NCBI RefSeq assembly: GCF_036588685.1
Contig: NC_086376.1
Coordinates: 71,403,630 to 71,467,629 of the forward strand
Source: Mytilus trossulus
Taxonomy: Eukaryota
Direction: 5' to 3'
Length of the DNA stretch: 64,000 nt
Both the position numbers and the translations under genes were made by a program. The notes beneath the pieces are model-generated. The model did not search any database. It worked only from the letters and a program-made list of their open reading frames with translations, and was not told the DNA's origin. Positions 1-64,000 of the stretch are shown one piece after another (position 1 is the stretch's first letter; each line of letters opens with the position of its first letter).

Positions 1-3000
1 CATGGTAAGGATCCTGTCCTAGTATAACTACTTTTACCTAAATCATGTAGAAAAAGTACAAAATTATCAAACTACAGAAAACCTTAAAAATATCTTGATG
101 TATCTATATTTCATATCTATCATAATACATGTATGTACTATCTTCCACAACATGGTAATTCTTTAAATAAAACAAAACAGAAAATTTTAAGATAAACATC
201 TTCCTTTACACACATATTTCATAGATCTGGAACAAGCTTATAATTATTTAAAGTTAATCATTTGTTTTATTCATTCTGCTGATTTTTTCAACTGCAAAAT
301 TACTGACTTGTAAGGTAGCAATACACAGTTAGTTAAGTTAGTGTAATAAAATTCATGTTTAAATTAAACTGGTGTAACAAAACCTTTAAACAGACTATTT
401 AAGAAGGGATATAGTTACGATACTGTTGTCAGGTCATTAAAGATCGCATATTTTGGCTTCAATATTGATTCTTTGCATCGGAATTAAACAAATTTATTCT
501 AAAACCAGTTGTTGGCATGGCACAGGTTATGTTCTTCTCATATATTTTATGATGGCATAATACTAAACCCCTAATGGGAGGAATTGTGCTTGAATATTCA
601 TATAATGAAAAAATAATCTTTCAATTACTTTAATTGAGGGTTGGAGCAGGTATGTCAGTGACTGCTAGTAGTCCTTTGTTAATTTATGTATTATTGTCAT
701 TCTGTTTATTTTCTTTTGTTACATCTTCGGACATTCGACTCTGACTTTTTTAAAACTGAGTTTACTGTGCGTATTGTTGTGGGTTTTTTTTTTTTCTACA
801 TTGGCTAGAGGTATAGGGGAGGGTTGAGATCTAAAAAAACATGTTTAACCTGTTGCATTTTTGCGCCTGTCCCAAGGCAGGAGCCTCTGGCTTTTGTTAA
901 GTCTTGTATTATTTTTAATTTTAGTTTCTTGTGTATAATTCAGAGTTTAGTATGATGTCCATAATCACTAAACTAGTTTACATATTTAAGGGGCCAGTTG
1001 AAGGACTCCTCCAGGTGCGGTAGTTTCTGGCTGCATTGAAGACCTGTTGATGGTCAGGTTGTTGTCTCTTTGACACATGCCCCATTTACATTTTCAATTT
1101 TATTACACGTCATTCACTGACACACCATTAGGACAGTTTAAGAAAAAAAATACACAAACAAATAAAGAATTTTAAAATCACTACAAATGCAGTGAATGAA
1201 AAGTGTGGTTTTATTTCTCAATCCAACCACCCTAAATAAGGCAAAAAGTTTTTGTTGGTGGAAAGTTTAATAATAACTATTTCTGAAATTTCTTCAGCAT
1301 GAATAGTTATATTTAAAGCTGATAATAATTTCTTTTTCAATCACTGTTCATAGGAAATATTGGTTACATATAAAATGTACTATGCAAGTTATGTAAGTGG
1401 AGATAACTCCATTATCTGCAGTGAATTTCTCTGTAACTTTCTAGTCCATTTTTGCCATGATAATATGAGAAGGACCATTCATCCATGTGTACCAAACATA
1501 GTTAAATTAACAATTAAAATAGTTTCAAGGCATCATCCAACATGTGTTAAAGTAAATACTTTTTTTTGTATTGCAGGATAGTTTTTTGGACTGATACGTA
1601 ATAAGTCACAGAATTCAACAATAGAATCTATACTTACTAACTTACATCATTGACTTTACAATACCTTGTCCAGCTAAAGACCTGGTCAGCAGGAGGATAT
1701 ATCGTTTCTTTTTTTCTTTCTGATTCCATAAACTTTGACAACTGAAAATATGCAATAAATAAAATCTATACTCTTAAGCAGGATAAATGTATTAGAAAAA
1801 GAATAGAGGTACTTTGTAAGTATAAGACTGCTGTTGATGTTACTCAGGATTTTTTCCTATCTAGTCATGTTAAAAAAATATTGCTAGTACATTTTTGCTA
1901 TAAAGATTTGAATAAATGTATATCTGACACTAGAAGCAGAATGGTCACAGGTTTATTTGGACCTTTATTTTCAAAACATGGTAAGGAAAATGCACTATAG
2001 CTTCAAAGATCAATTTGTCAGAGTTTTACATACATGCAGGTTCTTACAGAAGTATGTAAATGAAAAGGTACCAATCAGTGGTATGAATGGATCCAACAAC
2101 CACTTTGTATCATCTTCAATTTGGAGAGAAATAATGAGCTCGAACAGTCCTCTGTGGGCTTTGATTTAATACTACTATGTTATAAACTAGAGGCTCTAAA
2201 GAGCCTGTGTCGCTCACCTTGGCCTATGTGCATATTAAACAAAGGACACAAATGGATTCATGACAAAATTGTATTTTGGTGATGGTGATGTGTTTGAAGT
2301 TCTTACTTTACTGAACGATTTTGCTTCTTACAATTATATCTATCATGAACTTTGCCCATTAGTAACAGAGAACTATATTTGGTAAACATTGACATAAATT
2401 TACCAAATTAATGAAAATTGTTAAAAATTGACTATAAAGGGCAATAACTCCTTAAGGGGTCAATTGACCATTTAGGTCATGTTGACTTATTTGTAGATCT
2501 TACTTTGCTGAACATTATTGCTGATTACAGTTTATCGCTATCTATAATAGTATTCAAGATAACCAAAAACGGCAAAATTTCTTTAAAAATTACCAATTGG
2601 AGGGCAGCAACCCAACAACCAGTTGTCCAATTCATCTGAAAAATTCAGGGCATATAGATATTGACTTGATTAACAATTTAACTTCTTGTCAGATTTGCTC
2701 TAGATGCTTTGGTTTCATAGTTATAAGCAAAAAACTGCATTTTACCCCTATGTTCTATTTTTAGCCGTGGCGGCCATCTTGGTTGAATGGCCAGGTCATC
2801 GGACACATTTTTCAAACTAGATACCCCAAAGATGATTGTGGCCAAGTAGTTTCAGTGGAGATTTTGTAAAAGATTACTTAGATTTATCAAAAATGGTTAA
2901 AGATTGACTATAAAGGGCAATAACTCCTAAAGGGGTCAACTGACCATTTTGGTCATGTTGACTTATTTGTAGATCTTACTTTGCTGAACATTATTGCTGT

Positions 3001-6000
3001 TTACAATGTATCTCTATCTATAATAATATTCAAGATAATAACCAAAAACAGCAAAATTTCCTCAAAATTACCAATTCAGGGGCAGCAACCCAACAACCGA
3101 TTGACAGATTCATCTGAAAATTTCAGGGCAGATAGTTCTTGACCTGATAAACATTTTTATCTCATGTCAGATTTCCTCAAAATGCTTTGGTTTTTGAGTT
3201 ATAAGCCAAAAACTGCATTTTACCCCTATGTTCTATTTTTAGCGGTGGCGGCCATCTTGGTTGGTTGACCAGGTCACGCCACACATTTTTTAAACTAGAT
3301 ACCCCAAAGATGATTGTGGCCAAGTTTGGATTAATTTGGCCAAGTAGTTTCAGAGGAGAAGATTTTTGTAAAATATTACTTTAATTTACGAAAAATGGTT
3401 AAAAATTGACTATAAAGGGCAATAACTCCTAAACGGGTCAACTGACCATTTTGGTCATGTTGACTTATTTGTAGATCTTACTTTGCTGAACATTATTGCT
3501 GTTTACAGTTTATCTCTATCTATAATAATATTCAAGATAATAACCAAAAACAGCAAAATTTCCTCAAAATTACCAATTCAGGGGCAGCAACCCAACAACC
3601 GATTGACCGATTCATCTGAAAATTTTAGGGAAGATAGTTCTTGACCTGATAAACATTTTTATCCCATGTCAGTTGCCTCAAAATGCTTTGGTTTTTGAGT
3701 TATAAGCCAAAAACTGCATTTTACCCCTATGTTCTATTTTTAGCCGTGGCGGCCATCTTGGTTGGTTGACCGGGTCACGCCACACATTTTTTAAACTTCG
3801 GGCCAGGTGAGCTAATAAAATTAGGAATGGAAATTAGGGAATCTGTCAAAGAAACCAACAATCTGACAAAAGAGCAGAAAACAATCGAAAAGCCACCAAT
3901 GGGTCTTCAACACAGTAAGAAAATCCTGCACTTAAACAAACTTTGGTTTTCCCGTTTGAATGGTTTACACTAGTAATTTTGGGGCCCTTTATAGCTTGTT
4001 GTTCGGTGTGAGCCAAGGCTCCGTGTTGAAGGCCATACTTTAACCTATAATGGTTTACTTTTTAAATTGTTTCTGATATTGGGATGGAGAGTTCTGTTAT
4101 TGGGATGGAGAGTTGTCTCATTGGCACTCACACCACATCTTCCTATATCTATTTACCTCAACAAAGTATGGTTTAGTAAATTCTTCCTGAAGAGCTTTAT
4201 ACCAGGAATCACCAACGTTAGCCAGTAATCCATTGGTCTGTTTTTCTCTCAATTTTGCTAGAGCAGCAGCTTTATTCCCGTTCACTCGATCTTTCTGTTC
4301 TGGGGATAAACATTCAGTTCTTGGCATATCTCCACCAGGAGAGGATGGAAGGACCTTTTCTGGACTTGTATCATCTTTCTTCAAAGGTGAGGCTGGTTCT
4401 TTTTTTGCATAATCTGTTTTTGGTGAAGGAGGAATATTTTCACTGTCTATTTTTGCTTTCTTCGGAGGTTTCTGTATTACAAAAAAATGCAGTATTACAA
4501 TGTAGGTTAAAAATTAATACAAAGTATCTTGATAATGGACAGAAAGCTGTATTGGTAAAATAATCTGTAGCCTATTGTACCATGGATTTTACTAAAGATG
4601 TACAATGTATTTAAGTCACTCTACCCAAATACATGACTTTTTTTGTTTTTATATCTACTACACACATTAAAGTAGTCATGTTGAAAAAATAAGGATCTTA
4701 AAGGGGGACTCCAGGGACTCCTCATTTATGACCATGGCAAAGTTGATGCAATATCTTTAAACATTAAATAAAATGCATCATTGAACTTACCACATTTCAA
4801 AATGATGAATCCAGACAGATTTTCAGGGGTTCATCGATCTGGACTAATATGACTTGTCTTAGTGTGAACCCTGATTTCGGTTTTCTAATTATTTTTTTTA
4901 AGTGACAAATGATTAAATTTGCCATTTGACAGTGAGCATGACATGGGTCCTTGGCTGTGAGAAGACAAAATAACTTAGGGTTGACAAACAATGTATTTGG
5001 AAGGTCTGCCATTATTTTTTCTAACAACAGAAATAGGTGTGTTTAGCACTATTCCTTAGAAAATATCTATTACATCATAACAAAGTTAAAAGGTATAGAC
5101 TACAGCAGAATCAAAATTTAAAGCAAGTTCGTCGTATGACATTTCTCAAAAAATTATTAGTGAAATTAGTATGTAATGTTATAATCAAGTATATAGGTAA
5201 AACACCTTGTTGTTATTTAAAAATCTGTCCCGCTTGACCCGAGAATCTCTCCTGCTTAAACTTCTGATGTCATACAACAATCACTTTTCCACTGAGACGT
5301 TAGTCCAAATAAAATTGACGTCTTGCCGGATGTCATACATGTTATTATTTGGACTACTGTGGCATCAGATATATATTTTCTAATATGACATCAGATTTTT
5401 ATGGAAACTTTTATGTGGACTATTGTGGTGTCAGATATTTTCTATTATGACATCAAATTTTAATGGGAACTTTTGTGATGTCCAGTAATTTGACCACAGG
5501 GGCTTGTAACAATTGCAGGGTTTACTATCCATACAAACCCCTAAAACACTTTTTACAATTGCCGGGTTTACTATGCCGGGTTTACACCCGGCAATTGTAA
5601 CAAGCCCCTGTGATTTGACGACAAATAGTGATAAGGTGTAATGTTTTTAAAGACAATTAAGCTGTTAGTTTAAACATATTTATTAATCTTAATTAAGCTG
5701 TTAAAAGTGCATGCAACTATCTCTAGGTCTCAGATCTAATATTACCCATATTAGTGTGTCAAATAATAAATTTACATGTATGACACTATAAAACTGGCTT
5801 CTCTAAATTATGAATTAATCATCAATCGTAATTTATAATCATATATAATTTTGCCCTGGATGTTAAGCTTAGATAAGATCAGATCTAATAATTTAATGGG
5901 TACTAAAATTATAATACCTAAATAGGTTAAATCATGGTTATAGGCAATAAACCTGTTGCTTTTACCTCTAAAGCTCCAGTATTTTGACGTTTTCCAGGTG

Positions 6001-6043
6001 AAACTTTTGTGAAAAATGTTGAAATCTTTGCTTGATTATTCAT
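1..6043 (-). CDS. UNG: Uracil-DNA glycosylase (family 1, nuclear UNG2-like), 5' part; gene continues beyond the left edge
   Basis: Exons 6043-5966 (MNNQAKISTFFTKVSPGKRQNTGALE, with PIP box QxxIxxFF), 4471-4157 (includes LSPEQKDRVNGNKAAALAKL RPA-binding-like helix and SWYKALQEEFTKPYFVE), 1741-1646 (LSKFMESERKKETIYPPADQVFSWTRYCKVND) and 37-1 (VKVVILGQDPYH, the catalytic water-activating loop). All introns are GT-AG and phase 0. Confidence 0.96.
490..1103. repeat. Abundant dispersed repeat (GAGAATGGAAATGGGGAATGTGTCAAAGAGACAACAACC... family) in UNG intron 3
   Basis: Related full or partial copies at about 3817-3932, 7545-7770, 21180-21485, 37365-37515, 49855-50190 and 53348-53415, in both orientations. 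Confidence 0.8.
2184..3815 (-). mobile_element. Non-autonomous Helentron/HINE (DINE-1-like) element with about 3 internal ~490-bp tandem units
   Basis: Subterminal inverted repeats GCTCACCT (about 2212) and AGGTGAGC (about 3805). Terminal hairpin AGGCTC-TAAA-GAGCCT at about 2191-2206. A/T-rich flanks. Internal units begin TTGACTATAAAGGGCAATAACTCC. A related fragment lies at 61750-62105. Confidence 0.8.
3940..4152. repeat. Dispersed repeat ending GGAGAGTTGTCTCATTGGCACTCATACCACATCT, abutting the UNG exon-2 splice donor
   Basis: Homologous copy at about 30170-30365. End fragments at about 23260-23300, 24965-25010 and 43775-43930. Confidence 0.7.
5495..5612. mobile_element. 118-bp MITE with CA...TG termini, 22-bp TIRs and 7-bp TSD (P-element-like signature)
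   Basis: CACAGGGGCTTGTAACAATTGC ... GCAATTGTAACAAGCCCCTGTG (1 mismatch). ATTTGAC is duplicated at 5488-5494 and 5613-5619. Confidence 0.8.
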
Positions 6044-6089
6044 TATTATTCTAAGGCGTTGGATGTTGTTATTGTTAACCATGTGGAAA

Positions 6090-6166
6090 TTTCCCGCGAA
6101 ATACATTGACCTTCGGGTTCACCTAATCAAAATTGGGCTTCTTTGAATTAAGGGAAATTATCCAAT
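6090..6166. promoter_or_regulatory. Cell-cycle-type promoter of UNG: overlapping E2F sites, two CCAAT boxes, CHR-like element
   Basis: TTTCCCGCGAAA at 6090-6101 reads as an E2F-like site on both strands. ATTGG at 6132-6136, TTTGAA at 6142-6147 and CCAAT at 6162-6166. All lie 47-123 nt upstream of the UNG ATG in a locally CpG-retaining patch. Confidence 0.65.
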
Positions 6167-8305
6167 CATAGAGTGTGTAACTTCAACCACTTGGATTATT
6201 TTTGTTTACATCCGCTTCTGAATTATTTCACATGCACGATTCAGGAAACAACAAGTTTGAATCATTAAAACAGTAAAAAGATTGAACAGAAGTAAGATAC
6301 TTCAAGAACAAATAAGTACATATATAACACAATCACATGTATATTTATGTTTGCCAATCTAGAAAGAGCAGAATAATTACAATCATATCAATTTATCATA
6401 CCCAATAATTTTGCTTTACGTCCAGTGGCAAATATTTCATGCGTTTTCAGAACTATTGACATTATATTGAATGGACTTTAAACATCATCTATTCTCTGCT
6501 ATCAGTTATAGTGCCTTCAATCAGAGATCAGTAATTCTCGTATCACATACAGCTTTGAGAAGAGACCATGCAGACATTACCAGCGAAGTCACAATGTCTG
6601 AGGAGAAGTTTTCAGCAATGTTTCAATGTGAGAGGATGCGTTATCAAATTTTTTCTGTCACTCGTAATATTTTCTTTTAAAAAGACGGTAATTAGCGATA
6701 TATATGGGCGAATCCAGGATTGTGGAAAGGGGGGGCGAAGATTTTAAACTTTAAATTTTTTGGGGACCTTTTTGGGGCTAAAAAACATAAAAAACGTTTA
6801 TAATATGCACTATTTAAACGGTTCCTGGATTGGAGCATGTACATTTTATAGTTGCTGTAAAGTGTACGGGTTGGACATTTTTATGCTGTATTCTCCGTAT
6901 TAATTGTCTATCATAAAATGATAGTATTGATCCAAAGCTATGTACTGATATATTTGATGTAGAACTTATCAGTAAAAAATAGACATGGAAATTCCATGAA
7001 ATTTACAATACGACCGACACGAGTTAAAAAAGACAAACAAGCAGTTTTTATCAAAATGTTTGATTGATATGTTTCACCCAACATAACTAACTAAGGGAAC
7101 CGAAGTGAGGGGTTCCAAATCCATCAAAGACTAGGAAAGTGTCTGAAATGACAACGAATTTATGAATGACAGTCGACAAATGGAGACATAAAGGTCACAC
7201 CCAGCAGGCAGATTACAGTCTGGTTTTGAAAAAAAGTATTCAATATATATAAGTCCGGCGAAACAGATATTCAAGTCAGACATGCAAACCCCTTCCACAA
7301 ATAAATACGCCTGATTTTATTCATCATGTTCATTTCATGATAATGCTAAATAATTTTGTTGGAAATTTTCGTTTTTATTAACAAAAAAGTGGACAAGACT
7401 ATTGTTTTCAATCCACTTACGGCCAGAATTTTTGTTTGAGGCAAGAATCAGAGTCAATTTTGTTCTCTAAAATATCTCAAACTGCCTCCTAAAATCAAAT
7501 GGTTCGTACATGAGACTTGAAATATTTTTAGAACGTTTACTAAATATGAGAATGGAAATGGAGAATGTGTCAAAGAGACAACAACCCGAAATTCCCCCAC
7601 CTGGAGGCGTCCTTCAGCTGGCCCCTAAACAAATATATACTAGTTCAGTGATAATGAACGCCATACTAATTTCCAAATTGTACACAAGAAACTAAAATAT
7701 TAATTAAGTTATACAAGACTAACAAAGGCAAGAGGCTCCTGCCTTGGAACAGGCGCTAAAATGCGGCGGGGTGACTGGGCCCCAAATCAAGTTTATAAAT
7801 ATATTTATTATAAATTTGATCTTTTGGACTAAATCAATTAGATACAAACCGCTGAAATGTACGAAAGTAATTGTGAATGGAACGATTAAATTTATACGAT
7901 GTCCGGTACTGAAATTAGTTTACCTGTCACCTGAACAGGTATAGTTTTCAGCTGTCCAACAACTAATTAGCCTTGATTAAAATTAGAAAGTATTGAAGTA
8001 AGGGTTGTTTTGATAGTAATTAATCAACATGTCACTTTTATGACCGGAAATGTATGGCTGTTAAAGGCAAAATGTTGGGTCAAAAAGATCGTGAATTATA
8101 TTAGAATGACCGAAAAAGCCTTGAAAACTAAAAAAAATATGACCGTTTCATGCTTTTCCCAGCCGGTCTTTTACCGGACATTATACAAATGACCGGAATA
8201 TATGACCGTTTTGGAAGCCCTGGACTGGGGATCATTATTCAACTTTGTTATTTATAAAATAAGCTGGGGCATTTGGAGTTAAACATGTTTTGTAGGTAAA
8301 TAATA

Positions 8306-8376
8306 TTGTGGAACTTTCTTTTTCATGAGAGTGTAATAGTCACTTTTACACTCTCATGAAAAAGAAAGTTCCACAA
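8306..8376. repeat. Perfect 31-bp inverted repeat with 9-nt spacer
   Basis: TTGTGGAACTTTCTTTTTCATGAGAGTGTAA (8306-8336) is the exact reverse complement of 8346-8376. Confidence 0.95.
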
Positions 8377-11055
8377 ATTAGTCTATATAGTATTTACTAT
8401 TACTTTCTGTTTGGTGGAATAGTGAAATAGAAGTCAATACGTTCTTGCTCAATCCTGTGTGGGTTTGAAGGTTTCCTGATTGTCAAGACATCCTCAGCCT
8501 ACCCAATGTGTATTACTGTAATTTGAATTTCAAATTGACCGAGTGCCGTTTTTTCAACGCACTGGTCAACTCCACCATAGCAAATCACATGACTTTGACA
8601 ATCAGTAAATACCAGCGAAAAATAGCTTTATAAGTAAAGAATTGTCGTATAAAAATTAAATACTCTAGTCTGATTAATCATTTTACTAAAAAAAAAAAAA
8701 TCCGAGCAAAGGGGGGCGTACGCCCTCTACGCCCCCCTCTGAATCCGCCACTGGTAATAGTACGATAAACAGATAATTTTTTTTTTTTTATATTCTCCAC
8801 AACATGAAGCTTTTTTTAAAACTCTTTTGCTTTGCTTACTCGCCCCAAAAGTTCATATTGTGACTCACAGCTGATATTTAATGATAACAATGTGAAGTAA
8901 ACCCAATAATCTACATTAATGGTGTTTATTAGATTCATTGTGACATCACAAATTCCATTTAAAAAGCATAAACAGTATACAAATTACATTTGACATACGA
9001 TAAACATATGATCTGGCGATCAACCAGATCAAGAGAATCATTCAAATTTTAGTTTTATCAATATCACAGATACTTTAAACACAAATTAACCCATATCATG
9101 CATGGGCCATAATATTATGGCCATACCAAACCACTGTTTTTTGGCACAAATGGCACTCCATACATTTTGAGGTCAACGTAATGCCATTAAATAGGAAGTA
9201 TCCATGTTACCAAAATTTTTTTATTAATTAATTGTCATCTTTCTTACTTTTAAAGTTTTGAGCTAAAATACGAACTTGGAAAATTGAGTTAGGATCAGGA
9301 CAAAAGTGGTTTTTTTGGTGGGTTGGCCTACCTTCGAAGTCTAAAAAAGAAAGTTATGAGGCCTTAAACTTGGACAAATAGTGTAAACCCAAAAGCATAT
9401 AACTACTGATTGTGTTTATTATCAAAATATGCCAGCCAACGACTTCTTCCAGTTGCAGGTCCAGTTAAAGTACAAAATTGTGACAAAAATTTGGAATTTT
9501 TTTAAATTTTGGTGCAAATGACCTTCTTTTGACTGATTCACTTGGGTCAACTCTACATCTAAACAATAGTTGGATGTATCTATTAGTTTATCTCTGACTT
9601 TCAGGTAGAGAAAAATAATGTAAAATGTGACGCTTTTTGCACATGAGGATCAAATTAGAGCCAAATAAAATAGAATGTGTGGTTTCAGTAACTTTTAAAA
9701 TAGTTAGGGTACTCTTTTTTTTCTGTAACATTGAATCGATGGGAGCGACACTGTGACTTAAGCAGTGCTAAATGAAAAATGACAAGTTATTGGTAACACA
9801 TTTGTACAAATTCTACTTTAAAATGTATACAAATTTAAAATAATTTTTAAATGTAAAGACTAATCTTACTTCCATAGTTAGTCACAGAGGAACCAGAATA
9901 TATGTTTAAAGCCTAGTGTTTTTCATCCTACATCCTACCGAGGACTCATTAATATTTCTGTGCATACATTTAAACCTGTTTTCACTAAAGGCACAATAAT
10001 AACTTATCATCCAAGATAACATACAAAGTTAACAGGAGACCAATGTGTCAAAAAATATGTTATCTTTATTATACCTATAAAACTACTATAAAATATGTGT
10101 AGTAAAGTCCAAAACACTTTTTAATTTAAAAAAAAGTATCAAAAAGTATTTGACACAATCCTTTTTTTACAATGTATTATTTTAATTTGTTATGATATTT
10201 TTTTTTTAATTTTTACTACATGTACCTTTTTAACTGATTTATCTGGTTTGATCATTATACTAAATGACACATTGTAAAATAAATTATGTGTAAATATCTG
10301 TTTTATATTCCCCTTTACAGGACACATTATGGTGTACAACTGTTCGTCATTATGTCTGTCTGCCTGTTAGTTGTCGAGTTTACATGTTGGAAAAAAACTC
10401 AAAGAGGCTTTAACCAATTTATTATGAACTTTTGTGAATTGATTAAATATCTAAGGATGCAGATTCACTTTCACTTTTTGTAAATTTTAAATTTTAAGTT
10501 TCTGAAGTACATTGTGTATGGGATTTTATTCATAAAAAAGGGGGTCCAGTTTTCGAAACCATTACTCTAAAGTGCTTTGAGCAGTTTTCATGAAATATTG
10601 ATGACTGGTTTCTATCTATTAAAGTAACCTCCCTCTAAATAACTTCATTCTTTGGAAAAGTTATCTTCCCTGAAAATGCATAGAATGACTGTACCTTCAT
10701 TTGTATTTCATAGAAGAGCTGTTACTCGTGGCAATCTTCATTACTTTTATTTATGATGTGTGTTACAAATACATTTATATACATCAATATACCATCAATA
10801 TACCAATCTAGAATTTGAAATTACCACCTAACATGCCCTGAGTGCTATTTTATCAATCCTTAGCCAGCTTTTAAATTTGCTGACTGTTATTCTCAATTTT
10901 GGATGGTTATATATACTTTCTTTCACATTTCTGGTTTTGAGTGTTCCTGGTGAAGGTTTATCCAAACAAAAGCCTTTGAACACACCAAATTTATTTTAGT
11001 GTAAGTTATTTCAATTTGCTAGGACTGAGATGATACCACTGTTGATGGACTGTTG

Positions 11056-11185
11056 ACTGTGGATTCATTAATATTCGTTGGATACCAATTTTCGTGGGTT
11101 TCGTGGGAAAAGGTGAACCACGAATATGCAAGTTTTCATTATTCCACGAAAATTGATACCCATGAAAATAAATGAATCCACAGTA
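11056..11185. mobile_element. MITE family with ACTGTGGATTCATT...AATGAATCCACAGT termini
   Basis: TIRs visible. Related copies at about 23730-23940 and 47342-47464. Confidence 0.7.
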
Positions 11186-11418
11186 TCCCCAAGGTTCATG
11201 TATAATTAGCCCAGGTTAGTCAGGGCTTTGTAACTACATGGTTTTTAGCATACATTTCTTGATATTTCTGTTTGTAAATTTTAAAAGTAAAATTCAATAG
11301 ATGGACACATTGAAAAAAAAATATGTTCAAATGAAGAAACTCAGTTTCAACTTATATTGTATTTAATTATAAATTGGGTATGTAAAAGGTCTCAAAAATA
11401 ATGTGCAGGCAAGTTTTT

Positions 11419-13101
11419 TTAACATCCTGATATAGTCACTTTATAAATTTTGGCGTCTTTGGTTGTATGGCCTTCTTCTGCACCACATGCTATGAAGAGT
11501 TGTCCTGTCTGTGTGAACGAAAGGGAAACTGGATGTAGTATTCCTATGTCTTTAGTGTTGTACCATGACACAAGGTTCCCTGTACTATCCAGGATGTGTA
11601 AGGAGTTCGTATTCATTTCAGACACCAAAACATTGTCACTTTTTGTTGTTACTATTCTATTTGGTTTAAATGATTTGAGTTTGTTGATTTTTTGATGGCC
11701 ATTATATGAATTAATTATTTCGCCTCCTGGTTCAAACACTACCACTCTTCCTTCCTGACCTGGTTCACGGTCCACCACATGGATATTGCCAGTACTGGTA
11801 CTGGTAATACTCCTAGGGTATGTAAGTATAGGTTGATTATGTTGATCATGTTCATACACAGTCTCATGGTCTCCCTTTTCGTTCATTACAAACACAGCTT
11901 TTCTTCCTAGTTTATCATTAACACCTCCTACTATAACTTTATTATTACTGGTTATGTGGATTATTGTGGAAGCTAAAGGTTTCACATTATATACAGTGTC
12001 TGAAAGTTCACCGGTGGAAATGTTAAGTTGTTGAAGTCTTGATTTCCCAACAGACAGAAGGAGGTCATTTGACGGTGATATTGCCATTCCATAAACTGCC
12101 AAGTTCAAGGTCGAAACTACATCAAGTTTTTTCTCCTTAGGTTCTGCTTTTACAACGTTATTGTCTAAAGCTGAATTAATATAAATAGAATCTTCATATG
12201 AAATGATATCCGATACAGCAGAAAGTTCTGTAAGATACTCTTCAATAATATGAAATGAAACTAATAATTTCTCTGGCTTTTTTAAAACTCCAACATTTGT
12301 TTGAGTTATTTCCCCTGAGTAAAAAATAGGTGTAGAATTGTATGTAGAATGTGTTTTCGGTGCTTTGACTTCCATTGAATTTTCAATTCTCCTTATGTCA
12401 GTAAAAAACTTAGTAATGTCTCTGGTTTTAAGAAAGTCACCAATTTCATTGTATTTTAAGTAAACTTCTCTCATGGATTTCGAAACTGTATGTATTTCAG
12501 TATCAATTGACTTCAAAATAGTCTTTATATTTTCATCATTTTCATTTTTTAGTTTTTGGATATATTTGTCAATAGTCCTTTTCAACAAATCGCCATGATT
12601 CATAATACTCTGGATTACTTTGCTGTGCTTCACATTTTCAGCATTCTTATGCTGTTCCAAAAGTTTTTTTCTGGTGATGACCTTCTCTTTTTCCATTTTA
12701 ATTTGACTTTGTCCTTGTTTCAGCCTATCTATTTTAGTATTGTATGCTTCCCTAATCTCAATAAGTTGATTTACATGATTTATATGAACTTCAGACACAC
12801 AAATAGGACAAACAAGACTGTCACATCTCTTGCAAAAAAGACGGCAAGATTTTTCAGCATGTTTTGAACATTGAATATTTTTTAAATCAATTTCTTCATT
12901 GTTAAGATCAACATCTTCGATATTTATGACCTTATGATCCTGTGCATTTCTTATTCTACAATGTCTTTCATCTTTACATTTATCACACATAAATAGTCCA
13001 CAATCTGTGCATTTCCACCTGATGTTTTTCTCAGTATCACATAGATGACAATTTGTAGGTACTTGTAGTTGACTTTTATTAATGGATTGAGAATAAGCCA
13101 T
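11419..13101 (-). CDS. RING-less TRIM-like protein: B-box1, B-box2, coiled coil, NHL-like beta-propeller (560 aa, intronless CDS)
   Basis: Long uninterrupted ORF. B-box1 is CHLC...CTDC...CDKC...H...H. B-box2 is CSKH...FCKRCDSLVCPIC...H. A heptad-rich helix follows, then repeats such as YPRSITSTSTGNIHVVD, PNRIVTTKSDNVLVSE and PVSLSFTQTGQLFIAC. The first ATG (MAYSQ) is at 13101; the ORF track starts at an upstream GTG. Confidence 0.9.
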   Translation of the reverse strand: MAYSQSINKSQLQVPTNCHLCDTEKNIRWKCTDCGLFMCDKCKDERHCRIRNAQDHKVINIEDVDLNNEEIDLKNIQCSKHAEKSCRLFCKRCDSLVCPICVSEVHINHVNQLIEIREAYNTKIDRLKQGQSQIKMEKEKVITRKKLLEQHKNAENVKHSKVIQSIMNHGDLLKRTIDKYIQKLKNENDENIKTILKSIDTEIHTVSKSMREVYLKYNEIGDFLKTRDITKFFTDIRRIENSMEVKAPKTHSTYNSTPIFYSGEITQTNVGVLKKPEKLLVSFHIIEEYLTELSAVSDIISYEDSIYINSALDNNVVKAEPKEKKLDVVSTLNLAVYGMAISPSNDLLLSVGKSRLQQLNISTGELSDTVYNVKPLASTIIHITSNNKVIVGGVNDKLGRKAVFVMNEKGDHETVYEHDQHNQPILTYPRSITSTSTGNIHVVDREPGQEGRVVVFEPGGEIINSYNGHQKINKLKSFKPNRIVTTKSDNVLVSEMNTNSLHILDSTGNLVSWYNTKDIGILHPVSLSFTQTGQLFIACGAEEGHTTKDAKIYKVTISGC

Positions 13102-15032
13102 TATATTGCACACATGATTCTCACAGCTATCAGTATTACATTGCTTATATATATTAAAAAGAACAAATAATATTTAAACTTCCAATGTATTATGTGTAGA
13201 TAACAAACCAATTTGAAATCTTCTTTTAATCAAATTAGGTTTGCCTAATACCGGTAAATGCAGTACATAATGATTTAACCAATTGATAATTTTTGTAGTT
13301 AATTAACTGTACAGAAAGATAATATAACATTACAGTTTAGATATGTTTTAAAGGAATTCACACTAGTGATACAACATTTATTAAAACTTTATTATTTAAC
13401 AAAGTTGTGTTGAGTATAATGTTTTGACCCGTCCCCACCTGTCCGTCTGTCCATCAGTTCTGTTCTTGTCATCACAACACCTCTGAAACCACACAACAGA
13501 ATTTCATGATAATTAGAACATATTATGTGTGTATATTTAAATATCATCAGAAAATTTTTATTAAATTTCATTCTAGGAGTTATATAGCGGTATGAACATA
13601 GAATTTTGACACCAAGATACTAGTGTATCAGTTTGTCATTGCATACCCTGAAACGATGCAACAGAATAACATAAACTTTGTAGAAATTGAAGACATATTA
13701 ATCATGTTAATTGTAGATGTGCATATCGATGGGAAATTGTAATTCAAATTGTTTTTCATTTACATTAGGTAAAATATCTAAGGATATAAAATGCCTGTAT
13801 TAAACATATATTTAACATGTAGCTATATACATATAGACTACATGTACCACAGACGTAAAACATCCCTTGGTTCTCATCTGTACTAAGTTCCTTTTGGTCA
13901 GTAAAACATCCATCAAAATTTGTGTATTTTATGGAGTTTAGAATAATGTTTACATTCACGTGAGCAAAATTTGCCTATGTATTTATTATGATCTTACCTC
14001 CTATACATTTCTAGGAATATGATTGGTTAAAAACATCCACATGGAGACTGTGTATATTCATATTAGGATAGTAGGGAGGCGAGGCTTATTTCATACACGG
14101 TTAGCAGTGGTGTTACGTCCCTTTATATTCCATACAAGGTAATAAGGAGGTGGGGCTTATTTCATACATGGTTAGTAGTGGTGTTAAGTCCCTTTATGAA
14201 AACAAAACGGTACTAGTACTGATAAAAAATCTTAAAGGTTTCAACTGACTAAGAAATTGATGATCAAGTGAATTTATAAAACACATTTAAACCTAACAAG
14301 TTGTTATTGTTTTTGTGGGATCAATGGAAGTAGTTTCTTAATGCTATTACTTTAAACAGTATTGAAAACTTGCTCACTTTGACAGATCACTGGTCTAAAT
14401 TTTACATGTTAAGATAGTCTGTAAGATAAATTCGTTACATAGTATGCTAGTTCACTCGTTTAATCCATGCAATGTTCGGTCACATGTTGTCTTATTTTTT
14501 ATATTCAAATAAGGCGATTAGTTATACTATAATTAATCATGATAATAAGACCTTTCAATACACCAAAGACATTACATTTTTGGGCCAAATAGGTGCTAAA
14601 TCTAAGTTAAGATACATATCATCACTTACATTTAAATATGCAGTAGCAAATTTTAACTTTATCTGTATAACTTATTGAATGTAGATTTGTGCTGTCTAAG
14701 TAATATATATAATTGATTTGATATTATTTACGTTGTCATTTTAAGCTGTTTAGATATTTTTTAAAGATAAATCAGAATTATTGAACCTTGTGTACTATAT
14801 TTACATTTGTGGCTGTTAAATTAAATAGTAAAGTTATTGTATAGACTGATCCATTTGACAATTTAGCCATAGAATTTCCTATTACCATGATAACTGACCA
14901 TATTTAAAGTAAGTATCATTGGCATGATGTTTGCAGAAATCTCTAAAGTACTTAGAAATATATTGTTGTGTTTCTGTATAAAAAAATATAAAGGTACATC
15001 AGTTATGTGAATATTTTTACTTAGGTAATTTA

Positions 15033-15465
15033 GATTGATTGATTGATTGTTGGTTGCTTAACGTCCAGTGGCAAATAATTCATGCATATTCAGGACGAGA
15101 ACAAGTTCACAATAAATACAATAGGTAGGTTGATACAATAGAGGCCATCTTGGATGATGGTCTGGGAAATTTGGACTGCCACCGGAAAAAGAGGGTATAT
15201 TGGATAGGGACAGAAATTTTGCCTTGCAACAGGCCACCTACGGACCCCTCAAAGAGTTGTTGCAAGGGTTCTTAACGTACAAAGAGCGTGGCACTCTCTT
15301 TACACGAGGCATCAGATTTTACGTCCCCCTTCTGACCGGACGTGACTGCCAACTTGATACATCCCGCACAGCCAAACGGACGCCCCACTTCGGCAAGTGT
15401 TTTACTGCTGGTTGGGAGAAGACCAAGTGACCATATTTCTATATCCCAGCCACCCTTGGGGAAAG
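15033..15465 (-). mobile_element. SINE-like retroposon, 5'-truncated, with (CAAT)n tail
   Basis: GC-rich island. The minus strand ends ...CCACTGGACGTTAAGCAACCAACAATCAATCAATC. The central GGGGACGTAAAA...ACGTTAAGAACCC segment resembles the Nin/Deu SINE domain (from memory). Tail fragments also at about 6410-6450 and 23566-23620. Confidence 0.65.
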
Positions 15466-17815
15466 GTAATTTAGAAAAAAAAACCATTAAAACTCATAAA
15501 CAGTAAAACACTAACGTAAGTCATTTAATCAATTTAACTATATGAGGTAGGTTATTGAAGATTATAAACCATTGATTTCTTAAACAACATGTTAAACTGA
15601 TAAACATTATCAAGATTAGACTAGTACATTAAGATCCATGGCCATGCTTGAATTGGTCAATAAATTGATAGTCAAACAGAGGTCAAAGTATTTTTCTGCC
15701 ATAATATTTATGCAAGAGGAAGAGACTCTTAATGAAAAATGTCAGGCTTTCTGGACCATGGGAAATTGTTCTAATAAAGTGTCTACTATTGTATATCTGT
15801 GTTTGTGCTTTTTTTTTGGTTGTTTTGTTTCTTATTAAAAAAAAGATAAAAATGGATCAGACACAATAAAAATGTACTAGTACAACAAATTTTAGATGAA
15901 AAAAATATATATTAATATCAGCATATGTAATCCTTTTGATTTCTGTATAAATTTACATATGTACTTATCAATCATGCATAAATCACATACATTGTTATAT
16001 AATCTTAACAAATGAAACACAAATCATGCATAATTCACATACATTATTTAATGATCTTTACAAAGAAACACATATGTTTGTCTTCACTTATTAAACACAA
16101 ATTGCACAAATTTGGCATGCATATTATGGCTTTTAGCTATATATAGGCTAAGGGGCTTATATGTATATAGACGTAGAGCATTAGTTCTCAGTATAAAACT
16201 TTTAATATAAAGATAGATCTATTCTTGGAATAATCTTTACTGCTGGGTCACACAAATTTTTGACATGAGCTAGGGTTGATATATCATTTCAGGAAGTTTT
16301 TCCTTATTTTACATTTTATCTTTGAGATGACAAAAGGCAAAGTTTAGATTTTTGTAAAAGCCTAAACCATTTGTAAACTGAAAGTAAGGAACTTTTAAAA
16401 AGGAATATCTTTCTACTTTAAATGTCGTAATTGTATATAATTATTGTAGTATTTTGTTAGGAAGGTAATTTTACTGACAAGCAAAGGGATATTTTAAAAA
16501 GAAATTGAATTTAAGGGATATAAAGCTGAAACTAATCAAATTGTATGTAGTAATATATTAATATTAAAAGTGACATAAGTTATAGATTTTTTAATTATAT
16601 TAATTCTGTTTACTGGTATGTATTTAAGGAAGGTACGTAACATCTGGTCATTTTTTTATAAATTGACGTAAAACTAATAAATTAATAAATTCTAGGGAAT
16701 CACTTACAGAAAATAAATGGTAAGACACATGCATTTTATATTATATTTTCTATATTTTTTTTTTACCTTTTATTTTCTCAAAAAGGATATCTAACACTAG
16801 GTTGTCTGAAGCCCAGAACCTGATTTGAAATTTTATGTCATATCCTGAATGATCTGGTTGGATTAAGGATTTTGTATCAATGCAATATTTTTTTTTAATT
16901 TATAGACCACTGTTTTTAGAATTTGGACAATTTAAAGCTTGAAATTTTGTGAAGACATGTACATCTGTCTAATGCTAAAGACTATATATTGATCTCGATT
17001 TATCTTTTTAATTTATTCATCAATTGATAAAAAATCATACTAATTTGTCAGTCATTACTATTTTTAATTTCATCTACATGCTATAGGACATTTATTAACA
17101 ATACATTTTTAAATTTGTATATTATACTCAGATAAATTGCAATTTGTTAGTCCAAAATATTGTCATGTTTGATGATTGTCACCTGACTGTCCAGCTATGG
17201 TGAGACAAGTTATCACTTCTGTTGACTTTTCTCCTGGTATGCAACAGACATGTCATACTTTGTTAATCCCAACTCTGTTAAAATTATATGACAGAAGTCA
17301 ACCAAGCCTACAAAGATTCTTCTACAGGATACAAAGTTATTTAGTTGTTATTTTTAATGGAACAATTTCAGTCTTCTTAAAAACTGTACCCTTTGATTTG
17401 TAAATTATATTTGTACTGCATTTTAACTATACTGGTCCATTACTTCAGCTTCTTTTAATAGTGTTGCAAATTATTATTGTAACAAATCAGGGTTACCAAA
17501 ACTAAGGTTTCACTTTATAGGTTTGGACTTTTTTTGCATTATATTTTATGGGTAAAAGGACTAGTAAATGTTACTTATGAATTAAGCAACAATGTGTTCA
17601 TGTATCTTCCAACAACACATCATGAATATATAATGTTTTTCTGAATATATTTGCAGCAATCTGATTAGATATTGAAAATGATATAAGGACAAATGCATGT
17701 GTACAATTAACTCACTAAAATGATTGATTCTTTATTTATATTATTTTCTGTTTAAGGATGACACCATAGTAACAGACATAATGGGATAGTAAAATATAAA
17801 TAATAAAAGATCACC

Positions 17816-20800
17816 ATGGCAACCATCCCTGGATCTGCTGGATTGCCGTTGCTAGGCGACAGATCATATGACTTCTATAAAGACCCAGTGAAGTTTATGG
17901 AGAAAAACATCAGTTACTACAAGAACAGAAATTTTATTGGAAGATTTCTGAATAAATCAACAGTGTTTGTTGGATGCAACAAAACTTTGAAATGTTTACT
18001 GACAGGTTTGTTGTTTTAGTAATAATTATCTGTGTAAAACTCTTACTTTTAGAGATTTTATAATAATTAATCACTAACTGCCAGATTTTGTAGTGTTGCC
18101 TCTCATAGTGTGGCCATTCATCACTAACTGCCAGATTTGTAGATTTGTCCCCCATGTTCCATCACTTGCCAGATTTGTAGAGTTTTCTCCCATACATCAC
18201 TAACACCAAATTTGTAGAGTTGTCTCCCATACATCAATAACTGCCATATTTGTAGAGTTGTCTCCCATATTCCAATACCTACCAAATGTTAAGAGTTGTC
18301 TTCCATACATCACTTACTGCCAGGCTTATAGATTTGTATCCCACATTTCATTTATTGCCATAATATAGAGTGACTCAGAGGCACATTTCCCCCCGTTTAA
18401 TTAAGGACAGGTATACTAATAGTGTTTTTTTTTTATATATTTTCAGAAGAGGCAGATAAACTTGATCTGGGATATAAAATGTTCATGGGAGACATCTATG
18501 GTGACAACATTTTATTTACTGATGGTGAGAAGATTATTTTTCAGAATATAATCTAAAGGTTTTACATAACAACATCTTTAATAGTGTATAGTTTAGAACA
18601 GTTTTGGTAATTGATAAGTTTCATGAAGGGATATGGGGCTACCTTCTGTTGTTCTGACAGAAACCCATTAGCCACCACTATTTATCATTATGCCTTCCAT
18701 TATTGATCTGGTTTTCAGTACATTATAGCACATAACAAAGGCTTATGATTATAATCTAGTTGTGATCTTTCTTGTCAAACTGACATATATAGTATAAACA
18801 AATTTCAAACAGGATCATGTAAATTAGTTATCTTGAATGTTGGGGCAGTTCTTTAACTGTTTTCTTTATTACAATTTAACCTTTTTAGTGTGAACATCTA
18901 TCTGTGAGCACAAACCAACTTTCAGTTACTCACAAAATCAAATGTAAAGAAAAACAATGAATGCAAGAAACTAAAACTTGTCACAGTACAAACTGATTTT
19001 AGACATTGAGTGGTATCAAGTGCTATTGGAGAGTAGGCTAATACAGAATGGCATTGGCATCTGTAGTGTATCATGTGCCCAGTGGTCAAATCTGGGAATG
19101 CATTAAATTCATGTTAAGTTTCTTCTTTGAATTTCAGGTTTGGACATGGTATCCTTACGAGAGTCTTTAATCCTACTGTTTACCCCTGAAGCTGTTTCTA
19201 CTTATCAAGAGACAATCAAACATGTGGTGACAAACTTTATACACAAAATAGATACGGAGTAAGTACAGATAATCAAACATGTGGTGACAAACTTTATACA
19301 CAAAATAGATACAGAGTAAGTACAGATAATCAAACATGTGGTGACAAACTTTATACACAAAATAGATACAGAGTAAGTATAGATAATCAAACATGTGGTG
19401 ACAAACTTTATACACAAAATAGATACGGAGTAAGTATAGATAATCAAACATGTGGTGACAAACTTTATACACAAAATAGATACGGAGTAAGTATAGACAA
19501 TCAAACATGTGGTGACAAACTTTATACACAAAATAGATACGGAGTAAGTATAGATAATCAAACATGTGGTGACAAACTTTATACACAAAATAGATACGGA
19601 GTAAGTATAGACAATCAAACATGTGGTGACAAACTTTATACACAAAATAGATACAGAGTAAGTACAGATAATCAAACATGTGGTGACAAACTTTATACAC
19701 AAAATAGATACAGAGTAAGTACAGATAATCAAACATGTGGTGACAAACTTTATACACAAAATAGATACAGAGTAAGTACAGATAATCAAACATGTGGTGA
19801 CAAACTTTATACACAAAATAGATACGGAGTAAGTACAGATAATCACTACAGATGCAGGTCTTTATAGTTTCTTTTCCACAAATTAAATTGCTAGAATACA
19901 AGTGTTTTTTTCAACTTACCTTAAATTTCTCAAGTTTAGGAAGGTTGAAAATTGACTCAAACTTCTGAATTCCTGATTAATGTAATATTTGACCTTCATT
20001 AGAGTTAAAATTTTAATCTCAAGAATTTAATCCAAAAAACTCTGCAAAGAACTGAGGTTAATAAACTCTGCAAGACCTTCCTGAAGGCTTGTTGATATCA
20101 AAATACTTAGAGGTGGTATGATTGCAAATGATACATCTTTCAACCATGGTCCAAATGATTTGAATATAATCAACTTAAATTCACTGTAGTGTCTTTAACA
20201 ATGAGCAAAATCCATAACTCATAACTAGTCAGCTATAGAAGATCTTTTTTTTTCAAATAAGATCCCTCATTATTCATCTTTGTTTTGTAGGGAGATAGGA
20301 AATTAAATGAAATTTGTATTTGGTATGAAAAAATACTGACCAGTATGTACTCCCCTCTGTAAAAGAGAACATTCAAATAAGTGATGAAAATCTTCACCAT
20401 CTGAAATAAATGATAATACACTCACAGTTTAAATTGTCTCCCCTGTTAGGCCAAAAAAAATATATGTCTGTTTACGGTTACTTGACTGACACTATTTTCA
20501 TCGCTGACCCTAAGCCATTTTATTTCCGTGGTAAAGTGAAAAATAAACTAAACTCGTCTCTAAAGTGAAGATAGTGTTGCCTGATACATCCCAATGTTCA
20601 TAATCGTGAATATGATAGCTGTTTTAAGGAAATTCGCTACTCGTGTGATGTAATAAACATTTTTCCGCCATATTTTTCCAACCAATATCAAAAGGAAATA
20701 ATCCAATCATTAAAATTACAGGTAAAGTCTGCCCATGATCAACAGATGACAAGACGAAACCGCACACTCAAAATCATGTCATAAAAAATAAATATGATAA

Positions 20801-23800
20801 AATGGAAATACCGACCTACCTACCCTATTTTTTAAAGCATGTAACCTTAAACAGACATATATTTTTTTTTGGCCTTATAGATCCCTTGTTGATATTTATA
20901 TGGAATACTTGCAGGAATCCAGTATGTTTGTATCAAACATTAAAGAGGATGTGTATAGAAGTGTGTCTTAGTTTGTTCCTTGGTATTGACTTTGATACAA
21001 TGACAGAATTAACAGAAACTATTGTCTCCTTGACAACCACTCATTGGCATGGTGAGTTTAATTAGTTGGGGAATTTTGAAAGTAAAAATCCTTATTTCAG
21101 AATGTATTTATTATGCTATACTAATATAAGCCCTGTTGGAGGTTTTTTTCTGAAAATAAAGTACATAGTACAGACTGGAATAGAATTGAGAATGGAAATG
21201 GGGAATATGTGAAAGAAACAACAACTTGACCAAAGAGCAGAAAACAGCCTAAGGCCGCCAATAGGTCTTCAAAACAGTGAGGAAATCCTGCACCTGGAGG
21301 CATACTTCAGCTGGACCCTAAACAAAAATGTACTAGTTCAGTGATAATGGACTTCATACTAAACTCTGAAAAATGTTAATTACCTAAATAACTAACAAGG
21401 CTCCTGACTTAGGATAGGCGCAAAAATGTGGCGGGTTTAAATAGGGTTTGAAATCTCAACCCTTCCTTATACCTCTAGCACAATTTACCTTTAGTAGATA
21501 TATCTTATAAATTTAAGTCATATAAAACTTCAAATTTACATATACAAAACCTGGTATAATTATGCTTTATTTTAATAGGTATAATATCAGTTCCAGTGAA
21601 TCTAAAACTTCCTATTGGTGGAGCCTCTACTTTTAGTAAAGCTTTAGATGCAAAGGTTTGTACTTATATCTATTGGTTTCTTTGATTTGTCTTGTTATGG
21701 CCTTATACAATTATTTAAATCCCCAAAAAAATGATATTTTCTTCTGATTAGTTTTGTGTAGTCTATCCACTGTAATTTGAAAATTCAAGAGTTAACAACT
21801 TTTCCACTAAGTGCTTAAAATTTTAATCCTTGAATCAAAGCTTTGTTTTTTATACACCCCCTTTTACAGGACTTATTATGGTATACTGTTGTTTGTCTGT
21901 CTGTTCATCCTTCATCAACATAATGGACATTAACTCAAAAAGCTTTAACCAATTTGCCTAAAACTTTGATTAATTATTTATATCTATTGAAGTGAGTTCC
22001 CTTTTGGTTTTTTTTATAAATTTTAGATTTTACATTTCCAAGCTATGGGGTTTTATTCATAAAAAAGGGTGATTTTGCAGTTTTTAGACAATATCTCAAA
22101 AATGTTTTCACCAAATCTCATGAAACTGGGTGAATTATTTTATATCTACTGTTGTATTCATAATTTTTTATTTTCATAAATTCTAATGTAACATTGAGAA
22201 GTAATTGTACTTTATTCTTTGAAAATGTGACAGGCATATCATGTGTTCATGGTTGTATAAAGCAGCAATGAATTAAGACATTTGTTACTTTTACAGGCAA
22301 AACTGCTTGATATAATCCAAAACAAAAAAACAAGCACTAGTCGTCATTTTGCAAAGAAGATACAGGAAGTACCCAAGGGAGATAATGGAATATTTGTGAA
22401 CAATCATCTGCTTCTGTTTACCTCTGCCCTTGTACCAAAAGCATTATCTTCATTACTCACATCATTCATAATAGAAGTTGCCAAGCAAAAGGTATATAAA
22501 ACTTATTATTTCTTATGCAGCAAAAATACTGCAATCTGATTGGTTGACTACCCCAGTGTAAATAGCACCCCACCCTGGTTCACCCGGGGATAAATAAAAT
22601 TTTGCCAAGTTTAAAAATAAAATGAAATTTTGCCATAAAAAATTTAAATATAATATAAAATGTTTCCAAAATAAAGAAAAAATTAAGAAAATAAATTATA
22701 AGAAGAAAATGCAAAATGCCAAAAAAAATAAATTTGAAAACTCTAAAGAACACAAAAATTTTCTGAATTTTTCCAAAAATAAAGTAAAAAGTATTTGACA
22801 ATGTGCAGCAGCATGGACATTGAAAAAATATTACGCTGGAAATTTTTCATTACCATTTTTACAATTTTACATCCTGGTTTCAAATGAGTAAAGGAATTGT
22901 TCATAAGAAATAAATTCGTTATCTTGGTGTAATCAGGGGTGTACAGAATTTTACACCGTTGTTGAAAATTCATACACCCTGAGGCGCACCAAGATAACTA
23001 ATAATATCTAGTAACCATATGTTTTATTTACCAAGTTTCATAGAACACCTCTCTTAAAAAAAGGTACACAATTTATAGATTTCTGATGTATAAGCAATGA
23101 AGTATATGCGCAATTAAAGAAAAAAATAGAAAGAAGACATTTTATTATTAGGTATTTTCATTTCTTTCTATACAATGTTCAATGTAAGTCTTCTTAGTAT
23201 GTGTTTTTTTTAATGCAATATCCATACATTTGCACTGCCAGTCCAATGTATATGCAAATAAGGAGATGTGGTATAATTGACAATGAGACCACTCTCCACC
23301 AGAGAGAATATGATGACAGCATACTCACAAACAAAAAACTGTAAATTATAAGTTCATACACAACATACACCAATTATGCAATGAAGGGGAAAAGAAGTAT
23401 TAATTAAAAGATCCTACTGAAAATTGCTTTTATTTCAAACAGGACCTACAAGAAAGCATTCTTACAGACAGAGGTTTAAGAGAGATATATATGTTAGAAG
23501 TCCAGAGAATGTACCCTCCATTCTTTGGTGGTAGGAGAGTTATAAATAAGGTAAGGTGTTTTCCCATTGATTGATTGTTGGTTGCTTTACGCCGCATTAG
23601 CACAAAAAGGCTATATCGCGGCAACAGGTGTTTTCCCAAATTATCAACCTAATTCTTAATTATTTATTTTTTGATCTTACATTTCATCAACCGAAAAATG
23701 TTTTCATTCAATAAAGTATAATTGTATCTTACTCCTTTGAATTCATTTATTTCCGCGGGTACCAATTTTGTGAATTAATGAAATCTTGCATGTTAATGGA

Positions 23801-25570
23801 TATTTAATTCATGGTTTTTATGAAGTCTGCACTTTCCTATTGAAAATTTGTTATTTGTTGAACATTTAATTTCGAGGTTCACCTAAACTGACGAAATCCT
23901 TGAAAATTGATATCCAACAAATAATAATGAATCCACAGTATTGGTTTTTACATTTTTTATTTCCTCACATCTGAATTTGTTTACAACACCAGTTTAATTT
24001 CTAATGTCCAAACAACAGCATTTTTTTTTTTAATTTAAGTTTTCAGTTTATATTGAAAATGAACATAATTTTCCTATATTTATGTAGATGTGTTTTATTT
24101 TTCAGGATGTTGAGGTTAATAAACAGAAGTTTGTGAAGGGTAATGCCATTGTATTTTCTACATATGCCACACACAGAGATCCTGAGGTATTTGATGATCC
24201 TCACCAGTTTCAACCACAACGATGGACAGAAAAGTAATTTTGGCAATTTTTATTAAATCCTTTAGCTAAAAAAAATGTTTTCTCTAATATCAGTAGATCT
24301 TTAGCCTGCTTGCATTTATGTCAATTTCATGGCAATAACTTACCAGCAAACAAATGGGACGAAACTTGACATCATAATATAAGTTTAACCAAAATATGAT
24401 CCAACAAGGTATCAGAATTATAATTTATTTGGTGGCTTTTTTCCTATCTTCATGAGATTCCCATGTGGAACTAAGGGCATGATTACAAGGTCCAAATATT
24501 GTTGAAAGGATAAAACCAAACTCAAGGTTATTATGCAGAGCAAAAGAGGAATCAAGGCTCTATTTTTATGTGTGGGTCGAATGCTGAAAGAATGGTAGAA
24601 ATGAAGATTTTATGTTGTTATCTTTTTATCACATATGTGAAATTAAAAAGAAAATTACTAATTTTAGTCAAAAATAAATTTTTATTTCTTTTCAGAAATA
24701 TGAATGACAAAGACAAATTATTTTGCTTTGGTGCAGGACCTAGATGTTGTGTAGGACAGAAGTTAGTTTGGTGTATAATTGATGTGAGTTTTTACATGTA
24801 AAAAATATAATTAGGAGAATATATTTGTAAATTGTGTATAGATGATATTTATAGGTATTTATAAAGAATAAAGAACAACAGAGCCATTAAGAAATCAATA
24901 ACACATATACAATTATGAAGAAAAAAAATCAAAATATTCTGTGTTATCAAATAGGATTTAACTCTGGTGGATAGTTGTCTCATTGGCAATCATACCACAA
25001 CTTCTTATTCTTTATTATCACTGAATTTGATAACAAATATGGTTGATTAAACCAAAGCCATTCATAGCTGTAAAACACTTTTCAGCCCCATTTATCGGCA
25101 TTATGTTTTCTGGTCTGTGTGTCCTTTGTTCGTCCATTTGTTCATCCATCTGTTCGTTAGTCCGTCTGTCCCGCTTCAAGTTAAAGTTTTTGGTCAAGGA
25201 AGTTTTTGATGAAGTTGAAGTCCTATCAACTTGAAACTTAGTACACATGTTCTTTATGATATGATCTTTCTAATTTTAATGCCAAATTAGAGATTTTATC
25301 CAATTTTCACGGTCCACTGAACATAGAAAATGATAGTGCGGATTGGACATTGGTGTACTGGGACACATTCTTGTTTTTAAAGTACAACATCTAATCGATC
25401 ATCAACTAAATAATATTCTTTCTTTATTGTAGACCATTATTGATGAAATGTTGACCAAATTCAAAGTATCATTAATTGATGAACAAGATCTCACTCATAA
25501 ATGGTTACCAGTTTCCAGACCTAAAAATGAAGTACTGGTACAGTTTACTGAAAAGGATACCAGTCAGTAG
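17816..25570 (+). CDS. Cytochrome P450, CYP26 clan, CYP16/CYP120-like (10 coding exons, 419 aa)
   Basis: Exons 17816-18005, 18447-18524, 19138-19258, 20915-21051, 21579-21655, 22297-22491, 23443-23550, 24106-24233, 24696-24783 and 25433-25570. They total 1260 nt, all introns are GT-AG, and phases are consistent. Motifs: PGSAGLPLLG hinge, K-helix EVQR, meander FQPQRW, heme loop FGAGPRCCVG. The family assignment is from recall and needs a phylogeny. Confidence 0.93.
18060..18365. repeat. Degenerate ~38-40-bp minisatellite in P450 intron 1
   Basis: Repeated CATCACTAACTGCCAGATTTGTAGAGTTGTCTCCCATA-like units, about 7 copies. Confidence 0.8.
19210..19845 (+). repeat. 57-bp x 11 tandem array spanning the P450 exon-3/intron-3 boundary
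   Basis: Unit AGAYAATCAAACATGTGGTGACAAACTTTATACACAAAATAGATACRGAGTAAGTAY. There are 11 full units at 19210-19836 plus a 9-nt partial, with only 3 variable positions. Confidence 0.97.
20449..20874. mobile_element. PIF/Harbinger-type MITE (TTA TSD)
   Basis: TIRs GGCCAAAAAAAATATATGTCTGTTTA.GGTTAC at both ends. TTA at 20446-20448 and 20875-20877. Confidence 0.8.
25080..25377 (+). mobile_element. Short HINE/Helentron-type element (second copy, inverted, at about 32238-32465)
   Basis: GGCATTATGTTTTCTGGTCTG, then a (GTCC/GTTC)-like microsatellite, then ...GTACTGGGACACATTCTTGTTT end. Confidence 0.7.
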
Positions 25571-26591
25571 CATTGACAAAGTATCCTATGAAATTACAGC
25601 AATATTTTTGAAAACAATAACTGTATGAAGTATGTTTGAGGAACAAAATGGGACTTTAGTTGACATGTCTTTCATAATCAGGGATGCATTGTATATATGC
25701 ATTTTTTGTTAATTTCCATACATGTAAGTTTGAGGTACGTTTTGTGATATTCAAAAACAGTGATTTGTCATTAGGTTGATAACTTTGGTTTGCGGATGAT
25801 ACTAGAATTGAAAGAAAATGCAAAATAGGAATACTTCACAAAATTTTTGGAAGAAAATAAATTGTGAGAATGCAACGAGAAGAAATATCATAGTAACAAA
25901 CTGACTGATTTTGAATTTAATTAAAAAAAAAAAAAGTATATTAAATATTTTTTTAAGTCCTAAATCAAGTATTGATTGTTTTTAAACGTAAACATAAATA
26001 TATAGGAGAAATTAGTAATGAATTATACCTTTTTATCTATATCTATATGAAATAAGCATTTGTAATAAGAAAGAGAATTTATTGAACTTCATATAAATGT
26101 GTCTCAAACTTACACTTTGCACATACATTAGATTTGTTTTTTATAGTTATTATATATCATAACTTATACGCTACTTAACAAAAAATTGTACATTATACAA
26201 GACTATGAACAAAGATCTATTAATGTAGCAATTTTTAATTTTGATATATATATTTTTTTGATAAACACTTTTTATTTGCCTGCTCTAGTTGAGGGGTCAA
26301 CTGTTTTAACTTTCTCTGGCTGTGTGTCCATCCATCTTTATGTCCTTTCATCCCATTGAATTCTATAATGCTATATATGTAATTTTTATTACAATTTTCA
26401 AGGAAATTGCAGTTAAAAGATTTCTTCAGAAATGTATTACAAGCTTCAAGTGAATATGTATTGTGTATAGAGTTTTCTGATTCAAAGTTTATCAACTTCA
26501 GACTATTTTCTGATTTCTTATAACAGGGGTATTATTTGATTTTAATACTTGTTTACAATCAGTTTTAACTAGACTGTCAAATGAAATGCTA

Positions 26592-27242
26592 TTTATACCC
26601 CTGCTTTAAAAAAGGGGGGGTATACTGTTTTACCTCTGTCTGTCAGTCCGTCCGTCCGTCAGTCCGTCCGTCAGTCAGTCCGTCCCACAAAACTTTCGTC
26701 ACATTTTTCTCAGGAACTACACATCCACCCTTTCTGTAATTTGGTATCAACATTTATATATGTCAGCCATACTGTGTGATGCGTTTTCAGATTCATCACT
26801 TGACAACTTCCTGTTTACCGAACACTTGTATGATTTTACACATGATAGCCAAGTTGAAAATTTTCGTCACATTTTTCTCAGGAACTACAATACAAGGATT
26901 TCTGAAATTTGGTTTCAGGATTTATATAAGTCAGCTTTACCATGTGATGCGTTTTCAGATTCATCACTCGACAACTTCCTGTTTACCGAACACTTGTATG
27001 ATTTTACACATGATAGCCAGTTGAAAATTTTCGTCACATTTTTCTCAGGAACTACAATACAAGGATTTCTGAAATTTGGTTTCAGGATTTATATAAGTCA
27101 CCTATACCGTGTGATGCGTTTTCAGATTCATCACTCTACAACTTCCTGTTTACCGAACACTTGCATATTTTCACACTATTAATATTATCCACTTGCGGCG
27201 GGGGTATCATCAGTGAGCAGTAGCTTGTAGTTTCACTTGTTA
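26592..27242 (+). mobile_element. HINE/Helentron-type element with (CCGT)n microsatellite and about 3 internal tandem units
   Basis: TTTATACCCC...GGGGGGTATA 5' inverted repeat, GTCCGTCCGTC tract, repeated TTTCGTCACATTTTTCTCAGGAACTAC units, 3' GGGGGTATCATCAGTGAGC...CACTTGTT. Confidence 0.8.
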
Positions 27243-27615
27243 ATTCATAATTGTCAATTTTCAATGAATAACCATTATGTTCCGAATTATGATTGTTGAA
27301 AAGGACAAACAAAAGACAACCATTTACTCCAAAAATACATTTAAACACCATCAGGATCATAAAAATTTCTTAAACCACAATAAATTTATCGTTGTAACAA
27401 TATTTGTTAAACCAAAACAGCTGTTGCTCTGGTGCCCACTACATAATTAATATTGAGTTTGCTGCGAAATTAGCCGCTGTTAGAATAATTTATTCATTAG
27501 AAATTGCTCAAAATACTTCTACAATCATCCAAATCAAAATGACATGTAAATAAAAGGTTGATCTAGTCCTTATAAGTATAAAAATTTCTTTAATGTGATA
27601 TGTATACATGCTATA

Positions 27616-27800
27616 TACTGTAAATTCCGAAATTATTGCGAGGTTTTTTGTAAACGCAATAATTAAAACTGGCATTTTGAAATGTTTTATATGAATTAAA
27701 CAGGATTTTTCTCAAAATCGTAAAATTCAAAATTGCATATAAGTCCAAAATGATGAAATCCCAATAATAAATGCATTAATTAATTTCTGAATTTACAGTA
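27616..27800. mobile_element. MITE with TACTGTAAATTC.GAAATTA...TAATTTCTGAATTTACAGTA TIRs
   Basis: TIRs visible. Degenerate copy at about 38747-38942. Confidence 0.7.
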
Positions 27801-28459
27801 TGGGACACATAACTTAATTTTTGCTTCAAGTTTAGCTAGTCAGGATTCATTCACTTTTATGGTCACATTAAAGAATCAGGTAGGCATGTTTAGCTGATTC
27901 ACAATATATATTTGACACATTCCCCATTTCCTTTCTCAATTTTATTAAATTTGTGATTTTTATTGCTATTAATTATGTACATTTGTGAACTCACATTTAG
28001 TCTCTCTTTATTTACATTTCAAACAGCTGCTGGTCAGTATGTGTTTCAGACATGATTGGACATTTGAAAAAATCAAAGTGCTTTGAAGCAATTATGGGTA
28101 ACATTTTGCATGAAAAAAGTAATTAGAAATATAGATTTTCAAATATTTTGAAAAAAATCAAAGTATTTACAGTTTTAATCAAAAATTGTTTGAAGTTGAA
28201 CATTACACAGAAAATATTAGACCAATTTATCAGACTTAACATGCTTAAGAATCAGAAATGGAAAACAGCATTACATGTATGTTATAAAGTTTTAAAGATT
28301 TTTTTTAATTTGAAGAATATTTATTTTATTTAGACTTACTACCTTATAGAGATTAAATAACATTATGCAGATTTATAACTGGAAATCACTGGTTTATTTT
28401 ACCTATAGAAACTAGTAGATGAATTGTTCAATTGTTAAAATATGTATAGATAGAATAGT

Positions 28460-28838
28460 TTTTATTCAGTGTAACATGTGTTTATTCAGTGTTACATCTG
28501 ATGATTAAATGTAACATGTTTATTCAGTGTAACATGTGTTTATTCAGTGTAACATGTGTTTATTCAGTGTAACATGTGTTTATTCAGTGTAACATGTGTT
28601 TATTCAGTGTAACATATGTTTATTCAGTGAAACATGTTTATTCAGTGTAACATGTGTTTATTCGGTGTTACATCTGATGATTAAATGTAACATGTTTATT
28701 CAGTGTAACATATGTTTATTCAATGTAACATGTTTATTCAGTGTAACATGTCTTTATTCAGTGTAATGTATGTTTATTAAATGTAACATATGTTTATTCA
28801 GTGTAACATATGTATGTTTATTAAAAATGTAACATGTC
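28460..28838. repeat. ~20-bp minisatellite (TTTATTCAGTGTAACATGTG)n
   Basis: Roughly 18 units of 18-24 bp. The variant block GTTACATCTGATGATTAAATGTAAC occurs twice. Confidence 0.92.
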
Positions 28839-31239
28839 AGTTTAGTTTTATATCTACAAGGTTTGTTATTCAATTATAAGTGTTTATATTTACTGCTTTT
28901 TACGTATACTAAAATGTTTTAAAATAGATAATTGTACTGCTGGCATTTATGAGTGAAAAAGAGGAACAAAAAATATATATTAAGTTGGTTAAAATAGAAC
29001 CTTTTTGGGGGGATCAATGTTGTTTTTTTCAAGCTATTCAATACAGTATAGAGGCATTCTGTTTTTGTTGTCAAAAATTTGTTTAAAGGTATTTAATTTT
29101 CTGTTAATAAGTTAAGTTTATTCAAAGGTATCTGTTTGTTATGAGTCATATCATTGTGATCTTTTTATTATCAAATTGTTATAGGACATGTCTTTTTCTG
29201 ATTTTATTGGTATTGCACAAATGGCAAAAACACTACTTATGTATATTGATTTAAGGTCTAAGGTCACATATAACATATCTAGAGGAAATCATATCAATAG
29301 AAAATTGATCTCTATACTCAAAGTCATTTTTTTAGACATTCATTTCATGCTAGATAAATGTTGTCAATTGTTTTTTTATACATATTTGCACAATAAATAT
29401 ATAATGATATTTTAAAAATATTGGTATTTACTTAGGATTTAGAGATATTGAAGTGGCAATGCAAAGATTTATTTAAATTTATTAAAATGTAAAACAGGCG
29501 AGACATTTCAGTGTGTGCACTCTTGCATTAAGTGAGAAACCAATTGTGTGGATTTGTTGGTAAAGCTAAACTACAAATTAAAAAAATAAAGGTTTATATA
29601 AGAAATGTCTCACACAATTTAAAAAAAATCAGTGCCTTCATTTCAACAGAATTATGGCTTGAAAATATTAGTTGTGTGGCTCTCAAGACATTTTTTTCTC
29701 CTAGATATATAAAAAGTTTTTTATGGGATGAATGCCAATGAGACACAATATAGACAAAATGATAGTTTACAACATTGAGTAATAAATACCCATACCCTGT
29801 AGTTAGATGAATAGATCCCTTGGGTAATAAAATATGAATCATTTCAAAAGTCAAAACTATCTGCCAGATTTTGGCTTATAACATAAAACAAGCTGAAATG
29901 TCATGCCTGCTTCACTGACCATCGATTTTATGTTTTATCACATAAACTTAAAAAAGATTTATTTTGATTTATTCAAATGTAAAACAGGAGAGACATTTCA
30001 GTGTGTGCACTCTTGCATTAAGTGAGAAATCAATCATTTTTAAGGATCTTTGACAAAGAGTTCAAGGTCAGAGAAGTCCTGTCAGACAGACATGGAACCT
30101 GATTTTCATTGGTTGTTGTTAGTTCATATGGTTCATAAGTGTTTTCTGGTTTTTTGCTTTTTATATAGTGTAGGCTGTTGGTTTTCCTGTTTAAAATGTT
30201 ATACACTTGTCATTTTTAGGCCCTTTTTAGCTTGCTGTTTGGTGAGAGACAAGGCTCTGTGTTGAAGACCATACCTTGATCTATAATATTTTACTTGTAC
30301 AAATTGTGACTTGGATGGAGAGATGATGGAGAGTTGGTTTCCTTGGCAATTGTACCACATATTTTAATAATTACATCATACAATTATTCCAAACTTCAAA
30401 AATAGTTGACCTTTTTGCTTATAGTAAATGAAACACAAATCATAACAAAAAAATCTTAACATTGATCAATGAATCATAAAAATGAGGTCATGATCAGATG
30501 AAACCTACCAGACTAACACATTTAGATCTGCTAACTTCTGAATATACAATGCTTTTTACATATTTTTTACTCTGCAACTGCTGCCTTCCAATAGTAATCC
30601 CTGTGAAACATTAAAAAACAACAAAACAATTGTGACAGACAACAACCAAAAAAACCAATTTACAGGCTCCTGCTTTGGATTAAAAACATGACATTGTGGA
30701 GTTAAAAAGCGATCTTATGAGGGCTCAACTCTTCCACAACCTGGGACAGTTGTGGGACATCCCAACTGTAATTAAATGATGGACAATCACAGATATTTCT
30801 ATACTGTATTACCTGCAATTTTTTGTGAGTTTGACGACGGCAGATCATTGGTAGTTAAGTTCATTCAAATCTTATTAGACTCTTTGTGTGCTTTAGAGCT
30901 TTATTATACGGTATAAGACACCTGCCTAGTGTTAAAGACTATAGACCTCTACATTGTTTTTGGCCTTTAGATTGATGTCTCCTTCAGGACTGCCTCACAT
31001 CTCTTTTTATTCATTCTGACTTGTTTTTACTTTGACAAATAGGTCTGCAACCTCGTTTTCTGTAAGCATGGCCATGTGTAGAAGGTTACTTTCTTCCATT
31101 ATTTCATTTAACATGTTCTGATTGACATAAAATTATTACCCCATAATTTGTTTTAAAGATTTGAACCAATCAAAAGCACCATTTTACTAATATTCATACT
31201 GAATAATTTCACGCATTAATAGGCATAGTGTTTTATTAA

Positions 31240-31899
31240 GGTAGCACTCCACAGTTAAATGTGTAGTTTCGCATTTTGGCCCTGTGAATTTTTCAAATAT
31301 GAGAGCTAGTGTGCAATAAAATTCATTTTTGGATAGCTGAGTATTAAAATAACCTTTGTATTGGGTTTATATGAACATCAAGGTTATGTAATGTATGTAA
31401 TATAGGCTGTTTTCTGTATGACAGTCCGTATTTGCATGTCCTTACCATACACTGGTCCGGCAATTATTGCAATGTTTTTTTCCAACTTTTTATCGCACAA
31501 ACTGTGATTGGATTTTACGAAAAAATGAGGCGAAAGACACCCATTTTTTATTTGATCAATAGGAAGATTTCGGGAAACAGTTTCTGAAAAGGTATCACTC
31601 AAAGGCATTGAAATTCTAGTTTGATCCAAATTTTTGGGTGAAATGTGACATGTTCACCCCCCTTTTTGCAATATTTTATGGGAAATAAATGCAGAATGTT
31701 ACCATGGATACACATAAAAGGAATTAATTTTCACCCTTTTCACTTTTGAAAATCAAATCTATGGAAGATACTGATTACATACATATGCACATGTACAACA
31801 CAAACAGTTAGGTTAATGTATTAGAAATCCAGGAATAGGAGATGATAGAACATTTTGTGGCTCATTTTTAATTTTATTTTCTAACTGTGGAGTGCTACC
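31240..31899. mobile_element. 660-bp non-autonomous TIR element, TAA TSD (PIF/Harbinger-type)
   Basis: GGTAGCACTCCACAGTTA ... TAACTGTGGAGTGCTACC is a perfect 18-bp TIR, with TAA on both flanks. Confidence 0.8.
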
Positions 31900-34123
31900 T
31901 AAGTGTTGATCAAAATTATATGAATTTCTGCTCAGCTAGTACTACATGAATAGCATGTCATCAACTAATTTTGATTTAGTCTTATTTTTTAACCTCACTT
32001 TCAACAATATCATCTATTTCATGGCAGCCACGTTTCTTGGCTGAGAAAGAAGTGCCAGGAGAAAACCAACAACAATAGACCAGAATAAAGATAGAAGTCA
32101 GACGCATCTGCCAAGTCAAGTGTTTGATCTCACAACCTCAAGTTGTGGCAGGCTAGTGACACAGTGAACAAATACAGACAAGACAGCAATGAACCCACAT
32201 CACCTTACTTAAAAAAAAACGCTTCAGAAATCAGTTTTAAAACAAGAATGTGTCCATAGTACACAGATGTCCCACTCGGACTATCATTTTCTATGTTCAG
32301 TGGACCTTGAAATTGGGGTAAAAACCTGTTGTAATTTGGCATTAAAATTAGAAAGATGATTTCATAGAGAACAAGTGTACTAAGTTTCAGAAGGAAAAAC
32401 AAACGAACGGATGCACAGACCAGAAAACATAATGCCCCTCTACTATCATAGGTAGGACATAAAAACTATTGGAACTCATATATCTAATAAGAAATTGAAA
32501 ATTACATTACTATCAGCTCTTTGACACTAAGGTCTAAACAAGTCTAAATCATGAATCTATAGTTAAAATAATTTAATCATCATACTTGTCAAACTACAAA
32601 GAATTTCTAATATTTGTGTTTTTCTCATATAATATTGCTTACAACTATCAACAGTGAACAGTTTCATACAGTTCTATAAATCAGTAGCATGAACATCTGT
32701 CAATAACTTCTACAGGAAAACATTTTCATTCAAAAATTAAGTGACAAGAATAAAACCTAAAAATGCACTGGCAGTTACAAATTTTTTAAAGTTGATTTAC
32801 GACATTGAAATGAAATGAGTTAAACAAGAATGTAGAAGAGGTAAGACGAAGTATTTTAACTTCATCTTATAATTTATAAACTTTTTAATGTACAGATTTT
32901 AACAAGAGCAGGAATGTAAAAGAAAACCCCATAAACTATAAGCATACACATTTTCACTGTTAAGTTATAGGTAAATATCACAGAGTTGTTTCCCTGTAAC
33001 AGATTTATTCAATTTACTAATATTTATGATAGTTTAAGATAAGTATTCAAATTCAATAATGTAAATAGGATTTTTTTCTATATAATATATCACACTTTGC
33101 ATACATAAACTTAAGTTCATCTAAATGTTTTTTGCAGTATGTATTAAGTCAGTTAAGCCTTCAAGTCCAAGCAATAAAATTCTAACTGTTCAATATCAAT
33201 AATAACTTGGGTCTATGAAAATTGACATAAAATAACACTGAGAGAAAAAAGAACACACACACTGTCACACCACACACACCATTTCATCACATTCTTCCCA
33301 TACACCTCTTTAAGAGAATCAAAAATATAAACAGAAAACACAACTTTTGAAGTTGGTTAAAATGACAAATAGACAACAAATAGAACTGAACACAAAATAT
33401 CCTCTTAAAGTCATACCCTTGTGTATAAAAACTGAAATTCTTCATGTTTATTTGAAAATTTAGTATGAACTGAAATTTCTGTGAGCTCAAATCAGTTATA
33501 ATGTGTAATGAATTTTGTGAACACATAAATAAAAGCATTTATTGTAAAAGTGAAGAAAGCGACAATCTATGCATACTATTGACTAAATCTAGATCCTAGT
33601 AGTGTAAACAAAATTTATTAAAGAATTAGACTAAAGCAGTATCAATCCTTTTGACTGTTTTTATCTTATACATCACTTTCTTTACTCCAACCTTAAGCAG
33701 AAGGAAATTTTTAGCAAGGAGCAATTAAACAATTTGTAAGTTGTTCTACAAGAATCTTGTTAGAAACATAAATTGCTCAAGATTAAAGTGATTATGTTCT
33801 ATTTAAACTTTCAAAATTTTTCAAAAAATGTCCAGACAGTAGATGGACACAATGGTCATTCTGGCAATCAAGGTCAAGTGAACTAAAAAGGAAATATACA
33901 ACAGAATGAACTGATATTCATAAAATTATCCAATCATGAATTTACTAAAATACTTCTCATTTGCATTGCTCAGATATCAGTTTAGGTATTCAAATATTTT
34001 ATCACATGTACATATAAAACATAAAAGAAACTCAAACTTCATTGTCTACATAAATACTTAGTTCAAGGCATAAACTGGCATTTCAAAGTTAAGATAGTCT
34101 GAATATCATTTGCTAATTTTTCT

Positions 34124-37100
34124 CTACACTGGAGTTTTCTTGGCTCTTGGATATGACGATACTTCAGCTGTAAAGGCTCGGAATCGGTACTCCAAATTTT
34201 TACGAGTGCTCATTAACTCCTTGTGGAGATCTTCAGCCTAAAAGTAAAAAAAAATTAAGAAATATTAATAATAAAGCAAAATTTCATGTTTTGTTTAATA
34301 TTTTAGACTAAATTTTCAGTTAACTATTTGGAAGTGAATTCTTTTGTAATGTGGAGTTACAATTTTTGTCAGTTCATAAAAATATGGCTTGCTGAAAGAT
34401 ACGGCACTGGTTTCTAAGAACATGACCCATGTTTCTGGTAAAACCTTGACACAATGGATACCAAAAGGTTAAATATATATCAAAATAAATGAGTATAAGT
34501 TAACCGTAGATAATTATTAACATTATAAATCACCTAACTATAAAATATTCCAAAAAAATAAAGAGCAAATATTATTTGAACAAACATGAGACATGAGTGG
34601 TGGGTATTGGTTGTTACCCTGTCTCACCAGGTTACATACCAATAGCATCACAATTCAAACATACATTATCATTTGAAGTCCTGTAATACAAACTTTCAAT
34701 AAACAAATCTGACAGATTTTTTCTTTTCTTCCTTTTATTTATAATTCATTAGTAGTTTTGACAACAGTTAACCCACTAGAGATTTCTGGTACAAAGGAGG
34801 ATTTGGGATGACATGGTCTCTTTTGATCTTTGAACTTGAAAATGTTTACATTTTTATTTTCTTTAAAAAGGAAAAATCTTAATGCAGTATATGTGGATGC
34901 ATGCATTAGATAGTGAAGCTTATTATATTTTTTATCTATTTCCTGTGATCAATCTACCAAACTCATGCAAATTTTGATGATGGTCTTGCACACTCATATC
35001 TAATTTGCAAGTACAAGAGATCTTTTGAAAACATGCATGCAACTATTTCAAACATCATCAAACCACATTCTAAATAACATTTATTTCAATGGTATTTCTA
35101 TCTTTTGATTTAGAAATGCAGATTTGAATAAGGCATGTTTAAGCTATATAAAAAAGTTTACAAATCTAAACATTAACAAAATAATCTAGATACATTAACA
35201 AATAAAGCTTGGATAAAGCTGTCTGTAAATGATTTACTCAATGTTTTACCAGTATATAAGATCATATAAGCAAAACATTTTATTGATGTCCATGTGACTA
35301 TTTTAGTTATTAATGAGGAAATGTTTCATCAATACATATGATTTTAGAGTCCTTGATAAATCAAAGAAGTCATTTCAAATAAATAAGAATATATCTGCAA
35401 ATTGGTAGGGGAATAAACAGGAATACTCAATAACATAAATATTTATTAAATTATTCAAAGAAGAATGTCATCTGAGTCAATTTTAGAAGGTATTGTTTTC
35501 CTAAATTTGAAAACATGATCAATAAAAAGGAGTTGTCCTGCTTCGCTGCATACAATTTTCCTTGAACAATAAGTGTTGTAAATTTCAGTGTCTGCTTACA
35601 GGAAGTGGTTATGCAGCAGATGTGAAAATTGCTTTTTTTGCTACAAGTCAACACTATCAAGCTCGTACACAATATTTAATCCTTTTCATAGATTTAATTT
35701 GCCAAGAAAACAATGACTCAAGTCTTCTTTTAGGATGGACTAATGGACAGACAGATGGAGTCAAGTGGCAACTAGACCTTCTTTCACCTTCAGCAATGTA
35801 GATAACGATACATAATTTAAACACTTCCTGGAAGAAGAGAATCAAATTCTAACATAACATGACTCCCAAAACGTATTTTCAATTTCAGTTTTTTTTTATA
35901 CTGATCAGTATTTGTTCAATGGAAATTTTATAAATTTTCTTAAGCCCTTTGAGTAAGTTTCATTCAGTTAAAACAGAAATCTCTGTATGTATGAATAATA
36001 AGCATCATGGCATTTAAGGGGAGACAACCACAAAGTAATGCAACCTGGCATTCTATAACTACACTAGCTACGATATACACCTGTTTACTTACAAACCTCA
36101 TTTTTTAGAAAACAATTTAGCTGTCATCCTCCCTGTATAGAAATCAAGCATAAGTAAAAAAAACACACACACACAATTAGCTCTCTAATTTTGAGTAATG
36201 TATATGATCCATAAAATCATTGACTATGTATGAAAAAGACAATATCTGTGGAAAACATTTAAGCATTTGCTATTCTTAAACTTAGAAAAAAACTGATTAT
36301 AAGAAATTCAAGACATTTTACTTCATTGTGTTTTAAAATTCCTTGTTTAAAAATCCATATACTTTTTATATGTATAAGTTAAGGTATTTCTGATTATTAA
36401 TGATTGATAATTTTGGGCTCCAATGTTAATACTAAAAAAATGCCAAATAATTATTTACCTACAATTTCAAATCTAATAAAGAAAATAATAGTCAACTCAT
36501 TTTTTAAACATAAAAAAAAAAAAATTGGCCATTTCATTATAAGGCAAAAAAATGTTTTCAAACTGACTTTAAAAAAACCTCAAAACATAAGAATTAAATC
36601 AGCACAGTAACCAAAATTAAAATACAAACTATTAAATTTCTTTATCAAACTGCAAAAATTAAATTCATCACACATACAAAAGAACAAATATCAAACTAAA
36701 AAGAGTGAACTAAAACAACTGAATCCTTGAAAGTATGAAATGAAATGATAACCCATCTACCTAACACTCTCAAGAGTCCTTACAATAAGGCAAGATTTTC
36801 CTCTTTTTTATCTGTAAAATAGTGTATCTATGAGGAACATGTTCATATCAAAATAAACCCTAAACCAGTCCTTGCAATCATAACAATTTCTAGCCCTATT
36901 GATGTATTCAGACAAATAAATTAGCAAATTGAAATACTATTTTTGTTTTTAGACCAGTGAGTTAAATTTTATGATAGAGAGCTTTGAAGTCTAGAAAATG
37001 GGGAAGAATGTAATGCTTAATTATAGGAAACTTTCTTTATACTGATTTATACAGAAAATGGTTTAAAATTTCATTTTCCCGATGGTTTGATACCAACTCT

Positions 37101-40100
37101 ATGATTTGATTTACAGTAAAACAAAATTGAAATTTATTTTAACTATGGTTTAGCATATGCCACAGCTTCATTTATTGTTTCATTCAGCCTGAAAATGCAG
37201 GAAATATTTGTAACTGGACATATTAAAAGAAAACAATCAATCTTTAAACTTATTATGCTTTGATCCCCCTTAGAATTGAAACTATATTTTTTTTAAATCT
37301 AACTTGCAAGATGAATTTGTTCTCAGGATTTTAAATGAGATGCTATCTTGCTGAATTGAAACAATTAAATTGAGAAAAGAAATAGGGAATGTGTCAAAGA
37401 GACAACAACCTGACCAAAGAGCAGAAAACAGTAAAAGGCCACAAACTGGTCGCACCTGAAGGCATGTTTCAGCTGGCCCCTTCACAAAAATGTGTACTAG
37501 TTCAGTGATAATGAATGTTTGATATGACTAGCATGTTGACATTAGCTCACACATTTTTATTTTACTTTGAGCCAAATGTAATGAGCTGTAGCCACTCACC
37601 TTAATACTCAGGGAAATAATAAAGTGTTGGAATCACCACTCGAATTCGAGTAGGGGTGTTCTCAAAATCACCATCTTTAAAATATACATATAAATATTAA
37701 CTATTTTGATTGATCACAATGTAGAAATTGAAGGGAAGTTAGCCAGTGTGGACACTGTAAAAAGTAGAAAGTTATGAAATAAAAACTCTGCCAAATTTCA
37801 TTAGCATTTCAAGGAAATGTCTGTATACTGAGTATAGACATTTTATACTGAAATCATGTGACCTATTAAAGACAATTTTCCCCTTAACTTTGCACCCTAT
37901 TTAATATTTTTAACCTCCACAGGAAAAAGTTTGGATGTCCGAATTTCTATTTCATCTGTAACAGGGCTAAAATTCTGAACACAAATATGCAATTTTGGTT
38001 AACCTGTGTTAGCAAGTGCTATTAGAAGTACAAACGAGTGGTTCTTTGATATTAAAAATAAACATATTCAAACAACTGTAACATTTAAGATTAATGTTTG
38101 TGCATGCAGTTAACTTCAAAATAATATGACTTTTCATTTAGATAATTTTCAATGGGAGCCAAATCTGGTCAACAGTACAGGGGTTTAACCATCTTACCTA
38201 CCCACACAAGTCTCACAAGGTTGGTCAGAGTAATATTTTGGTTTCTAAATAGTATATATAATTTTAAATGGTGAAGTAACAATCTTTTAGAATTTTTTTA
38301 AGGACAGACTTGTAGACAAGAGCTAAAAACTCCAGAATATGTAACAAGACAAACAAGTCCATATCAATTAAAATCAATAGTTATTCTGTAAATAAGTGTG
38401 TCAATAAATGAAAATATGCAATGAATATGGGAAACAAACAAAGTTGGTTACATCATAGCACCATTCTAAACAATAAAATAAAAATATAAACTGGCCACGA
38501 TAAGGTAAAGATTCCTATCTGCTAGCTAAAAAATTCATCCTTCAGCTGAATTTGAGATAGAAAGCACTGTAATCCACTCTCTCTCCTTTTCAGAAGTTTA
38601 TATTTTACATACCGACTTGTTTTGATTTCTAAGGACGTAAAAAATATTCATATAAGCAAAATGATCATTCATCATTTCAAAAATATCAGCCTTAACATTA
38701 AGTTAACCATATTCAAGTAATTTTTGTTAGACAACTTAAGTAAAACTATTGTAAAGTCAGAAATTATTGCATAGTTTTTATTATTGCAAAAAAAATGATA
38801 TATAAATTCGCATTTTAAAATTTGTTGTATGAATGAACAGGATTTTTATCAATATGACAAAAATAATTAAAATCACATTTCTAAGTTTAAAAAGACAAAA
38901 TCGCAATAATTAATGCACAAAAAATTTCTGAATTGAAAGTATCAATATGTCCCAATTTTGGTTATCTCCCTTGTTAAGTATCTAAATGAGAAATTACATT
39001 ATCTCCCTTGTTAAGTATCTAAATGAGAAATTACATTATCTCCCTTGTTAAGTAGCTAAATGAGAAATCACAGTTATCTCCCTTGTTAAGTATCTAAATG
39101 AGAAATCACATTTATCTCCCTTGTTAAGTATCTAAATGAGAAATCATATAACAGAACAAAACAGAACAAAGACAAAAAACAAAACTGCATGACCTGATAC
39201 CTTAACTATGTGGCAATCATTGGCAAAAAATCACCACACCCTGGAGAAAAGAAGTTGTTACAGTTACAATGGGAAATTGATTCAACCTGACAAGCATGCT
39301 CAAATGATCAGTTTTTAGATAAAATTTAACTTTGTTAACATTTTTTGTCTTCAAGTTATCTAAAACAATTCATGAGGCAAGTTTTCTTCAGAAATATATA
39401 CACTTCATCTAATTTTGTGATTATCTAAATTAATGTGTCATAATAAAGTTTTACATACTAATTCTTCTTTCATGTTTTGACTATATTTAACATCAATTTG
39501 AAAGATAGGATTTAAAAATAAAATGTCATTAAATTGAATGAAAACATGCAAATTAATAAATTAAATGACTCTCTTTCTTCTCCGAGTTAAATTCACGTGT
39601 ATTAGTATTCTGTTAGCTGATAAAACTGCAAATTTAAAAACAACTGCTGGATCATAATTTCTTGAACATATTGGCTCATTCCAAAAGTAAGCAACTTTCC
39701 ATAGAAAATATTATAAAAGTTTCTCTAATTCTTATTCCAGGTAGATCAAGAATTTTGCGTTTCAAATGCGTAGAAAAAGGCAAAGAAATAATTCACTGAT
39801 GATATGAAGAATGAAAAAATTCAGTCAAAAAACATAACAGAGGTGGCATTCAAAATTAACTCCATGGAAATGAGATGTACATAAATGTACTAACTTCATA
39901 CCAAGATGTTATTGACCCACCATAAACTGACATAATAACAAACTAGTTCATTACTGATGCAGCCATCATCAAAGCCGAGAACAGCACACCTTTTTTTTAA
40001 ACTTTGAAGGTGAGACAAAAACCTGATATCTGAATATATTTCTATCCATATTTCTATCCATATATATATATATAAAGCTCTATGGAATAATAAAATATAA

Positions 40101-43100
40101 ATTTCGAATAAACAAACATAATATGTCAAAAAGCTAAAACTATTTTAAATTTAAAAGAAATAAATACGACTTTTCTAGATATGAACTTACTGCCGGTATT
40201 ATATTAAAAATATTTCGGGAATTTTTCATTTTGGGCATCAGAAGATTATATATAATTCTATTTATAATATGACTAACAATTCTAGAGAAAGAATTTGTGA
40301 AAGCTCAGTCAATGATCAATTTTAATATGTGAGTTATATGGGCTTCTGTTGCATCTGTGTTTTGCATACCATTGTATCATTTGGGGGAGAAAATTGTCAT
40401 TAAATCAAACTATTTCTGATTATCAAAATGAAACATCAGTCCAGATTTTAAATTAAAAAAGAAATGTCTTTTTATTTTTATTCCCAGAAAGTTTTTATGA
40501 CTTCTGTAGACATGTGAAAAACTGTCCTTGCTTTATTATAAGAAACCTTGGGATTGGAATATATTAACTGATTCTTAATCTTGCAAATAAGTGAAGATAC
40601 TTATCTCACAAAAATATCCTTCTTTACATTGTATCACACTTTCTTCACAGGTGATATAAAAGTTAAGGTGGTACCTAACACCTTAACTAAAATTAATTTG
40701 GCTCGTTTAATTTTCTTAAAATTTTGACAAAGTATTTACTTTGACCCTTTGACAAAAATATAAAAAAAAAAAAAAAATTGAACTAACCGTTTAATCAGAA
40801 AAATTACACTGGTTATATAGCAGTTTGACAAACACTTATTTTGATCATTGAGAAGCTTAATATTCCCTTAAGAACACAACGTCATTAAAGCAATCTGCTG
40901 ATTTACAGAGTTATCTCCCTGTAGTGTTAGGTACCACCTAAATAAACAAGAGTGCACACGCTGAAATGTCTAGCCTTCTTTACTAATCATTGATATTATG
41001 TTGATAGACCTAAATATAAAGCTTTACTACAACTGTCACATAAACTCAACATTGATCAATAAACCATGAAAATGAGGTCAAGGTCAGATGAACCATGCCA
41101 GGCAGACATGTACAGCTAACAATTCTTCAAAACAACAAATATAGTTGACTTATTGCTAATAAATTAGGAAAAACAGACCAAAACACAAACACTTAACACT
41201 TAGTAATGGGTCGTGAAAATGAGGTCAAGGTCAAATAAAACCTGCGTAACAGACATATAGATCATAAAATATTTTCATACACCAAATATAGTTGACCTAT
41301 TTGCATAAAGTATTAGAAAAATAGTCCAAAACTCAAAAACTTAACTTTGACCACTGAACAATGAAAATGAGGTCAAGGTCAGATGACACCTGTCAGCTAG
41401 ACATGTACACCTTACAATCATTCCATACGCCAAATATAGCAGACCTATTGCATATAGTATAAGAAAAACAGACCAAAACACAAAAACTTAACTATAACCA
41501 CTGAACCATGAAAATGAGGTCAAGGTCAGATGACACCTGTCAGGTAGACATGTACACCTTACAATCATTCCATACACCAAATATAGTAGACCTATTGCAT
41601 ATAGTATAAGAAAAACAGACCAAAACACAAAAACTTAACTATAACTACTGAACCATGAAAATGAGGTCAAGGTCAGGTGACACCTGCCAGTTGGACATGT
41701 ACACCTTACAGTCCTTCCATACACCGAATATACTAGACCTATTGCTTATAGTATCTGAGATATGGACTTAACCACCAAAACTTAACCTTGTTCACTGATC
41801 CATGAAATGAGGTCGAGGTCAAGTGAAAACTGTCTGACGGGCATGAGGACCTTGCAAGGTACGCACATAACTAATATAGTTATCCAATTACTTATAATAA
41901 GAGAGAATTTAACATTACAAAAAATCTTAACTTTTTTTCAAGTAGTCACTGAACCATGAAAATGAGGTCAAGGACATTGGACATGTGACTGGTGGAAAGT
42001 TCGTAACATGAGGCATTTATATACAAAGTATGAAGCATCCAGGTCTTCTACCTTCTAAAATATAAAGCTTTTAAGAAGTTAGCTAACGCTGCCGCCCCCG
42101 TAGCCGCCGCCCCCGGATCACTATCCCTATGTCGAGCTTTCTGCAACAAAAGTTGCAGGCTCTACAAAAAGTATAGCTTTTCTGCTTATATGGAAAACAA
42201 ATTAAAATTAATAAAAAAGACTTCTATTAGAAAATAACATAGTTAAAACTTATTCTACTTTATTAAAAGTTAAAATGAGTATACAAGTAAATTAATGTAT
42301 TAAAAAAATCATTAATTATAAAAGTTAAAAGTAGAGTGAGAATTAGTTTTCCTCATAAAGCATGCACTGATTGTAAGAAAAGCAAAATATTTAGCAATCT
42401 ACAATGTAACAATGATATAACCTGTAGTCCAGGCCTTCAGTTCCTGATACCGTTTCAGCAAATCTTTCTGAAGATTTTTCACCTGGACAAATAAATTGTT
42501 TAATAAGCATATGTTAAAATCAAAGCTGTGCCGAAGGATAGTCCTCATGACAGCTGTTTCTCTTAACCTTTAACCTTTAACTTTTCTATTTTTTTCAATA
42601 ATATTTGTAAAAGAAAAGACAATATTTCATGACATCAAAACTCAATGTCATCTTGGAAATTTATTGAAAATACTATTAAAAAAATTTTCATCAAGCAAAT
42701 GTTCACCATATTTATACAATATATTCATATCAATAAGAAGATTTCCTTTTGATCAGAAATACGATTGACATAAAGGTGATAGTGAAAAGGTAAATATCTG
42801 GAAGGGACTGCAAAAACAGTGATTATATATCTAAGGCAGTGACATGCAAAGCATGTGGATACAAATATATGTAAGCTGTGTTGTTAAATATAATTAATAT
42901 TTTTTGGTTGCATTTATTAATATATACAAAAAAAAAAGAAAAAAGAACTCAATGTAACTATAGTCTATTACAATGTTTTTAATTATTTTAAACCATGCTA
43001 AAGAGGGGTAAAAAGGGAGGAAAGGTGAAATTTCAACACAAAGCAGCAGTATCAATCTTTCTACAAATCTATCTGAAGGGGGAGGAAAAGGTTGGCCACT

Positions 43101-46100
43101 TCTAATACATAACAAATAAAGGGAACTACTATGGTGGATAAGGTTTTCATAAGATGAATCACATCTCAACTGACAGGTAAACATTTATACATAGGAATCT
43201 ATGTCTAAATTACAATTACTTTGGAGTTGTCTATTAGAAGTAATAAATAAATTTTAAGCAAAGGACTTCCCAGTTTATATGATTCATGAAGTGCATGAGT
43301 GCTCAAATTTCAAACACTCATGTCTATTTTCAAGCAGTGACCATATATGTGTAATACACTCATGTATACATAGGGGAGATAATACGGCTATGTTATAATG
43401 GCTTACAATTTCCAAATCTCTCCTAGCAGCTTCCATTTCTTCCTGTGGTGTACCCTTTTGCTGTTTCCTTCTAGCATGCATCGATGATGTATGTAGTTTT
43501 ATCTTCTTTTCTAATTCTTTTATTCTTGCAGCTCTGAAGAAAAGTAAAATAAGTTATAACCTATATCCCTTGTTTTCACACCAATACAACTCCTGCTTAC
43601 TGATAGACAACTACGGTAGGTGTTAATAAAAACATGAAATTTTGTAAACTATGTAATCAAATTGATGCTGTTTCTTGCATGTTTTATGCATTTTATTTAT
43701 AAAAAATCGACTTTTAATAAATAAGAATCAAACCTTAAGATGCAATTAAACAGAGATTTGTTTATAAGATAATGGTCTTGTTGACAATCATACCACATCT
43801 CCTTGTATTTAATATAACATTCCATTTCTTCTTTATATTTTCAGATGTATGAAACTGATGAGTTTGAAAAGAAAAAGAGAAGGTATTTGGTCTCAGATGG
43901 AGAGTTGTCTCATTGACAACCATATCCCATAAAGTATTTTTAGAACCAATTTCTATGCATAGAATATCAACAATACTCATTACTACACTAATTCATATTT
44001 AACACTTATTCTAAAAGAAAATTGTGAAAGGATGACAATAATGTTATTCAATAAATGGTTAAAGCAGAAAATAAATGATTTTTATTACAACACTTAAACA
44101 TGATATATTCTGCAACATAATGAAAATGAAATGAAAGATTCGTATTAACTGGCAGATGTATTGAAATGTTCAGTAATTCACCATTTCCCAAACTAAAAGA
44201 AGAAACATTCAAAGATCAGAAAATAATTATTTATAAATGTTTCTGTTTAATAACTGTTTCATATTCCTTCGAAACCATGTTGGATAGAAACATGGTTTTT
44301 AAAGAAAGGTCATAATTAAAAATCAAATACATCAAAGTAAACTAAAAGTAATCTGTTAAAGCAGGATTGACTAAATATATACAGAGGTTTCTGGGGGATT
44401 AAGCTATTGTATTACATCTACACATTTCTTACTTTATTTCTGCACCACTACAAGTTGTAAAATACATGTATGTTACACTAACTTAAGTACAATATTCTAC
44501 ATTAATTGTCACACAAGAAATGTTAATGTCATGGGAAAGCTGTTCTTTCAACATAGATTTTCTGATATATACGACTTTTCAAAAACATACAGATCAAAAG
44601 CTAAATAATACAATTCCAGAGGGTGTAGGATTGGTATTTGTGTTTATTTTAGTGCAACTATAATAAGGAGAATTTTTGTGGAAATTAATTTTCATAATTT
44701 GAGTAAATTGTATACGGTTAAATTCTTGATTCATCATTACCCTGAAAGTCATTGGAAATTAATAACAATGTAAAATAATTAATCTTCAAAACATTCACTG
44801 CTGATGTCTTTAAAATGGTAATATGTCAGTGCACTGCTAGCTATTCCGGTCCTACCATGAAGAAAGTATTCTGTAAAATGGGTCTTTATGGTGTACAAAT
44901 GGGGAGGAGTTAGGCATTTGTTAGTACCACTATATCAAAATCAATCAAAAACATCATTAAATTGTATGGACATCTATTAAAATATAACTTAATCAAAGTT
45001 TCATGAAAAAGCTTTAAAAAATAATATCAAAATTCTTTATAAAATACCATTTTGTAACTTCTTTTGTAAATGAAATCTAAGTCTCAAACAAAACAATTGT
45101 CATGATCTATTCCTGTCATTGAGGCAACATATAAAACACTCAATGTATCAGACTTTAAAACTGACCTACTGGCTAATTTATATAATTGACACAAGTAGAC
45201 ACACAATAATTATTTATCCTTCAATTTTTGTTACAAGACAAAAATGACCTTTACAAAAGATAGACCTACTTTTCTTCCTCTACTTTCTGTCTGCTTGCTG
45301 GAGACAATTGACGTCTTAACCTTTCGTGGGCAGTCTTTACATCTTGCTGTAAAATATATATATTTGGTTAAACTAAAAATATATATTGTAAATTATTATA
45401 TTTCTGGCACAACTTTTTTCATAGACAGAAACCACAATTATTTTTTTATCAAAATGCAATCATATTTAATTGCAAAATCTCAAACCAAAGATTCCTTAAA
45501 CTACCAAACAATAACTTGCACAGATATTGAAATTTCATAAAAAATAAAAGTACATTGACCATTGCATACATTATTTTTCCTTGTGTTTTTTTCAATAATG
45601 TTATATCTTGTGATATACCCAATTAAATGTTTTTTTCCCCTCCTAAATCAAACGCTTAATTTATTTGAAAACTAACAAAACAGTTTTTTTTTTATAGACA
45701 AACTACTCTATCCAAAGAAGACACATTTTTGCATTCACATGTTTCTATATATATGTACCAATTTTACTTTCATTTTTTATTTTTTTTTAGAATGAAATAA
45801 AAATTAAACTTATTACTGAACATACAGAGGATAGATCTTCTAATTACACAGAAAAATCAACTCTCACATACGGAGATACACATTTAAGCAGGCCTTATTT
45901 GTAAAAATTACCAACCTTAATCCTTTCTTCGTTGGACATAACTTTAATATGATTCTCATCAATATCAAATGGTGCCTTTTCTACAGGATCTGTATAGTCT
46001 AAAAGATAGAATACAATAATGATAATCAAGAAAGGATGCCTTATACCCTAGAAAGTTATCTTTGGATTCCATATGTCTTGGTTTGTATGAAAATCATTGG

Positions 46101-49100
46101 CTTGTTTGTTTTTAATTCTTTGGTAATACTTTGTAGATTATACATCATACATCAATGGGAAATTTGAATTTAATGTTTGGCATTCTAATTTGGGGTTTGA
46201 TTAAACACAAAAATTCTTTGAAATTGGTACTCCATTAAAAAAAGAACTTTCACTCTTACATCACAACAGATTCTTCACTTGAACCTTGGAAATTGGCTTG
46301 ATTACCATAGACTGCTTTTAAAAATACTAGATTTTGATGTTTTCAGCCATTTTTATGCCATTTTACATTTTCATTAGCTGTATATATATTATAGTCAAAC
46401 ATCATAAGGAAGATTGATTTCATTAATAAAAACATTTCATACTTCATATAAGTAATTTTCATACCTTTTTTCCCTGATCTCATGATCTCAATTTGACGTT
46501 TCTGTTGTTTAATTTTTGTTTCATGTCTCCATTCTTTGAGAACATTTTCATCTCTGTAAATAAATATTCACATTTAGATAAAAAAATATATATCTAGTTT
46601 GTTTATTTGGTTGGGTTTTTTTTGTCACAGTTTTTTGTTGATTGTTTTGTACATATATTAGTGAACAGGAGGTTAGAGAAACATCTCTGTGTATAAAAAA
46701 AAAAAAAAAACAATTATGAACAGAATAATTTCTCTCTTTTTTCCTAATTTTTTTAATTCAAATCATAAACATTTATCTAAGCTTTTAAAATGTACAAACT
46801 TTCTTCTCTGCAATATGGCATCTGTTTTTTCTTTGAAATCTTTGACCTTGGCGAGCTGTCTTTCTTCGTTCATTTTAAAATGTACATAATCTGCTGGAGG
46901 GGGCTCTGGATAGGGGTTAACTTTCCATGATAACACACTGTTATTGGCTGACTGTCGTCTGCAAAATCAAATAGAAATACATTTCAATTACATGTAATTC
47001 CAATTATATTACCATTTTCACTTTCACGTTGTTGCCTGAAAAAAATATGCAATAGAATAATAAAAATGATGCGTCAATGGACTGCTGTGTCATTGATGTT
47101 TAATACACATCTTTTAGTAAGGTGTTTTCATACACAACACATGCAAGTTCAAAAAGGAGTTACCATTACCACATAAAGGAGTTTTACACATGTATTCATT
47201 CAATCATTCATAACAATGTTACAATATAATATCAATAAAAAATTCAACTATTTTTTTTCCATGAGGTGAATGTTCCTCTTTTAAATTTAACAATTCTTTT
47301 TATTTGTAAATGTTTTAACTTCTTAGTTTAATCATATAATTTACTGTGGATTCATTACTGGTATAAGTCATTTGATATACATTTTGGCAGATTAAGTGGG
47401 TACAGGCGATTTATCCTCTATCCTCGAAATTTGAATCCCCACAAAAATTAAATAAATCCACAGTGGCACATTTCAGCAAAATCTTAAAACATTCCTTATT
47501 AAGAAAAAGATAATTTTTACTATTCTGTTATTTCCTAATCTACCAAATTCAAATGCTGTTTTTCATTTAAAGAATTAAGAAGTCATTGAAAATGACAGAT
47601 CCTTGTAAAAAGATATGTGGTTTAGAATAAAGATTTATGAAAGTAAAAAAGAAATAGTTGCTCAATCCTCTCACAGTAAGAATAGAAGTATAAGTCAAAC
47701 CTCGTGTGATCTGGAACATATGGCTTTGTAAGTCTTTTCTTGGTGATCTTTATTTCTATCAGTGGAAAAATTGGATTTTGTTCCTCATGTTTTTTATTAA
47801 CCTGGTGGAAGCTGAACAAAGACAGAGGAGAAAAACAGAGAAGATATAGAAAGAAAAACAAAGAAGATAGAGTAAGAAAAACAGAGAAGAAAGAGTATAT
47901 AGGAAATCAAAGAGAAAAGATGTGTAAAAGATATATAAAAAAGAAAGATGACATAAAAAGAAAAATAATGAATGATAGGTCCTCTAGACTATTACGTTTA
48001 TGAAATTATGAAAAATGAGGTCAAAATAAAGATCATGGTGCTTAAATCTCAGAGAATCATATTAATTCAACCCTAAAATTAAATTTAAAAGGTAATTAAA
48101 AAATAGAAGAAAAAAAAAGGAAACAGTCCTAGTTAGATTAAAATTTATAAATAAATGAAATGCAAACCTGTAGTCACCACTCTGATGATTTCGGCGCGAG
48201 ATACTAACACGGATGGTTGGAAAGTGAGTCCTTACTTTGTTTCTTTCATTGAGGCAGTGAAAGCTAAGAAACAAGAGTAGAGAAAGAAAGTAAGAAGGAA
48301 CAAAGAAAGAAGATATAAAAAGAAAGCAGTAAACAGAAGGAAATAGTCATTTATAAGAGTGAGTTTGACTGAATCAACATTAAGCTTGGTTGTGTATATT
48401 TAGGCTAAAATGCTTAAGTTCTACACGGAACGATAAATTATATATATGTTCCTGCAAAATTCTCAGTACCTATCAACCAAGCTAGCATTAGAATCCTACA
48501 AACTGCTTAATATACATTTTTTGTACCATGACTATACAAACTGCTAAATATACCATAACCACTTACATTTTACATTAATTCTACTTTTAGGCACTTTAAA
48601 TGGAACTTTATAAAAATTCCCACTGTAGCAGCATATAAGTTTCACACCACATCATAATGCAGTAATAAAAAGAATTCCAACAACAGTTATTCACACCAGG
48701 TATTACAATACAGAATCTAGTTCTGCAATACATGTACCACCATTCTTCACACTGCGTTACTTTACACAATATTATACATCATTCAGCAGAAGTTATATAC
48801 CTTTTGCCAGCAGTTCACACTTAATAAATGCACACTGCAGCATTTCACACTCTATGATTTCACACTATAATTTCACACTTTACCTGACAGTGTTTTGTCT
48901 ACTAGTAAATGTACTCTGTCTCGTGAGTAAGTACCTACTAGAATCATTTCTTCTGTTGGAAATAAGACCCCTACGTAGAAATGTATTTATGAATAAAATA
49001 CAAATCAATCTAATAACTTTGGAAGATTTTTTAATGGAAAATGTTAATAAAATATTTTACTTAGTTAAAGAAGCATTCTACTAAAACATTTTTTGAAGTA

Positions 49101-52100
49101 TTAAAAACTTTGAACATTGGAAATCTTTGAAGAAAAAGTTTGCCTTGTTCCCCAATCTCTTTGAAGAAAAAGTTTGCCTTGTTCCCCAATCTGTATTGTT
49201 TTATCAAACCACATACAAATGTATTTATAAAATTTGTTAAAGAAGTCAAATTTCTATTCAGACATCATAAAATGTCATCATGATTACAATAGTGGTTTGA
49301 AGTTTGAAAAAAAAGGTGCTTTATTTGTTCCTTACAACTTGGCATGACCCAGAAAACAATGCACAAAGATGAGTAACATTAATATATCTTTTTTTTAACA
49401 AAACAGAACTTTTTAAAAATAATTTGTCATTTATAAAATTACTTTAAAAAACATATAATACAATAAGATTACATTTTTTTTCTAAAAAAAAACCCACTAG
49501 GCCTGACAATTAATCAAACAGAAATCATAGTCTATTTCGATTATAATTGTGTCAAGAATACTAAAGCCCCATTCCTATTTGCTTATCACATACATTTTAA
49601 ACACTAATGAAAATCATTTCTTACAATATCAAATAACATGCAACTTAACATGCATAAATACTGTGTGTAACTGTACGCATAGAGAATTTCTGTAAATGTG
49701 ATAAAATAAACAGAACAGAAGAAGATACTCAAGCTGAGTTGTAGCTTAGTATATATAGTAATTGCAAAAAAACATGCATGTATCTTCCCTGAGTATTGTA
49801 TAAATATATGTACATGTAAAATACTCTTGGTAGAGAAAACTATTCATTTTTTTATGCATTGGCTAGAGGTATAGGGGAAGGTTGAGATCTCATATACATG
49901 TTTAACCCCGCCGCATTTTTGAGCCTGTCCCAAGTCAGGAGCCTCTGGCCTTTGTTAGTCTAGTATTATTTTTACTTTTAGTTTCTTGTGTACAATTTGG
50001 TGTTTAGTATGGCGTTCATTATCACTGAACTAGTATATATATTTGTTTAGGGGTCAGCTGAAGGACGCCTCCGGGTGCGGGAATTTCTTGTTGCCTTGAA
50101 GACCTGTTGGTGACCTTCTGCTGTTGTCTGCTCTATGGTCGGGTTGTTGTCTCTTTGACACATTCACCATTTCAATTCTCAATTTTATTATATGTATGAT
50201 GGTTATCACTTTTGAAGATTCACTTGATTAAAAGAAATGAAAGCTTCTCCAAAGATAAGTCTGATGATATCAAAATCAAAACCATTTCTTTTGAAAACAA
50301 AAAAATCATAATTTCCCCTCTTTTCTGATCAATGATATTGAATGTTTGTGAGTTGTTTTTCTATGGTTCAAGCTTTTAAAAAAAAGTTTAATCTAATTTG
50401 ATAAGCATTGTTCAATGCTGAAAATAATATCTTTATAATTCCATTACAAGAAGTTTACAACCCAAATGCAAAATAACTGCTTAAATGTTCCCATTTAAAA
50501 AAAAATGTCTCAATCTTTCAAAGAATTGACGAGATTTATATATATATATATTCAAAATAAAGTGAGAAACAAATATGCACTGACCAATGAGAATGAAGGA
50601 AAGAAAGTGCTATATTGTGTTATTGAAATTGTACTCAAATATTGTGAATGTTAAAAAATCCTTATCCATGTTGATTTGTGTTCAATGTTGTGTGTTAGAA
50701 ATAAAATCCTTATAAATGTTGTAATTATATTGGTTGCAATACATTACATTGATTTCCCATTTAAATAAAAACCGATAATTACAAATATGAAATAAACGTG
50801 GTTATTTCACTCTCTGATGTCATACAACAATAGGCGTTGTCAAGACGTCGATAACGGCGGATCAAAACAAATTGTGAATGCATAGGAAAAACATATAGTT
50901 CCTTACATTTTCTACATTAATGTCATAAAAAAAAACATTAGCCAATGTAATAAAAAGTATAACTAATCGCCGTATTTGAATATAAAAAATAAGACAATTT
51001 GTGACCGAACGCCGTTGTTCAGTCACACGTTGTCTAATATTTGATATTCGAATACAGCGACTAGTTATACTATAAATATTTGTGTTTAACATTGCGTGTT
51101 GAAAACAGATTTGTGTTAAATGTTGTGTGTTGAAAACAGATTTGTGTTAATTGTTGTGTGTTGGAAACAGATTTGTGTTAAATGTTGTGTGTTGAAAACA
51201 TTAGTAATAAACCACTCTGTTCTTACCTATCAACACTTTGTGTTAACGTATTAAGTCTGAAAATCACATGGAGCCAAAATGTTTATCAATTATCAGTACA
51301 AAATATAGTATTTCAAAGACTAATTAATGTTTGGTAACATGCATCATTCATTATTTAGGCATGCATAAAAGATAAGCAATCTTTAAGCCACTAAGAATAG
51401 AGCATGCAATATATCTGTGAAAATTTACATATTTAATCTAATTTCTAACGACCATTCTTTCTTAGGATTATTCAAAAGCAAGCATGGATATTTACGGTCA
51501 TGCATTTTCCTCCAAGCATTCTGGATATGCTATAAGCCATGTTACTTTGATAAAAATACCTTTGTGGACTACTCTTAGGTCTAATTTTACCACTTTTAGG
51601 CCTCCTTGAATAAATTGTATACATGTAGTTTTCACAATAAGATGACCATTGAAAAAAAAATATTTTAAGGGAAAAAAATTATTATAAACAGTTTTTCATT
51701 ATTCAAACATAAGAATACATACACATTTTTTATGAAACCATTCCCATTAAATACAATAGTAAATTTTATTGACTCTAAAACTGGTTGCTGTATCATTATG
51801 GCAGCCAAAAGTCACCTTTTATCCTATTTTATTCAACAAAAGGAAACTTTATTAGCAATTTTAATTTTTGAATAACATTATACACCTTAAATTCTACAAA
51901 ACCATAATACTTTTTATCACAGGAGCTTTAATCTCCAATAAAGTTCAATTTATTGGCGTAAAAAAAGTTTCTTTGAAATATCTTTGACATACTCTCAATC
52001 TACCCCCCTGGAAACTAGATATTGCTTTTGGATGAGAAGAAAAGTAAAGAGAACAACAGAAAAGTGATTTACCCCAACGGTCCAGTAGCATGAGCCCTAT

Positions 52101-55100
52101 ATAAACTTATCGAAGTTCATGTGATTAGAATAATTTCTGATATATAAAAATGCATGTTTGTTTTTTTTTGGTTTAAACAAGTCAAGAAGTCTTACCTTTC
52201 TACTGTTCCCATGGCACCTGCTTTTATTATTTTATCAGTTTTTTCTTGTTTTATTTCTGTATAACTAACTGGTCTATGTAGCTCTGCAGAATGAGGTATC
52301 AGTCCAAATTCTGAAGATTTTGTTGTAGTACTCTTATTGTCTTCCATGGACAAAGATCTATGTTGTATCTTAGCCCAGTCTCGTAAATCTCTCTCATCCT
52401 GCCAGTCCTCTGAGCTACTACTACTATCCTCCCCATTTTCTCCTATAAAAGAATCATGATGCTTTATACATAAACTTAATTTTCTGCAATTACAAGTAGT
52501 GTTTTGTTTTAAATTACCTGCAATTGGTAAGTTTTGTTTTTAATCTCACAAAGAGTTTCTATAAAACACAGGGTTTAAAACCAATACTGCCTATGTAGAA
52601 TGCAGGTAATTTCAATTTTAAATGTCACCTCATTTAAGGTTAATTAAATTACAGATAGGAAGACCCTGTCAGGTGCCATTTTATGTACCCTGGCAAATAG
52701 TGAAAGGATTAAACTGTCATAATGATGATACAATAGTTCACTGTGTTAGTACAGTGAGTGAGTGTAAATAAACTCATCTGACATAGATACCAGTCCTAAT
52801 TGAATTTTTAAATTTGTACTAGATGCATGTTTTGTATACAAAAGACTCATCAGTGACGCTCTAATCAAAAATGACAAGCAGTTGTAAGAAACTAGTGTAC
52901 AAAAGATTATAAGAAATGCTTATATGTCATATATTCATAGTCTTTTTCAAATTTGTACAATCAATGTTCTCCTAGTGATCAGCAATGTGAACATTAATAC
53001 ATATTTAAGTTAATGCTACATTTATACATACCATAAAAAAACCTACTTGTAGGTGAAAAAATACATACCGGTGCCCCCATTTAGACTAGTTGTGAGACGT
53101 CCTTGAGACTTGGCAAGAAGCATTTCTCTGAGGAATTTGAGAATTTCATTGGTTCCTTTCTCTATTATCTCCCCTGGAGGAAATTCTATTGGATTGCCAC
53201 TGATGTTTAGTCCATTTAATGATTTGATCAAACCTGCAAAGATATAAAAATCTCATACTATAACATTCATGAACATTTTGCTAAACTGTCAATTATAAGG
53301 TTTCATGGATAAAATTATTTGACACAAAGTTGTTTAAACAGTATAAATAAAATGGAGAATGGAAATGGGGAATGTGTTGAAGAGACAACAACCCGACCAA
53401 AGAGCAGAAAACAGCTGATTTTTTTTTTTTGAATTACACTGTATCAAAAATATTCAACAATAATGTAGATGTGTACAGTAATTGTTTTCTTAGATGTAGT
53501 TAATGCAGTGTGTCAAAGAACATACATGTAAGAAGCTAAGGTATCTAATCCATGTTGCTGTTTTAAATGTTTGCATGTCATTACAATGATTTATCCCTTA
53601 TGACTAAAAAGAAACAAAAAATTCAATATCGGCATTCAAGATTGTTTTTGAAAAGATGAATCTGCACTTCATTGTACTGTACTTGCTTACCCAATTCTAA
53701 TGGCAAACTACGTAAATTGTTTCCTTCCAGCAGAAGATTTCTAAGATTTTGATGTCTTCCAGTGTAAACACTTGGTAAACGTAGCAATCCATTTCTTCTT
53801 ATGTCCAACCACACAAGGTTAGGAAGTTTATCAAAGAAATCATCAGGCAGACTGCATAACTCATTCCCTTCCAAATACAGGTACTGAAATATACAAGAAA
53901 AATTGTCAACATTGTAACATACATGTACAAACCATATATATGCAAGATTTTTTACCCCTTATATATATATCTTATATTTTAATTTAAACATCAAATTTCT
54001 ATCTTGTCACCATGTTATTAATAATATTATATATAATATTATAAAGATGGCTAACCATAAGCTTTAATTTTTTCACAGTTACATGTATGCTATAAAGACT
54101 TTTGTCACAACAACCTACATGTAGGTCACACTTAAAAAATATCTTGTTTTATCTTAAGACAGGGACAGTGGGTAGGTACATGTAGAAGTAAAATGTACAT
54201 TGGGTTGGGTTTTTTTCTTTGGCAAAGCCAAATTGAATTTGAAGTGACATATGCTTTTCAGTCTTCATGCCTATCTGTAGGGTTGGGGCAAACAAGCATG
54301 TTTTTTTTCATGGCCCTAGCAAAAATTGTGAACTTACAAAATGTAAATATATTTAATGTTATTGACGGTTTACCCAAGAAGCTTATAATCTGCGGCTAGA
54401 TCAAAGAAATTTTAAATATTTTCTGAAGTACATTTGCTTTATTCTTTATTCATGTGCAAAATTGGGGCAAGTGTTTTTTTCTTGTTTGCCTCATGTATCT
54501 GATTGATAACTTTTTGTGCAAGACCATGTTAGGTTTTCATCTTGTTTAAAAAATTAGTAAATTTGTAGATTACCAGTACAATGTATGTCAACTTATTAGT
54601 CACATGTCATGTATGTGAACGATCATGAGACATACATGTAGGTACAAATGTTTAAGATAAAGATGCCTACTTAAAACGCTCAGGATGCATGAAAACTGTG
54701 TTTAACACTTTCCAAAAAATTTAACAAATAAAGAATCTGTATCTTTACTTCTGTAATTTTTAGCATGAAAATTAAGTAAATTTTCAATGATTATTAGGAA
54801 CTCACACAAGGCATGCTGGGGATCTTAACCAGTGTTTAATCATGCACAACTTATAAACATCATGTTGAATGTTGGCAATATTTAGAAGAAGTGTAGAGAA
54901 TTTGTGTATTGCTAGAGGAGAGGTAATTTACTAATTCATTACCTCTAATTGAGATAGTTCTAAGAGTTCACTGGGTATTTGTCGCACACCCTTTGATCCT
55001 AGATCTAAAGTGTTTGAGCCTAGGGCTTTAGTTTGACCGATAATCTTTAAAATCAACTCTTCGGCCTTTTTTGTTTTTGCTATTCCTCTTTCAGTGGGCG

Positions 55101-55248
55101 TTTCTGTAGGAACATTGTCATAGGATTCGACTGGAGTTGCAGTGTCAAGTCTTTCGATTTCGCTTGATTCTGATTCTTCCGAACCAGACTCCTCCTCCTC
55201 ATTGTCATCTACGTATCTGTCTTCGAGCTGCTGTTTTATATGCATCAT
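34124..55248 (-). CDS. LRRC27: Leucine-rich repeat protein, LRRC27-like (N-terminal LRRs, charged C-terminal coiled coil)
   Basis: Core exons 55248-54943, 53883-53691, 53233-53069, 52442-52196, 46958-46800, 46553-46465, 45998-45916, 45346-45270, 43533-43407 and 34237-34124. They total 1560 nt (519 aa) with consistent phases. LRRs include LYLEGNELCSLP, LVWLDIRRNGLLRLP and LRNLLLEGNNLRSLPLELG, with the cap LNISGNPIEFPP. The C-terminus contains LEYRFRAFT. The orthology call is from recalled similarity. Confidence 0.85.
38962..39148. repeat. ~37-38-bp minisatellite x5 (TTATCTCCCTTGTTAAGTATCTAAATGAGAAATYACA)
   Basis: Five near-identical tandem units. Confidence 0.92.
40667..40938. mobile_element. 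272-bp MITE, TAA TSD (PIF/Harbinger-type)
   Basis: GGTGGTACCTAACAC ... GTGTTAGGTACCACC TIRs, with TAA on both flanks. Confidence 0.8.
40943..42170 (-). mobile_element. HINE/Helentron-type element with internal ~146-bp tandem array
   Basis: Ends AACAAGAGTGCACACGCTGAAATGTCT and GTCGAGC..TGCAAC-AAAA-GTTGCA..GCTCTACAAAAA, with a GCCGCC microsatellite. About 7 units contain CCATGAAAATGAGGTCAAGGTCA. End fragments of the same family lie at about 29490-29530 and 29980-30020. Confidence 0.8.
42399..42482 (-). CDS. Candidate alternative 3' exon of the LRRC27-like gene (VKNLQKDLLKRYQELKAWTTGYIIVTL*)
   Basis: TTTGTCCAG acceptor, phase 0 like the 34237 exon, and continues the helical heptad pattern. There is a possible internal phase-1 donor after 42422. 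Confidence 0.55.
   Translation of the reverse strand: MKNLQKDLLKRYQELKAWTTGYIIVTL
47701..51256 (-). CDS. Four candidate phase 2-2 cassette exons of the LRRC27-like gene
   Basis: 51256-51227 (30 nt), 48970-48884 (87 nt), 48263-48168 (96 nt) and 47811-47701 (111 nt). Each is flanked by AG and GT, has a length divisible by 3 and is stop-free in the required frame. Confidence 0.65.
51095..51200. repeat. 31-bp minisatellite (about 3.5 copies) just intron-ward of the 30-nt micro-exon donor
   Basis: TGTGTTGAAAACAGATTTGTGTTAAATGTTG units. A degenerate relative lies at about 50650-50720. Confidence 0.85.
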
Positions 55249-55364
55249 ATTCTTGTTCGTATCATTCAGAACTTAATTTTAATATCCAATTACAAAAGGA
55301 GACATTTTCCACATGGTATATCGAAAATCATAACAATCATGGCGGCTGATACAACCCAATCACT

Positions 55365-55780
55365 ATGACGATCATGATCATGTGACAAAACTTTATGATT
55401 TTCAAGCAAACTCCGAAACAGTGGTGACATCTGGCTACGCTTCTTTACAGAGAAAGGGAAGTATGACCCGAACGATAACGCTGTATGGAGTTTGGATTTT
55501 CAAGTACAAGCTTTCACAAAAGCTTGCTTTACCATAAACACAAATTTGGAAGAAAAAGGTGAAAGCCTAAAATTCGTTATTTCATACTTTTTTCTGTGAA
55601 TCAATCACACTCAGAAGCTTAATGACGATCATGATCATGTGACAAAACTTTGTGATTTCAAGTATAAGCTTTCATAAAAGCTTGACTTACCATAATACAA
55701 ATTTTGAAATAAAAAGGTGATAGCCTCTTGATTCGTTATTTCGTACTTTTTTCTGTATCTCAATCAGATTCAGAAGCTTT
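55365..55780. repeat. Tandem duplication (~160 bp) upstream of the LRRC27-like start; first copy interrupted by a MITE
   Basis: ATGACGATCATGATCATGTGACAAAACTTT...CAGAAGCTT at 55365-55620 and 55622-55779. Confidence 0.88.
55407..55494. mobile_element. 88-bp MITE with 10-bp TSD (Mutator-like TSD length)
   Basis: CAAACTCCGAAACAG ... CTGTATGGAGTTTG imperfect TIRs. GATTTTCAAG at 55397-55406 and 55495-55504. The insert is absent from the neighbouring duplicate. Confidence 0.82.
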
Positions 55781-56489
55781 GATAAAAATAAAACTCAAAT
55801 ACTGTATGGTTTGGTGTGCTTTACAATAAACTAACATCAGAAGTCATGATTTTCTAATGGACTTCTGCTAACATATGTCCTTGTTAAGGTGTTACTGGAC
55901 TAGCTTTTTACTGAAATGTGCAAATTATGTGAGAATATTGTAAAGTTAACATGTTAGACTTTTCGTCTAAATGAAGGAAATTATGTGTGTCATCATACAG
56001 TTACGCTTTATCATTCTCAAATGAGGGGAGATAACTCAGATAATGTAGCTTTTGTACTGGAATGTGTTACAAACTCATCTATTTTTAATTATAAAAAGAC
56101 AATGAGTCCTGCGACCCTCATTGTGATTTTTATTTTCGAAAGCTGACCATCTTCTCATATTTTACCAAGTAGTTAAGTTTTCTTTTTATCACGCAAAGTC
56201 GTGTTTTCAATGAACAATCTATACAAAATCTAATAATTTTGCACAACTTGTAGCTTGAAAAAAAAACCAGAAACCCATTTTTTTTTAAATTTTATATTTG
56301 AAAAAGACCACTATGTGAACTACGCTTTGGCATATCATTTAAAAATCTATTTTTTTTTTTTTTATTTAGTCTACCTATTTTTATCTTATATTTGACAATT
56401 TTTGGATATAAAAACTTTTTCTGAAAACATATGAGAAAGGCCTGTCGTCTTCTGTAAAATGGCAAGCAGGAGAACCACAACAAACAAAT

Positions 56490-56665
56490 TTGTGGATGAT
56501 GGCCGGTCGAGCGAAACTTTACGAGAAAAGAGAGGATTTCAGAACTTCATTTCAATCTATATGTAGCAACATTCCAACATCCGGCCTGTCACGATGATAT
56601 AGAGACTGAGTATATACATTTCACAGTTAGGTCCAATATTCCTGAGGCTGTTTTTCCTATCATTC
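56490..56665 (+). mobile_element. Short decayed Penelope-like RT fragment
   Basis: Degenerate KLYEKREDF...ICSNIP...YISQL segment, matching the motif series also seen at 60950-61140. Confidence 0.55.
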
Positions 56666-56694
56666 ATCAATTTAATTTTCCTATATACAAAATT

Positions 56695-57045
56695 ACTTAC
56701 TTACTTAATCCTCTTCGTGCATACTTGCACATGAGGCCACTACCAACGCCCTCCACTGTTGCCTGTCTTGTGCCTTTCTTTCGGCTTCTCCCCATGTCAT
56801 TCCCATGGCTCTTAGTTCGCTTTCTATTGTACGTCGCCATGTCTCTTAAGGTCTTCCTCTCTTTCTTTTCCCCTCTGCTGGTGTCCAAAGAAGAGCTATC
56901 CTTGTGATGTCATGTTTGTCTTTCCGTAGAACATGGCCTATCCATTTCCATCGCCTTTCTTTAATTTCAACTCTGATGTCTCGTTGTAAGGTTAGGGTGT
57001 ATAGATCTTTATTACTGATGGTTTTTGGCCAGAAGATTATACAAA
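56695..57045 (-). mobile_element. RTE-clade LINE 3' fragment
   Basis: [13 protein letters not shown]...[20 protein letters not shown]...[19 protein letters not shown], followed by a frameshifted TWRRT segment and a short (TAAG)n-like tail. Confidence 0.85.
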
Positions 57046-57059
57046 AGATATACAAAATT

Positions 57060-58500
57060 AGCCATATGATCTTTTTGTAAATCATTTCGGAATCTTTATC
57101 TGATGATATTGTGAGGTACGCTATTGTATCGTCTGCAAATATTCGGACGTTGGTTTTAATCCCATCTGAGATGTCGTTGGTGTAGAATAGAAATAATGTA
57201 GGCCCGATTACAAAACCTTATGGACCGGTCAATATTTTATTGGGGTTAGGACCGGTGCAAAACGCAGTAGGACACACATTTTTTTTACTTAGTTTTTGAT
57301 AGGAATTCTACTTTTTTAGTTTTAAGCACTGTTAGGACAGCAATACTTTTATAACATATGTATGAATGTAGAAAATAGGCTACACAAACCTAACTTCAAC
57401 AAAATAAACAAGATTAATTGAGAGACAAACAAGTAAAAACAAAGGAAATACAATCTTAAGTCTAGACATTAATAATCACGTAATGCTTTTAAAAAGGTTG
57501 AAAAAAAATATACGTGTACATTAAAAAAAAATAATACATCACGGTAATAACAAAAAAACACAAAAAACAAATGTTACCAAATACCGATTCTGGCGCAATA
57601 TTTACAATGCAAACCATATGGGAGAGAAGTTAACCTCATTGGTGTATGAAGTCACTATGGAGTACGAGTAGTAGTAGTAGTTACCAAATTACCGATTCTG
57701 GCGCAATATGTATAATGCAAACCATATGGGATAGAAGTTAACCTCCTTGGTGTATGAAGTCACTATGGAGTAAAAAGAGAACAGTGATGGGGCGCGATTT
57801 TAATAATTGATATGATATACTGCCATCAGTGTGGTACAAATAACCAAATGCAAATCATTAAATAAAGGTAGGATTTAATAAAATAAACATCTTTAAAAAT
57901 AAGGAAAACTATTTAACAATAAAACATTATGAGTAGAAAATTAACTTCGGAAAAAAAACCAGTCAAAGATGACCTTGTAATAAGTGCCTTTTACAGTTCT
58001 GACAGTGATAATAGCAATGATGATAATAATACTAATGATGAATACAGTAGTAATAATAGTAAATGTAAATAGTAAATAGGAAATAAGTTAAAATTCCAGA
58101 CAAATTCAAAGACTACTATATATGATCTATGTTAATCTGATAAAAAAAAATGAAGTTACAATCTGTTTGATTTATTCATAGATTAGATAGGACATATACT
58201 TATTTAGTAGACATTTAATATAGGACAGAAACATTTTTGGTATATTCAGAGGGTAGGACAAAGATTTCTTTTAAGGGAGAAATATGAATTGCACAGGTCC
58301 CAACCCCAAATAAATATTGACAGGTTCCTTAGGGTACTGCAGACTCTACATCAGAATGAGAATGAGTTGAGCTTTATCCATCCACTGTCCGACAAGACAG
58401 AAGGAGAGCGATCCACTTATTGACAAAGTGAGTACGGCTGTTTGATATCCTATGCTCATGTTGTTGGTTATATCGTCAATAAATTCAATCAACTGGGTTT
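57060..58500 (-). pseudogene. Decayed CR1/L2-group reverse transcriptase fragment split by a TIR element
   Basis: 58500-58329 encodes TQLIEFIDDITNNM...VESAVP*. 57220-57060 continues [35 protein letters not shown] (the GVPQG and FADD motifs). Confidence 0.8.
57221..58328. mobile_element. 1.1-kb non-autonomous PIF/Harbinger-type element (TTA TSD) nested in the RT relic
   Basis: Imperfect ~40-bp TIRs: TGGACCGGTCAATATTTTATTGGGGTTAGGACCGGTGCAA versus reverse complement GGAACCTGTCAATATTTATTTGGGGTTGGGACCTGTGCAA. TTA at 57218-57220 and 58329-58331. Internal ~90-bp duplication at about 57573 and 57680. Confidence 0.8.
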
Positions 58501-59290
58501 ACAATAAGACAATAAGACAATAAGACAATATTTTATTCGCACAAACACATTTACATTAAATGGTTATGGCATACAAAATTAAGACAATAAACGTACAATA
58601 GTTAAATTGATTACAATTATATTAGAGTGACAGTGGTATTCATAACAAAGAAGAAAAAAGGCTATAAATATCAACAGTTAACACATTATTAATGTTCATG
58701 AACAATTGAAAAAAGAGCACAAACAAAAATTAGGTTGGCATTGCATATTAAAAGAAATACAAGTTATACAGATGTTCTTAATAAAAGACAATCATTAATA
58801 TACTTTATGGTGATTTTTATAATGACTGGTAGACTGCTATTTAAAAGTACAGTCAAATGCTTAAGTGTTATAGTGGACTGTAATTTAATAAAATTGAAAT
58901 TAAGATTTTTATTAATATTTTGTATATAGGTATCCCTTAATGATGAATAACATGGACAGATTGAGAAGAAATGGTATTCATCCTCAATTTCTTGTCTGTT
59001 ACAGGATAAGCAAATGCGTTTACTTCTTTCAATGTTGGTATAACGCCCTCTTTCAATTGCTAGGGAATGTGCACTTAGTTTAAATTTACTGAAAACTGAT
59101 CGGTCAGTTTTGAATTTACATATATCAATATATGGGGGCCTTTTCCTAATTCTTTTCGTATGACAAAAGAAATTTAATTTTTCACATTTATTGATAGAAC
59201 AATTTATAATTTGATAAGCCTGGTCATAGATTCTTTGTTGGATACTATTTATGTGATATTTTAAATTAAAAGTATCAAAAGTTACATGAA
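58500..59290 (-). mobile_element. 5'-truncated LINE 3' end with C-terminal Cys/His motif and (TATTGTCT)n tail
   Basis: The minus strand encodes RSVFSKFKLSAHSLAIERGRYTNIERSKRICLSCNRQEIEDEYHFFSICPCYSSLRDTY. AATAAA is followed by an 8-nt tandem tail at 58501-58530. Confidence 0.82.
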
Positions 59291-60829
59291 TTTTTTTCTG
59301 CGAAAACCGTACATTATTGTAAAGGGTATAAAATGATGTGGAGTTTTACAAGTTTCAAAATCTGGCTTGTTATTCATGATATATTCCATGAAATTGTAGC
59401 AGATGGGTGTGAGATATCTCTCACCTTTATTGAAAACGGAAATGTTATACGAATGTCATGGTGAGAGGTTTAGATTTCTATAAAACCAGGTTTAATCCAC
59501 CATTTTCTGCATAAGAAAATGCCTGTTCCAAGTCTGTTATCTATTCGTGAGATGTGTTGAGCTTTTGATTTTGCCTTTTGTTTACAGACTTTCCGTTTTG
59601 AAATTCAGTTGAGTTCAGTATTTGTTTTTCTTTTCTACATTCCTACAATCATATTTTACTTCCCCGGTTTTAAGTGATTTTGTAAAGATAATAGTTATAC
59701 TTGGTGCTATCTCGTTTGCTAGTTCTTTTAATGGTTTCAGAGGTTATGAACCTGATGCTAAATTTGGATACATTTTTGGAAAATATTCAGCATTACATTT
59801 TCTGTGATATTGAGCTATTCCGCTGATGGGTATTGGCCTAGCATATGATGAGATTTGAATTTATTTGAACTACAACTTTCCTTGAAAAGACTGCAGATTG
59901 AAACTGCTTATTCAGGATGGTAGCTTGGTTTACATGATGAAAGTGTAGAACTTCAGCACAACGCCGCTGGTTTCCGTCACAATATTAGAATAATTTGTTT
60001 GAAAATGTAGTAGATCCTACCCCATTTCTGAATGTTTCAAATCGTATTTTAGGACTGAGCTGTAGACAAATAGACAAGAAATGTTCAGTTGTTATGTTGC
60101 ATTTGTTAACTTGTTACAGGTTCTCTAATGTAAATCACAAATTTAACATTGTAAATAAATTGACCTTTGGATCGACTTGAGAGTCTGCAAATTAAACATC
60201 ATCAAAGATACTAGACTAATTATTGAATACGTTAGACGCGCATTTCGTCTACACAAGACTAGAAAAGTATAACAATATGTCTGACCAAAAGTTTAGGTCA
60301 TAAGATGGCATACAAGCCATCTCTTCAAGAAAATAAAATCTACATCTAGTTGCTTGTATCATTCGCCTAGCAAACATTTGCAATATTAACGAAGAAGCAC
60401 AACTTCTGCTCGATCAACATAAGACATATAGTTTACACAACACAACACAACACAACATAGGAAACTAAAGACTGAGCAAACACCAGAGAATGACATCAGG
60501 TAATCAAGAAATTACATATCCTGGTTTACATCTGGCACATGTCGTGCTGCCGTGACATGGAAGTACAAACTCAATGATAAGTCTAATCAAGTACTAGTAC
60601 CTCACATTCGAGAAAAAGATAACGATATTATTGTTATATTATAGTTCGTTTCTATGCGTGTTACCTTTTAATGTTGTGTAACTTGTGTTTCTATTGTGTT
60701 GTAGTACTCTTATATTTGATGAGTTTCTCTCAATTTCCGTTTGCAACCCGGATTTGCTTTTCCCTCAATCGATTTATGAATTTTGAGCAGCGATATACTG
60801 TTGCCTTTATTTTATGGTTACCATTTTTT

Positions 60830-61720
60830 TTCATATCCGTGGTCATCTGATGATGGGAGTTTTTAACGACCTTGACTGGCTGTACAGCCCTCGCACAGTC
60901 TGTCATCTGTGAGACAGATGATTGGTTTTATAGCCTTTGTAAGCAGTAACCCTATATCAAGAACATCATGTTAAAAAATCCAAGCTCTGAAAATCGTATC
61001 AGTTTGGAGGTATATACTTCATATGCAGTCACTGCTGGAATGCAACTACATACAAATGCGAAATGACAATTAGGGAAACTAGAATAATCTCTTTTGTCAT
61101 AAAGTATTGTTCTAGGCCGACTCTCATTCGTTATCATCTAGATGGTGTCAAGATATGAGACATACTCAACTGTATCGGTTGTATCCTTAATTTCAAGTAG
61201 GATGGGATAATAAAAGTAGTATACCGGTGTTTAAGAGTTATAAATCAATTGATGACTGAGGCTTTGAATTCCTCAGTGAACCGATCTTATCTATAAAGCT
61301 CAACACAAAGTCAAAAGATTATTCTAATCTCTTTTCATTCTTCCTTAGAAGCTCCTGTATGAAGTAACTCATGAATAAAGGAAAATTCGACAAGAAGAGG
61401 AGCACAATTTGTTCCCATTGGAGTGCAGATTCTTCTTTGAAAAAAACGTCCTTCAAACGTGACACACATGCTGTCAATCAAGAAATTAAGCATGTTGTTG
61501 TTTTCATCCGAGTATTTCTTGTTTGTATGAAAGTGATTTTTGCACCCCTTTCTAAGATTAGATGCGTGTAGCTACGTTAACTATTCGTTTATATGAATCA
61601 AAACAGGATTAATTCTTTTAATTTGTCTTTAATTTGGAATGGGGAATACTTTTATCGAGAGATTTTGCAAGAAGAAATAGACTTATATTTATGTATTATT
61701 TGAATTTGTTTCAGTATCAA
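60830..61720 (-). mobile_element. Decayed Penelope-like element reverse transcriptase
   Basis: Motifs MLNFLID..., PMGTNCAPLL, and LYDKRDYSSFP...CSCIPAVTAYEVYTSKLIRFS, disrupted by frameshifts. Confidence 0.8.
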
Positions 61721-63689
61721 CTTCAGATGCAACTGTAACGTATGATATGACTACTATAAAGGGAAATAACTCCTTAAGGAGTCAACTGACCATTTTAGTC
61801 ATGATGACTTATTTGTAGATATTACTTTGCTGAACATTATTGCTGTTTACAGTTTATCTCTATCTATAATAGTATTCAAGATAATAACCAAAAGTGGCAA
61901 AACTTCTTTAAAAATTAACAATTGGGCGACACAGGCTCTTAAGAGCCTCTTGTTTAAACTAGATACCCCAATGATGATTGTGGCCAAGTTTGGTTTTATT
62001 TGGCCCAGTAATTGTAGAGGAGAAGATTTTTGTAAAAGCTAAAGACAGACGACGCACCGGACACCAGATACAAAGTGATGAGAAAAGATCACTTGGCCCT
62101 TGTCTGACAAAAAATTAAAGATACAGGATGAATAACTTATATTTGAAGTAATTTTCGATGTTATAATCCCACAACTATCATTTACAAGACAGAGGCCGAT
62201 GATGAGGCACAAAAGACAAGCTTGGTTTTTCCAGCTAGTCTATCTTCTGAAATATGAAGTTTTAAACAAACAGCACCGCCGGATTATTATAGGCAACATT
62301 AGTATACCCCTATTCAAAAGTCACAAATCAATAGAGAGAAAACAAATCCAGGTTACAAACTAAAACCAAGGGAGACACATCAACCATTATAGAGGAAAAC
62401 AACAAAACAACGGAACACTGAAGCACAACAAAAACAAAAGACAATGCTACAGACATAGAAACGAACTTTTAGATAATAACTGCCATACTCCTGACTTGGT
62501 ACAGGACATTTAAAGAAAAAAATGTGGGTTGAACCAGGTTTTATGGCTAGCCAAACCTCTGCTCTTTATGGCAATGTTAAATATATTCCTAAAATGACAG
62601 CATTACATGACAGGAATGCAGAACACTTACATCTACAAGTCTTTCGACAAACAGCATGGCAGGTGAACTTGGTTGATTCAGAATGGTAAGCTGTTCTCAC
62701 TACACTAATAAAGGTCGAATACCAGGTGTAAAATAAACGTCGTCTGAAGGCTAAATAAATACTTCCTCATGAAATTATGTTAAGGATACAAACAGTTGTG
62801 GAGTAAATACTACTGAGATCACAACCACAGTCAAAGTACTTTTTAGCACTGACTGGTATTGGGAGCATTCATTTTGCAGTGCAAACTCTTAGCACCAATT
62901 CGACATAGAATTTTAAATTGTGATACATTAATATTAGAACAAGTAGATTCATGCAACACGTTTAACTTGTGAAATTTTCATTAAAATAGTTTCTTGAAAA
63001 GTAAAATAATACACATCACTTTGTAACGTTAATATGAGTATATATCATTTATAAATATAAATGAGTATAAATCATTTATATCATTTATAAATTGATACAC
63101 GACTTTCTCTAAAGAATATTGCTTTACTGTCCTGTTGCCTGTAATATAAAAGTATAGATGAGGTATCAAGTCAGTGACAATGGGATTTGAATTGCATTTC
63201 ATGCAATCTTACTCCAAAAAATCCATGTCATTTAAAACTGAACTATTGTGTTTAGACTCCTTGGAGGCATAGAAACCAATTTCAAACCATACAAGATCAT
63301 CATTTCTACAACAGCAAAAAAGTACCTCCTTGTACAATGACTGCTAAGGACAAACAGGACATGGCTTCACTGTGGATGTCAAAAGTGCTTCCTCGCTTCA
63401 ACTCAACATTATCAAGCTGCAGACAAAATATTAAATCATTCCCTTCCAAGATAGCTCTGATTAAAGTTTTCTAAACAAGGTCTTCTGAATTTAGCCTTTG
63501 GAAAGGCTGATAAAAACATACAAACCCAGCCGATTAATGATAAGAAATAACACTGATGCATAAAAAATCAAAATTTAGGATGTCTAATCAACTGCCAATT
63601 AAAACATTAGTAATTAAGAAAAAATCCTTTTTATTTTGGGAATAAACTTTTGTGTATAAAAAAGAGAAACTATTTCCTGTATATGTCAG

Positions 63690-64000
63690 TTCACTTACTC
63701 CCTCATGCAAAGCTCTGATTCCTTTCACGGATTTGGCTATACTTTTTGGACTTTTTGGATTATAGCTCGTCATCTTTTATATAAGCTTTGGATTTCAAAT
63801 ATTTTGGCCACGAGCATCACTGAAGAGACATGTATTGTCGAAATGCGCATCTGGTGCAAGAAAATTGGTACCGTTAATTTTATTACTACCACTGGGTCGA
63901 TGCCTCTGCTGGTGGACTATTAGTCCCCGAGGGTATCACCAGTCCAGTAGCCAGTACTTCGGTTCTGGCATGAAAATACGGATTTTTTGTGTTATCAAAA
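63690..64000 (+). mobile_element. Hammerhead-bearing repeat (Penelope pLTR- or retrozyme-like), runs off the right edge
   Basis: GC- and CpG-richer block containing the ribozyme. The downstream CCACTG...GGTGGACTATTAGTCCCCGAGGG segment resembles a decayed copy at about 10900-11260. Confidence 0.6.
63814..63857 (+). ncRNA. Minimal type I hammerhead ribozyme
   Basis: GCATCA (stem I) CTGAAGA (CUGANGA core) GACA-TGTAT-TGTC (stem II) GAAA TGCGCA (palindromic stem III) TC (AUC cleavage triplet, cut after 63851) TGGTGC (stem I', one G-U pair). Confidence 0.85.

Follow-up and report, generated by a model that had tools for sequence, protein, structure and literature searches.

The window, that is, the whole 64,000-nucleotide stretch of the Mytilus trossulus genome analyzed here, contains a predicted cytochrome P450 gene on the forward strand (17816-25570), the third exon of which ends in a 57-bp minisatellite (19210-19845, forward strand) that continues into the following intron. 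The gene model, built from RNA contig joints, tblastn alignments, exon phases and matches to the PF00067 profile, comprises 10 coding exons with a total length of 1260 nt including the stop codon. Exons 1 to 5 lie at 17816-18005, 18447-18524, 19138-19258, 20915-21051 and 21579-21655, and exons 6 to 10 at 22297-22491, 23443-23550, 24106-24233, 24696-24783 and 25433-25570, all on the forward strand. The borders of exons 1-7 were taken from GT..AG joints in RNA contigs from three sequencing runs; the remaining borders were read from the genomic sequence, with phases that close.

The exons were searched singly, and a database homolog (P0001) was used for full-length comparisons. Exon 8 matches PF00067 with an E value of 2.5e-11, exon 9 matches it weakly (E 0.016), and the heme-binding motif FxxGxRxCxG is present in exon 9 as FCFGAGPRCCVG. 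P0001, a protein of 426 aa, was retrieved with the exon-1 query from the protein representatives and is transcript-derived because its entire frame sits in a single 1766-nt Logan contig. In tblastn, P0001 aligns to all 10 of the 10 exons, with 58-88% identity, and the alignment is gapless across the exon 3/4 junction (P0001 FIQNLETQ/KPVCLYQ vs gene FIHKIDTE/NPVCLYQ, the slash marking the junction). The best solved relative of P0001 is CYP120A1 (2ve3; E 2e-28, residues 5-412), a soluble cyanobacterial enzyme. Judging by these similarities, the host gene is a cytochrome P450 of the CYP26/CYP120-like kind. It has no close paralog in its own genome, where the other matches show at most 36% identity.

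An N-terminal membrane anchor is missing from the predicted P450. The AGx(D/E)T pattern is absent from the I-helix stretch, HLLLFTSALVPKALSSLLTSF, and this stretch is kept in P0001 as well as in P0013, P0028, P0036 and P0039. Apart from the 57-bp array, the introns of the gene contain other repeats: a degenerate 38/76/113-bp tandem array with 76-79% matches lies in intron 1 (18114-18371), and intron 4 includes a very abundant dispersed repeat (21083-21480), over which the contig depth ranges from 1e3 to 1e5 in four of the four runs, RNA and DNA alike. Upstream of the P450 gene, on the reverse strand, a single open frame of 584 aa (11422-13173) yields a match to the B-box zinc finger profile PF00643 (E 1.2e-6) along with weak NHL/WD40 matches and looks like an intronless TRIM-NHL-like gene.

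Anatomy of the array and its eleven donors

Tandem Repeats Finder reports the array at 19210-19845 as 11.2 copies of a 57-bp unit with 98% matches, no indels and a score of 1181; written in register, it consists of 11 full units plus 9 nt. Each unit is composed of the last 49 nt of exon 3 (19210-19258 in the first unit) and the first 8 nt of the intron (GTAAGTAY), such that unit 1 is the authentic exon end with its donor and units 2-11 are intronic copies. The units vary at three positions only, namely, position 4 (C/T), position 47 (G/A) and position 57 (C/T). The first-pass annotation had described the same unit and its near-identity from copy to copy; Tandem Repeats Finder, the unit listing and the RNA contig joints bear out the composition, and the 98% matches with three variable positions agree with the near-identity. 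For each pair among positions 4, 47 and 57, all four allele combinations are present, a pattern indicative of exchange or conversion among the units. Position 47 lies in a CpG, where repeated mutation could also have occurred, and the high identity of the units can reflect either youth or homogenization.

A 751-nt query including the array has a single match in the 1.3-Gb genome, and the array is therefore a local expansion rather than a dispersed satellite. With no second copy of the array and no close paralog of the gene, there is accordingly no sister locus that would display the state before the expansion. A scan of metagenome contigs with a 34-nt unit-junction pattern gave no match. No inverted repeats were found within 19100-19900, and the idea of a hairpin that would hide particular donors was dropped for this reason.

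Exon 3 (19138-19258, forward strand) is 121 nt long, enters in phase 1 and leaves in phase 2, as supported by RNA contig joints, the tblastn alignment of P0001 and the phases of the neighboring exons. It ends at 19258 with ...ATA GAT ACG GA, and the intron opens with GTAAGTAC. The authentic 5' splice site, GGA/GTAAGTAC at 19259-19266, is seen in a 214-nt contig of the RNA run X19 and is the first of eleven donors that follow one another at 19259 + 57n and read GGA/GTAAGTAY or AGA/GTAAGTAY. The other ten are pseudo-sites at 19316 + 57n, the last one starting at 19829 (19316-19836 altogether, forward strand); five of them (19373-19601) read GTAAGTAT. Donors that read GTAAGTAT could form one base pair more with the 5' end of U1 than the authentic site could. 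Between positions -45 and +8, the eleven donors hardly differ from one another.

With the first donor, intron 3 (19259-20914, forward strand) is 1656 nt long and includes units 2-11; the X19 contig joint skips 1656 nt with GT..AG ends. Exon 4 (20915-21051, forward strand) follows, its first G completing the codon GA/G, and its borders are given by the joints 19258->20915 and 21050->21578 and by tblastn. Read through the first donor, the exon frame continues as ...HKIDTE, a stop codon, VQIIKHVVTNFIHKIDTE and another stop codon. Thus, translation from 19140 onward meets an in-frame TAA at 19260-19262 (forward strand) that recurs every 57 nt. The exon phases close with donor 1 only, and the use of any other donor keeps the TAA in frame and ends the protein. 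Whichever downstream donor is taken, 53 nt or more separate the TAA at 19260-19262 from the exon 3/4 junction, and six more junctions come after that one. Here too, the first-pass annotation, which had placed eleven donors at 19259, 19316 and so on to 19829, had attributed a protein product to the first of them only and had put an in-frame TAA well upstream of the later junctions for all others, proved accurate on each count, as judged by the donor listing, the closing phases and the translation.

Two further ways in which the array might contribute to the transcript were considered and rejected. A ladder of in-frame proteins extended by extra units is precluded by the recurrence of the TAA in each unit. 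A mini-intron that starts at a donor and ends at an AG of the following unit would have no pyrimidine tract and is not represented by any contig.

Donor choice in RNA contigs

The sequencing data include six runs of RNA or guessed RNA (X19-X24); among the DNA runs, X1 is the strong holder, labeled organism A, and the weaker DNA holders come under other labels. Contigs of X19, X20 and X21 (RNA) and of X2 (DNA) were mapped on positions 17700-23650, and all of them are assembled contigs.

The only unambiguous RNA contig comes from X19, the organism label of which is that of X1. A 214-nt contig of this run covers 19137-19258 and continues with 79 nt of exon 4; because it includes 72 nt of unique exon-3 sequence before the array, it is anchored outside the repeat, and the RNA contig joints 18523->19137 and 19258->20915 are both GT..AG. 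This contig is an unambiguous case of first-donor use with one unit in the mRNA, in an animal that may carry an array of a different length, or none. A second, allelic X19 contig has AAA for GGA at 19256-19258, which replaces Glu by Lys in the codon that spans the junction and leaves the splice point unchanged.

The mapping also placed a joint of X20 at donor 2 (19315->20915) and a joint of X21 at donor 8 (19657->20915). In these contigs, the exon-3 side is 21 nt and 47 nt long, respectively, and lies entirely within the unit. Both joints were rejected as evidence of downstream-donor use: what decided their placement was an A at unit position 47, and an A there equals a synonymous exonic change from ACG to ACA.

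Contig depth over the array carries additional information. The depth in the array bins is 13.0 in X19 and 2.64 in X21, and, by arithmetic, these values are exactly the contribution of the exon 3-exon 4 junction contigs; the X19 and X21 RNA assemblies therefore contain no further array sequence. In X20, the depth within 19093-19490 reaches 28.4 and 51.7, beyond what the listed contigs contribute, with 0-0.8 in the adjoining unique intron. This excess would correspond to collapsed array contigs derived from trace unspliced RNA or DNA, or to transcripts that keep extra units. Among the listed contigs of X19, X20 and X21, there is no downstream-donor junction and no retained unit before exon 4, although contigs can miss rare forms and those cleared by NMD. 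As an alternative to regulation by the array, the first-pass annotation had proposed strict selection of the first among eleven equal donors; the 19258->20915 contig of X19, the array depth in X19 and X21 and the precedent of human F7 all fit this proposal.

Precedents, origin and alternative explanations

The P450 array belongs to a known class of junction-spanning minisatellites, represented by the repeat in intron 7 of human F7 (F7 IVS7) and by the amphioxus 'mirages'. It is a head-to-tail array in the minisatellite range, its first unit includes the genuine end of an exon together with the donor, the splice site is reiterated in the intron, and the authentic, outermost site yields normal mRNA, as is evident from the X19 contig, in which unique exon-3 sequence, one unit and exon 4 follow one another.

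In the F7 gene, the first monomer of a 37-bp VNTR spans the border of exon 7, and four to eight identical pseudo-sites follow the authentic donor (PMC1557585, Borensztajn et al. 2006). Only the most upstream donor is used, and each pseudo-site becomes functional once the preceding ones are inactivated; strengthened pseudo-sites compete only when they match the consensus perfectly, and the use of most pseudo-sites would result in a premature stop (PMC1557585). The P450 array shares with F7 the border-spanning first unit, the identical intronic pseudo-donors and the presence of the most upstream donor in normal mRNA. The two differ in dimensions and donor strength: the F7 monomers (5-9, each of 37 bp) include no more than 4 nt of exon and a weak donor (UGG/gugggu), whereas in the P450 array, which counts 11 units, 49 nt of each 57-bp unit are exonic and the donor, GTAAGT, is strong. 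Furthermore, the F7 donors were assayed in 50 minigenes, whereas the splicing of the P450 array is seen in RNA contigs; the host of the array is a mollusc, not a mammal. The number of repeats in F7 reportedly affects the mRNA level.

Other human genes, namely, IFI6 (6-16), CBS, LMNB2 and PDGFA, contain 10-26 reiterated exon/intron junctions in units of 31-100 bp (PMC1557585). In IFI6, with 25 pseudo-sites, and in intron 13 of CBS, with 15-20 repeats, splicing makes constitutive use of the first two pseudo-sites; in LMNB2 (10-15 repeats of 100 bp) and PDGFA (16-18 repeats of 81 bp), only the authentic donor is used (PMC1557585). The P450 mRNA in X19 shares with those of LMNB2 and PDGFA the use of the authentic donor; IFI6 and CBS employ their first two pseudo-sites in addition. 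Among invertebrates, amphioxus has its mirages: in Adh3, globin and other genes, exon-intron boundaries have been duplicated in the manner of a minisatellite (PMC3087553, Ebner et al. 2010), examples being the globin genes BflGb6 and BflGb9 and the Adh3 case of Canestro et al. 2002 (via PMC3087553). Mirages are unstable in length, recur in the genome and leave normal splicing undisturbed (PMC3087553). The P450 array, too, repeats an exon-intron boundary in tandem and belongs to an invertebrate gene; the amphioxus units range from 10 to 160 bp and involve either boundary, and it is in amphioxus that differences in length between haplotypes have been shown. Among the papers searched, no description of junction arrays in molluscs was found.

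Our preferred explanation, which we hold to be quite probable, is that splicing takes the first donor, that the ten copies are excised as part of the intron, and that the array arose by a duplication between two 9-nt words and is neutral or nearly so. The exonic word, AGACAATCA (19210-19218, forward strand), marks the start of the array; the intronic word, AGATAATCA (19837-19845, forward strand), marks its end and is followed by unique intron sequence starting with CTACAGATGCAGG. The two arms, both read from the sequence, are alike in 8 of 9 positions. Before the expansion, the intron presumably started as GTAAGTAC-AGATAATCA-CTACAG..., with the AGATAATCA word 9 nt into the intron and the two words exactly 57 nt apart. 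Near-identical words at such spacing are a classic substrate for duplication by slippage or unequal exchange. Through either process, acting between AGACAATCA and AGATAATCA, a 57-bp piece across the exon 3/intron 3 border would have been duplicated, and ordinary minisatellite turnover would have brought the duplicate to 11 units. Unit 1 would have stayed the working exon end and donor throughout, with units 2-11 spliced out as part of intron 3. The most upstream donor might be taken either because it closes the 121-nt exon, under exon definition, or as a result of 5'->3' scanning of the kind described for F7. Classic in vitro work, in which the donor nearest to the acceptor is favored once all donors are occupied, counts against an upstream-donor rule. 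Under an upstream-donor rule, the ten spare donors would see little or no use, and the array would be neutral or near-neutral for the gene.

The principal rival to this explanation, put forward in the first-pass annotation, is a decoy-donor rheostat: a share of the transcripts would be spliced from donors 2-11, keep the TAA and be degraded by NMD, such that the length of the array would set the amount of productive P450 mRNA. We regard this as unlikely. The sequence is well suited to it, with eleven donors near-identical from -45 to +8, five of them endowed with an extra potential U1 pair, and with a TAA at least 53 nt ahead of the exon 3/4 junction and of six further junctions; the X20 depth in the array bins beyond the listed contigs would also be compatible with it. 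However, none of the listed contigs of the three RNA runs crosses the border between two units and continues into exon 4, and the single-unit junction contigs fully explain the array depth in X19 and X21. The human genes pull in both directions: IFI6 and CBS do use their first two pseudo-sites (PMC1557585), but F7 pseudo-sites strengthened to a consensus value of 91 still did not compete (PMC1557585). The title of a paper on the CBS VNTR, cited in PMC1557585, links that repeat to reduced enzyme activity, and thus, at the level of a title, the rheostat idea has a precedent. The resemblance to NMD-coupled unproductive splicing, as in poison exons and RUST, holds for the rheostat reading only, inasmuch as a splice choice that brings in a stop lowers the output; in the known cases of poison exons and RUST, the stop isoform is observed and is usually conserved and regulated, whereas none is present among the P450 contigs listed. 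Moreover, leaky use of downstream donors would be a by-product rather than evidence for a selected regulator. Altogether, a measurable leak to the downstream donors has a small chance of being real, and a selected function has a smaller one. A broader version, in which the downstream donors are measurably used in carriers of the array, length variation among mussels tunes the P450 mRNA via NMD, and mussel genomes may form junction arrays unusually often, appears slightly more doubtful.

An artefact of the assembly, whereby a junction present in a single or a few copies was assembled into an array, or into an array of the wrong length, is very improbable. Tandem repeats are a familiar source of assembly errors, and one amphioxus globin array was mis-assembled in the draft genome (PMC3087553). 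Nevertheless, the irregular pattern of the three variants, the clean 57-nt register and the unique flanks are as in an array spanned by reads, and the window lies within a 96-Mb contig of a 541-contig assembly. In X2, a DNA run under another organism label, the array bins have depths of 75.5, 32.5 and 86.6 vs 1-10 in the adjoining unique bins, which weakly suggests a multi-copy array in that DNA as well, such depth not being a copy number. Least credible of all is a role of the ten intronic GTAAGT sites as a landing pad for U1 snRNP, bound without splicing, which might, for instance, suppress premature polyadenylation in intron 3 or slow the release from chromatin. U1 has roles beyond splicing, and ten strong U1 sites within 570 nt are available, but these sites are a by-product of the copying of the junction. 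We conclude that the feature is most likely near-neutral repeat DNA, with the first donor in use and the other ten removed with the intron.

The P450 array thus represents one more, rather small, case of a repeat class for which human genes have provided examples since the 1990s and amphioxus since 2002. In practical terms, eleven equal donors can mislead gene predictors to a truncated or extended exon 3, and the correct model is the one that uses the first donor. Natural alleles that differ in the number of identical donors would provide a cheap test of the F7 rule, by which the most upstream site wins, in an invertebrate.

Other tandem repeats are located in the same window and elsewhere in the genome. 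Downstream of the P450 gene, there are a 167-bp array of 2.9 copies (26689-27176) and a 20/58-bp array of 18 copies (28461-28813). A 147/295-bp satellite occupies positions 41037-41830, and its 147-bp unit also occurs 55 Mb away on the same contig (L014 9450-9832); given this recurrence, the satellite is dispersed and probably transposon-borne. An array of a 79-bp unit, with at least 25 copies in the examined part, ends at C4:15912976 in the same genome.

Follow-up and report, generated by a model that had tools for sequence, protein, structure and literature searches.

The window analysed here is a stretch of 64,000 nucleotides from Mytilus trossulus (contig NC_086376.1). Close to its end lies a retrozyme insertion with one hammerhead ribozyme, about 2 kb from a relic of a Naiad reverse transcriptase (RT) on the opposite strand. 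The features of this region, in window positions, are as follows.

60922 to 61651, minus strand: degraded remnant of a Naiad RT, 70% identical to intact Naiads; an insertion of its own and no part of the retrozyme
63698 to 64000 and on to the equivalent of 64170, plus strand: 5'-truncated retrozyme insertion with one 349-bp unit and a partial second unit
63814 to 63857, plus strand: type I hammerhead ribozyme, an Rfam RF00163 match with core and paired stems, predicted cut after C63851
63843 to 63850, plus strand: stem III palindrome of 8 nt, AUGCGCAU, predicted as 2 bp and a loop in the monomer and as an 8-bp duplex in the dimer
63852 to 63884, plus strand: stretch of 33 nt from the cut site to the fixed insertion 3' end, with a U-rich end
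63885 to 63951, plus strand: leader common to the Naiad 5' start, with a bulged stem-loop at 63891-63948; likely an RT docking or start signal, judged from sequence match and fold

Stem I of the ribozyme is formed by 63814-63819 and 63852-63857 (6 bp, one of them G-U) and stem II by 63827-63830 and 63836-63839. The CUGAAGA core at 63820-63826, GAAA at 63840-63843 and the AUC triplet are intact, which confirms the core nucleotides, stems and coordinates given in a first-pass annotation of the sequence. That annotation had proposed a search with type I hammerhead models; in a 211-nt scan, Rfam Hammerhead_1 (RF00163) indeed matched 63814-63857 with 31.2 bits (E 3e-6), slightly short of the gathering score of 34, and the elements that define RF00163 membership, the core CUGANGA, GAAA and NUH together with stems I-III, are all present. 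The hammerhead was not detected in Rfam scans of the whole window, of 1 kb, or at the gathering threshold. A loose core pattern had 12 matches in the window, a number equalled in 19 of 100 shuffles and thus not above chance, and the free-fold MFE structure of 63800-63870 was not the hammerhead fold (z 0.6). The proof that the hammerhead at 63814-63857 is real is its recurrence across the genome: the exact 32-nt core has 3,816 copies, compared with 0 for the reversed control, hammerheads with the same stem III class number 5,612, and the general hammerhead pattern has 39,910 matches against 7 in the control. Eight copies were hand-picked to represent three families and one subfamily; in the alignment of their stems, pairing holds in all 112 cells, and both sides change at 7 of the 14 pairs. 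The stems do therefore covary among copies, one of the points on which the first-pass annotation had made its reading depend.

That annotation had called the ribozyme minimal. According to the available sections of PMC4209133, the canonical metazoan type I motif has a helix I of 6 bp, a helix II of 4 bp and a helix III of 1-2 bp with a palindromic loop, and by these definitions the motif is canonical rather than a min-HHR. The min-HHRs of PLE (Penelope-like element) pLTRs share with it the type I topology, the palindromic stem III region and the dimer model, but they lack helix III, or a loop 3 beyond the conserved bases, whereas stem III here has six non-core bases forming 2 bp and a palindromic loop.

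The ribozyme sits in a repeat with a tandem period of 350-351 bp and a GC content of 37-39%, which occurs both as single copies and as tandem arrays. No protein-coding frame for its own movement was found across the repeat unit, only short chance frames. A hammerhead within tandem repeats of 150-450 bp with GC below 50% is what characterises metazoan non-LTR retrozymes, and this repeat has that form. Members of the family have a median identity of 94.7% (60 blast matches in 80 loci), which supports the earlier view of a young element. A sister family has a unit of 354 bp and is 71% identical to the 350-bp family.

It is very unlikely that either the ribozyme or its family is new. The repeat very likely corresponds to the published mussel non-LTR retrozyme, to which it was matched by unit size, copy number and the presence of a sister family, not by sequence. 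For M. galloprovincialis, the accessible part of Cervera and de la Pena 2020 (PMC7229834) reports two similar retrozyme families with units of 350-390 bp (GenBank MN642551-MN642576) that together contain about 5,000 hammerheads, and abundant circular RNA. The likeness extends to the type I hammerhead, non-coding tandem repeats of that size with low GC, thousands of copies and expression. The differences are that a mobiliser, a fixed 3' end and a Naiad-derived leader are absent from the account in that part of the paper, and that type I hammerheads number about 40,000 in the present assembly, 8 times the figure published for the 2016 mussel assembly, and fall into three or more repeat families (350, 354 and 550-573 bp). 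A motif text search of papers gave no match to the hammerhead or retrozyme sequence.

The insertion at this locus ends about 170 bp beyond the window, within its second unit. This second unit has no hammerhead, and the junction lies at the cut site across 3 nt of microhomology; a similar junction was seen at L241. No target-site duplication was evident by eye at the 63698 locus. The earlier suggestion to look beyond 64000 for a second hammerhead copy or an RT or GIY-YIG frame yielded neither in the 8.4 kb past that position. In the available text of Li et al. 2026, an active locus is one with two consecutive units with complete hammerheads, an arrangement that is absent here and present elsewhere in the family. 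Since the locus has one ribozyme and a second unit without one, it would release no circle; it appears to be an end product rather than an active source, and the description "possibly active" probably does not apply to this copy.

Other sequences in and around the window were also recorded. Exons of a REV1-like gene lie past the window end on the minus strand (L001 2267-3047 and L021 3366-8610), with matches to REV1_C (Pfam E 5e-5 and 0.04, neither reaching the cut-off) and UBM; its UBM-coding stretch is tandemly repeated, and the retrozyme lies about 290 bp past its last exon on the opposite strand. Unrelated tandem repeats occur at 19096-19959 (57 bp), 28421-28838 (20 bp) and 41037-41743 (147 bp). 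A 193-aa frame at 58764-59345 (minus strand), which by eye we take to resemble the C-terminal end of LINE ORF2, had no Pfam match.

Expression was examined in about 6% of one RNA run with the same species label, in which 2,037 reads matched the retrozyme family, mostly in the sense of the ribozyme strand. These reads stem from the family, and the ribozyme strand is the one mainly transcribed. The set included 353 reads that wrapped around the unit, which fits tandem DNA as well as circles, and no piling up of read ends at the cut site was found in this run; in the available account of Poseidon of Anolis (PMC11167929), reads ending at the cut site are likewise absent. Letters private to the copy in the window were nearly absent from the reads (the other letter in 752/764, 674/680 and 298/302), and the 5' flank of the locus had no read depth, in a run that need not come from the same individual.

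The self-complementary stem III UGCGCA described earlier is present, and stem III is palindromic in the sister families too. The palindromic hexamers TGCGCA, CGCGCG, TCCGGA and TCTAGA made up 78 of the 89 motifs present across 80 loci; half of these loci (40) had been selected for the first hexamer. The innermost stem III pair, which is impossible in a monomer hairpin, nonetheless changes from C-G to T-A. Among the first 100 of 3,968 copies listed for the family with the 550-573-bp unit, the innermost two bases were CG in 87, TA in 12 and AA in 1, so the palindrome is kept at these bases in 99 of those 100 copies, with 0 single-change intermediates. The TA form of this stem III has 727 copies in the genome, and the switch may have been one event that was later amplified. 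In fold prediction with two copies, the best structure was a double hammerhead (-27.3 kcal/mol versus -7.4 for two monomers), and circular monomer folds were mildly better than shuffles (z -0.8 to -2.5, 40 shuffles). Because a pair that can form only in the dimer covaries and the double hammerhead is the best predicted fold, the family likely cleaves as dimers. The proposal of dimer cleavage made in the first-pass annotation therefore stands as far as the palindrome favours dimers. According to the accessible part of PMC7229834, however, a mussel retrozyme monomer construct cleaves at a rate of about 0.1 per min, so that cleavage does not strictly depend on a dimer in cis.

The ends of insertions were compared in 40 loci, drawn from the top of the list of exact-core matches on contig C1. 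The distance from the cut to the downstream 3' end is 31-36 nt in 32 of them, including 22 with exactly 33 nt, whereas 5' ends are scattered across loci; the number of ribozymes per insertion ranges from 1 to 5 across the family. Reverse transcription that always begins at one point leaves this pattern of fixed 3' and ragged 5' ends. The same loci bear on another explanation, in which the repeat spreads at the DNA level as a satellite, by unequal crossover or by excision followed by reinsertion, and carries the ribozyme along. Long homogeneous arrays do exist and may grow in this way, but a satellite does not fit the fixed and ragged ends, the dispersed copies with a single ribozyme in 34 of the 40 loci, or the weak enrichment of short target duplications (at least 4 nt in 12 of 32 loci, against a permutation mean of 3.8), and we regard it as very improbable.

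Copies whose 5' end falls at the cut site showed no clear excess. About 6 of 30 boundaries at the cut site (110 matches) and about 2 of 30 at a control site (200 matches) were true when judged by eye; a script had flagged 7 and 9. Tail-only inserts are therefore rare, and since copies seldom stop at the cut site, the template would usually be a circle or an uncut RNA.

The first-pass annotation had taken the ribozyme for the terminus of a Penelope element that also left the nearby RT relic. The relic is of PLE type, and its intact relative L034 shows a GIY-YIG domain at 40-76 (E 0.036), an RT at 551-761 (E 7e-6) and visible CxC and DKA motifs, the layout given for Naiads in the available part of PMC8557442 (N-terminal GIY-YIG, CxC, DKA, C-terminal RT). 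Of 40 hammerhead loci, 16 have a Naiad RT fragment within 5 kb, compared with 8 of 40 control loci (one of which touches a family copy at its edge), a difference that is not significant (p 0.087) and comes with mixed orientation. A pLTR would continue on the same strand into an RT-endonuclease frame; here the relic lies on the opposite strand, and no such frame follows downstream. Moreover, the repeat is about 95% identical to its own family, whereas the relic is 70% identical to intact Naiads, and other repeats stand between relic and ribozyme. Naiads are without canonical hammerheads in the accessible sections of PMC8557442, and no hammerhead core was found within 400 nt upstream of 30 Naiad leaders. 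At L039 (2697-5981) a Naiad stands inside a retrozyme unit, inserted at a TA-rich stretch, with unit positions 76-87 on both sides. The reading of the ribozyme as a pLTR terminus of the element that left the relic is thus largely refuted by strand, identity, spacing and leaders without a hammerhead core, and its remaining likelihood is very small. The link to Penelope-like elements suggested in the first-pass annotation holds instead at the level of the family, through the leader that the retrozymes share with Naiads.

The leader matched the 5' start of Naiad family A, the family of the relic's intact relatives, over 69 nt with 87% identity (E 1e-20), and the homology stopped there. The Naiad A variant has 114 genome copies. 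A Naiad frame on the same strand follows it at 27 of 30 loci; immediately upstream, 24 of 30 rows carry the 3' end of the preceding Naiad copy (5 rows are one leader array). Naiad B, with intact frames of 1,056 aa and 4.28-kb tandems, opens with the leader motif and a 24-nt hairpin directly after the T-rich end of the previous copy; its motif score of 48.8 exceeded everything seen in 5,000 shuffles (up to 30.9) and in 548 other windows (up to 23.9). Retrozyme and Naiad leaders have one predicted bulged stem-loop in common (z -2.3 to -3.9), and both sides of the outer stem are altered at 3 pairs, a result reached in 155 of 500 shuffles of the 6 rows and so not above shuffles. The Rfam scan of 211 nt found no family for the leader. 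In a comparison by eye, the leader showed no fit to HDV-like or twister layouts.

Counted as distinct ends, terminal copies end 4-7 nt before the leader stem in 54 of 73 cases in this retrozyme family, 20 of 32 in the sister retrozyme family, 31 of 39 in Naiad A and 14 of 15 in Naiad B. All four elements end in T-rich runs; their upstream sequences are unrelated, yet their ends lie at one distance from the stem. A common signal at the insertion end marks a non-autonomous partner, and the leader match and end offsets provide such a signal. As far as the available part of Craig et al. 2021 (PMC8557442) describes them, Naiads resemble the retrozyme in the 5' leader, partial tandems, 5' truncation and the same end distance from the leader stem; they differ in encoding GIY-YIG and RT, whereas the retrozyme repeat encodes nothing and its units show no 3'-end similarity to Naiad A.

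Further variants of the leader and its surroundings were observed. A UUCG hairpin after the leader at 63950-63969 has a stem that differs between the two retrozyme families with pairing kept, and it is absent from Naiad leaders. At L325-L329, a 78-bp Naiad leader alone forms a tandem array upstream of a Naiad frame. A Naiad B subfamily (L187-L190, L202, L203) carries within its 3' UTR 29 nt that match the 3' tail of the sister retrozyme. A diverged leader-like motif at L145 6784-6850 stands after the apparent 3' end of another repeat family, a piece of which also occurs at window position 60796; this more distant variant did not fold into the same stem-loop (z 0.8).

The third hammerhead family (550-573-bp unit; L152, L153, L094, L195) has only the ribozyme core in common with the others. 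No leader match was found in its 573-bp unit, and not all retrozymes of this genome therefore use the leader. An AUA cut triplet is common in it, and in L195 it adjoins a 901-aa PLE with a C-terminal GIY-YIG. This family may use a different helper.

To explain the shared leader at the insertion end, we propose, with a probability of about 0.7, that the Naiad RT binds the leader stem-loop and initiates at a point about 6 nt upstream, on non-LTR retrozyme RNA that carries the leader. The Naiad RT is a likely mobiliser because the leader stands at the insertion end and because a Penelope-like RT has been reported to initiate internally: according to the available part of Frangieh et al. 2024 (PMC11167929), the Poseidon RT initiates internally in vitro and depends on RNA lying 3' of the start; it cuts AT-rich DNA, and it also works on RNA that the hammerhead has left uncut. 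Poseidon of Anolis thus resembles the proposed system in having a hammerhead upstream of an internal start that depends on downstream RNA, and in its AT-rich targets. It differs in being autonomous, with a C-terminal endonuclease, in belonging to another clade and in starting inside an AC-rich stem-loop, whereas the retrozyme start is predicted just before the stem.

The sharing of the leader could reflect descent or capture, and the leader could have a promoter role. Docking has as its main rival a reading in which the retrozyme captured an internal promoter or 5' UTR from Naiad; the leader would then drive transcription and mark the unit boundary, with the 3' end arising from U-rich termination or processing and a Naiad or another PLE copying from the free RNA end. 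The internal promoter of Penelope and Chlamys-3 spans the boundary between pLTR and body in the accessible text of PMC8557442, and the T-rich ends and good expression of the family would suit this explanation as well. On the other hand, the paired changes in the leader point to RNA structure, the spacing between end and stem is the same in four elements whose upstream sequences are unrelated, and the Poseidon work provides a case of a PLE that initiates upstream of the RNA region it binds. We therefore consider a captured promoter unlikely, although the most serious of the alternatives.

Still less probable is that a canonical PLE with a hammerhead, of Neptune or Poseidon type, moves the repeat through a pLTR-like ribozyme end and that the Naiad leader is a passenger. 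Homology to pLTRs is reported for 24 of 57 Xenopus families in the available part of bioRxiv 2026.07.22.740005, and PLEs with C-terminal GIY-YIG and intact frames are present in this genome. However, in a search in which the best 150 of 615 candidates were scored, 30 GIY-YIG and 23 longer PLE loci matched the unit only as scattered copies, as the third-family core or as the Naiad leader, and none of these loci had a pLTR built of this unit.

Mobilisation by the Naiad RT would then proceed in four steps. First, the family is transcribed, mainly from the ribozyme strand, as the RNA reads show. In tandem transcripts, two hammerheads would pair through the palindromic stem III and excise monomers of about 350 nt, and a host ligase would close these into circles, as published for the mussel family. 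The Naiad protein would next dock on the leader, nick AT-rich DNA and start internally 33 nt past the cut, with copying going back across the cut site on a circle or an uncut multimer. Finally, variable stops would give the observed end pattern, with fixed 3' ends, ragged 5' ends and 1-5 ribozymes per insertion, and an RT that passes the circle junction and runs round would produce tandem copies. Naiad mobilisation in trans, docking and dimer use are proposed here from sequence comparison and predicted folds. With somewhat less assurance, but still on balance, we favour the fuller version of this model, in which Naiads start reverse transcription about 6 nt upstream of their 5' stem-loop, retrozymes captured this start signal 33-41 nt behind a dimer-gated hammerhead, and the circles serve as rolling templates for the Naiad RT.

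Neither the ribozyme nor this particular copy is unusual in itself; the new point is the Naiad leader at the exact insertion end. In the available part of a 2020 review by their discoverers (PMC7761336), animal retrozymes have no conserved motif that reveals the mobilising retrotransposon. PLEs have been proposed in the literature as retrozyme helpers. Li, Clavereau and Pollet (bioRxiv 10.64898/2026.07.22.740005) likewise treat non-LTR retrozymes of vertebrates as non-autonomous partners of PLEs; in the accessible sections of their work the link is pLTR homology in frogs, and mussels or bivalves are not mentioned, whereas here the connection runs through the 5' leader of a clade that lacks hammerheads. 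Our literature search, whose coverage did not extend to most subscription papers and Repbase, found no report of a Naiad leader in retrozymes, and the sources available to us contained no mechanistic study of Naiads. The helper motif identified here stands at the exact insertion end and is common to intact Naiad families, and Naiads dominate bivalve genomes. If the proposal is true, it would name the helper of invertebrate retrozymes and provide a portable signal of about 70 nt for PLE reverse transcription. Two questions, who copies the retrozyme circles and how the telomerase-like RT of PLEs picks its start, would thereby be opened to study with a 70-nt RNA and one protein.
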